Assembly: GCA_963835065.1 (NCBI GenBank)
Contig: CAWIEK010000046.1
Span: 96,001 to 160,000, forward strand
Length of the DNA: 64,000 nt
Origin: an uncultured Chthonomonadaceae bacterium
GTDB taxonomy: Bacteria; Armatimonadota; Chthonomonadetes; Chthonomonadales; Chthonomonadaceae
Direction of reading: 5' to 3'
Below the pieces are notes generated by a model that saw only the letters and a list, made by a program, of their open reading frames with translations, was not told the DNA's origin and did not search any database. The position numbers and the translations under genes were made by a program. Shown piece by piece: positions 1 to 64,000 of the stretch (its first letter is position 1; each line of letters begins with the position of its first letter).

Positions 1-563
1 GTTGGGCGGCGAGGCGAACAGGCGCGTAAACCCGATCCGTTCCACAGGTAAACGCCTTCTGTCGTAACGATTTGCGAGGCGGGAAGGGCTTTCGGCTTTT
101 TCTTGTCTTTGGACGTTTGGGAAGCGGGCAGAATGGTAGGCTTGGCGGTGGGCCGGAATTTGCCCACGACAAGCGCGTCCAGCGCCGTGCCGATAAATTC
201 GCTGGTGGCGTCCGTCGTGAACCGGCTGCCATCCCAATGCGTGACGACCAGCTTGCGCTTGTAGTCTGTGGCTTCGCGCCCGCCCTGCAGGAAGATCAGA
301 TTGTTCCGCTTTTCTTCCGTGACCGGGCCGATTTCGAGGAGTTTCACCGGTTCGCTGAGAACGGCAGTCCAGGCGCGCTGAAAGTTCACATCAAAAGCGT
401 TGAAAGCGCGGTTGCCGGACAGGTTTTGCGGCTGCCGCGACTGCGGCGGCGACAACTGCGCCTGTACGGGAAGGGAACCTGCCGCCGCGACAAGGGCGAA
501 CAAAGCCGTTTTCAGGACTGAAGACAGCGATAGTTTGATTGGAAAGGGTGTTGCGTGTTTCAT
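1..563 (-). CDS. Secreted hypothetical protein, partial (runs off window start)
   Basis: ATG at 563; manual translation MKHATPFPIKLSLSSVLKTALFALVAAAGSLPVQAQ looks like a signal peptide; frame stays open toward position 1. Confidence 0.65.
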   Translation of the reverse strand, partial: MKHATPFPIKLSLSSVLKTALFALVAAAGSLPVQAQLSPPQSRQPQNLSGNRAFNAFDVNFQRAWTAVLSEPVKLLEIGPVTEEKRNNLIFLQGGREATDYKRKLVVTHWDGSRFTTDATSEFIGTALDALVVGKFRPTAKPTILPASQTSKDKKKPKALPASQIVTTEGVYLWNGSGLRACSPRRP

Positions 564-621
564 AATAGTATGTTTTACCTGAATGGAAAGGATTCCTGCT
601 TTTCTATCTCGGGTATGAACG

Positions 622-2340
622 TTATTGAGGCGGCTTACCCTCGGTGAGCGTCCACTGTTTGTCGGCTTGCAGCGGGCCGAACGTGTCTTTTTGGCCGCTC
701 GGCCACGACACTTCCAGTTTGTCTACGGTGGCGGAATTGCCCAGGCCGAAATGCAGGCGGCGGTCGGAATGGGAAAGGTAACTGGAACCGCTGCGCGCCA
801 TATCGGTTTGCGTGACGCCGCCTGCCGTTAAGCGTACTTGCGCGCCATACCCGTCCCGATTGCTGCGGGTTCCGACAAAGGCAAGTGTAATCCAATGTTG
901 CGTGGACGGCGATTCGTTGTGCAGCAGGTGGGGCGGGCCGGCATTGGGAATAAGCAGCAGGTCGAGTTTGCCGTCGTTGTCGAAATCTCCTGTTGCCATG
1001 CCCCTGCCGACAAGCAGTTGCGCCAATCCCGGTCCCGCCTGCGCGGTCACGTCGGCAAACGTGCCGTCATGCCGGTTCGCAAAAAGCTGCGTGGGCTGCA
1101 AAACGTGCTGCGAGGGCAGGCTGCGCTCGGTCATGTCGTCGGTATGCCCGTTGCTGATTACAATGTCTTTCCAGCCGTCATTGTCGAAATCGCCAAACAA
1201 TGCGCCGAACGTGACGTATGGCATGCTTGGCTGCTGTATGCCCGCCTGCCGGGCCACATCGGCAAACAAGCCCCGTTCAATCTCATGGTGCAGTCCCACG
1301 CCCTGATACGAGAAGTTGCCGATGAGAACGCCTGCCGTGCCGTCGTTTTTGTAGTCCGCCGCGTCTATGCCCATGCCGTTGCGCGGCAGTCCGTTTTCGC
1401 CCAGGGCAAGCCCGCTTTCTACCGATATGTCCTTGAACTTGCCCCCTCCCATGTTTTGATACGCCAGGGTCGGCTGGCTGTCGTTGGCGACAATGATATC
1501 CGGCTTGCCGTCGTGGTTGAAATCCGTCACGGTCACGCCCAATGATTTACCCCGGTCATTGTAAAGGCCGGCTTTTTTGGTAACATCGGTGAAATGCCCG
1601 TTCCCGTCATTGTGGTACAGGCGGCACGACTCGCCGGGATACGCTTCGGGAGTGCAGTAGATTTTCACTTCGCCGCCGCAGTAAATGTCGGTCTTGAGCG
1701 TCCACTTGCAGTAGTGGCAGACGAACAAATCCAGTTTGCCGTCGTTGTCGTAATCCAGCCAGGCCGCGCTCGTACTCCATCCATTGCCGCCCACGCCCGA
1801 CTGCGCGGTGACTTCGGTAAAGCGCCTGCCCTTATCGTTGTGGAACAGGCGGTTTCCGTTGACGCTCGTAATCAGCAGGTCGTCCCACCCGTCATTATCG
1901 TAATCGCCCACAGCCACGCCCATGCCTTGCAGCGAGATATTCAATCCCATTTGCGCGGTCACGTCCGTAAACGTGCCGTCATGGTTGTTGTGATACAGAG
2001 CGAGCGTAGGACGCGGGCCGGGAAGCGGATGGCCGGGCCACCAGTCGCCGTTGACAAGCAGAATGTCCAGAAAGCCGTCGTTGTCGTAATCGAAAAACGC
2101 GCCACCGCCGCCCTCCGCTTCAGGAAACAGTTTGCCGCCATACGACCCGATGGAACGCTGCCAGGTGATACCGGCCTTGTCGGTAACGTCCATAAAATGA
2201 AACGCGGACGCGCTTGCGGAATTGGCAGGAGGCGGGGCAACCGCAACAGCCTTTTTGGTTCCGCAGCCGAACAAAAATCCGGCGAACGAAAATAAAAGAA
2301 TGAGCAAAAATGCTTGGTAAACCGGCGACAGCCTTGTCAT
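622..2340 (-). CDS. CRTAC1 / ASPIC-UnbV family FG-GAP repeat lipoprotein
   Basis: Repeated DYDNDGxxD motifs, C-terminal GSSYLSHSDRRLHFGLG...WPSG ASPIC signature, lipobox-like LFGC. Confidence 0.9.
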   Translation of the reverse strand: MTRLSPVYQAFLLILLFSFAGFLFGCGTKKAVAVAPPPANSASASAFHFMDVTDKAGITWQRSIGSYGGKLFPEAEGGGGAFFDYDNDGFLDILLVNGDWWPGHPLPGPRPTLALYHNNHDGTFTDVTAQMGLNISLQGMGVAVGDYDNDGWDDLLITSVNGNRLFHNDKGRRFTEVTAQSGVGGNGWSTSAAWLDYDNDGKLDLFVCHYCKWTLKTDIYCGGEVKIYCTPEAYPGESCRLYHNDGNGHFTDVTKKAGLYNDRGKSLGVTVTDFNHDGKPDIIVANDSQPTLAYQNMGGGKFKDISVESGLALGENGLPRNGMGIDAADYKNDGTAGVLIGNFSYQGVGLHHEIERGLFADVARQAGIQQPSMPYVTFGALFGDFDNDGWKDIVISNGHTDDMTERSLPSQHVLQPTQLFANRHDGTFADVTAQAGPGLAQLLVGRGMATGDFDNDGKLDLLLIPNAGPPHLLHNESPSTQHWITLAFVGTRSNRDGYGAQVRLTAGGVTQTDMARSGSSYLSHSDRRLHFGLGNSATVDKLEVSWPSGQKDTFGPLQADKQWTLTEGKPPQ

Positions 2341-3608
2341 GGCGATTTAGTTTCCGAATTGTGTTCCGGGCGGCCCCATCCCAACCGGGCGTACAGCCGC
2401 GTCAACTCCGCTTGTATAACCGGGTCTTTGGGCGCGAGTCCGGCTGCCGTCTGGTATTCCGGCACGGCGCGGGCATAATCGCCGCGCGAAACCAGGTAAC
2501 GCGCAAGCGCGGCATGGGCTGCCGAACTTTCCGGCGCGTGCGTGACATCTTCCGAAAGCCGGGTCACATGGCGCTGCTGTTCTTCCAACTGCTTGTACAG
2601 CGCAAGCTGTTGGCGGCTCAAGTCCGGCTTGCCGAGCAGGGCGTATACCTGTCCCAAACCGTAGCGCCCGTCCATGCTGGTGGGATCTAAAATAAGCAGG
2701 GTGTCATACGCCTGCGCCGCCAGGCGATTGAGATGCTGCTGACGATAAATTACGGCCACAGCGCGGTAAATGTCCCTGTCTTTCGGGTTTGTTTCGACCG
2801 CTTTTTCCAGCAGGGCGCGGGCGCGGTTTACATCCGCGTGGGCATTGGTGACATTCATCAGCGCCACTCCCAACAGACGATTCGCCAGGCCGTTGTTGGG
2901 GTCTTTTTGAAGCAAGGCTTCCAGCGTTTGACAGCCTGCCTCCACTTTGCTGCTTTCCACCTGCGCGGAAGCCAATTGCAGGCGGGCGGAAACATCTTCG
3001 GGCGAAACCTGAAGGGCGCGCAGCGCCGTCGCTTCGGCTTTGGGATAGTCTTTCCAGTCCTGATAGCGGTGCGCGAACGTGGTCAGGGCGAGACTGGTTT
3101 GCGCCCCTTCCTGAACCCCGCGCGCCAGCCATGCGAACGCTTCGGGTCTGTGGTTGGCCGCGAATTCCGTATCCGCCATGCCCAAATAAGCGTCCGAATC
3201 CCGATGGTCTTCCTTCAGCAAGGAAAGGTAAATGCGGCGCGCTTCCGCAAAACGCGCCTGTCGGCGCAGGCTTTCCCCCAATCCCAGGCGCGCGGCGCGA
3301 TTGTGGGGCGCTTGCCGCAAAATAGCGCGGGACAGGCTTTCCGCCCGCCACAAATCACCCACATCAAGCGCAAGTTCCGCCATCTGCTGCTGTATCGGAA
3401 GCGCAGCGGCGACAGGCAGGGCGTCGAGTGGCGCATGGGAAGCGCGCAGAGCGGCGGAATTGTCCGGCGGTAGCGGAGGCGGCGACAGGGGCAGTTCCGC
3501 CGCCCCATCATCCATCGCCAGAGGGGGAGAAGCGGGCGGATGAACAGGCGCGCGTCCCTGCCACGCAATCCGAACGCCAAGCGCGGCCAGCACAAGCAGG
3601 CCGAGCAA
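2337..3608 (-). CDS. Tetratricopeptide repeat protein
   Basis: TPR-like helical repeats; 4-bp overlap with the ASPIC gene; start uncertain. Confidence 0.8.
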   Translation of the reverse strand: MLGLLVLAALGVRIAWQGRAPVHPPASPPLAMDDGAAELPLSPPPLPPDNSAALRASHAPLDALPVAAALPIQQQMAELALDVGDLWRAESLSRAILRQAPHNRAARLGLGESLRRQARFAEARRIYLSLLKEDHRDSDAYLGMADTEFAANHRPEAFAWLARGVQEGAQTSLALTTFAHRYQDWKDYPKAEATALRALQVSPEDVSARLQLASAQVESSKVEAGCQTLEALLQKDPNNGLANRLLGVALMNVTNAHADVNRARALLEKAVETNPKDRDIYRAVAVIYRQQHLNRLAAQAYDTLLILDPTSMDGRYGLGQVYALLGKPDLSRQQLALYKQLEEQQRHVTRLSEDVTHAPESSAAHAALARYLVSRGDYARAVPEYQTAAGLAPKDPVIQAELTRLYARLGWGRPEHNSETKSP

Positions 3609-3766
3609 AGCAAAGCGGATTTTATCCCTGTTGGCGGGAACTTCGGGGGGGTTGCTGCGCTGCGATTTTAAGGGTTGTATTTTGCCGCCTCACGCTTCCC
3701 GCCAAAACGGGAGAAAAATCACCAGAGTCCATCGGTCTTCACTTTATTATACAACAGATTAGACGG

Positions 3767-3802
3767 AACAATGGCCTCGACAAAATCGCCGAGGCCATTG
3801 TT
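3767..3802. terminator. Hairpin, probable terminator downstream of DUF1559 gene
   Basis: aacaatggcctcg ... cgaggccattgtt 13-bp inverted repeat. Confidence 0.55.
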
Positions 3803-3939
3803 TACAATGCGCTGTCAACCAGCCGCTATCAACTGAGAGCCTAAACCATCAGGTTCCCCTTCCCCATGTTCCGCATTTCCGCTTCGCTTTTGAAATGCGT
3901 TTTGTGGAGAAGGGGTCAGGGATTAGGGCCAACTACGCT

Positions 3940-4716
3940 TTAGTAGAAGTAACCGCCACAGGTGTTGTCCTTGACTATATAGGAGACGGGCTGATCGGCC
4001 AAGACCTTACCGTCCTGCGGTTGAACGCAGCTGGGACTGATCATGTTGGCGAGCTGTCCCCACTTCACCTGCTCCCATCCTATCGTTTTCACATGCCCGT
4101 CTTCAAACAGGAAGTCGTTCTTGCCGGCATGCCATTCGGTCTGCTTGAAGCTCTTGTTAAGATGCCATTGCCAGTCGCGGGTGCGCCAGCCACAGCCACT
4201 TTCGTAACGGCAGTCCCACCACGCGGTTGTGCTGTCGCCCATAATGAGGGAGTTGGCTACGTCCGAAAAGGCGGCTTCCTTCACGCCATAGTCGGATACG
4301 TAGTTGAAGGCATAGCTGAACGCTTCCTTGCCGTTGGTGGTGTCCGTGCCGCCGTTGCTGTACGGATCGTTGAATCCGTTGGAGTTGAGGGACGGGCAGA
4401 TGTAGATCTGCTGGTTCTTGGTGTAGGGCATCAGGGCGTTGGAAACCCAGCCATCGTAGCCGAAATCCCGGCCCGCGCTGCCCAGTTTACCGGCGACGCA
4501 ACACGCCACCGGAGCCGCAGCCGGCCATTTCTCATCGTAATCCTGAACGTACATCTTGAAGGCGATGCCGATCTGCTTGAGGTTGCTTTGGCAACTGGCC
4601 TGGCGGGCTTTTTCGCGCGCCTGCGCGAACACGGGGAACAGAATGGCCGCGAGAATCGCGATAATCGCGATCACGACGAGCAATTCGATCAGAGTAAAAC
4701 CAATTCTACGCTGCAT
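3940..4716 (-). CDS. Prepilin-type N-terminal methylation / DUF1559 protein with H-X9-DG motif
   Basis: [34 protein letters not shown]-terminal [15 protein letters not shown]. Confidence 0.92.
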
Positions 4717-5193
4717 TGACTTCTCCTGTCAGAGGGTACAAGAATGGCAGCCCGCGTGTAAGGGTGCGGCACGGGTGCGCTGCCGGTTGGAAGGAAAAAG
4801 GGCTGGTAGTATGTAGATTATGACGCTCCCATAAAGATTTATGTTCGCTTATCTACCATAGTACGATTGCCTACCTCGTTGATATTCGGCGGGTAATGTG
4901 TTTTCTCCTCCTTCATTTAAGAAAAAATTTCGTTGTAAGGCAAATATTTGGAAATTTTATTGCACAGCCATGCGAAACAGTGGTTCAGCATTAAACTGCG
5001 CCCTGCTTTTTCGGCACATTCAAAATCATCTTGAAACAAAACTACGCGGCGGTCAGAGAAAAGTTCTTCTAAAAAGACAAAGGAAATGCCGGTTTTTACG
5101 GTGAATGTTCCTTTTGAGAAATGTTCCTCTTCAAGAGGGATGTTCCAGCAAATGAGAAAGAGCTAATTCAGAAAAAGCATAGGAACGTTCATT

Positions 5194-6717
5194 ATGTCAG
5201 ATACGCTTGCCGCCTCGGATACCATGACTGCGCTGAAAACGCGCCTTGCGCAGCTTGCCCGCATCGAGCAGTGCGCGGGACTGCTTGGCTGGGACCAGCA
5301 GACCTACATGCCGCCCGGAGCAGGGCAGGCGCGCGCCGAACAGATGGCCGCGCTCAGTCAACTGCTGCACCAGATGCACACCAGTGACGAGATGGGGAAT
5401 CTGCTTGCCAGAGCCGAAGTGGAAACGCAGGGACAGGATGGCGACAGCGACGACGTTCGCATGTTGGCCCGCCTGCGCCGCAATTATGACCGCGCCACCA
5501 AACTGCCCGAAGCCCTCGTGATTGAACTCGCGCGGCAATCGTCGCTTGGGCAGGAAGTGTGGATACGCGCCCGGCAAATGGCGGACTACGACCAGTTCGC
5601 GCCCAGTCTGGAAACCATGCTGAATCTGGTTCGGCAGGCGACGGAGTATCTGGGTTACGACGCGCACCCCTACGACGCCCTGATTGACCAGTACGAGGCC
5701 GGAACCACGCAGGCCGATGTTGCCGTGATGTTCGCCGACATGAAACCGCATCTTGTGGAACTGATACAGGCGATTGCGCAAAGCAAAGCGCCTGTAGACA
5801 ACAGCCTGCTGCACGGCGATTTCCCCGTTGACGCGCAGCGCAAACTGACGCTCGACATTGTGAAAGCCATCGGGTTTGACATGACGCGGGGGCGGCAGGA
5901 TGTTGCCCCGCACCCGTTTTGCTCCAACTTCGGGCGCGACGACGTGCGTATCACCACGCGCTTCGATCCGCGCTATCTGAGCATGTCCATTTATGCGTCC
6001 ATGCACGAGGCGGGACACGCGATGTACGAGCAGGGTTCTCCGCTTGCGTTCGAGGGGTCGCCGCTTGCCGGTGGAACCAGTTTGGGCGTCCACGAAAGCC
6101 AATCCCGGCTGTGGGAAAACATGGTCGGGCGCAGCCGCGCGTTCACCACGTTCCTGTTCCCGCAGTTGCAGCAGGCGTTCCCGAACGCTTTTGCCCACGC
6201 CGACGCCGATGCGTATTATCGCGCTATTAATAAGGTAACGCCGTCCCTGATTCGCGTGGAAGCGGACGAGGCCACGTACAACCTCCACACCCTGCTGCGC
6301 TTTGAACTGGAGTGCGCCCTGCTGGAAGGCTCGCTGGATGTGGGCGACGTGCCGGACGCCTGGGACGCCAAAATGGAAGAGTATTTAGGCATCACGCCCC
6401 CTTCGGACGCGGACGGCTGCCTGCAGGACGTGCATTGGTCCGCCGGCCTGATCGGTTACTTCCCAACCTATTCCATCGGCAACCTGCTGTCGGCGCAATT
6501 GTGGCATACCATCGGGCAGGCGATCCCCGAACGCGACGCGCAAATGGCCGAAGGCGAGTTTGAACCCATTCTGGATTGGCTGCGCGTTAATGTTCACGAT
6601 CACGGCAGCAAATACCTGCCCCGCGAACTGGTCGTCAAAGCCACCGGCGAACCGCTCACCTCCCGCTACTATGTGGACTACCTGAACACGAAATACCGCG
6701 CAATTTACCAACTGTGA
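5194..6717 (+). CDS. Carboxypeptidase Taq (M32 family)
   Basis: HEAGH zinc motif, HESQSRLWEN, IRVEADE, QDVHW, GYFPTY. Confidence 0.95.
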   Translation: MSDTLAASDTMTALKTRLAQLARIEQCAGLLGWDQQTYMPPGAGQARAEQMAALSQLLHQMHTSDEMGNLLARAEVETQGQDGDSDDVRMLARLRRNYDRATKLPEALVIELARQSSLGQEVWIRARQMADYDQFAPSLETMLNLVRQATEYLGYDAHPYDALIDQYEAGTTQADVAVMFADMKPHLVELIQAIAQSKAPVDNSLLHGDFPVDAQRKLTLDIVKAIGFDMTRGRQDVAPHPFCSNFGRDDVRITTRFDPRYLSMSIYASMHEAGHAMYEQGSPLAFEGSPLAGGTSLGVHESQSRLWENMVGRSRAFTTFLFPQLQQAFPNAFAHADADAYYRAINKVTPSLIRVEADEATYNLHTLLRFELECALLEGSLDVGDVPDAWDAKMEEYLGITPPSDADGCLQDVHWSAGLIGYFPTYSIGNLLSAQLWHTIGQAIPERDAQMAEGEFEPILDWLRVNVHDHGSKYLPRELVVKATGEPLTSRYYVDYLNTKYRAIYQL

Positions 6718-6728
6718 AGGCATATTAA

Positions 6729-7997
6729 ATGTTCAAGTTGCTAAGAAAAATGAGTTTGTGTCTGCTGTTGGTTGTACTGCTGACTTCCGGCACACAAGCA
6801 AAATGGGCAATGGTCGGTACGGACGTTCCGGTTGCCCGCCTGATCGCCAATGTCACGCCGTATGTCAAAGAGCATCCCAACGACGCACAAGGGTATTACG
6901 TGCTGGGACGCATCCATAGCCTTGCCTTTGTGCAAACAGACGCCAATGTGCGCGTTGTCACCAAAGCCGAACGCGCGGCAAGGACAGTTCCCGCCACTCC
7001 GCCGTCCAACGATCCTGCCAATGCGCTGCCCGAATTTCCGCATCAAAGCGTTCTGGTGGGGCAGTACCAGAAAAAAGTGGCGGCGCTCAAGGCCGAAGAG
7101 CGAACGCATTTGCTGGAGTCCATACGTAACTACCAGAAAGCCACGCAGCTTGCGCCCAAAGAGGGGTTGTACTGGCTCGGTTTGGGCTGGATGCTGGAAC
7201 AGGCGACGAACGCGCAGGCAAATAACGGCCCCGCACCCGAAGAAATCACGGCCAATGCTCCCGCATGGCGCTTACAGGCACTTGCCGCGTATCGTCATGC
7301 CTACCAGTTAAACATAAAGGGAGACTTGAAAAAGCCGTACTTTGGCGTCGGCGAGGATACCAACATCAGTCAGGAAGCGGCGGAAGGCAGTTTGCGTCTG
7401 TACAAAGAGCAGTCCTTAACCCCCGAACAAAAGCGGGAACAGCAGGAATTAACCGCCAATGTGCAGAAACTCAGCCACATCGGACACGCGATTACGCCCA
7501 TTATTTTCCCGATGAATGGCGCGGCTTCCCTGTCCCAACTGGTGAATACGCGCCGAACGGTTCGCTTCGATCTGGCCGGGGATGGCAAAAGCCGCGCCTG
7601 GCCCTGGGTCACGCCCGACACCGGATTTCTTGTCTGGGACCCCGCGCATACAGGTCATATAACATCCGGGCGGCAGTTGTTCGGCTCCGCGACGTGGTGG
7701 ATGTTCTGGCGAAACGGCTATCAGGCGCTGCAAGCGTTGGACAACAACCATGACGGTTGGCTGACAGGCCGCGAACTGGAGGGCATTGCCGTATGGCGCG
7801 ACGCCAACAGCAACGGCGTCTGCGACAAAGGCGAAGTGACGCCCCTTGCGCAATTGGGAATCACTTCCATTGCCACGCAAAGCGCGGGAACCGAACAGGG
7901 AATGCCCGCCAATCCCAACGGCCTGCGCCGAACAAATGGAACCTTCCTGCCTACCTACGACTGGACACCGACCTCACTTTCCAACACGCCGAAATAA
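6729..7997 (+). CDS. Secreted TPR protein with C-terminal FrpC self-processing-module-like Ca-binding domain
   Basis: Signal peptide; TPR-like N half; TPIIF...FDLAGDG...LFG...GYQALQALDNNHDG...VWRDANSNG...LGITSI. Confidence 0.7.
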   Translation: MFKLLRKMSLCLLLVVLLTSGTQAKWAMVGTDVPVARLIANVTPYVKEHPNDAQGYYVLGRIHSLAFVQTDANVRVVTKAERAARTVPATPPSNDPANALPEFPHQSVLVGQYQKKVAALKAEERTHLLESIRNYQKATQLAPKEGLYWLGLGWMLEQATNAQANNGPAPEEITANAPAWRLQALAAYRHAYQLNIKGDLKKPYFGVGEDTNISQEAAEGSLRLYKEQSLTPEQKREQQELTANVQKLSHIGHAITPIIFPMNGAASLSQLVNTRRTVRFDLAGDGKSRAWPWVTPDTGFLVWDPAHTGHITSGRQLFGSATWWMFWRNGYQALQALDNNHDGWLTGRELEGIAVWRDANSNGVCDKGEVTPLAQLGITSIATQSAGTEQGMPANPNGLRRTNGTFLPTYDWTPTSLSNTPK

Positions 7998-8006
7998 TGA
8001 AACACC

Positions 8007-10328
8007 ATGCCGGATTTTGAACGCAGCCTGCAAGATATAAAAGAAGAAGTCCGCGCCCGCACCGACATTGTAGAGATTGTCGGGCAGTATACCACGCTTA
8101 AAAAAACGGGCAAGAACTTCTCCGGCTTGTGTCCCTTCCACAACGACAAAAAGCCGTCCTTCAGCGTCAGCCCGCAGTTTCAAAGTTATAACTGCTGGTC
8201 GTGCGGGGAAAAGGGCGACATTTTTTCGATTATCCAGAAGAAAGAGAATCTGGAATTCGTGGAAGCGTTGGAATATCTGGCGAAGCGGGCGGGAATCCCG
8301 TTCGAGCGCAAGGCCGGCGATCCGCAAAAGGCGAGTGAGCGCGAACAGGCTTTGGAACTGAACCGGCTGGCGATGGGGTTCTTCAAGGACTGCCTGACGC
8401 GCAGCGCGGAAGGCAAAGAATACCTGGTCAAGCGCGCCCTGCTCAAATCCACGCAGGAGCAGTGGGAAATTGGCTTCGCGCCGCAGGATTGGGATGCCTT
8501 TGTATACCATTTGCAGCGACATAAAGCCGATTTGGAACTCGCTGTCCGCATCGGGTTAATCCGGCAGGGGGACGATGGCAAGTATCGGGACTTTTACCGT
8601 AATCGCTTGATGTTTCCCATCTACGACGGGCAAGGGCGCTTGATTGCGTTCGGCGGGCGGGCAATGGACGACCACCCGGCAAAATATATGAATTCGCCCG
8701 AATCGTTTATATTTCACAAAAGCGAGACGCTGTATGGCCTGTACTTCGCCAAAAAGAAAATCGGCGGCGATACCCCGCCCGTGTTTGTCGAAGGCTACAT
8801 GGACGTAGTTACCACGCATCAGGCGGGATTTACGCAATGCGTGGCAACCCTGGGCACGGCCATGACGCAGGAACATGCGCAGATGTTGAAGCGATACAAT
8901 CCGCGCGTTATTTTGTGTTATGATGCAGACCGCGCGGGTGTAGGCGCGGCTTTGAAAGGCGCGCAAATTTGGGAGGAAATGGGTCTGGAAAAGGCGGAAG
9001 TGCGCGTTGCCCGCCTGCCCAACGGCGACGATCCCGACTCCATCCTGCGCGACCGTCCGAACGGCGCGGCCCTGTTTCAAGCCGCGCTGGACAACGCCAT
9101 CCCTCGCGTGGATTTCCAGATCGAACTCGCCATCCGCCGCCACAACCTGCAAACCGATCAGGGACGCGCCGACGCCCTCGCGGAACTGATTCCCATTCTG
9201 GCGACCGTGCAGCAATCCACGCGCCGGGATATGTACGCGCAGAAATTCGCCTTTCTCAGCCCGCTCCACAATTATGATTTAGGCCGTGCCATTAATTCGA
9301 TTTTGGCGGACGCGGAAATGTACGCCCGCCAAACAAACAACGCCCGCTCGCCCCGCGATCAGGGTTTCCCGCTCACGGAACAGGCCAACCAGCAGCCCTT
9401 GCAGGATACGCCCCCGCCCGCGTTTCGCGGTCCCGACCCGCGACAGGGGGGAAACCTGCCGCCCGGACAATGGCCGAACACGCGCAACACCGTCCGCAAG
9501 GGCGAGTATCCGGGACAAAACGGCAATGGATACGGCAACAACGGCTACGGCGGCAACAGTTATAATGGCGGTAACGGCGGCTATGGGAGAAATAGTGGCG
9601 AACGGAGTGGGTACGGCAGAAGTGGCTACAACGGAAACGGCTACGGCGGGCGCGGCAGAAACCGCAACGGGCCTGTTGGCGACCCAACGCCGCCGTCTAC
9701 GGACACGCCAATTCTCTCCGGCGTGGAAAAAGCGGAGCGGCAACTGCTGCGCGCGGTCTTCAGCCCCGATTGGCGCGTGTTCGTGCTGAGTAACGTCCGC
9801 GCCGAATGGCTCGTCACGCCTTATGGCCGCCGCCTGTTTGAAATCGCTGCCCGCACCCCCTCCAACATGGAAGGCGGCATTGACCCCCTCCCCATTCTCC
9901 ACCGCGCGCAGAATGAAGAGGAAGAAGAGGAGAGACAGGTAACAGGGAACAGGGAACAGGGAACAGCGGGAAATGCTGAACACGGAATGATGAATGATGA
10001 ATACAATGCCGAATCCAATTCATCACTCAGCACTCATCACTCATCACTTTCTAACTCCCCTCGCACAGCAAAGTTTTCTGATTTTATTCGGGAGGTATTG
10101 GAGGATTCGCCGTTCCTGGCGTCGAATGAGCGTCTTAATGAGGCGATCATAACCAACTGCATCGGGCGGCTGAGGAAGCACCGGGCGGAATTGGAACTGC
10201 GGGCGGAAAGCGCGGCCTTACAGCAGTTGGAACATCTCACGCCGGAACAGCAGCGCGCCGCGATTGCGCAGCATCAGGAAAAGATGCGCGAATTGCGCGG
10301 CTCGCCCCCCAAAGACGAGGCCGCATAG
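8007..10328 (+). CDS. dnaG: DNA primase with long low-complexity and repeat-derived insertions
   Basis: CPFH..CWSC zinc finger, RLMFPI, FGGR, EGYMDV, YDAD TOPRIM; lies upstream of rpoD. Confidence 0.95.
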   Translation: MPDFERSLQDIKEEVRARTDIVEIVGQYTTLKKTGKNFSGLCPFHNDKKPSFSVSPQFQSYNCWSCGEKGDIFSIIQKKENLEFVEALEYLAKRAGIPFERKAGDPQKASEREQALELNRLAMGFFKDCLTRSAEGKEYLVKRALLKSTQEQWEIGFAPQDWDAFVYHLQRHKADLELAVRIGLIRQGDDGKYRDFYRNRLMFPIYDGQGRLIAFGGRAMDDHPAKYMNSPESFIFHKSETLYGLYFAKKKIGGDTPPVFVEGYMDVVTTHQAGFTQCVATLGTAMTQEHAQMLKRYNPRVILCYDADRAGVGAALKGAQIWEEMGLEKAEVRVARLPNGDDPDSILRDRPNGAALFQAALDNAIPRVDFQIELAIRRHNLQTDQGRADALAELIPILATVQQSTRRDMYAQKFAFLSPLHNYDLGRAINSILADAEMYARQTNNARSPRDQGFPLTEQANQQPLQDTPPPAFRGPDPRQGGNLPPGQWPNTRNTVRKGEYPGQNGNGYGNNGYGGNSYNGGNGGYGRNSGERSGYGRSGYNGNGYGGRGRNRNGPVGDPTPPSTDTPILSGVEKAERQLLRAVFSPDWRVFVLSNVRAEWLVTPYGRRLFEIAARTPSNMEGGIDPLPILHRAQNEEEEEERQVTGNREQGTAGNAEHGMMNDEYNAESNSSLSTHHSSLSNSPRTAKFSDFIREVLEDSPFLASNERLNEAIITNCIGRLRKHRAELELRAESAALQQLEHLTPEQQRAAIAQHQEKMRELRGSPPKDEAA
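9938..10050 (+). repeat. Heptamer tandem repeats (GGGAACA; ATGAATG/CACTCAT) in-frame inside dnaG
   Basis: ggtaacagggaacagggaacagggaacag ... atgatgaatgatgaa ... tcatcactcagcactcatcactcatcac. Confidence 0.8.
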
Positions 10329-10349
10329 CACGAACCAAGCGCTCAATCA

Positions 10350-11627
10350 TTGAAGAAGCGCGTAACAAAACCGTTCCCGACAGCTTGCGCTCAGAATAAA
10401 AGTTGTTTCAAAAGAGCAAGCGCGCAAAAGGAGAGTGTCGGAGTGGGAAGCACCAGCGTTGCCGTTTCAACGGCTCAGGGCGCGGAGGAACTGCGTCATT
10501 TGCTCCTGCGGGGCAAAGATCGCGGTTTTCTGACCTACGAGGAAATCCACGACAGTTTAGGGGCAAACGTCGGCTATGACAGCCTGAGCCATGAAGACGG
10601 CGACAGCGTCCAGGTGGATGAATTGATTGACCTTCTGGCGCGTGAAGGCATCGAAGTCGTGCCACAGGCGTCCGGCAAGGACTACGCCGCTCCCCTGCAT
10701 TTGACCGACATGCCGCCCCCCCTATCGGGCCGGGAACCCGAATACATCGAAGAAGAGATTGTGCCCCTGGAAGGCTTGCCGATTGACGATAGCGTCCGCT
10801 GCTGGCTGCGCGAAATCGGCAAAACCCCGCTCCTGTCCCTCGCGGATGAGGTTTATCTTGCCAAGCGCATCGAGCGCGAAACCGAAAACCCCCGCGCCGC
10901 CAAACGCGCCAAAGACACGCTCACGCAGGCCAATCTACGCCTGGTTGTCAGCATCGCCAAAAAGTACAGTGGGCGCGGCCTGTCGTTCCCCGACTTGATT
11001 CAGGAAGGCAACCTGGGCCTGATTCGCGCGGTGGAAAAATACGATTACCGGCGCGGCTACAAGTTCAGCACGTATGCGACGTGGTGGATACGGCAGGCGA
11101 TTTCCCGCGCCATCGCCGATCAGGGGCGCACCATTCGCGTCCCCGTTCACATGATCGAAACCATCAACCGCCTGATGAAAACGTCCGGCAATTTAATACA
11201 GGAGCAGGGGCGCGAACCCACCATGGAAGAAATCGCGCAGGCAATGAGCGTGACCGTCGAGCGCGTGTCGGAAATCATTCGCGCCGCGCCCGAACCCCTG
11301 TCCCTGGAAACGCCCATCGGCGAAGAAGACAGCCATCTGTCTGATTTTGTGGAAGACCACGCCGCCCTGCTGCCCCCGGAAGCGGCAGCGCAAATGATCG
11401 TGCGCGAACACATCAACGACATCCTCAACTATCTCACGACGCGGGAAAAGGACGTGCTTGTCATGCGCTTCGGCCTGGAAGACGGCTGCCCGAAAACGCT
11501 GGAAGAAGTCGGGCGCTGCTTCCACGTCACGCGCGAACGCATCCGCCAGATAGAATCCAAAGCCCTCAAAAAACTGCGCAATCCCCGCTGCAACTGCCGC
11601 CTCCGCGCCTGTCTCGAATGGCAGTAA
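10350..11627 (+). CDS. rpoD: RNA polymerase sigma-70 factor, RpoD type
   Basis: Region 1.1 (GFLTYEEI), 1.2, 2 ([27 protein letters not shown]), 4 ([16 protein letters not shown]); start uncertain. Confidence 0.88.
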
Positions 11628-11654
11628 GTCACCGCGCAGGCCCTCACCCAAACC

Positions 11655-11733
11655 CCTTCTCCCAATAGGCATAGCATCCGCGTCCGTAGGACACTTGTAC
11701 TTTCCTGCCGGGTACTTTCAATACCCGGCCTAT
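11655..11733. repeat. Dispersed ~80-bp REP-like palindromic element, copy 1
   Basis: Reverse complement aligns by eye with 46470-46548. Confidence 0.7.
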
Positions 11734-12067
11734 AAGGAAAAAAAACTGCAACCTTTCCCCTCCACAAGTCGTCTGAATACATATACATACGTCTAGTATA
11801 AAGGAAGGAGAACAGCCGCCTATGCTCTGCCTGCTGCCGTTGCCGCCCTGACGCCGCTGAGGTCACGACGCCTCTCTCCTACAACCAGACACAACGAGAC
11901 ATCGGGCTGGAAGCGCTGCATTGCCAAGATTTCGACGATGACTCTACATACTCTTTTTTCTACCTGCCCTTTTTTCCGACGCTTTCATCCTTCATCCTTC
12001 ATCCTTTCCTTGCGCCGGTTCGGCAAGGGATAGATGTACAGACTCTAAAGTGGTTTTACGTAGATTG

Positions 12068-12691
12068 CTACTTGTAGGCGGCTTGCTGTTCCTGAAAGTT
12101 TCCTGCCTCCAAATTGCGCCGCAATAGGACGCGCGCTCGATAGACGCGGGAGCGAATGGTTCCCATCGGGCAGTTGAGCGCGTGGGCGATCTGCTCATAG
12201 GAGCGTTCCTGCGCTATCATCAGCAGGGTCGCTTGGTGCAAGTGGGGCAGGGAACGCAGCGCGGCTTGCAGTTCCCCACTGATTTCTCTTTCCAGCAAGC
12301 GCTCCTGTGGACCACTTGCGCTGTCGGGCAGTTCGGGGCAGCACCCTCCCTCATTCCCGTTCTCGTTCTCGCCGGAACCCATTGTGGGCGCATCCAGCGA
12401 AATTTCCGGCCTGCGCTTGCGCTTGCGGCTTTGGTCTATGATGATGTTGCCCGCGATCCGAAACAGCCAGGCTTCAAAAGAGTAGCGGGGATCGAACGTC
12501 TCGAAATGAGTCCAGGCGCGGGTCAGCGCTTCCTGCGTCACGTCTTCGGCGTCGTGCGCATTGCCGACGGAACGGCGCGCGTAGTTGTACAGCCGTTGGT
12601 GAGTTTGCGTTACGAGGACTTGAAACCGCGCCTGTCGCCGCGCAAGCGCCTGCTCCCCTGTTTCCTTCCAGTTCGCGTTTCCTGCTTTCAT
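12068..12691 (-). CDS. ECF sigma-70 factor
   Basis: DAEDVTQEA, FEAWLFRIA, SYEQIAHALNCPMGTIRSRVYRAR. Confidence 0.92.
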   Translation of the reverse strand: MKAGNANWKETGEQALARRQARFQVLVTQTHQRLYNYARRSVGNAHDAEDVTQEALTRAWTHFETFDPRYSFEAWLFRIAGNIIIDQSRKRKRRPEISLDAPTMGSGENENGNEGGCCPELPDSASGPQERLLEREISGELQAALRSLPHLHQATLLMIAQERSYEQIAHALNCPMGTIRSRVYRARVLLRRNLEAGNFQEQQAAYK

Positions 12692-12799
12692 TGCAAATTC
12701 GGGAGCCTAAGTCATTATCGTTTTCCTTCCTAACGTGACACTTTCCTAACGTAGCACTTTTTCAAGTGGGGAGTTTTCGCGTAACGATTGAAACGGCGG

Positions 12800-13774
12800 T
12801 TATGCGGACACCGCCAGGACGATTTTGCCGGGTTTATGGGGCTTGCCGGCCAGCATTTCATGTGCCAGGCGCGCTTGCGCGAGGGGCAGCGTTTCGCCGA
12901 CATGGGTTGTGAGCCGTCCCGCATCGAACATCCCGGCAATCCGGCTCAAGCCTGCGGAGGTGACGCAAACAATAAAGTACGCGCTCCGAACGCGCTTCTG
13001 TGCCGCCTTCTCCTGATCGGGCAGGGATACGACGGACACCACAATGCCACCCGGCTTGAGAACGTCGAAAGATTGGTCAAGAATTTCGCCGCCAATCGTG
13101 TCAATCACGACATCCACCTCTTTCACCTGTTCCGCCAATTTCGATGTTTGCGCGTCAATAATCTGGTTCGCGCCCAGGGCACGGACGTAATCTGCATCCC
13201 GCGTTCGCGCAAGGCCGATAACTTCGGCTCCGGCCTGCTTTGCGAATTGAACCGCATACGCGCCCACGCTGCCGCCCGCGCCAAGCACAAGAACCCGCTT
13301 TCCGGCTTCCACCTGCCCCTTATCGAACACCATCTGCCACGCCGTAATCGCTACGACGGGTACGGAAGCCGCTTCCACATAACTCAGCGACGTGGGTTTG
13401 GGCGCAATCATCCCGGCGTCCGCAACGGCGTACTCGGCATACGCGCCCGTGAACTGCGGATTGGTGACGCCAAACACGTCGTCACCAACCTTCAACCCGC
13501 TCACATCGGAACCAACCGCCGCGACAATTCCGGCAAGATCGGAGCCGGGAGTCAGGGGCAACGCCTGGCGCAGACTGCTCGCCCCGGACCTTACAAGCGC
13601 ATCCCACGGCCCGACTCCCGCCGCCTTAACCTCCACGAGTACCTGCCCGATGCCGGGCGCGGGCCGGGGCGTATTCTCAATCACGATAGTTTCCACGCCG
13701 CCGAACTGATGAACCCGCGCCGCTTGCATCTGCCCTGTCACGACGCTTTTCTGATCTGCCGAATGTTCGTTCAT
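12800..13774 (-). CDS. NADP-dependent oxidoreductase (MDR/quinone reductase family)
   Basis: GAYAEY, VLVLGAGGSVG, GKIVL; start inferred from RBS. Confidence 0.9.
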   Translation of the reverse strand: MNEHSADQKSVVTGQMQAARVHQFGGVETIVIENTPRPAPGIGQVLVEVKAAGVGPWDALVRSGASSLRQALPLTPGSDLAGIVAAVGSDVSGLKVGDDVFGVTNPQFTGAYAEYAVADAGMIAPKPTSLSYVEAASVPVVAITAWQMVFDKGQVEAGKRVLVLGAGGSVGAYAVQFAKQAGAEVIGLARTRDADYVRALGANQIIDAQTSKLAEQVKEVDVVIDTIGGEILDQSFDVLKPGGIVVSVVSLPDQEKAAQKRVRSAYFIVCVTSAGLSRIAGMFDAGRLTTHVGETLPLAQARLAHEMLAGKPHKPGKIVLAVSA

Positions 13775-13855
13775 AATCACCTTCCTGAGCAATCACCTGA
13801 AGCAATCGCGTGAATACCAGGCGGAGGGACGCTGAAAGTTCACAACTTCTGCGTC

Positions 13856-13886
13856 CCTATCAACTATTAACTATCAACTATCAACT
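13856..13886 (+). repeat. (CTATCAA)n heptamer tandem after a shared cgctgaaagttc leader; related copies at 15345-15373 and 55075-55104
   Basis: Directly visible in sequence. Confidence 0.75.
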
Positions 13887-13903
13887 TCTTTGTGGGCGAA
13901 GTT

Positions 13904-14143
13904 TCAGCGCTGCCAGTAGTTGTTGGCGGCGGCAATGGTGGCGAACTCCGTGGCGACAACCTGGGAAATGGCGATCAGCATCATGGCGTCGTTGGCGTAC
14001 ACGGCCCGGAGTTCCTGGCGTTTGTCGGCGTCCGGCTGCGTGAACTTGATGACAAGGCGGGCGATATGGACGGCGAGTTGGCGTCCTTCTTCGGGCGTCG
14101 CCGTAATCAGCGTGTTGTTGGGAATCAGTGTTGGAGTATCCAA
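13904..14143 (-). CDS. Hexameric tyrosine-coordinated heme protein (HTHP)
   Basis: TLITATPEEG.LA...TQPDA..R..LRAVY..DA..LIA.S.VVA..F.TIAAAN.YW matches the HTHP family as I recall it. Confidence 0.88.
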   Translation of the reverse strand: MDTPTLIPNNTLITATPEEGRQLAVHIARLVIKFTQPDADKRQELRAVYANDAMMLIAISQVVATEFATIAAANNYWQR

Positions 14144-14193
14144 TGTAAATGTCCTTTCATGTCAGGGAATGCGAGGCGTTTTATGCAGTCCTG

Positions 14194-15028
14194 CTACACG
14201 CTCAGGGCGGGTACGCGGGGATGTGTGGCCCATTCGAGGGCATAATCCGCCACTTCTTCCCATCCCGGTTCGCCGAGCGTGTAGTGCGAGCGGTTGGGGA
14301 ACTCTATGAAGTGTGTGATCGCCTGGGAGTTGCAGTACAGGTTATAGTTCGCTCTGGTTACGGAAGCGGGCGCGATGTGGTCCTTGCCGCCGGCAATCAG
14401 CAGCAGCGGCGCGCGGTTATTGTTGTGAAAATTGACGGCGGTTGCCGCGTGTGGGTTGAAGTTGGCAAGGCCGGCCTGAAATAAAACATGGTCGGGACCC
14501 GGCACGGCGTAGCGTTCGTACACCCGGCGCGACTCGGCTTCGCTCAACTGGTTGCCGAAAGCATAATGGAACTGCTCCGGCGTCAACGCCGCCACTTTAT
14601 GAAGATTGAACGGATTGCTGAGGGCGGGAAACGAGAACTCGCAGCGTTGAAAACGGCAGCAGCAAAATGCCTTTGACCGGGGCGGAGTCGAGCGCCACGC
14701 CCGCCGCGCCCAATCCCCTGTCCAGCAAAATCTGCGCGAAAAGCCCGCCGAACGAATGTCCCATGATGATCGGTGGTTTGTCCAGGCCGCGAATGATATG
14801 GTCGTAGTGGTCAACGATTTCGGTCACGCCCAATCCGCCGAGGGAAGCGGGATTACTGCGCAATTCTTCGATGCTTTTGTCCATGCCGGGCCAGGCCGGG
14901 GCGAGGACATTGTAACCTTTGTCCGTATAGCGCTTGATCCAGTGTTCCCAGCTCAGGGGCGTCATCCACAGCCCGTGTATCAGAACGATGGTGTCCGAAG
15001 TCGCCGGGGATGTTGTTTTGCTTGCCAT
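14194..15028 (-). CDS. Alpha/beta hydrolase, split by one frameshift near 14640
   Basis: IHGLW, GHSFGG nucleophile, GGKDH, RSH; ORFs 14597..15028 and 14194..14814 join. Confidence 0.85.
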
Positions 15029-15437
15029 GCTATTCTCCTCTTCTTTTCAGTGCAATGTTTAATGCTATGTTGATGCCGTTGATTGCGCTTTCCGGTTGAT
15101 TGGGCTTTCCAGCGCAATCGCGTTGTAAAAACAGCAAGGTTGGCAGTACAATAGAAGGTGAGCGTGTATTGTGCTGCCGTCCTCTTTTTCAAAGTTGGCT
15201 TTCCCTTGCTGTTCGTCGCCGTTGACTGGTTTAGTATCCGGGGCCGGTATTGTCCGTAACGTTCCCATTTCGCGGCAAAAGCGTTCCCGCCTTAAATTTT
15301 TTCGCGCGAAATGGCGAAACGCTGAAAGTTCGTAGTTCCTGCCCTATCAACTATCAACTATCAACTATCAACTCGTCCGGCAGATACTGCCGCCCTTATC
15401 TGACCATTCCGCTATGCAGGAAGGAGTGATCCCGTTC

Positions 15438-18400
15438 ATGACGACGCCTGAGACAGCCGACGCTTCGTTCCGCCTGCGTCTTTTCGGCCCGATGCAGGCG
15501 CTGGTGGACGGCAACGCCCTGCCTCCGATGCGTTCGCGCAAAGGCTTGTGGCTGCTGGCTCTGCTGACCCTGCGCCATGATCGCCCGGTGGAGCGCGAAT
15601 GGCTGGCCGGAACCCTCTGGCCGGACGTGGAGCAAAGCCAGGCATTCGCCAATTTGCGCCCGATTTTAAGCGAACTGCGCAACAGTCTGGGCAGCCAGAA
15701 AGAGCGCTTGCAGTCGCCGGACCGCCATACGCTTCGATTAGATTTGGCCGGCGCGGACGTTGACCTGATCGCCTTTGATGCCGCAATTGCCAATAAAAAC
15801 CTGACGGCATTGGAACAGGCAGCAACGCTGTATCAAGGTTCCCTGCTGGAAGGATGCGCGGAAGAGTGGGTGTTTCAGGAGCGTAATCAGCGCGAACAGG
15901 ATTGTTTACACGCCTTGCAGCAGTTGGGGGATGCCGCTCTGACCGCCAGGGAGTATGCCAAAGCGATTCATTATTATCAGAAGGCCGCCGCCATTGATCC
16001 CTTCCTGGAAGTAGCGCGGCGCGGTTGGATGGAAGCGCTTGCGCAAAACGGGGATCGTAACGCCGCGTTACAGGTTTATCGCGAATTTGCCGCATTGCTG
16101 CGCAGTAATCTCCATGCCGCTCCTGACGAACGGACGAACGCTTTGTACGCGCGCCTGCGCGCCGAAGCGCGGCAGCAAGGCAATTCTCCCACTGTGGTTG
16201 CAACGCCGCCCGCGCCTGCGCCGACAGTAACAGGCTACCTCCCGCATCCATTGACTGATCTGGTGGGAAGGGAGGATGAGCGCGCGGAAGTGGCGTCCCG
16301 GTTGCGGCGTTCCCGGCTCGTGACGCTGACGGGTATGGGCGGAATCGGCAAGACCCGGCTTTCTCTTGAAGTTGCCGGGGAAGTCGTCCATGAGTATGCC
16401 GATGGCGTTTGGCTGGTCGCGCTGGACGCGCTTACCGAGGGGAAGCAAGTGCTGCCACAAATCGCTTCCGTTTTGGGCGTGAAAGAAGAAGCGCAGCGGG
16501 AACTAATGCAAAGCCTGGCCGAGCGGCTGCGTAACAAGCGTCTGCTGCTGGTGCTGGACAACTGCGAACACCTGTTGCAGGCAAGCGCCCAGGCTGTCGG
16601 GCCGATTTTGCGGGAAAGTGAGGGGGTACGGGTTTTAGCCACGAGTCGGGAAGCATTGGGCATTACGGGGGAAATTGTTTGGGCCGTGCCTTGCCTTGCC
16701 GTGCCTGACCCGGCGCATCTGCCGCAGGGACAGGCCACCTTGCTGCGGGTGCTGACGGGCTATGAAAGCGTACAATTGTTCGTGGAGCGGGCGCAATCCA
16801 TCCAAAAGACATTTCTGCTGAACGCGGAAAATGCCCGGATGGTTGCGGAAGTGTGCTTTCGCCTGGAAGGTATTCCTCTCGCCATCGAACTGGCCGCCGC
16901 CCGCATCAAAGCCATGACCGTCGAGCAGATCGCGGCGCGTTTGAACAACGAACTGGGGCTGTTGATCGGCGGAAGCCGGACGGCGCAATCGAGGCAATTA
17001 ACGTTGAGAGCGACATTGGACTGGTCGTATGCCCTGTTGAGCGAACCGGAGCGAATCCTGCTGCGGCGATTGTCGGTTTTTGCGGGCGGCTGGGCCTTGG
17101 AAGCGGCGGAACAGGTATGCGGCGAGGAGAGGGAACAGGGAACAGGGAACAGGGTACAGGAAAAAGAAGGAGAGCCGTTACTTTCTCCTTTCTCCTTTCT
17201 CCTTTCTCCTGCCGACGTGCTGAATTTGCTGACTTCCCTTGTGGACAAATCGCTGGTTGCGTTTGGGGATCAGGAAGGAACGATGGGCGGGCGTTACCGT
17301 TTACTGGAACCGGTGCGGCAGTACGCGGCGGAGCAATTACAGGCTGGCGGGGAAGCCGAGCAGGCCAGGGCAAGGCATCGGGACTGGTTTCTGGCATTGG
17401 CGGAGGAGGCCACGCTGCATTTGCGGGGAAGCGGGCAGCGGCAATGGCTGCAGCGGCTGGACAGAGAATACGACAATCTGCGGGCGGCGCTGGCGTGGAG
17501 CGCAGCGGATGCGCAGGGCGCGGAAGTCGGGCTGCGGCTCACGGGCGCGTTGTGGCGGTTCTGGTATGTGCGCGGCGATTACAGTGAAGGACGCCGGTAT
17601 CTGTGGAACGCGCTGGAACGGGAAGGCGCGCAGGAGCGGACGCCGGCACGGGCGCTGGCGCTGAACGGAGCCGGCGCGCTGGCTTACGATCAGGCCGATT
17701 ATATGGCGGCGCGGGCGCTGTTTGAGGAAGGCTTGAGTATTGGCAGGCAATTGGAAGACAGGCGGGGCGTCGCCGGTTCGCTGCGTAATTTGGGCAATGT
17801 GGCCCTGGCATTCAGCGAAAATGCAACAGCGCAGGCGCTGTATGAAGAGAGTTTGGCGTTAAGCAGAAAATTAGAGGATAGGCATAGTATCGCCGTTACC
17901 TTGAGCAACCTGGGCATTGTGGCGCGTCATGAGGGGGATTATGCGGCCTCAAGAACTCTCTTCGAAGAAAGCCTGGGAATTTCTAAAAATTTGGGAGACC
18001 AACTTGGCATGGCGCGGGCGTTTCTGAATCTGGGCAACGTGGCGCGTCAGCAGGGCGATGTTGCCGTTTCACAAAATTTCTACGAGGAGAGCTTGGGGAT
18101 TTACAGAGAATTGGGAGACCGGCAGGGCATCGCGCGGTGTCTCGGCAGTTTGGGCAGTGTGGCTCATGGGGAGGGCAAATACGAGCTGGCGCGAGTTCTG
18201 CAGGAGGAGAGTTTACGCCTCTTTCGGGAGTTGGACGACAGGCAGGCGATTGCTTTAGCGCTCGGCAATTTAGGCGCGGTTGCTTATGAACAGACAGATT
18301 ATGCGTCGGCGCGAAGTTTGTATAAGGAAAGTTTAAGCCTTTTGCAAAAGTTGGGAGACAAGGCGGGGGCAGTGGAAAGCCTGGAAGGATTGGCAGCCGT

Positions 18401-18650
18401 TTTGTCGGCGCAGACCGAAACACAGAAAGCGGCGATGCTATGGGGAGGGGCTGAGATGCAGCGCAAGATGCTTGGTATGCCCTTACCGCTCAATCAGCGC
18501 GAGCAGTACGACAAACAGGTGGCGCAAGCCCGCGCTGTGTTGGGTGAAGAGGCGTTTACGGCTGCCTGGGAAGCAGGCAGCGTTCTGCCCTTGGAGCATG
18601 CCGTAGATTACGCGCTCGGAAATTCATCACTGCCACATCAGAGCCATTGA
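15438..18650 (+). CDS. SARP/BTAD - NB-ARC-like ATPase - TPR transcriptional regulator (AfsR-like)
   Basis: LRLFGP, BTAD region, Walker A GMGGIGKT, LLLVLDNCEH, LEGIPLAIELAAAR, TLDWSY, C-terminal TPRs. Confidence 0.92.
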   Translation: MTTPETADASFRLRLFGPMQALVDGNALPPMRSRKGLWLLALLTLRHDRPVEREWLAGTLWPDVEQSQAFANLRPILSELRNSLGSQKERLQSPDRHTLRLDLAGADVDLIAFDAAIANKNLTALEQAATLYQGSLLEGCAEEWVFQERNQREQDCLHALQQLGDAALTAREYAKAIHYYQKAAAIDPFLEVARRGWMEALAQNGDRNAALQVYREFAALLRSNLHAAPDERTNALYARLRAEARQQGNSPTVVATPPAPAPTVTGYLPHPLTDLVGREDERAEVASRLRRSRLVTLTGMGGIGKTRLSLEVAGEVVHEYADGVWLVALDALTEGKQVLPQIASVLGVKEEAQRELMQSLAERLRNKRLLLVLDNCEHLLQASAQAVGPILRESEGVRVLATSREALGITGEIVWAVPCLAVPDPAHLPQGQATLLRVLTGYESVQLFVERAQSIQKTFLLNAENARMVAEVCFRLEGIPLAIELAAARIKAMTVEQIAARLNNELGLLIGGSRTAQSRQLTLRATLDWSYALLSEPERILLRRLSVFAGGWALEAAEQVCGEEREQGTGNRVQEKEGEPLLSPFSFLLSPADVLNLLTSLVDKSLVAFGDQEGTMGGRYRLLEPVRQYAAEQLQAGGEAEQARARHRDWFLALAEEATLHLRGSGQRQWLQRLDREYDNLRAALAWSAADAQGAEVGLRLTGALWRFWYVRGDYSEGRRYLWNALEREGAQERTPARALALNGAGALAYDQADYMAARALFEEGLSIGRQLEDRRGVAGSLRNLGNVALAFSENATAQALYEESLALSRKLEDRHSIAVTLSNLGIVARHEGDYAASRTLFEESLGISKNLGDQLGMARAFLNLGNVARQQGDVAVSQNFYEESLGIYRELGDRQGIARCLGSLGSVAHGEGKYELARVLQEESLRLFRELDDRQAIALALGNLGAVAYEQTDYASARSLYKESLSLLQKLGDKAGAVESLEGLAAVLSAQTETQKAAMLWGGAEMQRKMLGMPLPLNQREQYDKQVAQARAVLGEEAFTAAWEAGSVLPLEHAVDYALGNSSLPHQSH
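17128..17210 (+). repeat. Heptamer tandem repeats (AGGGAAC; TTTCTCC) in-frame inside the regulator
   Basis: Translates as [28 protein letters not shown]. Confidence 0.8.
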
Positions 18651-18767
18651 GCCGCAAATACGCGCAAATGGACGCAAATTAAATTCCAGCCGCGCCATGT
18701 GAACGTTAGAAACGTTCCCGCAAGCAGGCAAACCTGGAATATACGGCTGCGCAGGGAACGAGGAGGC

Positions 18768-19124
18768 ATGAGAACGTCGTCCAAACAGTTACGCATCGCG
18801 GGAACGGGAGAGATCATCATACCGCATCTGGAAATAGCCGTTACGCTCCGGCAGCAAACCGTCGGCCTGATTGGACGGCGGGAACTGCCTGCCGACGCAG
18901 GATTGTGGCTGCATCCGTGCAGCGGCATTCACACGTTCGGCGTCCGTTTTCCCATTGACGTTTTGTTTTTAGATAAGGAAGGAATCATTGTACGCGCCGT
19001 TTCTCGCCTAGCGCCCTGCCGCATTTGCGGCCCGGTGTGGAAAGCGAAAACAGTCGTAGAACTCCCCGCCGAAACCCTGTCCCGCTTTGCCCTATCCATA
19101 GGAACGCGCCTGGAAGTTGTGTAA
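18768..19124 (+). CDS. DUF192 family protein
   Basis: GL.GR...GLWLHPCSGIHTFGVRFPIDVLFLD...VVELPA. Confidence 0.85.
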   Translation: MRTSSKQLRIAGTGEIIIPHLEIAVTLRQQTVGLIGRRELPADAGLWLHPCSGIHTFGVRFPIDVLFLDKEGIIVRAVSRLAPCRICGPVWKAKTVVELPAETLSRFALSIGTRLEVV

Positions 19125-19125
19125 A

Positions 19126-19266
19126 GAAGACAGAAGGCAGAAGACAGAAGACGGAATATAGGAATATGGAATATAGGAAGCCCGAATACCTGAATACCCG
19201 AACACCCGAATAGCCGAATACCAACACCTACAACCCTAGAACCTTAAAACCCTAGAACCCTAACCC
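19126..19266 (+). repeat. Mosaic of short tandem repeats (AGAAGAC, GGAATATA, CCGAATAC, AACCCTAG)
   Basis: Directly visible intergenic repeats. Confidence 0.7.
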
Positions 19267-19279
19267 AAAGGATTTTCCC

Positions 19280-20836
19280 ATGTTTACTCCGTTTCAAAAC
19301 GAACCCTACGTGAATTTCAATGAGGAGCGCCCTCGCCGCAAGATGGAGGAAGCGCTGGCGAAAGTGGCGCACGAATTGGGCCGCGCCTACCCGCTGGTGA
19401 TTAACGGCGAACCGCTGGAGACGGAACACAAAACCACAAGCCGTAATCCAGCGCACATGAGCCAGATCATCGGGTACGTGTACGACGGCACGGCGGAAAC
19501 GACGGAACAAGCGATACAGGCAGCAGTGGACGCTTTTCCCGCATGGTCACGAACGCCTGCCGAAGTCCGCGCCCGCTATCTGGTCAAGGCGGCGGCGATT
19601 CTGCGGCGTCGCATTTACGAGTTTTCCGCATGGATGGTGTACGAAGCGAGCAAAAGCTGGAACGAAGCATACGCGGACGCGGCGGAAGCCGTTGATTTTC
19701 TGGAATTTTATGCGCGTGAGGCCGTTCGTTTGGGCGGTTCGCACCCGACAACGCCGTATGCGGGTGAAGAAAACGAAGTCCGTTATCTGTCGCTTGGCGT
19801 GGGCGCGGTGATTGCGCCGTGGAACTTTCCGCTTGCCATTTTGTGCGGTATGACGGCAGCCGCGATTGTCACGGGCAACACGGTGATTATGAAACCGGCG
19901 GAACAAACGCCTGTGATCGGAGCCAAGCTGTTTGAACTGCTGCAATCGGTCAATCTGCCGCATGGCGTTGTCAACTTCGTGCCGGGGCCGGGCGAAATCG
20001 TGGGCGAAATCCTGACCGGACACAAGGACGTGCGCTTTGTGTCGTTTACGGGCAGCCGCGAAGTGGGCCTGCACATCCATGAGCGCATCGCCATCCATCA
20101 GCCGGGGCAGAAGTTCCTTCGGCGCGGAATTCTGGAAATGGGCGGCAAGGACGCTATTATCGTGGATGAGGACGTCAATCTCGACGCGGCGGCAATGGAC
20201 GTGGTCGCGTCCGCGTTCGGGTTTCAGGGGCAGAAGTGTTCCGCGTGTTCCCGCCTGATCGCGCACACGAAAATTTACGACGCCCTGCTTGCCAAAGTAA
20301 TAGACCGGGCTTCCAAATTGACGATTGGCGATCCGAGCCACTTCAACAACTACATGGGCGCGGTGATTGACGAGGGCGCGTACCAGAAAATCCTCAAGTA
20401 CATCGCCATCGGGCGCAACGAGGGGCGGGTTGTCTTAGGCGGCGACGAGTCCGAAGACATGCTGGAAGGCGGGTATTTCATCCATCCGACGATTATTGCG
20501 GACGTGGACGCCCACGCCCGCGTCGCGCAGGAAGAGATTTTCGGCCCGGTTCTGACGGTCATACGGGCGGAAGACTTCGACCACGCGCTGGAAATCGCCA
20601 ACAGCACGGATTACGCCCTGACCGGAGCCGTGTTCAGCTACAACCGTGACCATCTGGAACGCGCCCGCCACGAGTTCCACGTCGGCAACCTGTACCTGAA
20701 CCGCAAATGCACGGGCGCATTGGTAGACGTGCAGCCCTTCGGCGGCTTCAACATGAGCGGCACGGACAGCAAAGCCGGCGGGCGCGACTACTTGGGCTTG
20801 TTCATGCAGGCCAAATCAGTCTGTGAGCGGTGGTAA
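19280..20836 (+). CDS. pruA: L-glutamate gamma-semialdehyde (P5C) dehydrogenase
   Basis: PWNFP, FTGS, EMGGK, GQKCSACS, EEIFGP, GNLYLNRKCTGA, QPFGG. Confidence 0.93.
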   Translation: MFTPFQNEPYVNFNEERPRRKMEEALAKVAHELGRAYPLVINGEPLETEHKTTSRNPAHMSQIIGYVYDGTAETTEQAIQAAVDAFPAWSRTPAEVRARYLVKAAAILRRRIYEFSAWMVYEASKSWNEAYADAAEAVDFLEFYAREAVRLGGSHPTTPYAGEENEVRYLSLGVGAVIAPWNFPLAILCGMTAAAIVTGNTVIMKPAEQTPVIGAKLFELLQSVNLPHGVVNFVPGPGEIVGEILTGHKDVRFVSFTGSREVGLHIHERIAIHQPGQKFLRRGILEMGGKDAIIVDEDVNLDAAAMDVVASAFGFQGQKCSACSRLIAHTKIYDALLAKVIDRASKLTIGDPSHFNNYMGAVIDEGAYQKILKYIAIGRNEGRVVLGGDESEDMLEGGYFIHPTIIADVDAHARVAQEEIFGPVLTVIRAEDFDHALEIANSTDYALTGAVFSYNRDHLERARHEFHVGNLYLNRKCTGALVDVQPFGGFNMSGTDSKAGGRDYLGLFMQAKSVCERW

Positions 20837-20978
20837 CAAACTGCTTTCGTGTGAGTTCATCGGCAAGTATCCGGCATATAAAATGCCGGATACGCAGGCC
20901 TTCGGCCAATTGTCCTATGGACAGAAGGTTGTGCCGTATTTAATTATTTATCTCTGAGAATGTGAAAACGAGGTTTTT

Positions 20979-22486
20979 ATGCAATCTTCAGATCGAGTTA
21001 CAGAATTCGGGTTAACAAACTTCAAATCCTTTCATTATCTGGAACACATCAAATCTGTGCCCTTAACGGTACTTGTCGGCGCGAACAGCGCGGGCAAAAG
21101 TTCCCTACTGCAAAGTCTGTTGCTGCTGAAACAAACTAACGGAGGTGACCGCTTCAATGGCGTTCTCAAGTTCGATGGCGAGTGGACGCACTTAGGCAGC
21201 TACGCCAACGTCATTTCTGACTTCGATCCACACCGTAAACTTACATCGAGTTCTCTGTTCACGAGTTTACAATTTTTGGCAGAATAGTTGCCATTGAGCT
21301 GCTATCTTCAAGTCGGAGTTTCCTAAAGGAGAGGCTAAAACAGTCATGCTCAGATTTGCGTTACAACTTACGATTAGTGATGAGTTTTAGTATGCCCACG
21401 GCGAGGTGCTAGCATAGAGGTTACTCGTTCATATTTTGCTCGGTTAGTTCGTTCATACCATAATTCATGACGGTCAGAACAAAGTGTGGATTTGCAATGT
21501 AAGTGCAGCGGTAGAGATACATCTCTTCTAAAAATTTACCCCAACATGCCACTATTACCAAGAAACCTGAAATCGAGTTGCACTCATGTAGTAAATGATG
21601 GCTTCCTGACCTATTCGCTTCAACTTGCTTCCACAAAACATGAGTGGTAAGAAGAAAGATCAATCGGCCTTCTATGTTCCCTTTATCTTATGTTCCTGCT
21701 CTTTCTATACCTGTAGGCATTTTGGCTAATACACTTTGTCAGACCGTCTGGAATATCTAGGTCCTTTGCGCGCTGACCCACGTCCGTTTTATCCTGTAGG
21801 AAACTCCTGATGTTGGACTGACAAGGGGAAACCACTGTGCCTTACCTGTTACTGCCACCAAAACGATGTTATTACGTATGTGCCATCTCCCGTGCACGGC
21901 GTTAGGAAGCGACACTATTTAGACGCGACAAACTACTGGCTGAAAGTCATGAAGGTGACGGACTGCCTGAGCATCAATCCTGTTGAGTCTATCGCTTACG
22001 TTGCCGCTATTCAGTCACGGTCTGCGGCAACTAAGTCCGTCAACTTGTCGCAGGTGGGGTTTGGGGTGGGGCAGTTGCTGCCTGTGCTTGTCAGCTGGTT
22101 TGAAAGGGCCTGATAATTCTATGCTGCTGTTGGAGCAGCCGGAGATACATCTGCACCCGCGCTTGCAGGCGATGTTGGCGGAGTTTCTGCTGTGTACGGC
22201 GCAGGTGGGGAAAACCGTGATTGTGGAAACGCATAGCGATCATCTGATAAATCGCTTGCGGCGGTGCATTGCCGAAGATGAAACCGGAACGCTTGCCGAT
22301 ATGGTCAGCATCCTGTTTGTGCATCCCGGCACGGAGGACAATCCGAGTTCCTATGTCGAGGCATTGGAGATAGATGAAACGGGAAACATCGTCAACTGGC
22401 CTCCCGATTTTCTAAGCGAAGCCGCCAACGAGTCGCTTGCCATACTCCGGGCGTCACAGCAGAAAACTACAGCGGCAAAGCCATGA
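20979..22486 (+). pseudogene. AAA_15/AAA_21-type ABC ATPase with DUF3696-like C-terminus, multiply frameshifted
   Basis: Walker A GANSAGKS; EYLGPLR; VGFGVGQLLP; EQPEIHLHP; ETHSDH; GNIVNWPPDF, spread over several frames. Confidence 0.75.
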
Positions 22487-23370
22487 TCTGCCTTTTGGAC
22501 ATGGGGTTACTGGCGCTGGATACGGCGGCGTGGAACACCGACAGGCGCAAGTGTTTGCAGCCCGTGCTGTCAATGGCGCTGCATAGAGATTGGCTGTTGA
22601 AGTACCGCGTTCGCCTGCACTGGTCGGACGAATTTTTCAACGGATTCCCGTGGAACCAGCCGAATGTACCTCCCGAACTGATAGATTACTGTCGCGTCCT
22701 GACGCAGTTTCACAGCCAAATGCAGGCAAATGGCTTGTTGATTACGCAGGGACAGGCGAATGTACCGCCTGCGCTTCCGGCGATTATTCCTGATCTGATT
22801 GCCGAACCGCATCTTGCTCCTTTCCGCGCTACGTGGCTGTCCCTGCTCGGAACAATGGTTTGCGCCACAGAAGCGGTAAACGATGGCGTTGCGGTTCCCA
22901 CGTGGGAACAGCCGCTTACCAGAAATCGGCAGGAAATCATCATTCAGAATATGGCTGAAGTGACCGCTTGCGCCGCGCAGGTTCCGATGCTGAAAGCGGA
23001 AGCGGAATGGCAAGCGTTCATTCAGCAGTACCATAAGCCCGATTTGACGGGAATACGCATTGCCGTTTTGGGAGGCGAACGCGCTTCCTTTGAACGGGCA
23101 AAGCAGCGGCTTATGGAGGCTTACAACGTGGCGGATTGTCGCCGCCTGCCGCCACATTATGAAGAAAACCGGACGCAGCAGCAAACCCAACAACGGTTAA
23201 GCCAAGTTGACCTGCTTGTTATTTGCGCCAATCGGCTGAAACATTCCGATACCGGCCAAATTAGAAACATCGAAGAAGCCGGGAGTTTGTCGTGTGCCGT
23301 CGTGACTATCAACAGCGACAGCGCGGATCAGATTGTTCAGGCAGTAGTCAATCATTACCGCGCCAGTTAA
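22483..23370 (+). CDS. Hypothetical protein coupled to the ATPase; C-terminal DUF2325-like domain
   Basis: ATGA overlap with ATPase stop; IAVLGG...DLLVIC..LKH pattern. Confidence 0.65.
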   Translation: MICLLDMGLLALDTAAWNTDRRKCLQPVLSMALHRDWLLKYRVRLHWSDEFFNGFPWNQPNVPPELIDYCRVLTQFHSQMQANGLLITQGQANVPPALPAIIPDLIAEPHLAPFRATWLSLLGTMVCATEAVNDGVAVPTWEQPLTRNRQEIIIQNMAEVTACAAQVPMLKAEAEWQAFIQQYHKPDLTGIRIAVLGGERASFERAKQRLMEAYNVADCRRLPPHYEENRTQQQTQQRLSQVDLLVICANRLKHSDTGQIRNIEEAGSLSCAVVTINSDSADQIVQAVVNHYRAS

Positions 23371-23409
23371 ACATTTGCTCTGAATTATGGACAGGGAAGG
23401 GGATACGCT

Positions 23410-24580
23410 GTGACTGGAAAACGATTGTTGTTCCTGTGGGGAGGCGCAGCTTTGCTCGTCGCTCTGGAAACCAGCCCCGTTCGCGCCGATGAAAAGGCGG
23501 ACGCGCTGCTCAAAGAAGTGGAGCAGACGACCAGGACGATCAAAACGCTTACCGCTGACCTGGTGGTACTAGATTCCAGCACAAGCTTCGACGGCAAAGT
23601 GGGAACGTCCAAAATGGCGGCGACGCTCAAACTCAAAAAGCCCAATCTGGCCCGCATGAACTTCTCTGAGGGAGAGTACGCCAAATCTATCGCGTCCGAC
23701 GGCAAAAATCTGTACACGCTGATGCTCGACAATCAGTACCGAAAAGCCCCCGTTGATCCGATGGGTAAGGGCATTAATACGCTGTGGGTCGCGCCCATAG
23801 GTATGTTCTTCGGTGGTCAGCCTGCCGATATTTTTGGCGCCGGAGGTAAGCCGGAAACGGCCTACATGGGCAGGCAAGTTCTTGATGGCGTGGAATACGA
23901 GGTGGTTCAACTGAAAGGCGAAGCATCCCTTGGCCTTTACGATGAAACTCTATATCGCGCCGAGTAAACTGGCAACACGCATGGACCTGAACTTTCTGGA
24001 TAACCGTACACCGCGCAGGCTGGAAGCCGTGCTGAAAAACGTGAAAACGAATGTGGCTTTACCCGACACGGCGTTTGCCTACGCGCTACCCAAAGACGCA
24101 ACGGTTGACACGCCGCTCACATTAGACGATCACAACAAGAAGCTGCTTCCCGTCGGCAGCGTGGCTCCCCGCTTTGCGCTGTCTGCGCCGACAGGCGGCA
24201 AAACCACGCTTGCGGACGCGCTCAAAGGCAAGAAAGCCGTTCTGGTCAACTTCTGGTTCTACAATTGAGCCGCCTGTCGTAAGGAGTTTCCTCATCTGCA
24301 AACGTTGTACGCCGAACTCAAAGACAAAGGACTCGAACTCGTTGCCCTCAACGGCACGGATAGCGCGGACGTGATTAACAAGTACATCAAGGCGAATAAC
24401 TTCACCTTCTTGATCGGCATGAAGGGCAAGGGCGACAACTACGACGCGGCTTTGCAATATCGCGTACAACTCTATCCCACCAACTACGTGCTGGACAGCG
24501 ACGGCAAAGTAGTTTTCCGCTCTGTGGACTTCGATGAAGCGGGTATTCGCGCCGCATTGGAAAAACTCAGCGTCAAATAA
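23410..24580 (+). CDS. Secreted LolA-like/DUF2092 + TlpA redoxin fusion, probable selenoprotein (UGA 24266-24268); frameshift near 23930
   Basis: Signal peptide; LKKPN LolA-like; APRFAL...VLVNFWFYN-TGA-AACRKEFPHL...YPTNYVLDSDGKV in one frame. Confidence 0.78.
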
Positions 24581-24719
24581 GCGGTTAGGCGTGGCTGTAA
24601 ATGTCGGGCAAAGCGTCCACCGCGAAACGACAAGACGCTTTCCCGGAGCAAAGGCGGTCATAGCGACGCCTTTGTGCCTGTCCATTTGGTCCAATAAAGG
24701 CCAAATTTGTGTACGCCTG

Positions 24720-24749
24720 TTGACATACAGGCAAACCATGCGGTATATT
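24720..24749 (+). promoter_or_regulatory. Sigma-70 promoter for the str operon
   Basis: TTGACA-N18-TATATT upstream of rpsL. Confidence 0.65.
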
Positions 24750-25085
24750 GTAAAGGTTTGCAAAGCGCGATAGGCGTGGGCGACTGCGCATAAGGAGGCG
24801 GGCGGGGCGGACGAGAGTTCTTTTCCCTGGGGATCACCTGGCAAAACGTGCCATAGATGCCATTATGCCGTGTCCTGTCCTGCCGCGCAAGGGCAGGTTT
24901 TTTTACGTCCGGCGCGTTCCATCTGCGCCCGCAGCCTGCGCGTAAGCAGCAAACACCATTTTTCGGAGAGGAAAAAGAAGAAAGGAAAAAGTAACCAATT
25001 ATGGCGCTTTCTCCTTTTTACTTTTCCCTTTCACCTGATTTCAGCGCCGTGTGCGAAACGGAACTCAAAAGGGGATTGGCACAGT

Positions 25086-25457
25086 ATGCCTACGATCAAT
25101 CAGTTGGTCCGCAAGGGCCGCAAGCGTCTGATTAAGAAGACCAAAGCGCCCGCGCTCAAAGGCAATCCGCAACTGCGCGGCGTCTGCCTCGTGGTGAAAA
25201 CGGTCACGCCGAAGAAACCGAACTCCGCGCTGCGTAAAATCGCCCGCGTTCGCCTGACCAACAAAACCGAAGTCACGGCCTACATTCCGGGCATCGGGCA
25301 CAACCTGCAGGAACACTCCGTCGTGATGATTCGCGGCGGGCGCGTCAAGGACCTGCCCGGCGTCCGCTACCATATCGTGCGCGGCACACTCGACACCGCA
25401 GGAACCCGCGACCGCAAATCCAGCCGTTCCAAGTACGGCACGAAGAAGCCGAAGTAG
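25086..25457 (+). CDS. rpsL: 30S ribosomal protein S12
   Basis: [32 protein letters not shown]. Confidence 0.98.
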
Positions 25458-25579
25458 AGTAGTCAGTAGTCAGTAGTCAGTAGTCAGTAGAAATGCCTGC
25501 TTCCTCATAGTTTTTGCGACAATAATAGCTTGCAAGAAGAGGTTTTCTACTGACTACTGACTACTGACTACTGACTACT
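25458..25579. repeat. Heptamer palindrome (AGTAGTC)4 - spacer - (GACTACT)4
   Basis: Perfect ~36-bp inverted arms between rpsL and rpsG. Confidence 0.92.
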
Positions 25580-25597
25580 CTCCGACAGGAGACAACC

Positions 25598-26068
25598 ATG
25601 CCTCGTAAGGGAAAAAGTGTGCTGCGCGGGATTACGCCGGATCCGGTTTATGGCAACATTTTGGCGCAACGGTTTATCAACCGCCTGATGGTGGACGGCA
25701 AGAAGAGCGTGGCCGAAAAGATTTTCTACTCCGCGCTGGAACAATGCGAAGTTCGCGCCAAGCGTCCCGGAATTGAAGTGTTCGAGCAGGCCATCCGCAA
25801 TGTCGCGCCCGCTGTGGAAGTGCGCCCGCGCCGCGTCGGTGGCTCAACCTATCAGGTTCCGACCGAAGTGCGCCCGGAGCGGAAGTACGCCCTCGCGTTG
25901 CGCTGGCTGGTCACGAACTCGCGCAAGCGGGCCGGACGCACGATGGCCGAAAAGCTGACGGGCGAATTGATGGATGCCGCGAACGGAACCGGCTCGTCCG
26001 TGAAGAAAAAAGAAGACGTGCATCGCATGGCGGACGCGAACAAAGCGTTTGCGCATTATCGGTTTTAG
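25598..26068 (+). CDS. rpsG: 30S ribosomal protein S7
   Basis: MPRKG, RRVGGSTYQVP, ANKAFAHYR. Confidence 0.98.
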   Translation: MPRKGKSVLRGITPDPVYGNILAQRFINRLMVDGKKSVAEKIFYSALEQCEVRAKRPGIEVFEQAIRNVAPAVEVRPRRVGGSTYQVPTEVRPERKYALALRWLVTNSRKRAGRTMAEKLTGELMDAANGTGSSVKKKEDVHRMADANKAFAHYRF

Positions 26069-26196
26069 GAAGTAGTCAGTAGTCAGTAGTCAGTAGTCAG
26101 TAGAAATACATGCCTACTCAGAACTTTAGTGTGAAAACAAGAGCCAGTGAGCAGGAGATTTCTACTGACTACTGACTACTGACTACTGACTACTTC
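26069..26196. repeat. Second (AGTAGTC)4 - spacer - (GACTACT)4 palindrome
   Basis: Same arms as 25458-25579 with a diverged spacer. Confidence 0.92.
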
Positions 26197-26715
26197 TTCG
26201 TGCCCAAATTGCTCGGCACGAAGGGGGCTGCATGTTGTACAATAAAACAGCAACTTGTCGTATGGCAGGGCGCGTGTTACGCTGTCGAACGGGGTGTCTT
26301 CGGTAGGCCAATCGGCGGGTTGCGCGCTGGAAGGCTGCATCAACCGTTCACAACAGGGAAAAGCGGGCAAAACAATCCGGGACGGCAAATTGCCGTTCTT
26401 TGTTGCGAAAGCATCGTTTAATTCCGAGTTTAATTTCGGCCTGTTGGGAACGCAGCGTTTCGGTTGCGCTTGGCAGCGATTACGCGCCGCGCGATTGGCA
26501 GTACGGGTTGATTATTCATTGAAATCAATCAGTAACCCCGGTGTTTACGCATCGGAGAAATAATTGGCATTTGAATGATCCTGAGAACCCACATTTCACC
26601 CGTGACACTCGAAGACGGCAGCGAGTGGACATGACTATTCCTTCGGAAACATTCGTAAGCAATTTGAACGCCGCCCGCGTCGGATGACCGGGCGAGGATA
26701 GACAGAAACGAAACT

Positions 26716-28842
26716 ATGGCACGAGAATACCCTTTAGAGAAAATTCGTAACATTGGCATTGCGGCTCATATTGACGCGGGCAAGACCACCTGTACCGAGC
26801 GCATCCTGTTCTACACCGGGCGCACGCACCGCATCGGCGAAGTGCATGAAGGCGCGGCCACAATGGACTGGATGACGCAGGAGCAGGAGCGCGGTATCAC
26901 CATTACGTCTGCGGCGACCACCTGTTTCTGGGGCCTGAACACCGACCCGGCGACAGCCGCGCGTGAGCGTTCGCATCGTATCAATATCATTGACACGCCC
27001 GGCCACGTAGACTTTACCGTCGAAGTGGAGCGTTCTATGCGCGTTCTGGATGGCGTTGTCGCGGTCTTCTGCGCGGTCGGCGGCGTACAGCCGCAGTCGG
27101 AAACCGTGTGGCGGCAGGCCAACAAGTACAAGGTTCCGCGTATCGCGTTCGTCAACAAGATGGATCGCATGGGCGCGAACTTCTTCGGCGTGGTCGAGAA
27201 AATGCGCGAACGGCTGGGCGCAAACGCGGTTCCGATCCAGATTCCTATCGGCGCAGAAGCCGAATTCCTGGGCGTGGTAGACCTCATTACGATGAAGGCC
27301 ATCAAGTACCACGACGATCAGGGCCAGACGTATGACGAAGTGGACATTCCCGCCGACCTGGTGGATGTGGCGAACGAGTACCACACCAAACTGGTGGAAG
27401 CGGCTGCCGAGTCCGACGAAAGCCTGATTGAAAAGTACCTGGAAGGCGAAGCGATTTCCATTGACGAAATCCGCAACGCCCTGCGCATGGGAACCATTGC
27501 CGGCACGGTAATGCCCGTCGTCTGCGGTTCGGCCTACAAGAACAAGGGCGTACAGCAATTGCTGGACGCGGTTCTGTACTACCTGCCGTCACCCCTGGAT
27601 GTGAGCGGCATCCCCGGCATCAACCCGGACAGGGGTACGGAAGAAACGCGGCAGCCTGCCGACGACCAGCCGTTCAGCGCCCTCGCGTTCAAAATCGCGC
27701 AGGATCAGTACGGCGTGTTGACGTTCTTCCGGGTTTATTCGGGAACGCTCAAAACGGGTGAAACCGTGTTGAACTCGACCCGTGACCGCAAGGAGCGCAT
27801 CGGGCGCATCGTGCGGATGCATGCCAACACCCGCGAGGATGTCAGCGAAGTAAACGCGGGCGACATTGCGGCCATCGTGGGCTTGAAGGATACGCGCACC
27901 GGGGATACGCTGTGCGACGACAAGAAGCCGATCATTCTGGAAGCCATTGACTTCCCGGAACCGGTTATCTCCATCGCCATTGAGCCGAAAACCAAAGCGG
28001 ATCAGGACAAACTCTCTTCCGCGCTGGTGAAACTGGCAAGCGAAGACCCGACGTTCCGCGTGTCAACCGACCCGGAAACCGCGCAGACCATTCTGGCGGG
28101 TATGGGCGAACTGCACCTGGACATCAAGGTTGACATTCTGAAGCGCACGTATGGCGTGGAAGCCAACTTCGGCGCTCCGCAGGTGGCGTACCGCGAAACC
28201 ATTGCGCAGCACGCGGTAGCGCGCGTTCCGTTCAAGCGGCAAACGGGCGGTTCCGGTCAGTATGGCGACTGTGAACTGGAAGTGGACCCGCAGGAACCGG
28301 GCAAGGGCTACGAGTTCGTCAACAAGCTGACGGGCGGCTCGATCCCGAAGGAATACGTTCCCGCCATTGAAAAAGGCGTGAAAGAAGCGCTGGAAGCGGG
28401 CGTGATTGCCGGCTATCCGGTCGTGGACGTGAAAGTGTCCGTTACGGACGGCTCGTACCACGAAGTAGACTCCAGCGAAATCGCCTTCAAGGTGGCTGCG
28501 AACCAGACCATGAAGGAAGCCCTGCGCAAAGGCCGCTCGTACATCAAAGAGCCGATTATGGCGATTGAAGTGACGACTCCCGAAGGCAACATGGGCGATG
28601 TGATCGGCGACATCAACCGTCGGCGCGGTCAGGTGGAAGGCATGGAGCCGGAGCCGGGCGGCAAGCAGGTCGTGCGCGCGCAGTGCCCGTTGTCCGAAAT
28701 GTTCGGCTACGTGAACGATCTGCGCGGGTTTACACAGGGCCGCGCGTCCTTCACCATGACGCCCTCGCACTACGCGGAAGTGCCGCGTAACGTGGCGGAA
28801 GAGATCGCCGCCAAGAGCGGCAAGCAGCCTGTCAAGGCGTAG
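26716..28842 (+). CDS. fusA: Elongation factor G
   Basis: [41 protein letters not shown]. Confidence 0.98.
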
Positions 28843-28853
28843 CGCATCAACTC

Positions 28854-28896
28854 CGGGAGTAACGGGCAGACAACTGCCCGTTACTCCCGTTTCTTT
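28854..28896 (+). terminator. Rho-independent terminator after fusA
   Basis: 16-bp perfect stem cgggagtaacgggcag/ctgcccgttactcccg followed by tttcttt. Confidence 0.85.
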
Positions 28897-28957
28897 GCCT
28901 GTGCAAGTGTTTGCAGGAAGTTTGTTGGGTGGTACAACGAAGTTGTGGAGTTAAGCC

Positions 28958-29272
28958 ATGCCGGTAATTAGAATTCATCCGACAGTTCCGCAGGCCCCGC
29001 CGGAGTTGGTTGCCGCGCTTGCAGAAGAATTGCGGCGCAATGCGCCCGAAGGGCCGGAAGACGCGCCACGTATAGTTGAGGAAGAAGCCGTGCGCGGCAA
29101 CTACTTCGCGGTTAAAGTAATCTGGGATGCCTGGAAAGGTCTCGCCCCGGAACTGCGCAGTCGCGCGATTATGGACGCCTACAATCAAGTCAGGCCGGAA
29201 GATGTGTCCCATATCAGTCTGGCAATCGGCTTTACCCATGCGGACGCGCAACGCTTCAATCTCACTTCTTGA
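28958..29272 (+). CDS. Hypothetical protein, weakly BolA-like
   Basis: RBS ggag; VIWDAWKGL..E.RSRAIMDAY pattern. Confidence 0.6.
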   Translation: MPVIRIHPTVPQAPPELVAALAEELRRNAPEGPEDAPRIVEEEAVRGNYFAVKVIWDAWKGLAPELRSRAIMDAYNQVRPEDVSHISLAIGFTHADAQRFNLTS

Positions 29273-29284
29273 TGCAAAGGCAGC

Positions 29285-29920
29285 ATGATGTCTTATCCTG
29301 AACCAGCCTGCGACCAATCTGCGCCTTTCCTGATGTGGGTAGAAGACGTGTATTTCATCAACAGGAAATGGCACAACGATCACGGGGTATGTTGAGAGGG
29401 GATCGTTCAGGATCAATACGATCAATGTGGAAGTGGTAGGGCTATGATCTGTATGCGCCTTGCCCACGTCCCACAAATGTTACGATGATGGAACAAGGCA
29501 CAAGGTAGCAAAAGACGATAGTTTGTGGAGAACAGGCAGGCATTTTGCTTCGCGCTTGGATAGACGTATTGATGTACAGTTAGGGCAGGTTGTATTGCTG
29601 CGCCGGGCAGTATTCGGGCAGTATAAAGCGATTCCACGGCTAATATACAATGTGCCTGAGCGAAGCAGAAGGCAGTGAAAACATTCGGCCTTTATCGCAG
29701 ATGAAGAAGTCGAATTCTTGTTTTGTAATGTATTATGTTCCGGGAACTTATACGTTCCTTGTCATGAGGTTTGATCTGGCAGCATCCGCGAACAGAGTTA
29801 ACACTGAATTGTACACTTCCTCATCCCATCGCAATGGAAGAAGGACAAGAGTTTACCGTTTACTGCGGCGGGAAAGTTGTTGGAGCAGGTAAGGTTGTCG
29901 AACTGATAATGAAATTTTGA
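29285..29920 (+). pseudogene. Diverged EF-Tu domain II-III homolog lacking the G domain, frameshifted
   Basis: Across frames: SYPEP..PFLMWVEDVYFI, GTTITGYVERG, VEVVGL, GEQAGILLR, DVQLGQV, LSEAEG, PIAMEEGQEF..GGKVVGAGKV. Confidence 0.78.
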
Positions 29921-29982
29921 TAGTGTAACGCGCGACACCGAAACGGTAGAGTAACGGACGCGCACATGCTGTAGCTTTGATT

Positions 29983-30420
29983 ATGGAACCATTGGCAGCA
30001 ACGATGGACAATGGCGCAGGAAGCGTCCGAAACGGCGCGGCTGGCGCAAGGGGATGCGGCTATCGCTCGGCAGCAAGTCGCGTACTATACGCGGCGTATC
30101 AAGCGGCAACGGCGATTATTGCTGTATCGTAAAGCTAGAAACCGCCCGTAACAGCGCGAAGCCTGGAGCCACGCCGAAACACCCGCCATTTCTTGCCACA
30201 AACACCTGCATTCGGTTATTACGTTCAGCGGAGTAAAGCGCTATGACATTGGCGTAAACGGCTGAGGGAACTGTACAAATAACGGGTTACTGCGGATTAT
30301 GTTGGCAGTGTCGATGTGACACCCCTGGCGGCTGCAAACGCCATCAAAGATATGCGCTATATGCTCAACACGCGAAGTTATTTTGCGAAAGAGCAATTCT
30401 TATGGCTCTGCCGAAATGGA
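29983..30420 (+). pseudogene. Degraded HEPN gene, paralog of 31223..31624
   Basis: Fragments WQQ, AAYQAA, EAWSHAETP, LRELYK, VTADY. Confidence 0.72.
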
Positions 30421-30426
30421 ACAGAA

Positions 30427-30700
30427 ATGGCGGAGCAAGATAATATGGCGGCGGATTGGCTCAAACAAGTTGCCGCTGACGTGAATTGCACCCAATTGTT
30501 ATGTGCCACCTACACTGCGCGCTGATAGAGATGGCTGTACATACACGGTACAACTGCAGTAATGCGGGTGACGCTTCGGAAAGAACCAATGGTGCTGGAG
30601 CCTGGAAGATCTTGGAGTCTCACGAACGCAAAGCCACGCTGGCATTTGATGATAATGCCCGCTGGCGCGTAGCAAAAAGCGATTGTTCAAAGCCTTCGCA
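30427..30700 (+). pseudogene. Degraded copy of the small HEPN-partner protein
   Basis: MAEQDNMAADWLKQVA... GDASER... LED... KPRWHLMIMP, similar to 31627, 31887 and 32346. Confidence 0.5.
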
Positions 30701-30723
30701 ATGCCGAACTGATTACTAAATTT

Positions 30724-30779
30724 TGAGGTATAATAGCAAGCCGGTCTGCGGACAACGGATGCCCGACCGGTTTTTTCTT
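30724..30779 (+). promoter_or_regulatory. Putative rpsJ promoter (-10 TATAAT) followed by a leader hairpin and U-tract
   Basis: tgaggTATAAT at 30729-30734; ccggtc...gaccgg tttttt. Confidence 0.5.
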
Positions 30780-30782
30780 GCA

Positions 30783-30872
30783 TCGGTGTTCGGTGTTCGG
30801 TATTGGGTATTCGGAAAGATACGCGCAATCAATCTGAACACCGAACACCGAACACCGAACACCGAACACCGA
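30783..30872. repeat. Heptamer palindrome (TCGGTGT)n / (ACACCGA)n upstream of rpsJ
   Basis: Directly visible inverted tandem arms. Confidence 0.85.
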
Positions 30873-30889
30873 CACAGAAAGAGGAACCA

Positions 30890-31210
30890 ATGCCACCCCT
30901 CGGACGACAGGACAAGGTTCGCATTCGCTTGCGCGCCTTTGACCACCGCATCCTGGATCAGTCGGCAGAAAAGATCGTGGATACCGCCAAGCGCACGGGA
31001 GCGCGCGTGGCCGGACCCGTTCTCCTGCCAACCGACAAGGTGATTATCTGCGTGAACCGCAGCACGACCATTGACAAAGAAAGCATGGAGCATTTCGAGC
31101 AGCGGACGCACAAGCGCCTGATTGACATTCTCGAACCCGGCCCCAAAACCATTGACGCGCTGATGCGCCTCGACCTGCCCAGCGGCGTTGACATTGAAAT
31201 CAAGCTGTAA
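30890..31210 (+). CDS. rpsJ: 30S ribosomal protein S10
   Basis: [36 protein letters not shown]. Confidence 0.97.
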
Positions 31211-31222
31211 GGCAAAATACGC

Positions 31223-31624
31223 ATGGAACTCTGGCAGCAATGGTTTGCAATGGCGATTGAATCCAATAATGCGGCAGAAAATGCGCAAAGCGCCCAACAT
31301 TGGCGTTCCAGCGTAAGCCGGTACTATTATTCAGCGTATCAGGCTGTTTCGGCTGTGTTGATTTATCGCGGACTGACGCCGCCACCAGAGGAAGAAGCCT
31401 GGGGACATGCTTCCACGCCGGACATGCTTGTGGAGCATTTCGGAACCTACATTCGCAGCAAGGATGTCAGGCAACGCTACGCAAATCAACTGCGGGAGTT
31501 GTACGCCTGGCGGATCAAAGCGGATTATCGTGGAAACGAGCAACTCCGAGCAAGCATCGGCGTTGTTCGTAAAAATGCCAACAGGTTGGTAGAAATGGCA
31601 GAGGGCATACTGCCGGAGGTATAG
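31223..31624 (+). CDS. HEPN domain protein (SRxYYxAY...R..ADY type)
   Basis: [26 protein letters not shown]. Confidence 0.82.
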
Positions 31625-31626
31625 CG

Positions 31627-31866
31627 ATGTACGAAGATATTCGGAATTGGCTATGCACAGAAGCGCAACAACGCAACATCCAGGCTGTTTTTCACATGGA
31701 TCGCGTTGAAACGCACAACGGTTGGATTAAGTTGCCTGTTCGCATTGAGGGCGAGGATTTAGACACCGGTGATCGCGTAGAAATAATGTCGGAATTGGAA
31801 GACTCTTGGAATGACCGGGAGCCAGCGCCTGAACCTCGACTCCATTTGTCACTGACGAAGAGGTAA
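31627..31866 (+). CDS. Small acidic HEPN-partner protein, copy 1
   Basis: Starts 2 nt after the HEPN stop with RBS ggagg; motif LEDSWND.EP. Confidence 0.75.
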   Translation: MYEDIRNWLCTEAQQRNIQAVFHMDRVETHNGWIKLPVRIEGEDLDTGDRVEIMSELEDSWNDREPAPEPRLHLSLTKR

Positions 31867-31886
31867 CAAATAGAACTTGTTGCTTA

Positions 31887-32192
31887 ATGGAAGTTGCCTT
31901 GGCTGATTTGTTGGAGAAACCAATTGGTTTGGATTTCGAAGCGTTTCATGCCTGGCTGCAGCAAGAGGCAAAGACGCGAAACATTCAGGCTTATTTCGCT
32001 ATTCGCTCGGCGAAGATGCTTGAGGATGGCTACCTTAAATTGCCGACTTACATCGGCAATCCGGGGACTGCCTATGAACAGGTGGTTTTGATGGGAGACC
32101 TCGAAGACGCGTGGAACGATCAGGAACCAAAGCCTGAGTTTAAGTTGCATCTCTACCCGATGGGCAAGCCCCACGAGTGGAGCGGCGAGTAG
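31887..32192 (+). CDS. Small HEPN-partner protein, copy 2
   Basis: WLQQEA..RNIQA...GYLKLP...LEDAWNDQEPKP. Confidence 0.72.
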   Translation: MEVALADLLEKPIGLDFEAFHAWLQQEAKTRNIQAYFAIRSAKMLEDGYLKLPTYIGNPGTAYEQVVLMGDLEDAWNDQEPKPEFKLHLYPMGKPHEWSGE

Positions 32193-32236
32193 AACGACAC
32201 AAGTGTGCCTGTAACCACCGCGTCTTGAAGCAGTTG

Positions 32237-32345
32237 GCGGCATTGACATCGAAATCAAGCTGTAGGCGAAATCCGCATGGCATCGTGGCAGCAATGGCTG
32301 AATATGGCGATTAAGTCGCAGATATTCTGCCTCAAGGGTAAAATC
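32237..32345 (+). pseudogene. Diverged duplicate of rpsJ 3' end followed by an internally deleted HEPN remnant
   Basis: ggcattgacatcgaaatcaagctgtag (GIDIEIKL*), then MASWQQWLNMAIKSQ joined to ILPQG*. Confidence 0.8.
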
Positions 32346-32585
32346 ATGTACGAAGATATACAGAACTGGTTTTGCACCGAAGCGCAGAAGCGGCACATCC
32401 CGGCAAAGTTCTTTATGGATGGAATTGAAGCGCATCCCGGTTTTATCCGTATTCCTGTTCGCATCGAAGATGACAGTCTGGATTATGGGGACAGGGCGGA
32501 CAGGATGCAAGATTTGGAAGACTCCTGGAATGATCAGGAGCCGAAACCAAAACTGCTGGTCATTTTGCAGCCAGCGAAACACTAA
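32346..32585 (+). CDS. Small HEPN-partner protein, copy 3
   Basis: MYEDIQNWFCTEAQKRHI...LEDSWNDQEPKP, close paralog of copy 1. Confidence 0.75.
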   Translation: MYEDIQNWFCTEAQKRHIPAKFFMDGIEAHPGFIRIPVRIEDDSLDYGDRADRMQDLEDSWNDQEPKPKLLVILQPAKH

Positions 32586-32597
32586 CGAGGAGAACTT

Positions 32598-33227
32598 ATG
32601 GCGGTCAACACAATTCTGGGCAGAAAAATCGGCATGACCCAGGTCTTCAATGACCGGGGCGAAGTAGTGCCGGTTTCCGTGATAGAAGCAGGCCCCTGCA
32701 TTGTCACGCAGCTCAAAAGTGTTGAAAAAGACGGCTACGTAGCCGTCCAGGTCGGGTTTGGCGAGATACGCCCCCGGCTTGTCAACAAACCGGAAACGGG
32801 GCACTTCACCAAAGCAGGCATCGCGCCAACGCGACACCTGCGCGAAATCCGCACCGACGACACAAGCGCGTACAAATTGGGCGATGCCATTAAATGTGAC
32901 ATCTTCGCGCCCAACCAGCGCGTCAAGGTGACGGGTATATCCAAAGGCAAAGGTTTTGCCGGCGTCGTTAAGCGCTACCACTTTCATGGCGGCGATATGA
33001 CGCACGGCTCCATGATCCACCGCAAGCCGCAGTCCAGCGGCGCGACCGATGCGGCCCGCACGTTCAAGGGAACCAAAAAACCCGGACAAATGGGCAACAA
33101 GCAGGTGTCGGTGCGCGGACTGCGCATTGTGCGCGTGGACCCGGAACAAAATTTACTGCTGATCGAGGGCGCTATTCCCGGCTCCGACGGCGGGCTTGTG
33201 ACCATTCAGCGCCTGGGGCGACGGTAG
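32598..33227 (+). CDS. rplC: 50S ribosomal protein L3
   Basis: GRKIGMTQVF, SKGKGFAGVVKR, PGQMG. Confidence 0.98.
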   Translation: MAVNTILGRKIGMTQVFNDRGEVVPVSVIEAGPCIVTQLKSVEKDGYVAVQVGFGEIRPRLVNKPETGHFTKAGIAPTRHLREIRTDDTSAYKLGDAIKCDIFAPNQRVKVTGISKGKGFAGVVKRYHFHGGDMTHGSMIHRKPQSSGATDAARTFKGTKKPGQMGNKQVSVRGLRIVRVDPEQNLLLIEGAIPGSDGGLVTIQRLGRR

Positions 33228-33242
33228 GAGATAGCAAACATC

Positions 33243-34010
33243 ATGGCAAGCATTACACTATTGAACCAGGAGGGCGGCCAGGTCGGCGCGCTCGAACTGC
33301 CTGATGCGGTCTTCGGCGTCGAATACAATCAGGCGCTCGTCCATCAGGCTATCGTGTCCGAAGAAGCCAACCAGCGGCAGGGCACCCACAACACCAAACA
33401 ACGCTCCGATGTGCGCGGCGGCGGACGCAAGCCCTGGAAGCAAAAGGGCACGGGACGCGCTCGGCAGGGTACGATCCGCGCTCCGCAGTGGCGTGGCGGC
33501 GGCGTCGTATTCGGCCCGCACCCCCGCGATTACCGCAAAGCGTTTCCCGTCGCTATGCGGCGCGGCGCGATGCGCAGCGTGCTTTCTGAAAAAGTGCGCG
33601 AAGGCAACATCATCGGACTCGACGCGCTCAATTTCACGGAAGCCAAAACCAAGAACGCGGTTGCTTTGCTCAAGGCGCTCAATCTTGGGGATACCAAGCG
33701 CGTCCTGATCGTGGTTCCCGAACACAGCGAAACCCTGCGCCGCGCAACGCGCAATCTGGAAAGTCAGGGATTGGAACTGCGGTTCGCGCCCAACTTCTCC
33801 GTGCGCGACGCGCTGGTGGCGAATAAGATCGTCATTGTGCAGGACGCGATTGCCAAAATCGAAGCGGTCTGGACCTCCAAAAGCAAGAAGCAGGGCAACA
33901 GCGCCCTGGGCGCGCAGGAGGATACCGCCGAAGACGCCGCCGCGATTATGACCGACGGCTCTATAGAAAATTCCACGATTGGAACAGAAGGAGCGGAGGT
34001 GTCCGCATGA
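33243..34010 (+). CDS. rplD: 50S ribosomal protein L4 with acidic C-terminal extension
   Basis: [30 protein letters not shown]. Confidence 0.97.
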
Positions 34011-34339
34011 GAGACGTACACGAAATCATCATTCGCCCGCTGCTGACGGAAAAAAGCACCATTCAGGCGCAGCAGAACAAATACCACTTCAAAGTGAACC
34101 CGTCGGCCAACAAGATTGAGATTGCGGACGCGGTTGGCAAAATCTATGCCAGCGCGGGCGCGAAAGTGCTGGCGGTCAATACCATCCATGTCAAAGGCAA
34201 GAAAAAGCGCGCCATGACAAAGGGCGGCAAGCCCGGCTACTCGCCCAACTGGAAAAAGGCCATCGTGACCACAGATAAGCCTCTCGAACTCTTTGATTTT
34301 ATGGATCAGGGAACCAACGATCCGGGAGGGCAGGTGTAA
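34007..34339 (+). CDS. rplW: 50S ribosomal protein L23
   Basis: PLLTEKS, ANKIEI, WKKAIV. Confidence 0.95.
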   Translation: MRDVHEIIIRPLLTEKSTIQAQQNKYHFKVNPSANKIEIADAVGKIYASAGAKVLAVNTIHVKGKKKRAMTKGGKPGYSPNWKKAIVTTDKPLELFDFMDQGTNDPGGQV

Positions 34340-34342
34340 CAA

Positions 34343-35204
34343 ATGCCGATTCGACATTATAAACCCAATACGCCGGGAACCCGCTTCCGCTCCGTTGCCA
34401 CGCATACGGAACTGACGAAGCAGGAAGGCAAAAACCAGCCGGTTCGCCCGCATAAGCCCCTGCTGGAACCCATCAAAAAGAGCGGCGGACGTAACAACAA
34501 AGGCCGCATCACCAGCCGGTTCCGGGGCGGCGGCAACAAGCGCATGTACCGGATCATTGACTTCAAGCGCAACAAGTACGACATGCCCGCAACCGTGCGA
34601 ACCATCGAGTACGATCCCAACCGGACGTGCCGCATCTCCCTGGTGGAATACGCGGACGGCGAAAAGCGCTACATCCTGACTCCCATCGGCATGAAAGTCG
34701 GCGATACGATTATCTGCCAGCGAAACGGCGGATATTCGGCCCGGCAACAGCCTGCCCCTGTACGCCATTCCTGTCGGCACAGTCATCCACAACGTGGAAC
34801 TGCACCTGGGCAAGGGCGGGCAGCTTGTTCGCTCTGCGGGCGTCGGCGCGCAGTTGATGGGCAAGGGCAGCGGCAGCAAGTTCGGACAGGTGCGCCTGCC
34901 TTCGGGCGAAACGCGCCTGATTCTGCTGACGTGCCATGCCACCATCGGACAGGTCGGCAACCCCGAACACGAGAACATCTCGCTCGGCAAAGCGGGCGCG
35001 ACGCGCTGGCGCGGACGCCGGGGCCATGTGCGCGGTATCGCCATGACGCCACGCGATCACCCGCACGGCGGCGGCGAAGCGCAAAGCCCCATCGGACGCA
35101 AAAAAGGTCCGGCTTCGCCCTGGGGCAAACCCGCCATTGGCGCCAAGACCCGCCGCAACAAGGCGACGGACAAGTTCATTATCCGCAGAAGGAACAGCAA
35201 GTAA
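34343..35204 (+). CDS. rplB: 50S ribosomal protein L2 (apparent frameshift near 34715)
   Basis: [16 protein letters not shown]; second frame [16 protein letters not shown]. Confidence 0.95.
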
Positions 35205-35308
35205 GGGAACAGGGAACAGGGAACAGGGAACAGTAGATTTCCTTCTTCCTCAACCTATCAGAAGAATACAGGGATTTACTGTTCCCTGTTCCCTGTTCCC
35301 TGTTCCCT
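35204..35308. repeat. Heptamer palindrome (AGGGAAC)4 - spacer - (GTTCCCT)4
   Basis: Between rplB and rpsS. Confidence 0.92.
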
Positions 35309-35321
35309 TCGGAGATACTCG

Positions 35322-35609
35322 ATGGGACGTTCACTCAAAAAAGGACCGTATGCCGATCCGAAGCTGCTGGAAAAGGTGCGGGGCATGAATGCGCGCAATG
35401 AAAAGAAGGCCATCAAGACCTGGTCGCGCCGCTCCACCATTTTCCCGGACTTCATCGGGCATACCATGCTCGTACACGATGGGCGCAAGCATATTCCGAT
35501 TTTCATTACCGAAAACATGGTCGGACACAAGCTGGGCGAATTCGCCGGAACGCGCCTTTTCCGCGGACATGCCGGGCAGCAGGTCGAACGCCGCTCCGGC
35601 ATCAAATAG
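35322..35609 (+). CDS. rpsS: 30S ribosomal protein S19
   Basis: [24 protein letters not shown]. Confidence 0.98.
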
Positions 35610-35627
35610 AAAGGGACGCGAACCGTC

Positions 35628-36545
35628 ATGTCCAATGACACAGTTGACTCCAATGTGGGCGTCCTCGAACGCCCGCGCCAGCACCGCGAAAACCGCAAAA
35701 AGAACATCGGGCGCAAAGTGGCCCCCAATCAGGCGTTTGCCGTCGTGAAGTTTATCCGCGTTCCGCCGCGCAAAGCGCGCTCTGGTGATAAACGAAGTGC
35801 GCGGCAAGTACGCCAATGACGCGCTGGCTTTTCTGCGCTTCATTCCGAATCGCGCGGCAGGCTACATCTCGAAAGTGCTGTACTCGGCTGTCGCCAACGC
35901 CGCCAACAATCACGGCCTTAACCCCGATAACCTGAAACTGGTGGAAGCCCGCGTAGACGAAGGCCCGCGCATGAAGCGCGTACAGCCCCGCGCGCAGGGA
36001 CGGGCATACCGCATCCTGAAGCGGATGAGCCATATCACGGTTATCGTGGAAGAAGTGGAACCCAAGCCGCGCAAGCCGAAGAAGACCGGACGCCGCAATC
36101 AGCAGCCCGGACGACAGCAGCAGGCAACGCCGACGACAGCCTCCGCGCCCGTCGCCGCGCCGCAGGCAACGGAAGACACCACGCCCATAACAACGACGGA
36201 AGATACGACGCCCGGTGAGATTGAGGCGACAACGGCAGCCGAAGCAACAACAGCGGCAGTCGCAACCGAAGCCACAACGCCCCACGTTCCGGCAGTGGAA
36301 ACAACCCCGGCGCCAACGAAGCGACGGAAACCGTAACAACCGGCGCGGCGCAGTCCACGAGCGAAGTAACCGAAGGCCCGCAAACGGCGAACCCGGCGAC
36401 AACCGACGAAATCGGCGCGCCGACAACCCCGCCCGCCATAGAGCCGACAACCGCGCCAACGGACGGCGACGTGACCGGCAGCACACAGGCCGAAACCGCC
36501 AACACAGGCGACAAAACCGACGAAATTGGAGCGCCGACCGAGTAG
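35628..36545 (+). CDS. rplV: 50S ribosomal protein L22 with long Thr/Ala/Glu/Pro-rich tail (frameshifts near 35781 and 36318)
   Basis: [36 protein letters not shown]. Confidence 0.9.
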
Positions 36546-36551
36546 GAGGGA

Positions 36552-36670
36552 AGATATAAGATATAAGATATAAGATATAAGTGTGGAGTCAGTGCAGTGT
36601 CTACTACATCAGTGGAGTAAGTGAGCAGAAGGCATCCTTACTTATATCTTATATCTTATATCTTATATCT
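36552..36670. repeat. Heptamer palindrome (AGATATA)4 - spacer - (TATATCT)4
   Basis: Between rplV and rpsC. Confidence 0.92.
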
Positions 36671-36690
36671 CCTGCCTCTCAGGAGAAAAC

Positions 36691-37915
36691 ATGGGCCAGA
36701 AAGTACACCCAATCGGATTTCGGATCGGCGTGATTCGCGATACGGAGAGCAAGTGGTATCTCCCGAAGCGCGGTTTCGCCGACGCCGTGTATGAAGATTA
36801 CAAAATTCGCCGCTACATCAAGAAGCACAAGATTCTTGCCAACGCCGCTATTTCCCGCGTGGAAATCGAGCGGGGCGGCAACCGCGTGAAAGCCACGCTG
36901 CATACGGCCAAGCCCGGCATCATCATCGGGCGGCAGGGGCAGGGCGTGGACAACCTCAAAGCCGAACTGGAAAAGCTGACTCAAAAGCAGGTGCATGTTT
37001 CTGTCAACGAAATCCGGCAGCCGGATCAAGACGCGCAGCTTGTGGCCGAAAGCATCGCGCAGCAGATCGAAAAGCGCATCGCGTACAAGCGGGCTATGCG
37101 TCAGGCGGTTTTGCGGGCTATGAAGCTGGGCGTCAAGGGCATCCGCGTGATGTGTTCCGGGCGGTTGGCGGGCGCGGAAATGGCGCGTAAAGAGCAGGAT
37201 CGTCAGGGCAAAATCCCCCTGCATACCCTGCGCGCCGATATTGACTACGGCTTTGCCGAAGCGGCAACAACGTATGGCAACATCGGCATCAAAGTCTGGA
37301 TTTACAAGGGCGATGTTCTGCCCGGACAGGCGCAGACAGACCGAATCCGAACCGGCTCGCCCGCAGCGTGGCGACGGACGCCCGGATCGTTCCGGCGAGC
37401 GCTCCGATACCGGACGCGGCGGACGCGGCGGTGAGCGTGGCGGACGCGGCGGTGATCGCGGCGGCAGAGGCGGCGGTGGCGGACGCGGCGGCCAGGGTGG
37501 CGGCGGTGGCTACGCCGGCGGTGGCGGCCAGGGCGGCGGTCAAGGCGGTGGCGGCTACGCAGGTGGCGGCGGACGTGGCGGCGGCGGTCAAGGCGGCCAG
37601 GGTGGCGGCCAGGGCGGACCTGCCCGCACCGGTGGACGCGGTGACGGCTTCGGCGGCGCGGCACAGGGCGGACCCCGCGCGCAGGGCACAGGCGGCAGCC
37701 GTCCGAGCGGCGGTGGCGGCGGAACAAGCCGTCCGGGCGCAGGCGGCGGACCGAGTGGTGTGCCGGGTGGCGGCGGACGACCTGCGGGTGAGCAGGGCCG
37801 ACGCGCCGATGTTAGTGGAACCGGGCGCGAAGCGCCGCAGGGCCATCAGGATCAACGCGGGGGCGCAGGCCCCGGCGGGGGTCATCCCAACGATAATCCT
37901 ACACCGAATGAGTAG
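36691..37915 (+). CDS. rpsC: 30S ribosomal protein S3 with long Gly/Arg-rich tail (frameshift near 37335)
   Basis: [39 protein letters not shown]. Confidence 0.93.
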
Positions 37916-37929
37916 GTGTGCGGCGGAGA

Positions 37930-38054
37930 AGGGAACAGGAAACAGGGAACAGGGAACAGTAGAATGTACTGTGAACTAAAACCCTCAATTAAGCCAGGGC
38001 AAAGGTTCAGCGGGCGCATCCTGCTGTTCCCTGTTCCCTGTTTCCTGTTCTCTG
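37930..38054. repeat. Heptamer palindrome (AGGGAAC)n / (GTTCCCT)n
   Basis: Between rpsC and rplP. Confidence 0.88.
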
Positions 38055-38082
38055 TACTCTGCTTCATGGAGGAAACCAAACA

Positions 38083-38571
38083 ATGTTGATGCCGAAGCGC
38101 GTGAAACACCGCAAACAGCATCGTGGGCGCCGCGACGGTAAAGCGTCGGGCGGAACGGAAGTCTCTTTCGGCGATTTCGGCCTGCAAGCTATGGAGTCTT
38201 GCTGGATGACGGCCAACCAGATCGAAGCCGCGCGTATCGCCATGAACCGCTACATCAAGCGGCAGGGCAAAATCTGGATTCGCATTTTCCCCGATAAGCC
38301 GTTTACCAAGAAGCCGGCGGAAACCCGCATGGGTTCCGGTAAGGGCGCTCCTGACGGCTGGGTCGCGGTAATCAAGCCGGGGCGCGTGTTGTTCGAGATG
38401 GGCGGCGTGGCCGAATCGGTGGCGCGGGAAGCGATGCGGCTTGCCTCGCATAAGCTGCCGATTGAAACCAAGTTTATCCGGCGCGACACGCCGACTGCGA
38501 TGGTGGATGAATTGGATGCCGAGGAAGCGGCGGAAGTGCTGACGGAGGGCGATGACAATGGCGGAGCTTAA
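38083..38571 (+). CDS. rplP: 50S ribosomal protein L16
   Basis: [24 protein letters not shown]. Confidence 0.98.
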
Positions 38572-38788
38572 GATAAAACAGGTGCGCGAACACCTGCGCC
38601 AGATGAGCGATGACGAACTGCGGCAGGAAATCACCGCGAACAAGGCGCTGTTGTTCGATTTTCGCCGCCGTCAGGCGATGCGCCAATTGGAAAATACGGC
38701 GGCTATTCGCAACGCGCGCAAGCAGATCGCCCGCGCGCTGACGATCATAAAAGAGCGGGAAATCGCCGCGAAAGGAGACACCAGGTAG
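38558..38788 (+). CDS. rpmC: 50S ribosomal protein L29
   Basis: [23 protein letters not shown]; operon position. Confidence 0.92.
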
Positions 38789-38790
38789 CC

Positions 38791-39453
38791 ATGTCAGACG
38801 AAACAGTAAACTCGGTGGCAACGCCCATCGAAACCGAACCGACAGCTGCTGCGGTGAACGCTCCCGAAGCGACTCCGGCGGAAGAAGCCATCGGCGTGTT
38901 GGCGACGCCCAATGAAGAAGCGGCTGTGGAAACTTCCACGACGGAACCCTTAGCCTCGGAAACCGCCACAACGGAAGCGAACGCGGCGGAAGCCGGCACG
39001 ACGGATGCGCCCGCAGCCGTAGAAACTCCGACTGCGGCACCGGCGATTGCCGAACCGGTTGCTGTCGCCGCTCCCACGCCGGTTGCGACGCCTGCTCCCA
39101 AAGCGAAGCCGCAGTCAACGGGCGGCGGGGCGAAGTCCAAGCTGTCCGATCCGGCCAACGACATGAACATCATTCATTTCGAGGGCGACAAGAGCGAAAC
39201 CGAGCGTGGCGGGCGCAAGGTGCGCGTGGGCCGCGTGGTCAGCAACAAAATGGAAAAGACGATTGTTGTAGCCGTGGAAACCCGCAAGCGCCATCCGTTG
39301 TACGGCAAGTTCATGCGCCAAACGGCCAAGTTCAAAGCCCATGACGAGCAGAACGAGTGCGGCGAGGGCGATACCGTGGAAATCATGGAAACCCGCCCCA
39401 TCTCCAAAGACAAGAACTGGCGCGTCGTCCGCATTGTTGCAAAAGCGAAATAG
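38791..39453 (+). CDS. rpsQ: 30S ribosomal protein S17 with ~130-aa acidic low-complexity N-terminal extension
   Basis: C-terminal [27 protein letters not shown]. Confidence 0.93.
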
Positions 39454-39531
39454 CAGTAGGCGGTAGTCTCAGAGTGGTCGAGTGTTCAAAGGTTTATTGC
39501 AGTAGTAGAATGAGTCGCTATGATTTGTCTC

Positions 39532-39569
39532 CCTGAACACCCAAATACCTGAACACCTGAACACCTGAC
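39532..39569 (+). repeat. (CCTGAACA)n octamer tandem
   Basis: Between rpsQ and rplN. Confidence 0.7.
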
Positions 39570-39584
39570 TTCGGAGATAGCTAG

Positions 39585-39956
39585 ATGATTCAACCCTATA
39601 CCCGTTTGCGCTGCGCCGACAATTCGGGGGCGCGCGAGATTATGTGTATTCGCGTCTTGAAAGGCTCGAATACCAAGTACGCTTATGTGGGCGATGTGAT
39701 TGTCGGCGTTGTGAAGTCGGCCACGCCCAATCAGCAGGTCAAAAAGAGCGATGTGGTAAAATGTGTTGTCGTACGCACAAAGCAGCCCATTCGCCGCCCG
39801 GATGGCAGCGTCCTGCGCTTCGATGACAACGCCGCCGTCGTTCTCGCCACCAACAATCAGGACCCGCGCGGGTCGCGTATTTTTGGCCCGGTGGCGCGTG
39901 AATTGCGCGAAAACAGCTTTATGAAGATTGTTTCGCTGGCCCCGGAGGTATTGTAA
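39585..39956 (+). CDS. rplN: 50S ribosomal protein L14
   Basis: [28 protein letters not shown]. Confidence 0.98.
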
Positions 39957-40387
39957 TGCCCAAGCTGAAAAAGAGTACGCCGCTGGAACCGGTCAAGCTC
40001 AAAATCAAAAAAGGCGATACGGTGGAAGTAATTTCCGGCAAGGACAAAGCCTCGTCGGGACAGCCGCCCAAGCGCGGCGAAGTGCTGGCCGCGTATCCCA
40101 AGGAAAACAAAGTGCTGGTGAAGGGTGTCAACATGATCATCAAGCACCAGAAGGAACGGCCTTCCAGCCGCCCGTCCCTGAACAACGCCACGCCCCCGCC
40201 GATTCCCGGCGGGCGCATTGAAAAAGAAAACCCGCTTTTCGTCGCTAAAGTGATGCTTGTCTGCCCGAACTGCCAGCGTCCCACCCGCGTAGGCTACGCC
40301 TTCCGCGAGGGGCAGGAAAAGCTGTCGCGCCGCAAGTACCGCGTGTGCAAGCATCCTGACTGCGCGAAAGCGATTGACCAGAGTTAA
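39956..40387 (+). CDS. rplX: 50S ribosomal protein L24 (Cys-containing form)
   Basis: [18 protein letters not shown] motif; CPNC...CKHPDC. Confidence 0.95.
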
Positions 40388-40391
40388 TATC

Positions 40392-40559
40392 TCACCACAG
40401 AGGCACAGAGACACAGAGGCTTCACAGAGAAAAGAACAGATAAAAGAAAAGGCAAGAAGAGTAGAACCGTAAGACTTCTTCTTTTCTCCTTTTCTCCTTT
40501 TCTCCTTTTCTTCTTTTCTTCTCTGTGGAACCTCTGTGTCTCTGTGCCTCTGTGGTGAA
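40392..40559. repeat. Nonamer palindrome (CACAGAGxx)n / (xxCTCTGTG)n with nested TTTTCTCC repeats
   Basis: tcaccacagaggcacagagacacagagg ... cctctgtgtctctgtgcctctgtggtga. Confidence 0.9.
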
Positions 40560-40610
40560 CGACTTTCCCGCCGCCGGTCGGAAATCGGTGGGCGTTTAAG
40601 GGAGCGATTT

Positions 40611-41171
40611 ATGCCTACAACGGCTCGTTTGAAAGAGCGCTACAAGTCTGAAGTAGCGCCCGGCCTCATCAAGCAGTTCAACTACAAGAACGTGATGCAG
40701 GCTCCGAGGATTGACAAAATCGTGATTAACATGGGCGTCGGGCGCGCGGGACAGACCGGCGGCGACAGCAAGGAACTGGACGGAGCCGTGCGCGATATGA
40801 CGGCGATTGCGGGGCAGAAGCCGCTCATCACGCGCGCCCGCAAGTCCATCGCCAACTTCAAGTTGCGCGAAGGTTCGCGGGTCGGCTGCAAAGTGACCCT
40901 GCGCGGTGAGCGCATGTACGAGTTCTTTGATCGTCTGGTCAACGCGACGCTGCCGCGTATCCGGGACTTTCAGGGTATTTCGCCCAACTCGTTCGACGGC
41001 AGAGGCAACTTTGCGATGGGCATGAAAGAGCAGCTTGTCTTCCCCGAAATTGATTACGACAAGATTGACAAGGTGCGCGGCATGGATATTATCATCTGCA
41101 CCACTGCCAATACGGACGAGGAAGCCCGCGCCCTGCTCAAAGCGATGGGAATGCCTTTCCGCGATAAGTAG
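40611..41171 (+). CDS. rplE: 50S ribosomal protein L5
   Basis: [33 protein letters not shown]. Confidence 0.98.
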
Positions 41172-41206
41172 GCTTGCGTTTTGGAAACCGAATACGAGTT
41201 CGCTTA

Positions 41207-41247
41207 AAACAGCCCGCTGTTGTTGGAAAACAATGGCGGGCTGTTTG
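41207..41247. terminator. Terminator hairpin ending the ribosomal block after rplE
   Basis: aaacagcccgc...gcgggctgttt. Confidence 0.75.
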
Positions 41248-41430
41248 TCATTAAAACCTGATATTATCCTGCTCTTTCGTTCAGGCCATGCAATGTGGAA
41301 GGGGATTCAAACGTTGTAGGAAGTAGGGCAGGAGAATTGCAGGGTGTATGAAGAATGTTGACTCGTAAGTTACGTATCCATGCAGAGGATTGCAGGGACT
41401 TCGACTGTTTGATGGGAAAGGGGCGCAGGC

Positions 41431-43128
41431 TTGATGGCGATGCCGGTGATTTGGACGATTGATGATGATGCCGATGTGTTGCAGGCGGTACGCAATGACT
41501 TGCGGCAGTACGTCAATGCGGCGGCAAAGGCGGCAGGCACGTCCCCGCAATACCGCGTGATGGCCGCGTCTTCCGGGCCGAGCGCGCTGGAAGCCCTGAA
41601 GGAACTGAAAGCGCGGAACGAACCCGTCGCCCTGTTTCTGGTGGATCAGCGGATGCCCGAAATGACCGGCGTGGAGTTTTTGGAGGAAGCGCGTAAGCTG
41701 TACCCGGACGCCAAGCGGATGCTGCTGACCGCGTACTCGGACTCGGACGCGGCCATTCGCGCCATCAACTCGGTGCGCGTGGACTATTATCTCGTCAAGC
41801 CGTGGAGTCCCGCGCATGAAAAACTGTATCCCTATCTGGATCGGCTTCTCGCGGCGTGGCAGCAGGATTACCGCCCCGATTTCGATGGCATCCGCGTAAT
41901 CGGACACCGCTGGTCGCCGCTGACGCACGATGTAAAAGATTTCCTCGCCCGCAACCGCAGCCCGTATCTGTGGATGGATGTGGAAACGGAAAAGGATATA
42001 TGCAATCGCCTGCAAGCGCTTGGATTGGGCGATGAGGATTTGCCGGTCGTGCTGTTTCCCGACGGCTCACATCTGGCGAAACCTTCCACACTGGAACTTG
42101 CCGAAAAACTTGGATTGAAAACGCAGGCGGATGCGGAGTTTTATGATTTGATTATCATTGGTGGCGGGCCGGCTGGACTGGCGGCGGGCGTGTACGGGGC
42201 ATCGGAAGGCTTGAAAACGCTGATGGTCGAGCGGGAAGCGCCGGGCGGGCAGGCGGGAACCAGTTCGCTGATCGAAAACTACCTGGGCTTTCCCGAAGGC
42301 GTGACGGGGCAGGATTTGGCGCAACTGGCAGTTGCGCAGGCAAAGAAATTCAAGGTGGAAATCCTTGCGCCGCAGGAAGTGGTCGGGCTGCGGGTGGAAG
42401 ACCCGTACCGGTACGTGACGCTCAAAGACGGCACTGAAGTGGGCGCGTATGCCATTGTGATTGCAACCGGCGTGACGTGGCGGCGCTTGAATGTGCCGGG
42501 ACTGGAGCCATTGACAGGCGCGGGCGTGTACTATGGCGCGGCGATTACCGAAGCGATGGCGTGTCAGGATGAGCGCGTGTTTATTGTGGGCGGCGCGAAT
42601 TCCGCCGGGCAGGGCGCGATGTACTTTTCCCGCTATGCCAGTCACGTCACGATGCTGCTGCGCGGCGACAGCCTTGCGCGAACCATGTCACAGTATCTTA
42701 TCGAGCAGATCGAAAAAACCTGTAATATCGAAGTGCGAACGTGCGCGCAAGTTGTGAAGGCGCATGGCGAGCATCGGCTGGAAGCGATAGATATTCTGGA
42801 TGCCAACGGCGACAAGGTTGAAACTGTGCCTGCCACGTCCCTGTTTATCTTCATCGGCGCGGAACCCTGTACGGAATGGCTCAACGGCATTGTGGAGCGC
42901 GACGATCACGGCTTCATCCTCACCGGCCCCGACTTGATGCAGGACGGCAAGTACCCGGCAGTCTGGAAACGCGACCGCGACCCGCTTTTGCTGGAAACCA
43001 GCGTACCCGGCATTTTCGCTGCCGGTGATGTGCGGCACGGCTCCGTAAAACGCTGCGCGGCGGGCGTGGGCGCGGGTTCCATTGCCGTACAGTTCGTGCA
43101 TCAATATCTGGCGGAAGTGAGAGGATAG
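41431..43128 (+). CDS. Response-regulator receiver fused to thioredoxin-reductase-like FAD oxidoreductase
   Basis: REC (IDDD, DQRMP, T, KPW); GGGPAG, VGGANSAG, FIFIG, FAAGDV; no CxxC. Confidence 0.9.
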   Translation: MMAMPVIWTIDDDADVLQAVRNDLRQYVNAAAKAAGTSPQYRVMAASSGPSALEALKELKARNEPVALFLVDQRMPEMTGVEFLEEARKLYPDAKRMLLTAYSDSDAAIRAINSVRVDYYLVKPWSPAHEKLYPYLDRLLAAWQQDYRPDFDGIRVIGHRWSPLTHDVKDFLARNRSPYLWMDVETEKDICNRLQALGLGDEDLPVVLFPDGSHLAKPSTLELAEKLGLKTQADAEFYDLIIIGGGPAGLAAGVYGASEGLKTLMVEREAPGGQAGTSSLIENYLGFPEGVTGQDLAQLAVAQAKKFKVEILAPQEVVGLRVEDPYRYVTLKDGTEVGAYAIVIATGVTWRRLNVPGLEPLTGAGVYYGAAITEAMACQDERVFIVGGANSAGQGAMYFSRYASHVTMLLRGDSLARTMSQYLIEQIEKTCNIEVRTCAQVVKAHGEHRLEAIDILDANGDKVETVPATSLFIFIGAEPCTEWLNGIVERDDHGFILTGPDLMQDGKYPAVWKRDRDPLLLETSVPGIFAAGDVRHGSVKRCAAGVGAGSIAVQFVHQYLAEVRG

Positions 43129-43202
43129 GTGTTCAGGTGTTCAGGTGTTCAGGTATTCAGGTATTCGGTATTCGGTATTCGGTGTTCGGTGTTCGGGTGT
43201 TC
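43128..43202 (+). repeat. (GGTGTTCA)/(GGTATTC) tandem repeats
   Basis: Immediately after the TrxR-like stop; related repeats at 44937-45043. Confidence 0.8.
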
Positions 43203-43214
43203 CGATGGCTCGGA

Positions 43215-44930
43215 ATGACCTTGCTCTTGTTGCCGTTGCTGTTGCTTTGTGGGAGGGCGGCAAGGCGTGATGCAGCGTCTGTGATGGTGTTGGATTTTGA
43301 AAGCAATGCCGCGCCGCCTGCCGTTTGGGTAGTCAACATTCCGAATGAGAACGCCTCCGTCACGCTGTCTTCAGACAATCCCTTTGAGGGAAAACGCTGC
43401 CTGAAACTGCATTATCACTTTACGGGCAAGGGCGAGTTTGAATATCTTGGTATTCCCAACAAGGTGAAGATTCAAACGCCGATCCATAAATTGCGCTTCA
43501 TGCTGCGCGGGGATAAATCCGGGTGTACGCATGGGATTCAGATAACGGATGCGTATGGCGAAACCCACCAGTACAAGTCCGGGAGCATTGATTTTACGGG
43601 CTGGAAAGAAAGCGTTTTTGATCTTGACGCCCCGCATGAAACGTGGGGAGGGGATAAGAACGGCAAGATAGATTATCCCATCACCGGGATTACGCTCACC
43701 GTCGGCCAGCCTGCCGACAAAACAAAATTGCCCATCGAGAGCGATCTTGCCTTTCGATGCTGTTCGCGTCGAATCCGACAAAAGCGCCGAAGTCACGCTG
43801 GGCGGCCAGATTGCCGTAACCTCGCCGCGCTTATTGCTCGGACATAAAAGGCGATACGCGCGTAACGCTTGCGGCTCCCGGCTTCAAAAGCGTGACCGTG
43901 AAATGCTGGAAGCAGGGAAGCGGTTTTGGTTCTGATTCCACCGTTGCTACGGTCGCTCTGGATGCGAAAGGCAAGGGTTCCTTTGTGTTTCCCGCCGACG
44001 CTTACCCGCATGGCCCCGATTACGGCGCGGATTATGGGCGACAATGGAACCGTTCACGATACCTGCTATCTCCAGCTTTACAACAAGGGCGGCGTTTCGT
44101 GGAACGAAGGCATACCCAAAACGGCTCCGCCGGCGGCGAAAGGAATGTCGCTGGTCTTTGCCGATGATTTCAAAGGCCCGCTTTCCATCTCTTCTACCGA
44201 CCCGAAAGCGACGTATTACGATCACAAGCCGCCCAACGGCAGTCAGGACTTCAGTTCGCTGACGTTTACCGGGCGCGAGTCGCCCAACAATCCCTTTACG
44301 CAAGTAGACAACTATTTGCGCATCCGGGCCAGCGAGAGAACCCATAGCGCGGGTTTGATTTCCTCTCTGAAAAATGACGCCAGTGGCATCAAGGTGACGC
44401 TGCCCTGCTATTTTGAGTGTCGGCTTCTCGGCCCCAATGCCATCGGAACATGGCCGGCCTTCTGGCTGATGACCGATTACATGACGGACTACAAACTCAA
44501 AGGCGACAAAACCCCCGTAGACGAACTGGACATTATCGAAGCGTATGGCGGGGAAGGTCCGCGCGAACCAAACGCCGGCGATACCTACATGATTACGCCG
44601 CATCGGTGGAATCAGGGCGAAGAAGGGAAAGCCGAGGAAACCAAAGCCTTCGCCGCCATGCGCAACCCGTGCCACATGTCCAAATTCGGTATTCCGTCCA
44701 CGTGGTTCGAGACGTTCCACACCTACGGCTGCAAAATTACCGCTGCCGACACGATCTACTATTGTGACAATATCGAAGTCGGACGCCACGAAACGTTTCC
44801 CGTGTGTAAAGAACGCCCCCTGTTCTTTATGATCAATCTCGCTACGGGGGGAGGATGGCCGGTAGATTTATCCCGCTACGATGGCCTGGCCGATATGTAT
44901 GTGGATTACGTTCTAGTTTATAAACAGTAA
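43215..44930 (+). CDS. Secreted carbohydrate-binding module + GH16-like glycoside hydrolase, frameshifted in several places
   Basis: IDFTGWK CBM-like; LVFADDF, WPAFWL, ELDIIE, FHTYG, INLATGGGW, VDYV. Confidence 0.75.
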
Positions 44931-45051
44931 CTTTTGGGTATTCAGGTGTTCAGATGTTCGAGTATTCAGGACAATGCAAGATTACCGACGTTCATTTCCG
45001 CGCCGTAGGAGCAACACCTGAACACCTGAATATCTGAATACCTGGAGTTGC

Positions 45052-46458
45052 ATGATGCCTACACGCGATGAAGTGCTGTATCCAAAATTGAGTGACGAAC
45101 AGATCGGGTTTTTGGCCCAAAAGGGGCGGGAAGTCTGCTACAAAACGGGCGAGATGATTTTTGAAGAGGGACAGCCTGCGGGCAGCCTGCATATCGTGCT
45201 GGAAGGGCAGGTGCGGGTGACGCGGCAGGAGGGAGTTGCCAACAACCTGATTACCGTGCATGGGCCGGGGGAGTTTACCGGGGAATTGTCGCTGCTCACA
45301 GGCGGAATCAATGTGGCGACGGGGCGGGCGTTGGGCGAGTGCCGGGTTTTGGAAATCAACGCGGAAACGTTTCGGGGCATGTTGGGCAAATGTTCGCCCC
45401 TGACGAATACGGTTGTGCAGGCATTGGCAACGCGGCGTCAGGACGTGGACGCTTTGCAGCAGCAGCGTGAAAAGCTGGCGTCGTTGGGCCTGATGGCAGC
45501 GGGGTTGGCGCACGAATTGAACAACCCCGCTGGCGCGGCCCTGAGCGCGGTGCAAACCCTGCGCGATACGTTCCACACGCAGCAAACCCTGACGCTGCAA
45601 TTGCACCGCTCCACCAAACTGCCGCCCGAACAACACGCCTTTCTCATTGATTTCGCCTGCGAAGCGACCGACAAAAAACTCAAGGCCGAACCGCTCGATC
45701 CAATTACGCAGAGTGACCGGGAAGAAGAGTTGATTGCCTGGCTGGACGAGTACGAAGTTGCCGACAGTTACGAACTCGCGCCGACGTTTGTGGCGAACGG
45801 ATTAGACAAGGTCGCGCTGCACAAGGTCGTGGAGACGGTAGATTGCGAAGTTTTGTGCGACGTGTTCGCCTGGCTGGAAGCGCTGCTGAAAATGCGCGGA
45901 CTGATGGATCAGATCGAAAGCAGCACGAGCCGCGTGTCCAAACTGGTCACGTCGGTAAAGAAGTACACGTACATGGATCAGGCTCCCATTCAGGAGATTG
46001 ACGTACACGAGGGCCTGGACGACACGCTGACCATGTTGGGCTACAAACTGAAAAAGGCGAGTATCACGGTAGTACGCGAGTATGCGCCCGGCCTGCCCCG
46101 CATCTGCGCGTATGGCAGCGAACTCAATCAGGCGTGGACAAACCTGATTATCAACGCCGTAGACGCGCTGGAAACCGTAAACACCAAACGCGCCCTGCAC
46201 ATACGCACCAAGCCGTCCGGCGACAGCGTGATTGTGGAAATCGAAGACAACGGGCCGGGGATTCCCATCGCCATACAGGATCGCGTGTTCGACCCGTTCT
46301 TCACCACCAAAGATGTCGGCAAGGGTACGGGCATGGGGCTTGACATCACCAACCGCATTATCACCAAGCGCCATCACGGCGACTTGCAGCTCCTCTCCGA
46401 ACCCGGCAGCACGTGTTTTCGCATCCGGCTGCCGATCAAGCCCGTGACCGGTGATTAA
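45052..46458 (+). CDS. cNMP-binding sensor histidine kinase
   Basis: GEFTGELSLL cNMP domain; AHELNNP H-box; NLIINAVDA, DNGPGI, FFTTK, GTGMGL. Confidence 0.92.
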   Translation: MMPTRDEVLYPKLSDEQIGFLAQKGREVCYKTGEMIFEEGQPAGSLHIVLEGQVRVTRQEGVANNLITVHGPGEFTGELSLLTGGINVATGRALGECRVLEINAETFRGMLGKCSPLTNTVVQALATRRQDVDALQQQREKLASLGLMAAGLAHELNNPAGAALSAVQTLRDTFHTQQTLTLQLHRSTKLPPEQHAFLIDFACEATDKKLKAEPLDPITQSDREEELIAWLDEYEVADSYELAPTFVANGLDKVALHKVVETVDCEVLCDVFAWLEALLKMRGLMDQIESSTSRVSKLVTSVKKYTYMDQAPIQEIDVHEGLDDTLTMLGYKLKKASITVVREYAPGLPRICAYGSELNQAWTNLIINAVDALETVNTKRALHIRTKPSGDSVIVEIEDNGPGIPIAIQDRVFDPFFTTKDVGKGTGMGLDITNRIITKRHHGDLQLLSEPGSTCFRIRLPIKPVTGD

Positions 46459-46461
46459 GAA

Positions 46462-46548
46462 CCTGTCCCATTAGGCCGGATACTGAAAGTACCCGGCAGG
46501 AAAATACAAGCGTCTTGCAGACGCAACTGCCGCGCCTATTGGGAGAGG
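46462..46548. repeat. Dispersed REP-like palindromic element, copy 2
   Basis: Inverted copy of 11655-11733. Confidence 0.7.
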
Positions 46549-46626
46549 CTCTAAGTAGTTGATAGTTGATTGCGATGACAGGTTTAGGCGTCTAAAAACG
46601 AAACACATCGGGAACGGCGCGGCATG

Positions 46627-48030
46627 TTACCCAAGAGGAAAAGTCACAAGCACCCGCGCCCCGCCGCCGGTACGATTTTGATACAAGACCTCTCCGCGCA
46701 AGTCGTAGCGGCTGATGGTTTCCACCAGTTCTACCCCGGTATTGGCCGAGGTAAGCGGATCAAATCCCGGCGGAAACCCTTCCCCCTCGTCGCAGACTTC
46801 AAACTTACCCCTGTTTTCCTCTACGGCGAAGACAATTTCGATGTTGCCCTTGCCATGCTTGGTAGCGTTGCTCACCAGTTCATTGGCAAGCACGGCTAAG
46901 GAGGTTGCCTGACGTATGGGCAGGAGAATATCTTCGACCTGAAAGCGGAGGTTTCGGCCTTGGGTTATGCCCTGCAGCAGAGGATACAAGCGGTCCAGCG
47001 TCGCTCGTGTGGAGAGATATTCGGTTGCGCCTCCCTGTTTACTTTGGTGCGTGAGAAGATCATGAATAACCGCAAGCCCCCGGATGTGCTGGCTCAGGCG
47101 CACCAGTTCCGTAGTGGGAATGGCGTCCATGCCGGTTCCGATTTGCATTTCCACCAGAGCGGAAATTACCTGCAGGTTGTTTTTGACCCGATGGTGTGTT
47201 TCCGTCATTGCCCGCTGTAAGTGCTGGTTGAGAGCCTCAATACGGAGTTGATGCTCATGCAAGGCTTGCTCGGCCTGGCGGCGCTCCGTAAAGTCGCGGA
47301 ACACCAGAACCACTCCGAGTATCACGCCCTCGCGGTTGCAGATGGGCGCTCCGCTGTCGTCTATAGGGCGGCGGGCGCCATCCCGCGCTACTAGCAGGGT
47401 ATGATTGGCAAGGCCGACGACGCGCTTTTCGCGCAAAACTTTCGTGACCGGGCTTTCCACCGGGAGAAGGGTTTCTTCATTGACGATCACAAAAACATCG
47501 TCCAGCGCCCTGCCAAGCGCTTCTGCCTGCGGCCATCCTGTCAATTCCTCCGCAACCGGGTTCACGAAAGTCACCCGTCCGAGCGCATCCGTTGTTATCA
47601 CCGCGTCGCCGATGCTATGGAGGGTCGTTGAGAGCCACAGCCGGGCTTCTTCCGCCGTCCGCCTGGCTTGTAGTATTTCGTCTTCATAGCGGCTGCGCTG
47701 GCGTACCACCATGAAAACGCAGTCATTGACGAACGCCCCATTTTGCTCGCGCCGAACGGCGTTGACCAGCATTGGCAGTTCGCCGCCTTCGGCGGTGCGC
47801 AGGGAAAGATACACCTCTTCTGCCTGCCCCGTAAGCTTAAGCAGTGGAAAGAAATGGGTCTGGTAGAAGATACGGCTGGCGACCGGCAGAAGCGTTTCAA
47901 AATGCCGCCCGTTCAACGTATCCGGCTCATACCCGAGCCACCGGAGCAGGGTGGCGTTGGCGGCAAGAATCCTGCCGTCATCGCCGAAGGAGACGAAACC
48001 ACAGGGAACGGTGTCGAGAAGGGAGTCCAT
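46627..48030 (-). CDS. PAS-PAS sensor histidine kinase (HisKA_2 type) with RsbP-like N-terminal PAS
   Basis: IFYQTHFFPLL; SIGDAVITTD; HHRVKNNLQ; NELVSNA; DEGEG. Confidence 0.9.
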   Translation of the reverse strand: MDSLLDTVPCGFVSFGDDGRILAANATLLRWLGYEPDTLNGRHFETLLPVASRIFYQTHFFPLLKLTGQAEEVYLSLRTAEGGELPMLVNAVRREQNGAFVNDCVFMVVRQRSRYEDEILQARRTAEEARLWLSTTLHSIGDAVITTDALGRVTFVNPVAEELTGWPQAEALGRALDDVFVIVNEETLLPVESPVTKVLREKRVVGLANHTLLVARDGARRPIDDSGAPICNREGVILGVVLVFRDFTERRQAEQALHEHQLRIEALNQHLQRAMTETHHRVKNNLQVISALVEMQIGTGMDAIPTTELVRLSQHIRGLAVIHDLLTHQSKQGGATEYLSTRATLDRLYPLLQGITQGRNLRFQVEDILLPIRQATSLAVLANELVSNATKHGKGNIEIVFAVEENRGKFEVCDEGEGFPPGFDPLTSANTGVELVETISRYDLRGEVLYQNRTGGGARVLVTFPLG

Positions 48031-48036
48031 ACCAAT

Positions 48037-48858
48037 TTATCCACTGCCCGGCGATGTGACATTCAAGTAATCTTTTATCGCGCGGACAGTCTCTTCGGGG
48101 TGGCTCATGTGCGGGCAGTGCCCCGTCGCCGCCATTAAGCGCAGCGTACTGTCAGGAAGGTGGCGATGCAGGTAGTGGCCTACCTCTACCGGCGCGATCA
48201 AATCCTCGGCGCACTGCAAAATCAGGGAGGGAACGGGCACTTTGGGCAAGTCCTCGCGGTTGTCGCCGAAGAACGTGACCTCGGCGAAGCGACGCGCGAT
48301 AACCGGGTCGGTGGAACAGAAACTCGCCTCCAACTCCTGCCCCAGTCCCGGTTCCTGTGGATTCGCCATGACAACGGGAGCAAGGTAGTGCGCCCACCCC
48401 ATGTAGTTCTTTTCCATCATCGCAAGCAGGCCTTCAATGTCGGCCCGCTCGAAGCCGCCCACATAATCGGGAGGGGCGTTGAGGTAGCGCGGCGAGGGGC
48501 TGACCAGAATCAGTCGCTCGAAGCGTTCGGGCTGGCGGATAGCCGCCAGCATGCCAACCACGCCGCTCACCGAATGTCCCACGAAGATAATGTCAGACAA
48601 TTCAAGGGCTTCACAGACATCAAGCACGTCCCGGGCATAACCCTGGAGGCTGCCGTAGCGTTCGAGGCTGTAAGCGGCCAGGTCCGATTTGCCGGACCCG
48701 ACATAATCCATGAGGATGATTCGATAGTCCTCTTCAAAGGCCGGCGTGACGAAGCGCCACATGTTCTGATCGCACCCGAAGCCATGTGCAAACAGCATGG
48801 GCTGCGTCCCTTTGCCGAACACATTTACGTTATTGCGAGCCAAAACGTTCTGAGGCAT
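48037..48858 (-). CDS. rsbQ: RsbQ/KAI2-like alpha/beta hydrolase
   Basis: [35 protein letters not shown]. Confidence 0.88.
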
Positions 48859-49097
48859 TGTAATCCTCCTTTGCTTCAAAATCCCTCCTATTGTAGCCGA
48901 ATGGCGCTGAATTTGCTGCTGTTGCGAGGGAGAATACCAAAAATCTGTAGACAAAGAAGGAGAATTCTTGTGTGTCAGGGAACAGGAGTCAATCAGGAAG
49001 GAATGAAGTCGCGCGCTTTGCGTATTTCGTATTTTCAGGCGCTTATTTGCTGTTGGCGAGGCATTGCGATTCGCATTCCGCCGCTATGGGAGATTCC

Positions 49098-49367
49098 ATG
49101 ACCAAAACATGTACGCATCTTGATCACATCCATGACGTGCAGCCGAGCGCGAAGGGCTGCGAGGAATGTTTGAAAATGGGCGATACGTGGGTACACCTGC
49201 GTATGTGCCGGGAGTGCGGGCACGTCGGCTGCTGCGACTCCTCCAAAAACAAACATGCCACCAAGCATTTCCACGCTACCAGCCATCCCGTCATGCAGTC
49301 GTTCCAGCCGGGCGAAGACTGGTACTGGTGCTATGTGGATCAACTCATGTTTGAACTGCAATCCTGA
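49098..49367 (+). CDS. UBP-type zinc finger protein
   Basis: CTHL, CEEC, WVHLRMCRECGHVGCCDSSKNKHATKHF, WYWCYVD. Confidence 0.92.
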   Translation: MTKTCTHLDHIHDVQPSAKGCEECLKMGDTWVHLRMCRECGHVGCCDSSKNKHATKHFHATSHPVMQSFQPGEDWYWCYVDQLMFELQS

Positions 49368-49405
49368 AACTTACCTGGTCGTATGTCAAAAGACAGGAGC
49401 ATCAC

Positions 49406-49687
49406 ATGCTTGCCAGTCTTATCACCCTGATGGGAGTAATCGCCTTCCTTGCCGTCGGAATAGGGGTGTTTCTCATAGTCGTTGGTATTGCGATTCATGT
49501 TGGAATGTCATTGGTAGAAACCATACGGCATTTACGGAGTCCCGCTCCCCAATACCATGAAGACTACTCGCCGCAAGTACATCCAATCGTTGAACGCTTC
49601 GTTAAAATAGGAGCGGGAACGCTTATATTAGGCACTATGATGGTATTTCTTACACTTTGGCTTGGCTGTGCTTTTCCTAAAAGGTGA
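49406..49687 (+). CDS. Small membrane protein
   Basis: RBS aggag; two hydrophobic segments. Confidence 0.55.
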   Translation: MLASLITLMGVIAFLAVGIGVFLIVVGIAIHVGMSLVETIRHLRSPAPQYHEDYSPQVHPIVERFVKIGAGTLILGTMMVFLTLWLGCAFPKR

Positions 49688-49745
49688 ATATAACATTGTT
49701 GCGGCAGTGAACTGGTATCTTTGCTATACTCGTCAAAGAGAACTT

Positions 49746-49996
49746 TCATTCAAGCGGCAACCCTTCCAGCAGTTTTTGTCCTGCCATTTGAATAGCCTGT
49801 ACAGCCTGTTCGCGGGTAACAGTGGGAAAACATTCGAGAAAAACGTCAAGGCTTTCGCCACCGGCGAGGTAATCCCATAAATCCTGAACAGGAACCCGCG
49901 TCCCGGTGAAGCAGGGCATACCGCCCATGCGTTCCGCATCAATGGAAACGATTGTGGAACGTGGATCGAAAGGCGGAACTTGCTCCGTATTTGTTT
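49746..49996 (-). CDS. DUF433 antitoxin; 5' end abuts the IS630
   Basis: IVSIDAERMGGMPCFTGTRVPV...GGES...FPTVTREQ. Confidence 0.8.
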
Positions 49997-49998
49997 TA

Positions 49999-51074
49999 TA
50001 CTAACGGCGGGTGATAAGTTCATGGTGTAAAATAAAGGGCATGAAACGCCTTCTTACCCTTACCGACGACCAACGCGCCGAACTTGTTCGCCGCTACAAA
50101 ACCGAAAAGAATGTGCGGCTCCGCGACCGCCTCCAATGTGTTCTCTTGAAAGCGGACGGGCGTACCAACCGCGACATTGCAGCCGTCCTCTTTACCAGCG
50201 AACAGAGCGTACATGATTGGCTCGACCGCTAGGAGAGAGGCGGACTAGACGCTCTGTGCGCGTGGGACGTGGGAGGTTCTGAGCCTCACCTCACTCCCAC
50301 GCAACTCGAACAACTCTCTGAGGAAGTAGACAAAACCCACTTTCAGACGGCCAAGCACGTCTGCGCGTGGGTGCAACACACCTTCGGCGTGGGCTACTCG
50401 GAACGCGCAATGCGCGAGTTGCTCCACCGTCTGGGCTACTCCCGTCAGAAAGCGCATCTGGTTCCTGCCCAGGCCGACCCGGCCGCGCAGGAAGATTTTT
50501 TAAAGGAGTATGAGCAAGCCAAGCGCGAGCGAACGTCAGACGCGCAAGTGCTGTTTGCCGATGCGGTTCACTTCCTGCACAATGTGCATCCGGGCTGTTT
50601 GTGGGCCAAGCGCGGAAAGCGTCCGGCCTTATGCGCCAACTCCGGTCGCTCCCGTTACAGCGTGTTGGGCAGTTACTCCGCTGTGGACGGGCAGTATGTG
50701 GGCGTGGCGACGGCGGGGATGATCAATGCGCAGACCGTCCTCACGTGGATAGACGCTTTAGAAGCGGCGTTTCCCGACGCCTCTACCATTACGGTGTATG
50801 TGGACAATGCCCGCTACTTTCATGCCCGCCTGGTCAAAGCGCATCTGGTGGGCAAACGCGTTGTTTTGGTGTACTTGCCGCCCTACTCGTCCAACCTCAA
50901 TCTGATTGAGCGCTTGTGGAAGTTTTGCAAGAAGCGGGTCTTGTGCCACTTCTACCAGACGTTCGCGCAGTTCACCGAGGCGATTGAGGCGTTTTTCGCC
51001 GACATTGGACGCTACAAGGAGGAATTAGCCACTCTGATGACCGAGAACTTTGAACTTCTCACCTGCCGTTAGTA
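49999..51074 (+). mobile_element. IS630-family insertion sequence; transposase 50041..51072 has an in-frame TAG at 50230
   Basis: Terminal IRs tactaacggcgggtgataagttca / tgaacttctcacctgccgttagta flanked by TA; VDNARYFH, LPPYSSNLNLIERLW. Confidence 0.92.
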
Positions 51075-51131
51075 TATACAGCAAGCTTGCCGTTTCTGGT
51101 GTGGTCAACTGCTCCCGAACAGCCATCTCCG

Positions 51132-51710
51132 CTACGAAAGTAGCATTCGGCAGCAGAAGTTGACATGTCGGCCAGTCCTCATAGCCGCTTCCGTTTCAGC
51201 CTGCACCCAGAATACAACATCGTATTCTTCCCCAAAACGGTAGGTATATTCTATCGCCAACTGACTTTTACCGACGCCTCCCGAGCCTGAAACCCCGGCG
51301 ACATGGCTTTCCGTCAAATTGGCTCTAAGCGTCTTCAGTTCCTGTTCGCGTCCTGTAAAAAACATGTTCCGTGGGAAGGGGAGCGAATTTAACTTTTTAG
51401 TGTCACGCGCCTCTGTTGGGAATGGTTCATAGCAAGAAGGATCAATTGTAGCACCAAACACAACAAATAAATTTATGAGGCCGGCGTGATTGACGGCATG
51501 ACTGCCAGTGAGTATATTTCGGACAGTATTATGAGAGACCTTGTATCCTCCATTGGTTCTAGCTTCGTCCTGAGACTTGTTGGCTATCTTGGTATATAGC
51601 GCCTCGCCCGCACAATCCGTAGATAGCTCAGATAACTTGGGCTGCAGGCGTTTGTAGCCAATATCAGTAAGGCGTAAACTCTTCGCGGTATTTTGTCGTT
51701 CATTCCCCAT
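51132..51710 (-). pseudogene. Truncated NB-ARC protein (N-terminal domain and Walker A only)
   Basis: LPFPRNMFFTGRE, GSGGVGKSQLAIEY, VFWVQAE, then similarity is lost. Confidence 0.75.
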
Positions 51711-52035
51711 TCTTACTTCCTCACTTCTGCTTCACGCTTGCATCCATTCATTTCCAAATCAATCCAACAACGTTTGCCTCTTGCAACTAAATTTAAATTT
51801 CCAACTTGTTACCAACAATGTTCAGGTTTCCTAGACGAATAACGTTGGTTGGAATACACTATTCTCGTTGAATGGTACGAATTCCTGCGCTTTCGCCACA
51901 AAAAAGCACTGCAGATTTCACATTGGGCGAATTCATTGGGGAGCGAGTCTAATCCCACCCGGAAAGGAGCAAGGCCAGCGATTATTTCATCAACTGCCAT
52001 AACATCGTGTTCACTTTACCATCTGGAGGTTTACT

Positions 52036-52933
52036 ATGTTGCTGTCAGCAACTAATCGCCATTCAAAATGGCTTCTGGTTGTTTGTGCCGTCCTTGCGGC
52101 CTTCCTGGGGTTGTCTATCTGGTTCAGATCGCCCAAAGCTCACGCGCAACCGCAAAGGAATGACGTTTCAAAGCCCGCCCCTGCGCCAACCAACTCGTCC
52201 GGCGCGGGCAAAGAGGAAGCGGTGACGCCCGAAATCTTGCCGATGCCTGCGCCGGACCCGGTTGAAGCGAAGGTCGCTGAGACAAACGAAGTCATCGCGC
52301 AAAAGATGAAGTTCGCTGCCGCAATTGACAAGAAGATCGCCGCGCTGCTCCAAGTCATCTCGATGTGCGAACAATCAACCCAGGATTTGACCCATGACGT
52401 CATTAACGCAGGGCCTGAAGTCCCCGATTCTGTTATCCAGCAAATGCGGCACAGGATTACCCAACTTAAAAAAACGGCAGCCGCGGCTCGGTACCAAGTC
52501 GCTCTGTTCGCGATAGCTCACTCCAACCTGGACTGGCGCACAGCCCAACTCATGGAGCAGGTCGTGAACACACTGAGGCCGAACCCTGATCGCCTCCTCA
52601 AGCTGCGCAAGAAGTACAACATCGGGGTCAGTGACATTGTGGGTGGAATCTCCGCTCAGGATCCCAACATCGGGGTCAGCGACATGGAGCGGATTTCCGC
52701 TCAATATCCCAGCATCGCGAGCGATCTGGAGCATATTTCCGCCGAATACCAGGCTCGAATTCGATGCCGAAGCCGCACATGTCTTCAGCCAGGCGGCCGA
52801 TTGGCAGGTTGCCGCTCGCGCACTGGAGCAATTCGAACATGAGCGCAAACTTCGGGCAAGCGAATCTACGAACGTCAACCAGTGGAAAGAGCATCTTCTT
52901 TCTAATAGCGACTGGCGCGGGGAGGTGTACTGA
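52036..52933 (+). CDS. Membrane-anchored helical hypothetical protein (probable frameshift near 52760)
   Basis: RBS ggagg; N-terminal TM; continues in ORF 52631..52933. Confidence 0.55.
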
Positions 52934-52935
52934 AC

Positions 52936-53937
52936 ATGAGAATCACGCTCGCTCAAAACAAATTCCCTGTGGCTTCCGGGCCGCATCTGACAGGGACGCA
53001 AGCCCGAATGTACCTGACAACTCTTGGCCTCGCTCTCATGGGTGGAGTTCTGGCCCAGGTGAACGCGCAATCTTCCGGGCATTCCGGGCGTAGCACCGGG
53101 GCGGCTGCCCAGAACAAACCTGTGACTCGCGCGGAGCATCCGGGGGAGAGCAGCGAGGTCGGGGCTTTCTGGAATCTACAACGGTTTCTCGTTCTGAATT
53201 CGCTGGAAGCTCTGCGGGGAGACGATATCCAGTTCAAAGTGCCTCCTTATCAGCGCATCCCGGCGGAGCAGGCGCCTGTGTATCAGACCGCAGGCGTAGT
53301 GTTCCCTCAAGAGCCGGAATCGCAGCCTGGAATTCCCTACGACCAGCCGAGTACGCTGATCAAAAGCCACGACAACGCGCGTCTTGTCCCCTCCGATGCC
53401 GCCGCGCGTATTCGGGGAGACTGGTCGGCCGTTCAGCTTGCGTCCCGCAGTATCAAGGACGAAATCGGAGCGGACGGCGTACCCTACTCGGACCCTCCTC
53501 CTGCTCAAACCCAGACGCAGTTGGAGTACGGGCCGGAACGCACCGTTGAAGCCGGCCCGGTGGCCTACTCTGCGTCCGGCGGCCTCTACCAAAGCGGGTT
53601 TTACGTTCACCGCGACCTGGTCGCCACGCAGAGCGTGGTTCAATACGCCCCGGCGAGTTTCTGCGACAACCTGACTGAACAGCGATTCATGTATCCGTTC
53701 CGGGACGTGCCAGTGTACAAAGAGAATCTATGTCATACCGAGGCGTGTCAGGCAGGAAACAATGCGGCGCGTCGTTTCCTGAAACTGGCTCATTCGGCCC
53801 CGACGTCGCAACGACGGGGCTTCTACGCGCGCCGGGCCGCATGGAAATACCATTTGGCCTATGTGGATGCCTATCATAAATGCAAGACAAGGATGAGTCG
53901 AAGGTTCTTATCCGTAACAGCGTTGAATGGACGTTGA
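52936..53937 (+). CDS. Secreted hypothetical protein
   Basis: RBS ggagg; signal-like segment; 333-aa ORF. Confidence 0.55.
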   Translation: MRITLAQNKFPVASGPHLTGTQARMYLTTLGLALMGGVLAQVNAQSSGHSGRSTGAAAQNKPVTRAEHPGESSEVGAFWNLQRFLVLNSLEALRGDDIQFKVPPYQRIPAEQAPVYQTAGVVFPQEPESQPGIPYDQPSTLIKSHDNARLVPSDAAARIRGDWSAVQLASRSIKDEIGADGVPYSDPPPAQTQTQLEYGPERTVEAGPVAYSASGGLYQSGFYVHRDLVATQSVVQYAPASFCDNLTEQRFMYPFRDVPVYKENLCHTEACQAGNNAARRFLKLAHSAPTSQRRGFYARRAAWKYHLAYVDAYHKCKTRMSRRFLSVTALNGR

Positions 53938-54006
53938 AAACACCTCCATTCGACGCGCGCGGAAAGTCTAATGGGAAAATATCTGAACAGCAAGGCAATT
54001 CAGATG

Positions 54007-54122
54007 TAGCTGCAAATAGACGCGAATAAACGCAAATGAACTTCTGTAATCATGCGCTAATACTACTCTAAAGCATGAGCCGGGACATTCTATTTGCGTG
54101 TATTCGCGTCTATTTGCGGCTA
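54007..54122. repeat. Decamer palindrome (CGCAAATAxA-like)
   Basis: tagctgcaaatagacgcgaataaacgcaaat ... atttgcgtgtattcgcgtctatttgcggcta; half copy at 18650-18680. Confidence 0.8.
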
Positions 54123-54128
54123 AATTGA

Positions 54129-54992
54129 TTAGTAATCCACAGGGCGCAGGTAGTAGTCATTGATGGAGGTGGACGAGAGCATGGCGGTTGTCGGCAGATG
54201 CCGCTTCCAGTGCGTCGAGTCCACCTTTTTCTTGACCAGCGTGACCTCGTGTTCGGGGAAGCCCATTTCCACCATGCGCGGGATTGTGTAGCCGCGCAAT
54301 AGATAGTATAAGATGCGATCAGCTTTGGGGTACGAGATGCCGAAGTCAATCTCGTCCGTTTGCCCTACGATTAAATCCGCCGATGCGGGCTTGTTGACGA
54401 TCACATCCGGGACGCCGATGTAGCGCGACAAGGCCCATACCTGCGTTTTGTACAAATCGCCAAGCGGGTTGACCGGGGGCGAATCATCGGCGTGCCAGGT
54501 GAAGTAGCCGAACAAGCGCTCCGTTTTGTTGCCTGTGCCGACAGGCAACGTTCCCAACTTCTGGCTCTGGTCGAACAGAATAATCATCCGCATCCGCGCC
54601 ATGACATTGCCCCGCCTGCGCCCGTCCGCGTCCGAAGCGTATTTCAGATACCCATCTACCCCGTCCGTGATTTCGATGGTCTCCACATTGATGCCCGTCG
54701 CGTCCGCCACCAGCTGCGCATGGTCCAGGCTTTCGCGGGCGGAGGATTTGTAGGGCATACGGATGCCGTACACGTTTTGGGGTCCAAGCGCGCGGGCCAG
54801 CAGAAACGCCACCAGCGACGAGTCCACGCCGCCCGACAAGCCGACAACCGCTTTGGTAAACCCGCGTCGGCGCGTAATCTCATCCTGCAAAAACGCCACA
54901 AGCCAATCCGTCAGCACCGGCTCATTCACTTTTAGATTGTCGTCCGCCTCAATATCGGTTGGCAATGGCGACAGCACAGGCAGCATAGTCAT
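54129..54992 (-). CDS. nadE: NH3-dependent NAD+ synthetase
   Basis: GLSGGVDSS, NVMARMRM, GTGNKTE, PLGDLYKTQV, PASADL. Confidence 0.95.
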   Translation of the reverse strand: MTMLPVLSPLPTDIEADDNLKVNEPVLTDWLVAFLQDEITRRRGFTKAVVGLSGGVDSSLVAFLLARALGPQNVYGIRMPYKSSARESLDHAQLVADATGINVETIEITDGVDGYLKYASDADGRRRGNVMARMRMIILFDQSQKLGTLPVGTGNKTERLFGYFTWHADDSPPVNPLGDLYKTQVWALSRYIGVPDVIVNKPASADLIVGQTDEIDFGISYPKADRILYYLLRGYTIPRMVEMGFPEHEVTLVKKKVDSTHWKRHLPTTAMLSSTSINDYYLRPVDY

Positions 54993-55112
54993 TACGGTTC
55001 TCCTAGTCCCTTGCGAAAACGGCTTCATACACTTCTAAACGGCGCGGCACTAAAAGTTCGTAGTTCCTGCATCTCTATCAACTATGAACTATCAACTATC
55101 AACTGCCTAGCT

Positions 55113-56147
55113 TCACTCCATCTCAAAGACCACTTTGCCGCACATTCCATCGCGCATCAGCGCCATGCCATGATCGAATTCTTCAAACGGCAGTTTGTGC
55201 GTGATGGCCGGCTCGATGTTGAGGCGTCCTGACGCGAGCAGGGCGCGCATCGTGTCCCAAGTTTCGTACAGGCGGCGTCCCACAATGCACTGTACCAGCA
55301 GTCCCTTGAAAATCATATCTTCGGCCATGTCCAGTTCGACGGGCTGCGCCGGGATTCCTAACAGCGACACGCGCCCGCCCCGCCGCGCAATCCGCATCGC
55401 CTGCCGGATGGCGGACGGCGCTCCCGACATTTCCAGAACCACGTCCACGCCCTCGCCATTCGTGCGCTCTGCAATGGCCTCTTCCAGATTTGTCCGAGTT
55501 ACGTCTACGGTCAGGTCGGCTCCAAGTTGTTTCGCCAGGTCAAGCCGGTACTCGCGGGTATCCGTTGCGATCACATCGGACGCGCCCGCCGTTTGCGCCA
55601 CCGCGACGGCAAATATGCCAATCGGCCCGCATCCCAAAATAGCGACGGAGCGGCCTATCACTTCGCCCGCCAGCGTGGTATGCACGGCGTTGCCAAGTGG
55701 GTCCTGAATACAGGCTAGGTAGGGGGGAACGGCCCGGTCATTTTTCCACGCGCTGCCCTGCGGCACGACCACGTAGGGCGCAAAACAGCCGTCCACGTCC
55801 ACGCCTAAAATTTTCGTGTTGGCGCAGACGTGTCGCTCATTAAGCAGGCACTGCTTGCAATGCCCGCAGACCCAGTGGCTTTCCCCGCTGACGTAATCGC
55901 CCACGCGCAGGTGAGTCACATCCGCGCCCACTTCAACAATTTCGCCGGCAAATTCATGCCCCATAATGCGCGGCGGCTTCACCCGTCCCGCCGCCCACCG
56001 ATCCCAGCTATAAATATGGTAATCCGTGCCGCAAATCGAAGTCGCCAGAACGCGCGCCTTGATCTGATCCGAGCGCGTAATCTGCGGCTCCGGCACGTCA
56101 ATAATCTGCGCGCCCGGCCCCGCCTGTACCTTTGCAATCGCTTTCAT
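55113..56147 (-). CDS. tdh: L-threonine 3-dehydrogenase
   Basis: SICGTDYHIY.WD.W, GHE, CGHCKQC..HVC, DPLGNAVHT, LEMSG. Confidence 0.92.
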   Translation of the reverse strand: MKAIAKVQAGPGAQIIDVPEPQITRSDQIKARVLATSICGTDYHIYSWDRWAAGRVKPPRIMGHEFAGEIVEVGADVTHLRVGDYVSGESHWVCGHCKQCLLNERHVCANTKILGVDVDGCFAPYVVVPQGSAWKNDRAVPPYLACIQDPLGNAVHTTLAGEVIGRSVAILGCGPIGIFAVAVAQTAGASDVIATDTREYRLDLAKQLGADLTVDVTRTNLEEAIAERTNGEGVDVVLEMSGAPSAIRQAMRIARRGGRVSLLGIPAQPVELDMAEDMIFKGLLVQCIVGRRLYETWDTMRALLASGRLNIEPAITHKLPFEEFDHGMALMRDGMCGKVVFEME

Positions 56148-56263
56148 GCGTGGTTTTCAATCCCTTTCTGTGAGGCATTAGGCATCAGCCTCTCATCAAG
56201 TTTCTGTGCAACTTATGGTCTGCCAATAATGCTAATGCCTAATGCCTAATGCCTTGTCCTTGA

Positions 56264-56791
56264 TTATACTCCCAAACCCTGCTCCACAAACCGCTCCAGC
56301 AAATCGGCGCAATGAGACAGGTGTTTTGTCCAAAGCGCGCGGTCAGTGCCGGGGGGAAGTTGCGCCAATCCCTGTTCCAGGCGCTGCAGGCAGGCGCGTT
56401 CTTCTGCATCTAAAAAAAGGGACATTTGCAAATTGGAAGCGTTTGGCTCCGGCGCGGCAACGGCGGGAGCGAAACCTTCTTGATGTACGGCTTCTTGATT
56501 TACAGTCTGATTGATAATTTCCTGCGGCTGCGATTTGCGCAGGAATGAATCGTCTTCCGGCACGAAGCCGGCCAGCAGCATCAGGCGCGTGGCGTCCTCA
56601 TCCAGCGCCAGGGCGAACCGGCGCAGGCTTTCCGCGGTGCGGGCATTGCCTTTGGCGAGTTCGCTGATGGTCGCGGTGGAAAGCCCGGTCAGCCGTTCGG
56701 CCTGCCGATACGACAGCCGCTTGCCGTCCACGCCCCGCCGTTCCAGTATCTCGTTGATGGCTTTTTCCAAACCGGGGCGGGCGCGCGCCAT
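56264..56791 (-). CDS. XRE-family HTH protein
   Basis: LSYRQAERLTGLSTATISELAKG. Confidence 0.75.
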   Translation of the reverse strand: MARARPGLEKAINEILERRGVDGKRLSYRQAERLTGLSTATISELAKGNARTAESLRRFALALDEDATRLMLLAGFVPEDDSFLRKSQPQEIINQTVNQEAVHQEGFAPAVAAPEPNASNLQMSLFLDAEERACLQRLEQGLAQLPPGTDRALWTKHLSHCADLLERFVEQGLGV

Positions 56792-57101
56792 AAAATAAAC
56801 CTTTCTCTGTCACACTATACGAAGCGAAACGTAATCTTTTCCGCAATTGCTTGTTTGAATCGGGATACAAAGCAGGATACCACAGGCGCAACGTCGTATC
56901 TAAATTACGAGCGAGGAATTTGCCTGCATTTTTTCATGAAAAGATGCGGATGTGAAATTTTAGAAACATGCTTGCCCTCTGATACGTAATTATAAGTAGA
57001 AGATAAAAGCAACTCAAGATTGGTCCGGCTTACTCAGAGACCGACGGAAGAGTCAGATTGGCGTGTTTGTCTTCTGGTATGTCAAGAAAGAGGCTATCGT
57101 G

Positions 57102-58409
57102 ATGAAACTGAATAGAGCGTCACAAACCCATAAGAATTCGTCTCTGTTACCAAAGTTTACCCTGTCGCCTGCCCTGCTGACCGGCCTTATGGCTGCGGCC
57201 TTGCCATCCGTCGTCAGCGCGCAGGCCCGTGAAGCGCGTGGGAACTATTCGCCGCCGACTGTTTCGCGCCCCGCTGCGCCGTCGCCGACGTTCTCACGCC
57301 CGAACTATACGCCGTCTGCGCCGTCGTTCCAATCGCCTTCCTTCTCGTCTCCCCAGGCAGGGGCGGGAATGCGAACCGCGCCCACTGTTACGTCGCCCGG
57401 CCAGAGCAGCCTGGGCAACAACACCAGCCTCGGCACAACACTCTTTTACCAGGCCAATCCAACGAACGGCCAAACAACTCGTACACAGATGCCAGGCAGC
57501 GGCACGACGCGAACGCCGGGTGGCTCCATAATCTATGGCGGGCGTCCGGGACAAACGACCACGCAAATGCCTACGACGCGGATTGTAAACACCAATCCGG
57601 GCGCGATCAACGGCATTATCACGAATCCTAACAGCAGCTACAACCGCTTTAATAACTCGGCGGAAGCGCGGCGGTTCCGGTTCGGCGTCCCGAATCATGG
57701 ACGTTACTATTACGGCAATTATGGCGGGTTCGGCTATTTCCCCGGATCGCTGGCCTACTCGCCGTACTACTCGCCGTACTATTCGTTTGGATACACGGCC
57801 CTGTCGCCGTATGCCTTCTATTATGGCGCGTATCCTCCGTTTATTACGCTGGGCAGCGTATATGCCGAGCCGCCGCAATATGTGTACGTTCCCTATCCCG
57901 TCTATCAGGACGGCGCGTACAACGGCTATCGCAGCGATGACGTGGATGGCTACTACCTGAACCGCAACAATGCGCAGGATGGCGGCTATCGCGTCGGTGA
58001 AAATGCCCGCAAGTCCGTCAAGGAAGCGGTCAAGGACCCCCTCCTCGATGCGACGATAGCCGACATTCAGAACGCCTGGAAGACGAGCAAACTTGACACG
58101 CTTGCCAAGCACGTCCGCCGGGATGCGCGCGTGGCGGTGTACCTGCGCGGCAAGTACCAGTATTCCCTGGACGCGGGCGATTACCTGGACATGACCCGCG
58201 ATGCGCTTGCGGCCACCAAGACCTCAAGTTTCGAACTGAACAACGTGCAGCGCAAGCAAAAGGACGTGTACACGGTTACGGGTCGCCACGTTTACCGCGA
58301 CAAGGATGACAACGAGCATACCGTGTTCATCACCTACGTGCTGGAAAAGTCCGAAGCGGATTACATCATCACGCAGGTCGGCTCCGCGCCCGAAAAAGTA
58401 GAAGAGTAG
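57102..58409 (+). CDS. Secreted low-complexity (Pro/Ser/Thr, Tyr/Gly-rich) protein with NTF2-like C-terminus
   Basis: Signal peptide; YYG/YSPYY-rich middle; globular C-terminal domain. Confidence 0.7.
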   Translation: MKLNRASQTHKNSSLLPKFTLSPALLTGLMAAALPSVVSAQAREARGNYSPPTVSRPAAPSPTFSRPNYTPSAPSFQSPSFSSPQAGAGMRTAPTVTSPGQSSLGNNTSLGTTLFYQANPTNGQTTRTQMPGSGTTRTPGGSIIYGGRPGQTTTQMPTTRIVNTNPGAINGIITNPNSSYNRFNNSAEARRFRFGVPNHGRYYYGNYGGFGYFPGSLAYSPYYSPYYSFGYTALSPYAFYYGAYPPFITLGSVYAEPPQYVYVPYPVYQDGAYNGYRSDDVDGYYLNRNNAQDGGYRVGENARKSVKEAVKDPLLDATIADIQNAWKTSKLDTLAKHVRRDARVAVYLRGKYQYSLDAGDYLDMTRDALAATKTSSFELNNVQRKQKDVYTVTGRHVYRDKDDNEHTVFITYVLEKSEADYIITQVGSAPEKVEE

Positions 58410-58577
58410 GGGCGGTTAGGGGTTGATAGTTGAGGGTTGAGGGTAACGGCGCTGATTGCGTTGTATGTACCCTCAACCCTTTTTCTGCTTTTTCTCCCGG
58501 TCTATTGTGGTAAGCAGCGTTGATACGTTCCTGAAAATGTCAGTGTTAAATTTTATTGTTGATTACGCAGGAATAAT

Positions 58578-60248
58578 TTGGTGTCCTGTGTAATCATAGC
58601 CTGCTTGCCTTACAGCCGCTCAACCGCTACGAAAGGGAGAAACGTTCATGTCCGTTCGCGCTCCGCCGCCGCATGGTTCCACATTTCGACTTTGACTTGC
58701 CTGCTTTCCACCGGCTTGCTTTCCACCTGCCTGCTTCCCGTTGCCCGCGCCGATGAGCGCGCTGCATCGCGGCGCTTTGAGGCCGCGAAAGCGGATGAGC
58801 CGTCCCTCATCGCTTTTTGCAAAGCCATGCCTAAAGGCGCGGACCTGCACGTCCATGTGAGCGGGGCGGCGTATGCGGAATATGCGCTGGACAACGCGAT
58901 TGCGCAAAAACTGTTTTATGATCCGGGGAGCGGCCTGTTTGTTACCGAGGACACGCGCCAAACCCTGCCTGCGCAGGATTTGCTCAAGCCCGCCAATGGT
59001 GACCTGCTGGGCAAGTTTCTGGACGCGGCCAGTATGCGCGGGCTGAAACCCGACAGCGAAAGCGGGCACGACCATTTCTTTGCCGCGTTCGGCTTCATTG
59101 ACAGCGCGCAGACCAACCGCCCGGACATAGATGTCAACGGTGAAGTGATTGCGCGCGCTCTGGCGCAAAACGAGCAGTATCTGGAACTGATGACGAGGGT
59201 TGCGCCTGATGCGGCGTACAATCTGCTCAAATCGCCGCCGCCTGTCAACAACGTCAATGCGCCTGCCGACCTGCAAGCCGCCCTGACCTCCTTGAAACCC
59301 CGCCTGCAGGAATTTATCGCGCAATCTAAACGCTTCCTTGACAACTATGACACGCAACTGGCGGCGCGGGTACAAAAAACGCGCGCTGCGACAGCCACAA
59401 ACAACCCCGAACCCATCAGCGGGGCGCAGAGTCCGATTACCGTGCGCTACATCGTGTCCACCAGCCGCTTGAAACCGGATTCGGACTTTTTCGCGGTCAT
59501 GGCGGCGGGCATGGCGCTGATGCAGGAGGACAAGCGCGTTGTGGGCGTCAACATTGTCGCGCCGGAAGACCATCCGTTCGCGCGCCTGCATTTCCATGCG
59601 CAAATGCAGATGCTGGACTTTTTGTGGCAGCAATTGGGCCATCCCAACATCACGCTTCACGCCGGGGAACTGACGCCTACGATTTCACCCCTCGAAGCCA
59701 TGCAGTCGCGCATCCGGGATTCCATCCAAATCGGCCATGCGCGGCGCATCGGACATGGCATTTCCATCGCGTGGGAGGATGGAGTAGGGGAACTGCTGCG
59801 GAACATGCGCCGGCAGGGCGTTGCGGTGGAAATCTGCCTGACCAGCAACGCGGGCATTTTGGGCGTGGAAGGCAATCGCCACCCCTTTATGCTGTACCGA
59901 AAAGCCGGCGTACCCGTCACGCTGAACACGGATGATGAGGCCATCAACCGCAGTTCGCTGACAATGGAATTTGTACGCGCCGCCCGAACCTACAACCTCT
60001 CGTATGCGGACGTGAAGACATTGGCGCGCAACAGCATCGCGTATTCCTTTCTAAAAGGCGACAGTCTATTTATGGACGCCGAGTACCACAGCCTGCGCCC
60101 GGAGTTCGCCGGAATTACGCGCCCCGATTGGAAGCCTTCGCCGGAAGCGCGGAAATTGCTGGACGGTTCGGAAAAGATGCAGGTGCAGGCGCGCTTGGAG
60201 CAGGCGTTCGCGCTTTTCGAGAACGCCCCCGAAGAAGACATTCGTTGA
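58578..60248 (+). CDS. Secreted adenosine deaminase family protein
   Basis: MPKGADLHVH, LHAGE, RIGHG, EICLTSN, NTDD; start uncertain. Confidence 0.9.
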   Translation: MVSCVIIACLPYSRSTATKGRNVHVRSRSAAAWFHISTLTCLLSTGLLSTCLLPVARADERAASRRFEAAKADEPSLIAFCKAMPKGADLHVHVSGAAYAEYALDNAIAQKLFYDPGSGLFVTEDTRQTLPAQDLLKPANGDLLGKFLDAASMRGLKPDSESGHDHFFAAFGFIDSAQTNRPDIDVNGEVIARALAQNEQYLELMTRVAPDAAYNLLKSPPPVNNVNAPADLQAALTSLKPRLQEFIAQSKRFLDNYDTQLAARVQKTRAATATNNPEPISGAQSPITVRYIVSTSRLKPDSDFFAVMAAGMALMQEDKRVVGVNIVAPEDHPFARLHFHAQMQMLDFLWQQLGHPNITLHAGELTPTISPLEAMQSRIRDSIQIGHARRIGHGISIAWEDGVGELLRNMRRQGVAVEICLTSNAGILGVEGNRHPFMLYRKAGVPVTLNTDDEAINRSSLTMEFVRAARTYNLSYADVKTLARNSIAYSFLKGDSLFMDAEYHSLRPEFAGITRPDWKPSPEARKLLDGSEKMQVQARLEQAFALFENAPEEDIR

Positions 60249-60253
60249 ACGGG

Positions 60254-60408
60254 GTAACTTTTCACCACCAAGACGCCAGGAACACCAAGAGAAAACAAGC
60301 AACGAAAAAGGCACAAAATCGAAGACAGGCTCGTTCGCTCTTGCAATTCGATAACAACTTCTTCTCATTCTGCTTGGTGTTCTTCGTGTCTTGGTGGTGA
60401 AAAGTTAC
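60254..60408. repeat. Nonamer palindrome (CACCAAGxx)n
   Basis: gtaacttttcaccaccaagac ... gtcttggtggtgaaaagttac. Confidence 0.85.
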
Positions 60409-60544
60409 AAACGGATAATCGTCAGGAACACGCGGCCAAAATTATTCGTCAGTTCCGTGTCACTTTTTTGACGAAGCGCCGTTACGTTAAGAATGTTCCG
60501 CGCCGATGCGGGCATAAAAACAAATATCAAGGAGATACATTGTC

Positions 60545-60919
60545 ATGAAGCAACTATCCACTTCTTCACGCGCCATACGTTTGACCGCCGTTCTCGGCCT
60601 GACCGGATTGCTTGCCGGATTCGTGTCCGCCACGCCCGCGCATGCCGACGATGACTGGCATTTTCATCGCTACGACGCCCATCTGGATTATCGCCTGGAT
60701 CGTGATGCGGTTCGACGCGACGAGAACCTGCTGCACAGTTTGTACAATCAGAAGCGGGATGCGCAGCGCAACCATGATAATTTCCGCGTCCGCAGCCTGA
60801 ACCGGCGCATCAGCGACATTCGCGCCCGTCTGGACACCAATCGTTACGAACTGCGCACAGACCGCAATCGTGACCGCAACCGTGACCGCGCAGACTGGCA
60901 TGGGGATCACCGCCCGTAG
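60545..60919 (+). CDS. Small secreted Arg/Asp/His-rich protein
   Basis: RBS aggag; signal peptide ending AHA. Confidence 0.75.
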   Translation: MKQLSTSSRAIRLTAVLGLTGLLAGFVSATPAHADDDWHFHRYDAHLDYRLDRDAVRRDENLLHSLYNQKRDAQRNHDNFRVRSLNRRISDIRARLDTNRYELRTDRNRDRNRDRADWHGDHRP

Positions 60920-61123
60920 TTTCTGACAGCATAGCAGGGATGAACCCGTTTCAATAAACGAAAGGTTCACCGGCAACTTCAGCCTCGAATCATTACGGTT
61001 CGGGGCTGTGGTTTGTTTGGGGCACATTCCTCTGGACGTTTCCTGTTCAACTTGCTATAATAGCGCAGATAACTGCTTTTGCCAAACCTGCATTACCTTA
61101 ACGGCTGAAAGGAAACGCGCCGC

Positions 61124-61912
61124 ATGTCGGAAACTACGGTCACGGCCACGCCTGCGGAAACTGCGCCGATGCTCCCGCCCCCTGCTCCTTCCGCATGGCA
61201 ACAAGGGTGGCAATGGTTCAAAACACAAGCGCAGTTTGCTGTCACGGGCGTACTCATTGACAGTTTTCTGCTGTTTGAAAACACCATTGACCTGCGCGTG
61301 TACGGTCTGGAACGGCTGCGGGAAGTGAAAGCATCAGGACACAACCCCCTGCTGGTGATCTGGCACGGACAGGGATTGCTGCCCATGACCACGTTTCGCA
61401 ACGAGCATCTGTGCCTGTACGCCTCGCACACCCGCGACGAGCCTTACCCGCGTGGCCTGCTGATTTTGCGGCACTGGACGCTGCGCCTGATCGAGCGCAT
61501 GGGCTACAGCGTACTGGACGCTTCGCAGTTCAAAAGCGAGTCGCGGGGCGTGATGAAGTTCGTGGATTTATTGCGCGGGGGAACCGGGTCGGTCATCGCC
61601 GCCGATGGTCCCGCCGGCCCGATCTACAAAGCCAAGCCCGGCCCGGCCTTTCTCGCCAAAAAATCGGGCGTGATGCTGGTTCCGCTCGGCGCAGCGATTT
61701 CTTCGGGCTTCCACATGGATCAATGGGATCGTTTCGAGATACCCGCGCCCTTTTCCCACGCCGTCCTTGTGATTGGCGAACCGATTATGGTTCCTCCCCA
61801 CGCAAAGGACGCCGCTTTGGAAGCCGCCCGCCTCGCGCTGGAAACGGAAATGAACGCAAGCGTTGCCGAAGCCCAATCCCGCCTGCACAGAAGAACAAAG
61901 GAGGAAGGATGA
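61124..61912 (+). CDS. DUF374 / lysophospholipid acyltransferase family protein
   Basis: IWHG, ADGPAGP, WDRFEIPAPF. Confidence 0.85.
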   Translation: MSETTVTATPAETAPMLPPPAPSAWQQGWQWFKTQAQFAVTGVLIDSFLLFENTIDLRVYGLERLREVKASGHNPLLVIWHGQGLLPMTTFRNEHLCLYASHTRDEPYPRGLLILRHWTLRLIERMGYSVLDASQFKSESRGVMKFVDLLRGGTGSVIAADGPAGPIYKAKPGPAFLAKKSGVMLVPLGAAISSGFHMDQWDRFEIPAPFSHAVLVIGEPIMVPPHAKDAALEAARLALETEMNASVAEAQSRLHRRTKEEG

Positions 61913-61982
61913 AGAAGTTGACGCATACGTAGCGCATTGCAAACGTATGGACTAAAGCCCAATACTGTTCAAATAAGAGTTT

Positions 61983-62128
61983 GTAGGGGCACAACATGTT
62001 GTGCCCGCGCTCTTAGCATGTTGTGCCCGCGCTTCCAAACCGTACCCGCCCGCCGCATTACAGGAAGAGGACTCGCTGTAGGAAGAGGACACGCCATAAG
62101 AAGAGGACACAACATGTTGTGTCCCTAC
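61983..62128. repeat. GTAG-type REP doublet (REPIN-like)
   Basis: GTAGgggcacaacatgttgtgccc ... ggacacaacatgttgtgtccCTAC. Confidence 0.8.
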
Positions 62129-62156
62129 GACGTTCTTTTTGATGTGCAGAATCGGC

Positions 62157-62534
62157 TTACTTGAACGATATTGGGTACAGTACCCTGCCTTTGTTCCAGT
62201 ATCTCCCTCACAAAAAAGTCACCAATTTCGAGACGCGCCGACACTTCCTGTGGCGTCCGCACTAAAATGTCCATCGGCAAAAATGGCACTTGCGCAATTT
62301 TCGTGACCTCCATGATACGCTGATGCGGCGTGAGTTCGGAATCCATGATGATGAACAAATCCACGTCACTGTTTCGGTGTGGCGGCCGTAAGCATACGAG
62401 CCAAACAAAATCACCTGATGCGGCGCGAACGCCTGCACAATGCGTTGCGTAACATCCGCCAGCAGCGTTTCCGTAACCTGCGGGCGCAGCGTGTCATTCA
62501 GGGAAGGCCGAAGTTGAATTGTTTCATGGCTCAT
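62157..62534 (-). CDS. Minimal nucleotidyltransferase (MNT), frameshifted
   Basis: VILFGSYAYG...SDVDL...MDILVRTP..FFVREILE.GRVL across frames. Confidence 0.8.
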
Positions 62535-62577
62535 AGCGTTGTTCTTTGAAATCTTCTTCCGCAATGTTACTCACATT

Positions 62578-64000
62578 TTATGCCGGCTCGACTATAGCCT
62601 CTTCCTCTTCCGGCAAACTGTTGATCCAATCCTGCATTTGACGCACACCTTCTTCCAATCCCACAGCCGCATACCCGCGCATGGCGTTTGTCCAGGCCTC
62701 ACGCGCTCCCCCATTAGCGCCAATGATTTCCAATACGATGCCCATATTTGCCAGCGTTGCTGCCCACTCCTGCGGCAATGTGTCTTCGCGGCGAACGCGC
62801 AGGGTGGCTTCATAGCAGGCGATGGCTTTCGTCAGGTTCTCGCCTCGGTCGCCAAGCGGCAGGTTTCGGTAAACAATGCCCAGGTTGTTCTGCGCCATTG
62901 CCGCTTTCCTGTCGCGCGGCGACGTGTCTTCCCGGCGAACCCGAAGGGCGGCTTCGTAGCAGGCAATGGCTTTCAGCAGGTTCTCGCCTCTGTCGCCAAG
63001 TGGTAAATTTTTGTAGGCACGCCCCAAGTTGTTCTGCGTCGTAGCCCACTGTTGCGGCAAACGTGTCTTCGCGGCGAACGCGCAGGGCGGCTTCGTAGCA
63101 GGCAATGGCTTTCAGCAGGTTCTCGCCTCTGTCGCCAAGTGGCAACTCCTGATAGGCGTCCCCAGGTTGTTCTGCGTCATTGCCCACTCCTGCGGCAATG
63201 TGTCTTCGCGGCGCACGCGCAGGGCGGCTTCGTAGCAGGCAATGGCTTTAGCAGGTTCTCGCCTCTGTCGCCAAGTGGCAGATATTGGTAAAGCAAGTTG
63301 CCCTAGGTTGTTCTGCGTCATTGCCCAATCCTGCGGAAACGTAGTCTTCGCTGGCGAACTGCTGCAAGAGCGGCTTCGTAGCAGGCAATGGCGCGTTGCA
63401 GATTGACTGCGCGATTGCCGAGTGCGGTTTCCTGTAATTCCACCCCAAGATCGTTCAGCGCGACGGCTTCAAGGGTTGTGGACGTAGGGCGTGTTTCCAG
63501 ACCGGTTGCCGTCCACCAGTCCAGCAGGCGCAAGTGTGTGGCGGTTCGCAGGGCGCGGCGTTCCCGTTCCGCCAGTTGATTCCACTCGTCACGGGCGGCT
63601 TGCGGTTCCAGATGCCAGCGGTGATACCAGGCGAGCGCGGCGTATTCGTCCGTATCGGAGTGGGCGCGGGACTGCCAGTGTACGCGAAAAGCCGTGTGAA
63701 TGGCCGCAACATCCGCGTCGGGCGTCAGTTCGCACAAGGCTTCCGTCATGGTGCGGTGCATACGGAAAAACGCGCTTCCGTCTGCTTCCTCCTGCGCCTG
63801 TTCCTTCTCCATGAAGGTGAAGCCCGTCAGCATTTGCCATCCGGCGCGGCCTACGGCGTGTCGGCGGCGATCCGCGAAATCCAGCCCACAGGTTTCATCG
63901 AAGCGGGGCGTCAGCGCCAGTTCCTTCACCCACAGGCTCATGTCCTTGTCGTGCAGCGATTTGAGGAAGCGGTCTGCCAGTTCGCGGGCTGCGCCTACCG
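62578..64000 (-). CDS. TPR repeat protein with ~40-aa tandem repeats; partial and frameshifted
   Basis: Repeats WAMTQNNLG..Y..LPLGDRGENL.KAIACYEAALRVRRED. Confidence 0.85.

What the first reader, a model, noticed from the sequence alone, without database searches (positions are those of the whole stretch)
32237..32280. Diverged duplicate of the rpsJ 3' end marks an integration or recombination site
Seen: 31182-31226 (gcggcgttgacattgaaatcaagctgtaaggcaaaatacgcatgg) recurs at 32237-32280 with synonymous or conservative changes (GVDIEIKL to GIDIEIKL), and both copies are followed by a HEPN start. Inference: cassettes enter at the rpsJ 3' end and regenerate the gene, like an att site, or arrive by recombination from a relative. 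No integrase is visible in the window.
Basis: partly seen in the sequence, partly recalled or inferred. Interest (0 to 1): 0.7.

Follow-up and report, generated by a model that had tools for sequence, protein, structure and literature searches.

The report
Stacked HEPN cassettes inside ribosomal operon
The repeat is a real, decayed second copy of the ribosomal gene rpsJ that separates different versions of a small two-gene cassette (a predicted toxin and its likely antidote) stacked inside an essential operon, likely brought together by recombination with a relative's DNA rather than by an integrase.

Summary
The repeat is real (40 of 45 columns; E 5e-14) but is only part of a larger scar. 32203-32265 is an rpsJ pseudogene with a 217-nt internal deletion. 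It is followed by a HEPN stub and a second copy (X2) of the small gene X1 that follows the intact HEPN. A third paralog, Y, lies between.

HEPN-X is a patchy cassette sitting between rpsJ and rplC in 12 of 42 family genomes, and at ftsA|ftsZ, iscS|iscU and before mnmG elsewhere. X1 and X2 are saturated at silent sites (pS 0.77), while the rpsJ remnant has decayed only about 0.2. Public contigs show relatives without the downstream unit, and one with it. An independent genome (G247) has the same scar at ftsA, with a foreign allele upstream.

Best reading: alleles from different lineages were stacked by integrase-free recombination anchored in the conserved neighbour gene. It is not an att site: only 1 of 17 cassette-bearing rpsJ intervals has the duplicate, and the contig has no integrase match. 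Toxin-antitoxin function is inferred, not tested. This scan noted similar rpsJ-rplC slots in two other genomes (unchecked notes).

The parts
30890..31210 (+). rpsJ (S10), intact, the only copy found in the genome
   Evidence: Pfam PF00338 E 1.4e-32; single tblastn hit
31223..31624 (+). HEPN1, intact 133-aa HEPN protein (unit 1), predicted toxin
   Evidence: PF05168 E 1.7e-8, above cut-off; invariant H62, R97, Y102 in 34 relatives
31627..31866 (+). X1, 79-aa partner gene of no library family, likely cognate antitoxin
   Evidence: No Pfam, PADLOC or NCBIfam match; model pLDDT 92.7; best structural match a CDF C-terminal domain, Z 9.0
31867..31883 (+). Stub resembling the rplC ribosome-binding site and start, i.e. 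the likely right end of unit 1; may instead be a HEPN C-terminal scrap
   Evidence: 12 of 17 nt match 32586-32602 in register after the X stops, p 2e-4; its first codons also resemble the scrap before Y in G002
31887..32192 (+). Y, orphan X-family gene (unit 2) whose HEPN is lost here
   Evidence: 43% to X1; 84% to the G002 gene that directly precedes rplC; dN 0.08, dS 0.43
32193..32202 (+). Junction: first part of the Y-rplC spacer joined to rpsJ-derived DNA; relatives join 32200 straight to 32585
   Evidence: G002; contigs of runs X1 and X4 skip 384 nt at 32200/32585
32203..32236 (+). rpsJ remnant, 5' piece (codons 15-25), decayed
   Evidence: 25 of 34 nt; 0 of 5000 shuffles
32277..32341 (+). 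HEPN2 stub: 14 N-terminal codons fused to about 7 C-terminal codons
   Evidence: 64% to HEPN1 residues 1-14; C-terminal piece read by eye from the sequence; a relative's contig runs on in register without this deletion
32346..32585 (+). X2, intact orphan X-family gene (unit 3)
   Evidence: 58% aa to X1; pS 0.77, pN 0.27; another allele differs at 19 listed codons, 15 silent
32598..33227 (+). rplC (L3), intact
   Evidence: PF00297 E 6e-14
29288..29920 (+). Broken EF-Tu domain 2-3-like gene; its last 25 nt recur at 30702-30726
   Evidence: G002 copy matches PF03143 and PF03144; repeat 21 of 25, 0 of 2000 shuffles
29983..30670 (+). Fourth, broken HEPN-X cassette upstream of rpsJ, between the two copies of the EF-Tu-like gene end
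   Evidence: tblastn and HMM pieces; its X groups with the G017 rpsJ-site allele
30702..30726 (+). Second copy of the EF-Tu-like gene's 3' end, just before a TATAAT hexamer upstream of rpsJ
   Evidence: (D17); also in G002

Best explanation
The second rpsJ end belongs to a decayed, internally deleted rpsJ copy, likely left when two different alleles of the rpsJ-HEPN-X-rplC interval from different lineages were joined in tandem by recombination that used the conserved ribosomal gene as the homologous anchor and a short non-homologous join at the other end, probably without an integrase. Shown: the anatomy rpsJ-HEPN1-X1-Y-[rpsJ remnant]-HEPN2 stub-X2-rplC; patchy, fast-diverging HEPN-X alleles at this junction across the family; relatives that carry the units separately. 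Inferred: a donor fragment from about rpsJ codon 9-15 to just before rplC was trimmed, circularised and integrated by one crossover in rpsJ, or entered as a linear piece with one homologous end. The operon stays whole because one full rpsJ and one full rplC survive. The spare rpsJ and the older HEPN genes then decay by deletion, while X genes stay under purifying selection. Inferred and untested: HEPN is an RNase-type toxin and X its allele-specific antitoxin, so orphan X genes are kept as immunity.
For: (1) Clock mismatch: X1 vs X2 pS 0.77 (bootstrap 0.60-0.96), live vs remnant rpsJ pS 0.24 and pN 0.18; a simultaneous local duplication predicts pS 0.32-0.47. (2) X1 and X2 each have a closer relative elsewhere, 80% and 76%. 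(3) Units occur apart: G002 and run X4 have rpsJ-(HEPN)-Y-rplC; run X1 has unit 1 and Y and joins 32200 to 32585; run X3 has Y, the remnant and X2 with no cover over 31456-31878. (4) Horizontal exchange: the genus is a clade in the rpsJ+rplC tree (97) but monophyly of its X genes is rejected, p-AU 0.006; 7 gains or losses on 22 genomes. (5) Independent case G247: ftsA/ftsZ 93% to sister G360, but its intact X is 42% to G360's and 68% to G200's; behind a duplicated ftsA end it keeps the tail of a G360-type X. (6) HEPN broken or missing with X intact in 12 of 47 loci, the reverse in 0. (7) Precedent: one-ended homology gave 109-950 bp duplications by single crossover of recircularised DNA in 56 of 60 E. 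coli clones (PMC3240628, passages).
Against: X1 and X2 were sisters (95/88) in the first tree and still share a 6-member subclade, as paralogs would. The remnant is only 19 comparable codons, found because they are recognisable, so its decay may be underestimated. The read evidence is short metagenome contigs at depth 4-11 that are not joined across the locus. rplC shows no raised divergence from G002 that would mark a donor tract. Which unit came in is not settled for this genome. comEC was found but dprA was not, in a 92% complete genome. No carrier was found: 0 plasmid matches, 1 weak viral match.
Confidence: 0.68

Rival explanations
1. Simple local tandem duplication: one chromosome duplicated rpsJ-HEPN-X, the spare rpsJ and HEPN decayed, and X1 and X2 diverged in place.
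For: Same topology as observed; X1 and X2 are each other's closest genes in the 30-row tree; HEPN starts and spacers of both copies are alike (D3); all three X matches in this genome lie at this locus.
Against: Silent sites of X1/X2 are saturated while the remnant is about 0.2 diverged; Y, only 36-43% like either, sits between the copies; relatives carry unit 1 without unit 3 and apparently unit 3 without unit 1; in G247 the two stacked alleles trace to different lineages.
Confidence: 0.15
2. Site-specific integration at an att site in the rpsJ 3' end, by an integrase since lost or acting in trans (cis-mobilizable element with tandem accretion).
For: The best-kept part of the repeat is the last 27-30 nt of a ribosomal gene, and such elements integrate at ribosomal-gene 3' ends and accrete in tandem (PMC5704250, passages). 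The genome encodes 6 tyrosine and 2 serine recombinase matches on other contigs. The 25-nt repeat at the EF-Tu-like end is att-sized.
Against: The duplicate covered at least 279 nt, against 8-60 bp cores. 16 of 17 cassette-bearing rpsJ intervals, 13 of 14 ftsA and 8 of 8 iscS intervals have no second gene end. The targets share no gene family. There is no recombinase match on C46.
Confidence: 0.1
3. Assembly chimera of two strains' alleles.
For: The genome is a 71-contig assembly with 3.7% contamination; no listed contig piece spans the whole stretch.
Against: The remnant has a 217-nt deletion and missense decay not seen in any live rpsJ; an independent run has the Y-remnant-HEPN2 junction in one contig with 3 differences in 183 nt.
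Confidence: 0.03

Closest known systems
Sequential displacement of T6SS effector-immunity modules in Vibrio cholerae (PMC5361080; passages read)
   Same: A new toxin-partner pair enters behind a conserved anchor, the old toxin is lost and the old partner stays as an orphan downstream; proposed mechanism is homology-facilitated illegitimate recombination with no integrase.
   Different: Here the anchor is an essential housekeeping gene, the toxin is a small cytoplasmic HEPN with no secretion genes beside it, and part of the anchor gene is duplicated rather than resident DNA simply deleted.
One-ended homologous integration: HFIR and single crossover of a trimmed, recircularised fragment (PMC3240628; passages)
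   Same: Gives foreign DNA flanked by a 109-950 bp duplication of the homologous gene end; the inferred duplicate here is 279 nt or more.
   Different: Shown for a conjugated plasmid in E. coli; here the donor DNA form and route are unknown.
IME/ICE and cis-mobilizable elements at ribosomal-gene 3' ends such as rpsI, rplL, rpmE, rpmG (PMC5704250; passages)
   Same: Gene 3' end duplicated, target gene left intact, tandem accretion, toxin-antitoxin cargo in some.
   Different: No integrase or relaxase in the cassette, a much longer repeat, a repeat missing from most occupied sites, and several unrelated target genes.
HEPN-MNT toxin-antitoxin pairs, HEPN-T (PF05168) AF0298-like type (PMC3710099; passages)
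   Same: PF05168 match; R kept, H of Rx4-6H replaced, and a conserved upstream H; two-gene module.
   Different: The partner matches no nucleotidyltransferase family, has no conserved acidic dyad, lies downstream of HEPN, and models as a KH-II/CDF-CTD-like domain.

Membership tests
Integrase-mediated att-site element (IME/ICE/CIME) | Own tyrosine or serine recombinase in or beside the element | tested here: not met
   PF00589 6 matches and PF00239 2 matches in the genome, none on C46; the inserted genes are HEPN and X only
Integrase-mediated att-site element (IME/ICE/CIME) | Short 8-60 bp direct repeats at both ends | tested here: not met
   Repeat includes rpsJ codons 15-25 and 99-106, so at least 279 nt originally
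Integrase-mediated att-site element (IME/ICE/CIME) | Occupied sites regularly keep the duplicated gene end | tested here: not met
   1 of 17 rpsJ, 1 of 14 ftsA, 0 of 8 iscS intervals; some rows are near-identical strains
Integrase-mediated att-site element (IME/ICE/CIME) | Excised circle and restored attB | tested here: inconclusive
   Only assembled contigs could be laid; no circle joint among the rows shown (15 of 20 joints, 4 of 4; the one 'goes back' row is X1 aligning on X2). Forms lacking unit 3 exist, but they join at the Y-rplC spacer, not in rpsJ.
Recombination-stacked toxin-immunity array (PMC5361080 model) | One intact toxin-partner pair followed by orphan partners | tested here: met
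   HEPN1-X1 intact; Y and X2 intact with HEPN lost or stubbed
Recombination-stacked toxin-immunity array (PMC5361080 model) | Array members closer to other strains' genes than to each other | tested here: met
   X1 80% to P0018, X2 76% to P0023, against 58% to each other; Y 88% to G002. These relatives could be orthologs from the same array.
Recombination-stacked toxin-immunity array (PMC5361080 model) | Allele-specific toxicity and protection | not testable with these tools
   Needs expression tests
HEPN-MNT toxin-antitoxin | HEPN domain | tested here: met
   PF05168 35.1 bits against cut-off 22; PADLOC HEPN_IX E 5e-7
HEPN-MNT toxin-antitoxin | Rx4-6H RNase motif | tested here: not met
   R97-x4-Y102; invariant H62 fits the alternative site described for AF0298-like HEPN-T
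HEPN-MNT toxin-antitoxin | Partner with the nucleotidyltransferase GS...DxD motif (motif recalled, not from a call) | tested here: not met
   No library match; conserved columns are E58, W61, P66, L74 only
HEPN-MNT toxin-antitoxin | Partner with a nucleotidyltransferase fold | tested here: inconclusive
   Best rows are CDF C-terminal, KH-like and RimP domains, Z 9.0-7.1, rmsd 2.2-3.0 over 70-76 residues; Foldseek had no match at E 0.001

The most novel reading that the evidence does not exclude
HEPN-X is an undescribed family of integrase-free addiction cassettes that lives in the junctions of essential operons (rpsJ|rplC, ftsA|ftsZ, iscS|iscU, before mnmG). It spreads by using the neighbour gene's 3' end as a recombination anchor, so incoming alleles displace residents downstream and leave arrays of allele-specific, non-MNT antitoxins.
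Probability: 0.3. Interest if true: 0.72.

Novelty: new variant of a known kind. Interest (0 to 1): 0.5.

Why it matters
It shows how small accessory genes get into, and turn over within, the most conserved operons without a recombinase of their own, and that a duplicated gene end need not mark an att site. It also yields a testable set: one intact HEPN and three diverged partner genes from one locus, allowing a direct test of allele-specific neutralisation by a partner family with no library match (148 clusters at 50% identity). The recombination process itself is known from laboratory work and from secretion-system arrays, which limits the surprise.

Tried and rejected
- Donor tract in rplC: its aa identity to G002 looked low, but four-fold-site divergence was not raised (1/37, 8/33, 7/40). 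Rejected.
- Co-conversion of flanks: the rplC 5' part has low silent divergence, but also among cassette-free genomes (0.14-0.25). Rejected as evidence.
- X1 as single query against genome contigs found no relative. HEPN1 found one weak Myxococcota match.
- Atlas hits for X1 were all under 0.9 and unnamed.
- Plasmids gave no match; viral contigs gave one 33-aa match at E 3e-4, not followed up.
- Rfam gave only chance microRNA rows on the repeat hairpin; the promoter scan was at chance level.
- No nucleotidyltransferase stood among the top structural rows except TUT7 at Z 5.5; this does not exclude kinship.
- A G002 self-match to its rpsJ end scored 19 (p about 0.02) but was not seen by the profile search. 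Not counted.
- Genome-wide scan for short 3'-end repeats: 12 of 5830 gene ends against 1, 6 and 8 in three controls. Weak enrichment only. A first version dropped rpsJ through crude gene calling.
- Literature: one search returned 0 papers; one search returned 1, unrelated by its listing; searches listed no paper on this cassette by title or abstract start. Only open-licence papers were searched and no supplements were read.

Full report
OBSERVATION. The repeat is real. 31182-31226 and 32237-32280 agree in 40 of 45 columns. The match runs 77 nt at 82%, E 5e-14 against the whole 8-Mb genome, and has no other copy there. It is part of a longer duplicate. 32203-32236 matches rpsJ codons 15-25 at 25 of 34 nt; 0 of 5000 shuffles reach its score of 36 and the best of 30 control windows scores 20. 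The two pieces are joined across a 217-nt deletion at a short shared motif, so the copy first covered at least 279 nt of rpsJ. The 5' piece has radical changes (pN 0.27), and all 23 live rpsJ ends printed have V where the remnant has I. This is a decaying pseudogene, not a conserved short core.

ANATOMY. rpsJ (30890-31210) is followed by an intact HEPN gene (31223-31624; PF05168) and X1 (31627-31866). Then come Y (31887-32192), the rpsJ remnant (32203-32265), a HEPN stub (32277-32341), X2 (32346-32585) and rplC (32598). X1, Y and X2 are one family: X1/X2 58%, Y 36-43%. After the X1 stop, 12 of 17 nt match the rplC start region in register (p 2e-4), so unit 1 probably once led into rplC; the same letters could also be a HEPN scrap as in G002. 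Upstream of rpsJ a fourth, broken HEPN-X pair lies between two copies of the last 25 nt of an EF-Tu-like gene, in this genome and, without its HEPN, in G002 (0 of 2000 shuffles each).

RELATIVES. An X profile matched 12 of 42 family genomes. All 15 matches lie within 1.4 kb of rpsJ, 14 of them between rpsJ and rplC. Of the 23 intervals I examined, 12 hold the cassette and 11 are 9-114 nt long. Carriers and non-carriers are interleaved on the rpsJ+rplC tree, 7 changes on 22 genomes (G049 left out as partial). In the phylum sample 34 of 401 genomes matched. Outside this family the cassette follows ftsA, follows iscS, or precedes mnmG (these gene names are my recognition of the translations, not library results). 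A nucleotide profile of the upstream gene end found a second copy in 1 of 17 rpsJ intervals (this genome), 1 of 14 ftsA intervals (G247) and 0 of 8 iscS intervals; several metagenome rows are near-identical to each other or to listed genomes. So the cassette normally sits at the junction with no scar.

DUPLICATION OR IMPORT. X1 and X2 differ at 0.77 of silent sites (bootstrap 0.60-0.96). The remnant differs from live rpsJ by pS 0.24 and pN 0.18 over 19 codons, and Y differs from its G002 ortholog by pS 0.33. A duplication that made remnant and X2 together predicts pS 0.32-0.47. Against my reading, X1 and X2 were sisters at 95/88 in the first tree. With wider sampling each pairs with an outside protein (80% and 76%), though both stay in one subclade and the bootstrap had not fully settled. 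The genus is a clade by host genes (97), yet monophyly of its rpsJ-site X genes is rejected (p-AU 0.006, 29 rows after dropping one broken row).

PUBLIC CONTIGS. No run held half of the sampled words (best 0.36), and only assembled contigs were laid, 6 of 24 listed runs. Run X1 has a 1109-nt contig over 31141-32200 (39 other letters, 4 gaps) that joins straight to 32585. Run X4 has a 7242-nt contig with rpsJ, 423 other letters, Y, and the same join. G002 has it too. Run X3 has one contig over 32140-32322 with 3 other letters and no gap. That contig continues in register into HEPN-like sequence, so its HEPN2 lacks the deletion for at least 204 nt, and the run has no cover over 31456-31878; a hole proves nothing by itself. 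Run X5 has an X2 allele with 28 differences in 244 nt; of the 20 listed, 15 of 19 changed codons are silent. Units 1 and 3 therefore appear both together and apart, and X2 is under selection.

POLARITY. G247 gives a clean second case. Its ftsA and ftsZ are 93% identical to G360 (sisters, support 100), but its intact X is 42% identical to G360's and 68% to G200's. Behind the duplicated ftsA end it keeps the tail of a G360-type X and the following spacer (local score 63, next best 29 of 13 genomes). There the foreign allele is upstream and the resident was pushed behind the scar and collapsed. For the window itself the direction is open. A circle integrating in rpsJ makes the Y unit the newcomer and does replace the live rpsJ end. 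A linear piece anchored in rplC makes unit 3 the newcomer, which fits G002 and X4 lacking it. rplC shows no donor tract.

MECHANISM. Shown: anatomy, patchy alleles, separate occurrence of units, no PF00589 or PF00239 match on contig C46 (6 and 2 elsewhere). Inferred: a fragment from a relative carrying most of rpsJ and its own HEPN-X allele recombined by homology at one end and by a short non-homologous join at the other. In E. coli, one-ended homology gave 109-950 bp duplications by single crossover of recircularised DNA in 56 of 60 clones, and true HFIR in 4 (PMC3240628, passages). Transformation can also trigger tandem duplications (PMC3784515, passages). comEC was found and dprA was not. 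Only products with a whole rpsJ and rplC survive, and the spare DNA is then deleted.

WHAT THE CASSETTE DOES. HEPN1 has invariant H62, R97 and Y102. That is not Rx4-6H, but fits the AF0298-like HEPN-T type with an upstream H (PMC3710099, passages). X has no library family, forms 148 clusters at 50% identity, and models confidently as a small alpha-beta domain whose best match is a CDF C-terminal domain, Z 9.0, rmsd 2.2 over 72 residues. Among 47 loci, both genes are intact in 33, HEPN is broken, partial or missing with X intact in 12, both are broken or partial in 2, and the reverse occurs in 0. Most loci were found with the X profile; among the 10 found with the HEPN profile, HEPN was broken or partial in 4 and an intact X was present in all 10. 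This pattern is expected of toxin and antitoxin but is not a test.

COMPARISON AND NOVELTY. It works like the effector-immunity displacement arrays of Vibrio (PMC5361080, passages) and superficially like elements that integrate at ribosomal-gene ends (PMC5704250, passages), but fails three defining tests of the latter. It is not a HEPN-MNT member by motif. Five literature searches listed nothing on this cassette; they cover open-licence papers only and no supplements were read. This scan noted similar rpsJ-rplC slots with other cargo in two other genomes; these are unchecked notes, one of which led me to the IME literature. Verdict: new variant of a known kind, interest 0.5. The host lineage was not named by any search.

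Noticed in passing
window 29288-29920; L002:386-976: Between fusA and rpsJ lies a gene for EF-Tu domains 2-3 only, about 35% identical to the genome's EF-Tu-like gene on C63; open in G002 (197 aa), broken here, not found at this place in G001, G023 or G015.
   Followed up: partly
window 32610-32730 (rplC 5' part): Four-fold sites in rplC codons about 5-44 are strongly conserved across the family (0.05-0.25 in two windows against 0.5-0.7 further on), with or without the cassette; possibly an RNA element. No Rfam match.
   Followed up: partly
window 28958-29272: 104-aa gene of no Pfam family right after fusA, 91% conserved in G002 with dN 0.04 and dS 0.53.
   Followed up: no
window 30783-30872 and 35203-35309: Hairpins made of inverted 7-nt tandem repeats in intergenic DNA; the first is replaced by 29 other letters in run X4 and by a different repeat in G002.
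   Followed up: no
window about 34717-34794 and about 35770: rplB and rplV read in two frames each, suggesting frameshifts or sequencing errors.
   Followed up: no
L058:2865-3816, L061, L062: Metagenome contigs with rpsJ-HEPN-X-X'-rplC, where X' has a stop and ends like the G017 allele: a second stacking case at rpsJ|rplC with no rpsJ scar.
   Followed up: partly
G000 C48:13799-15384, C68 near 2206, C38:11677-14388, C35:34031-35259: Other gene ends in this genome repeated 0.6-2.1 kb downstream with accessory ORFs between them.
   Followed up: no
L066, L067, L069 and other ftsA|ftsZ loci: X proteins at the ftsA|ftsZ site carry a roughly 65-aa C-terminal extension absent at the rpsJ site.
   Followed up: no
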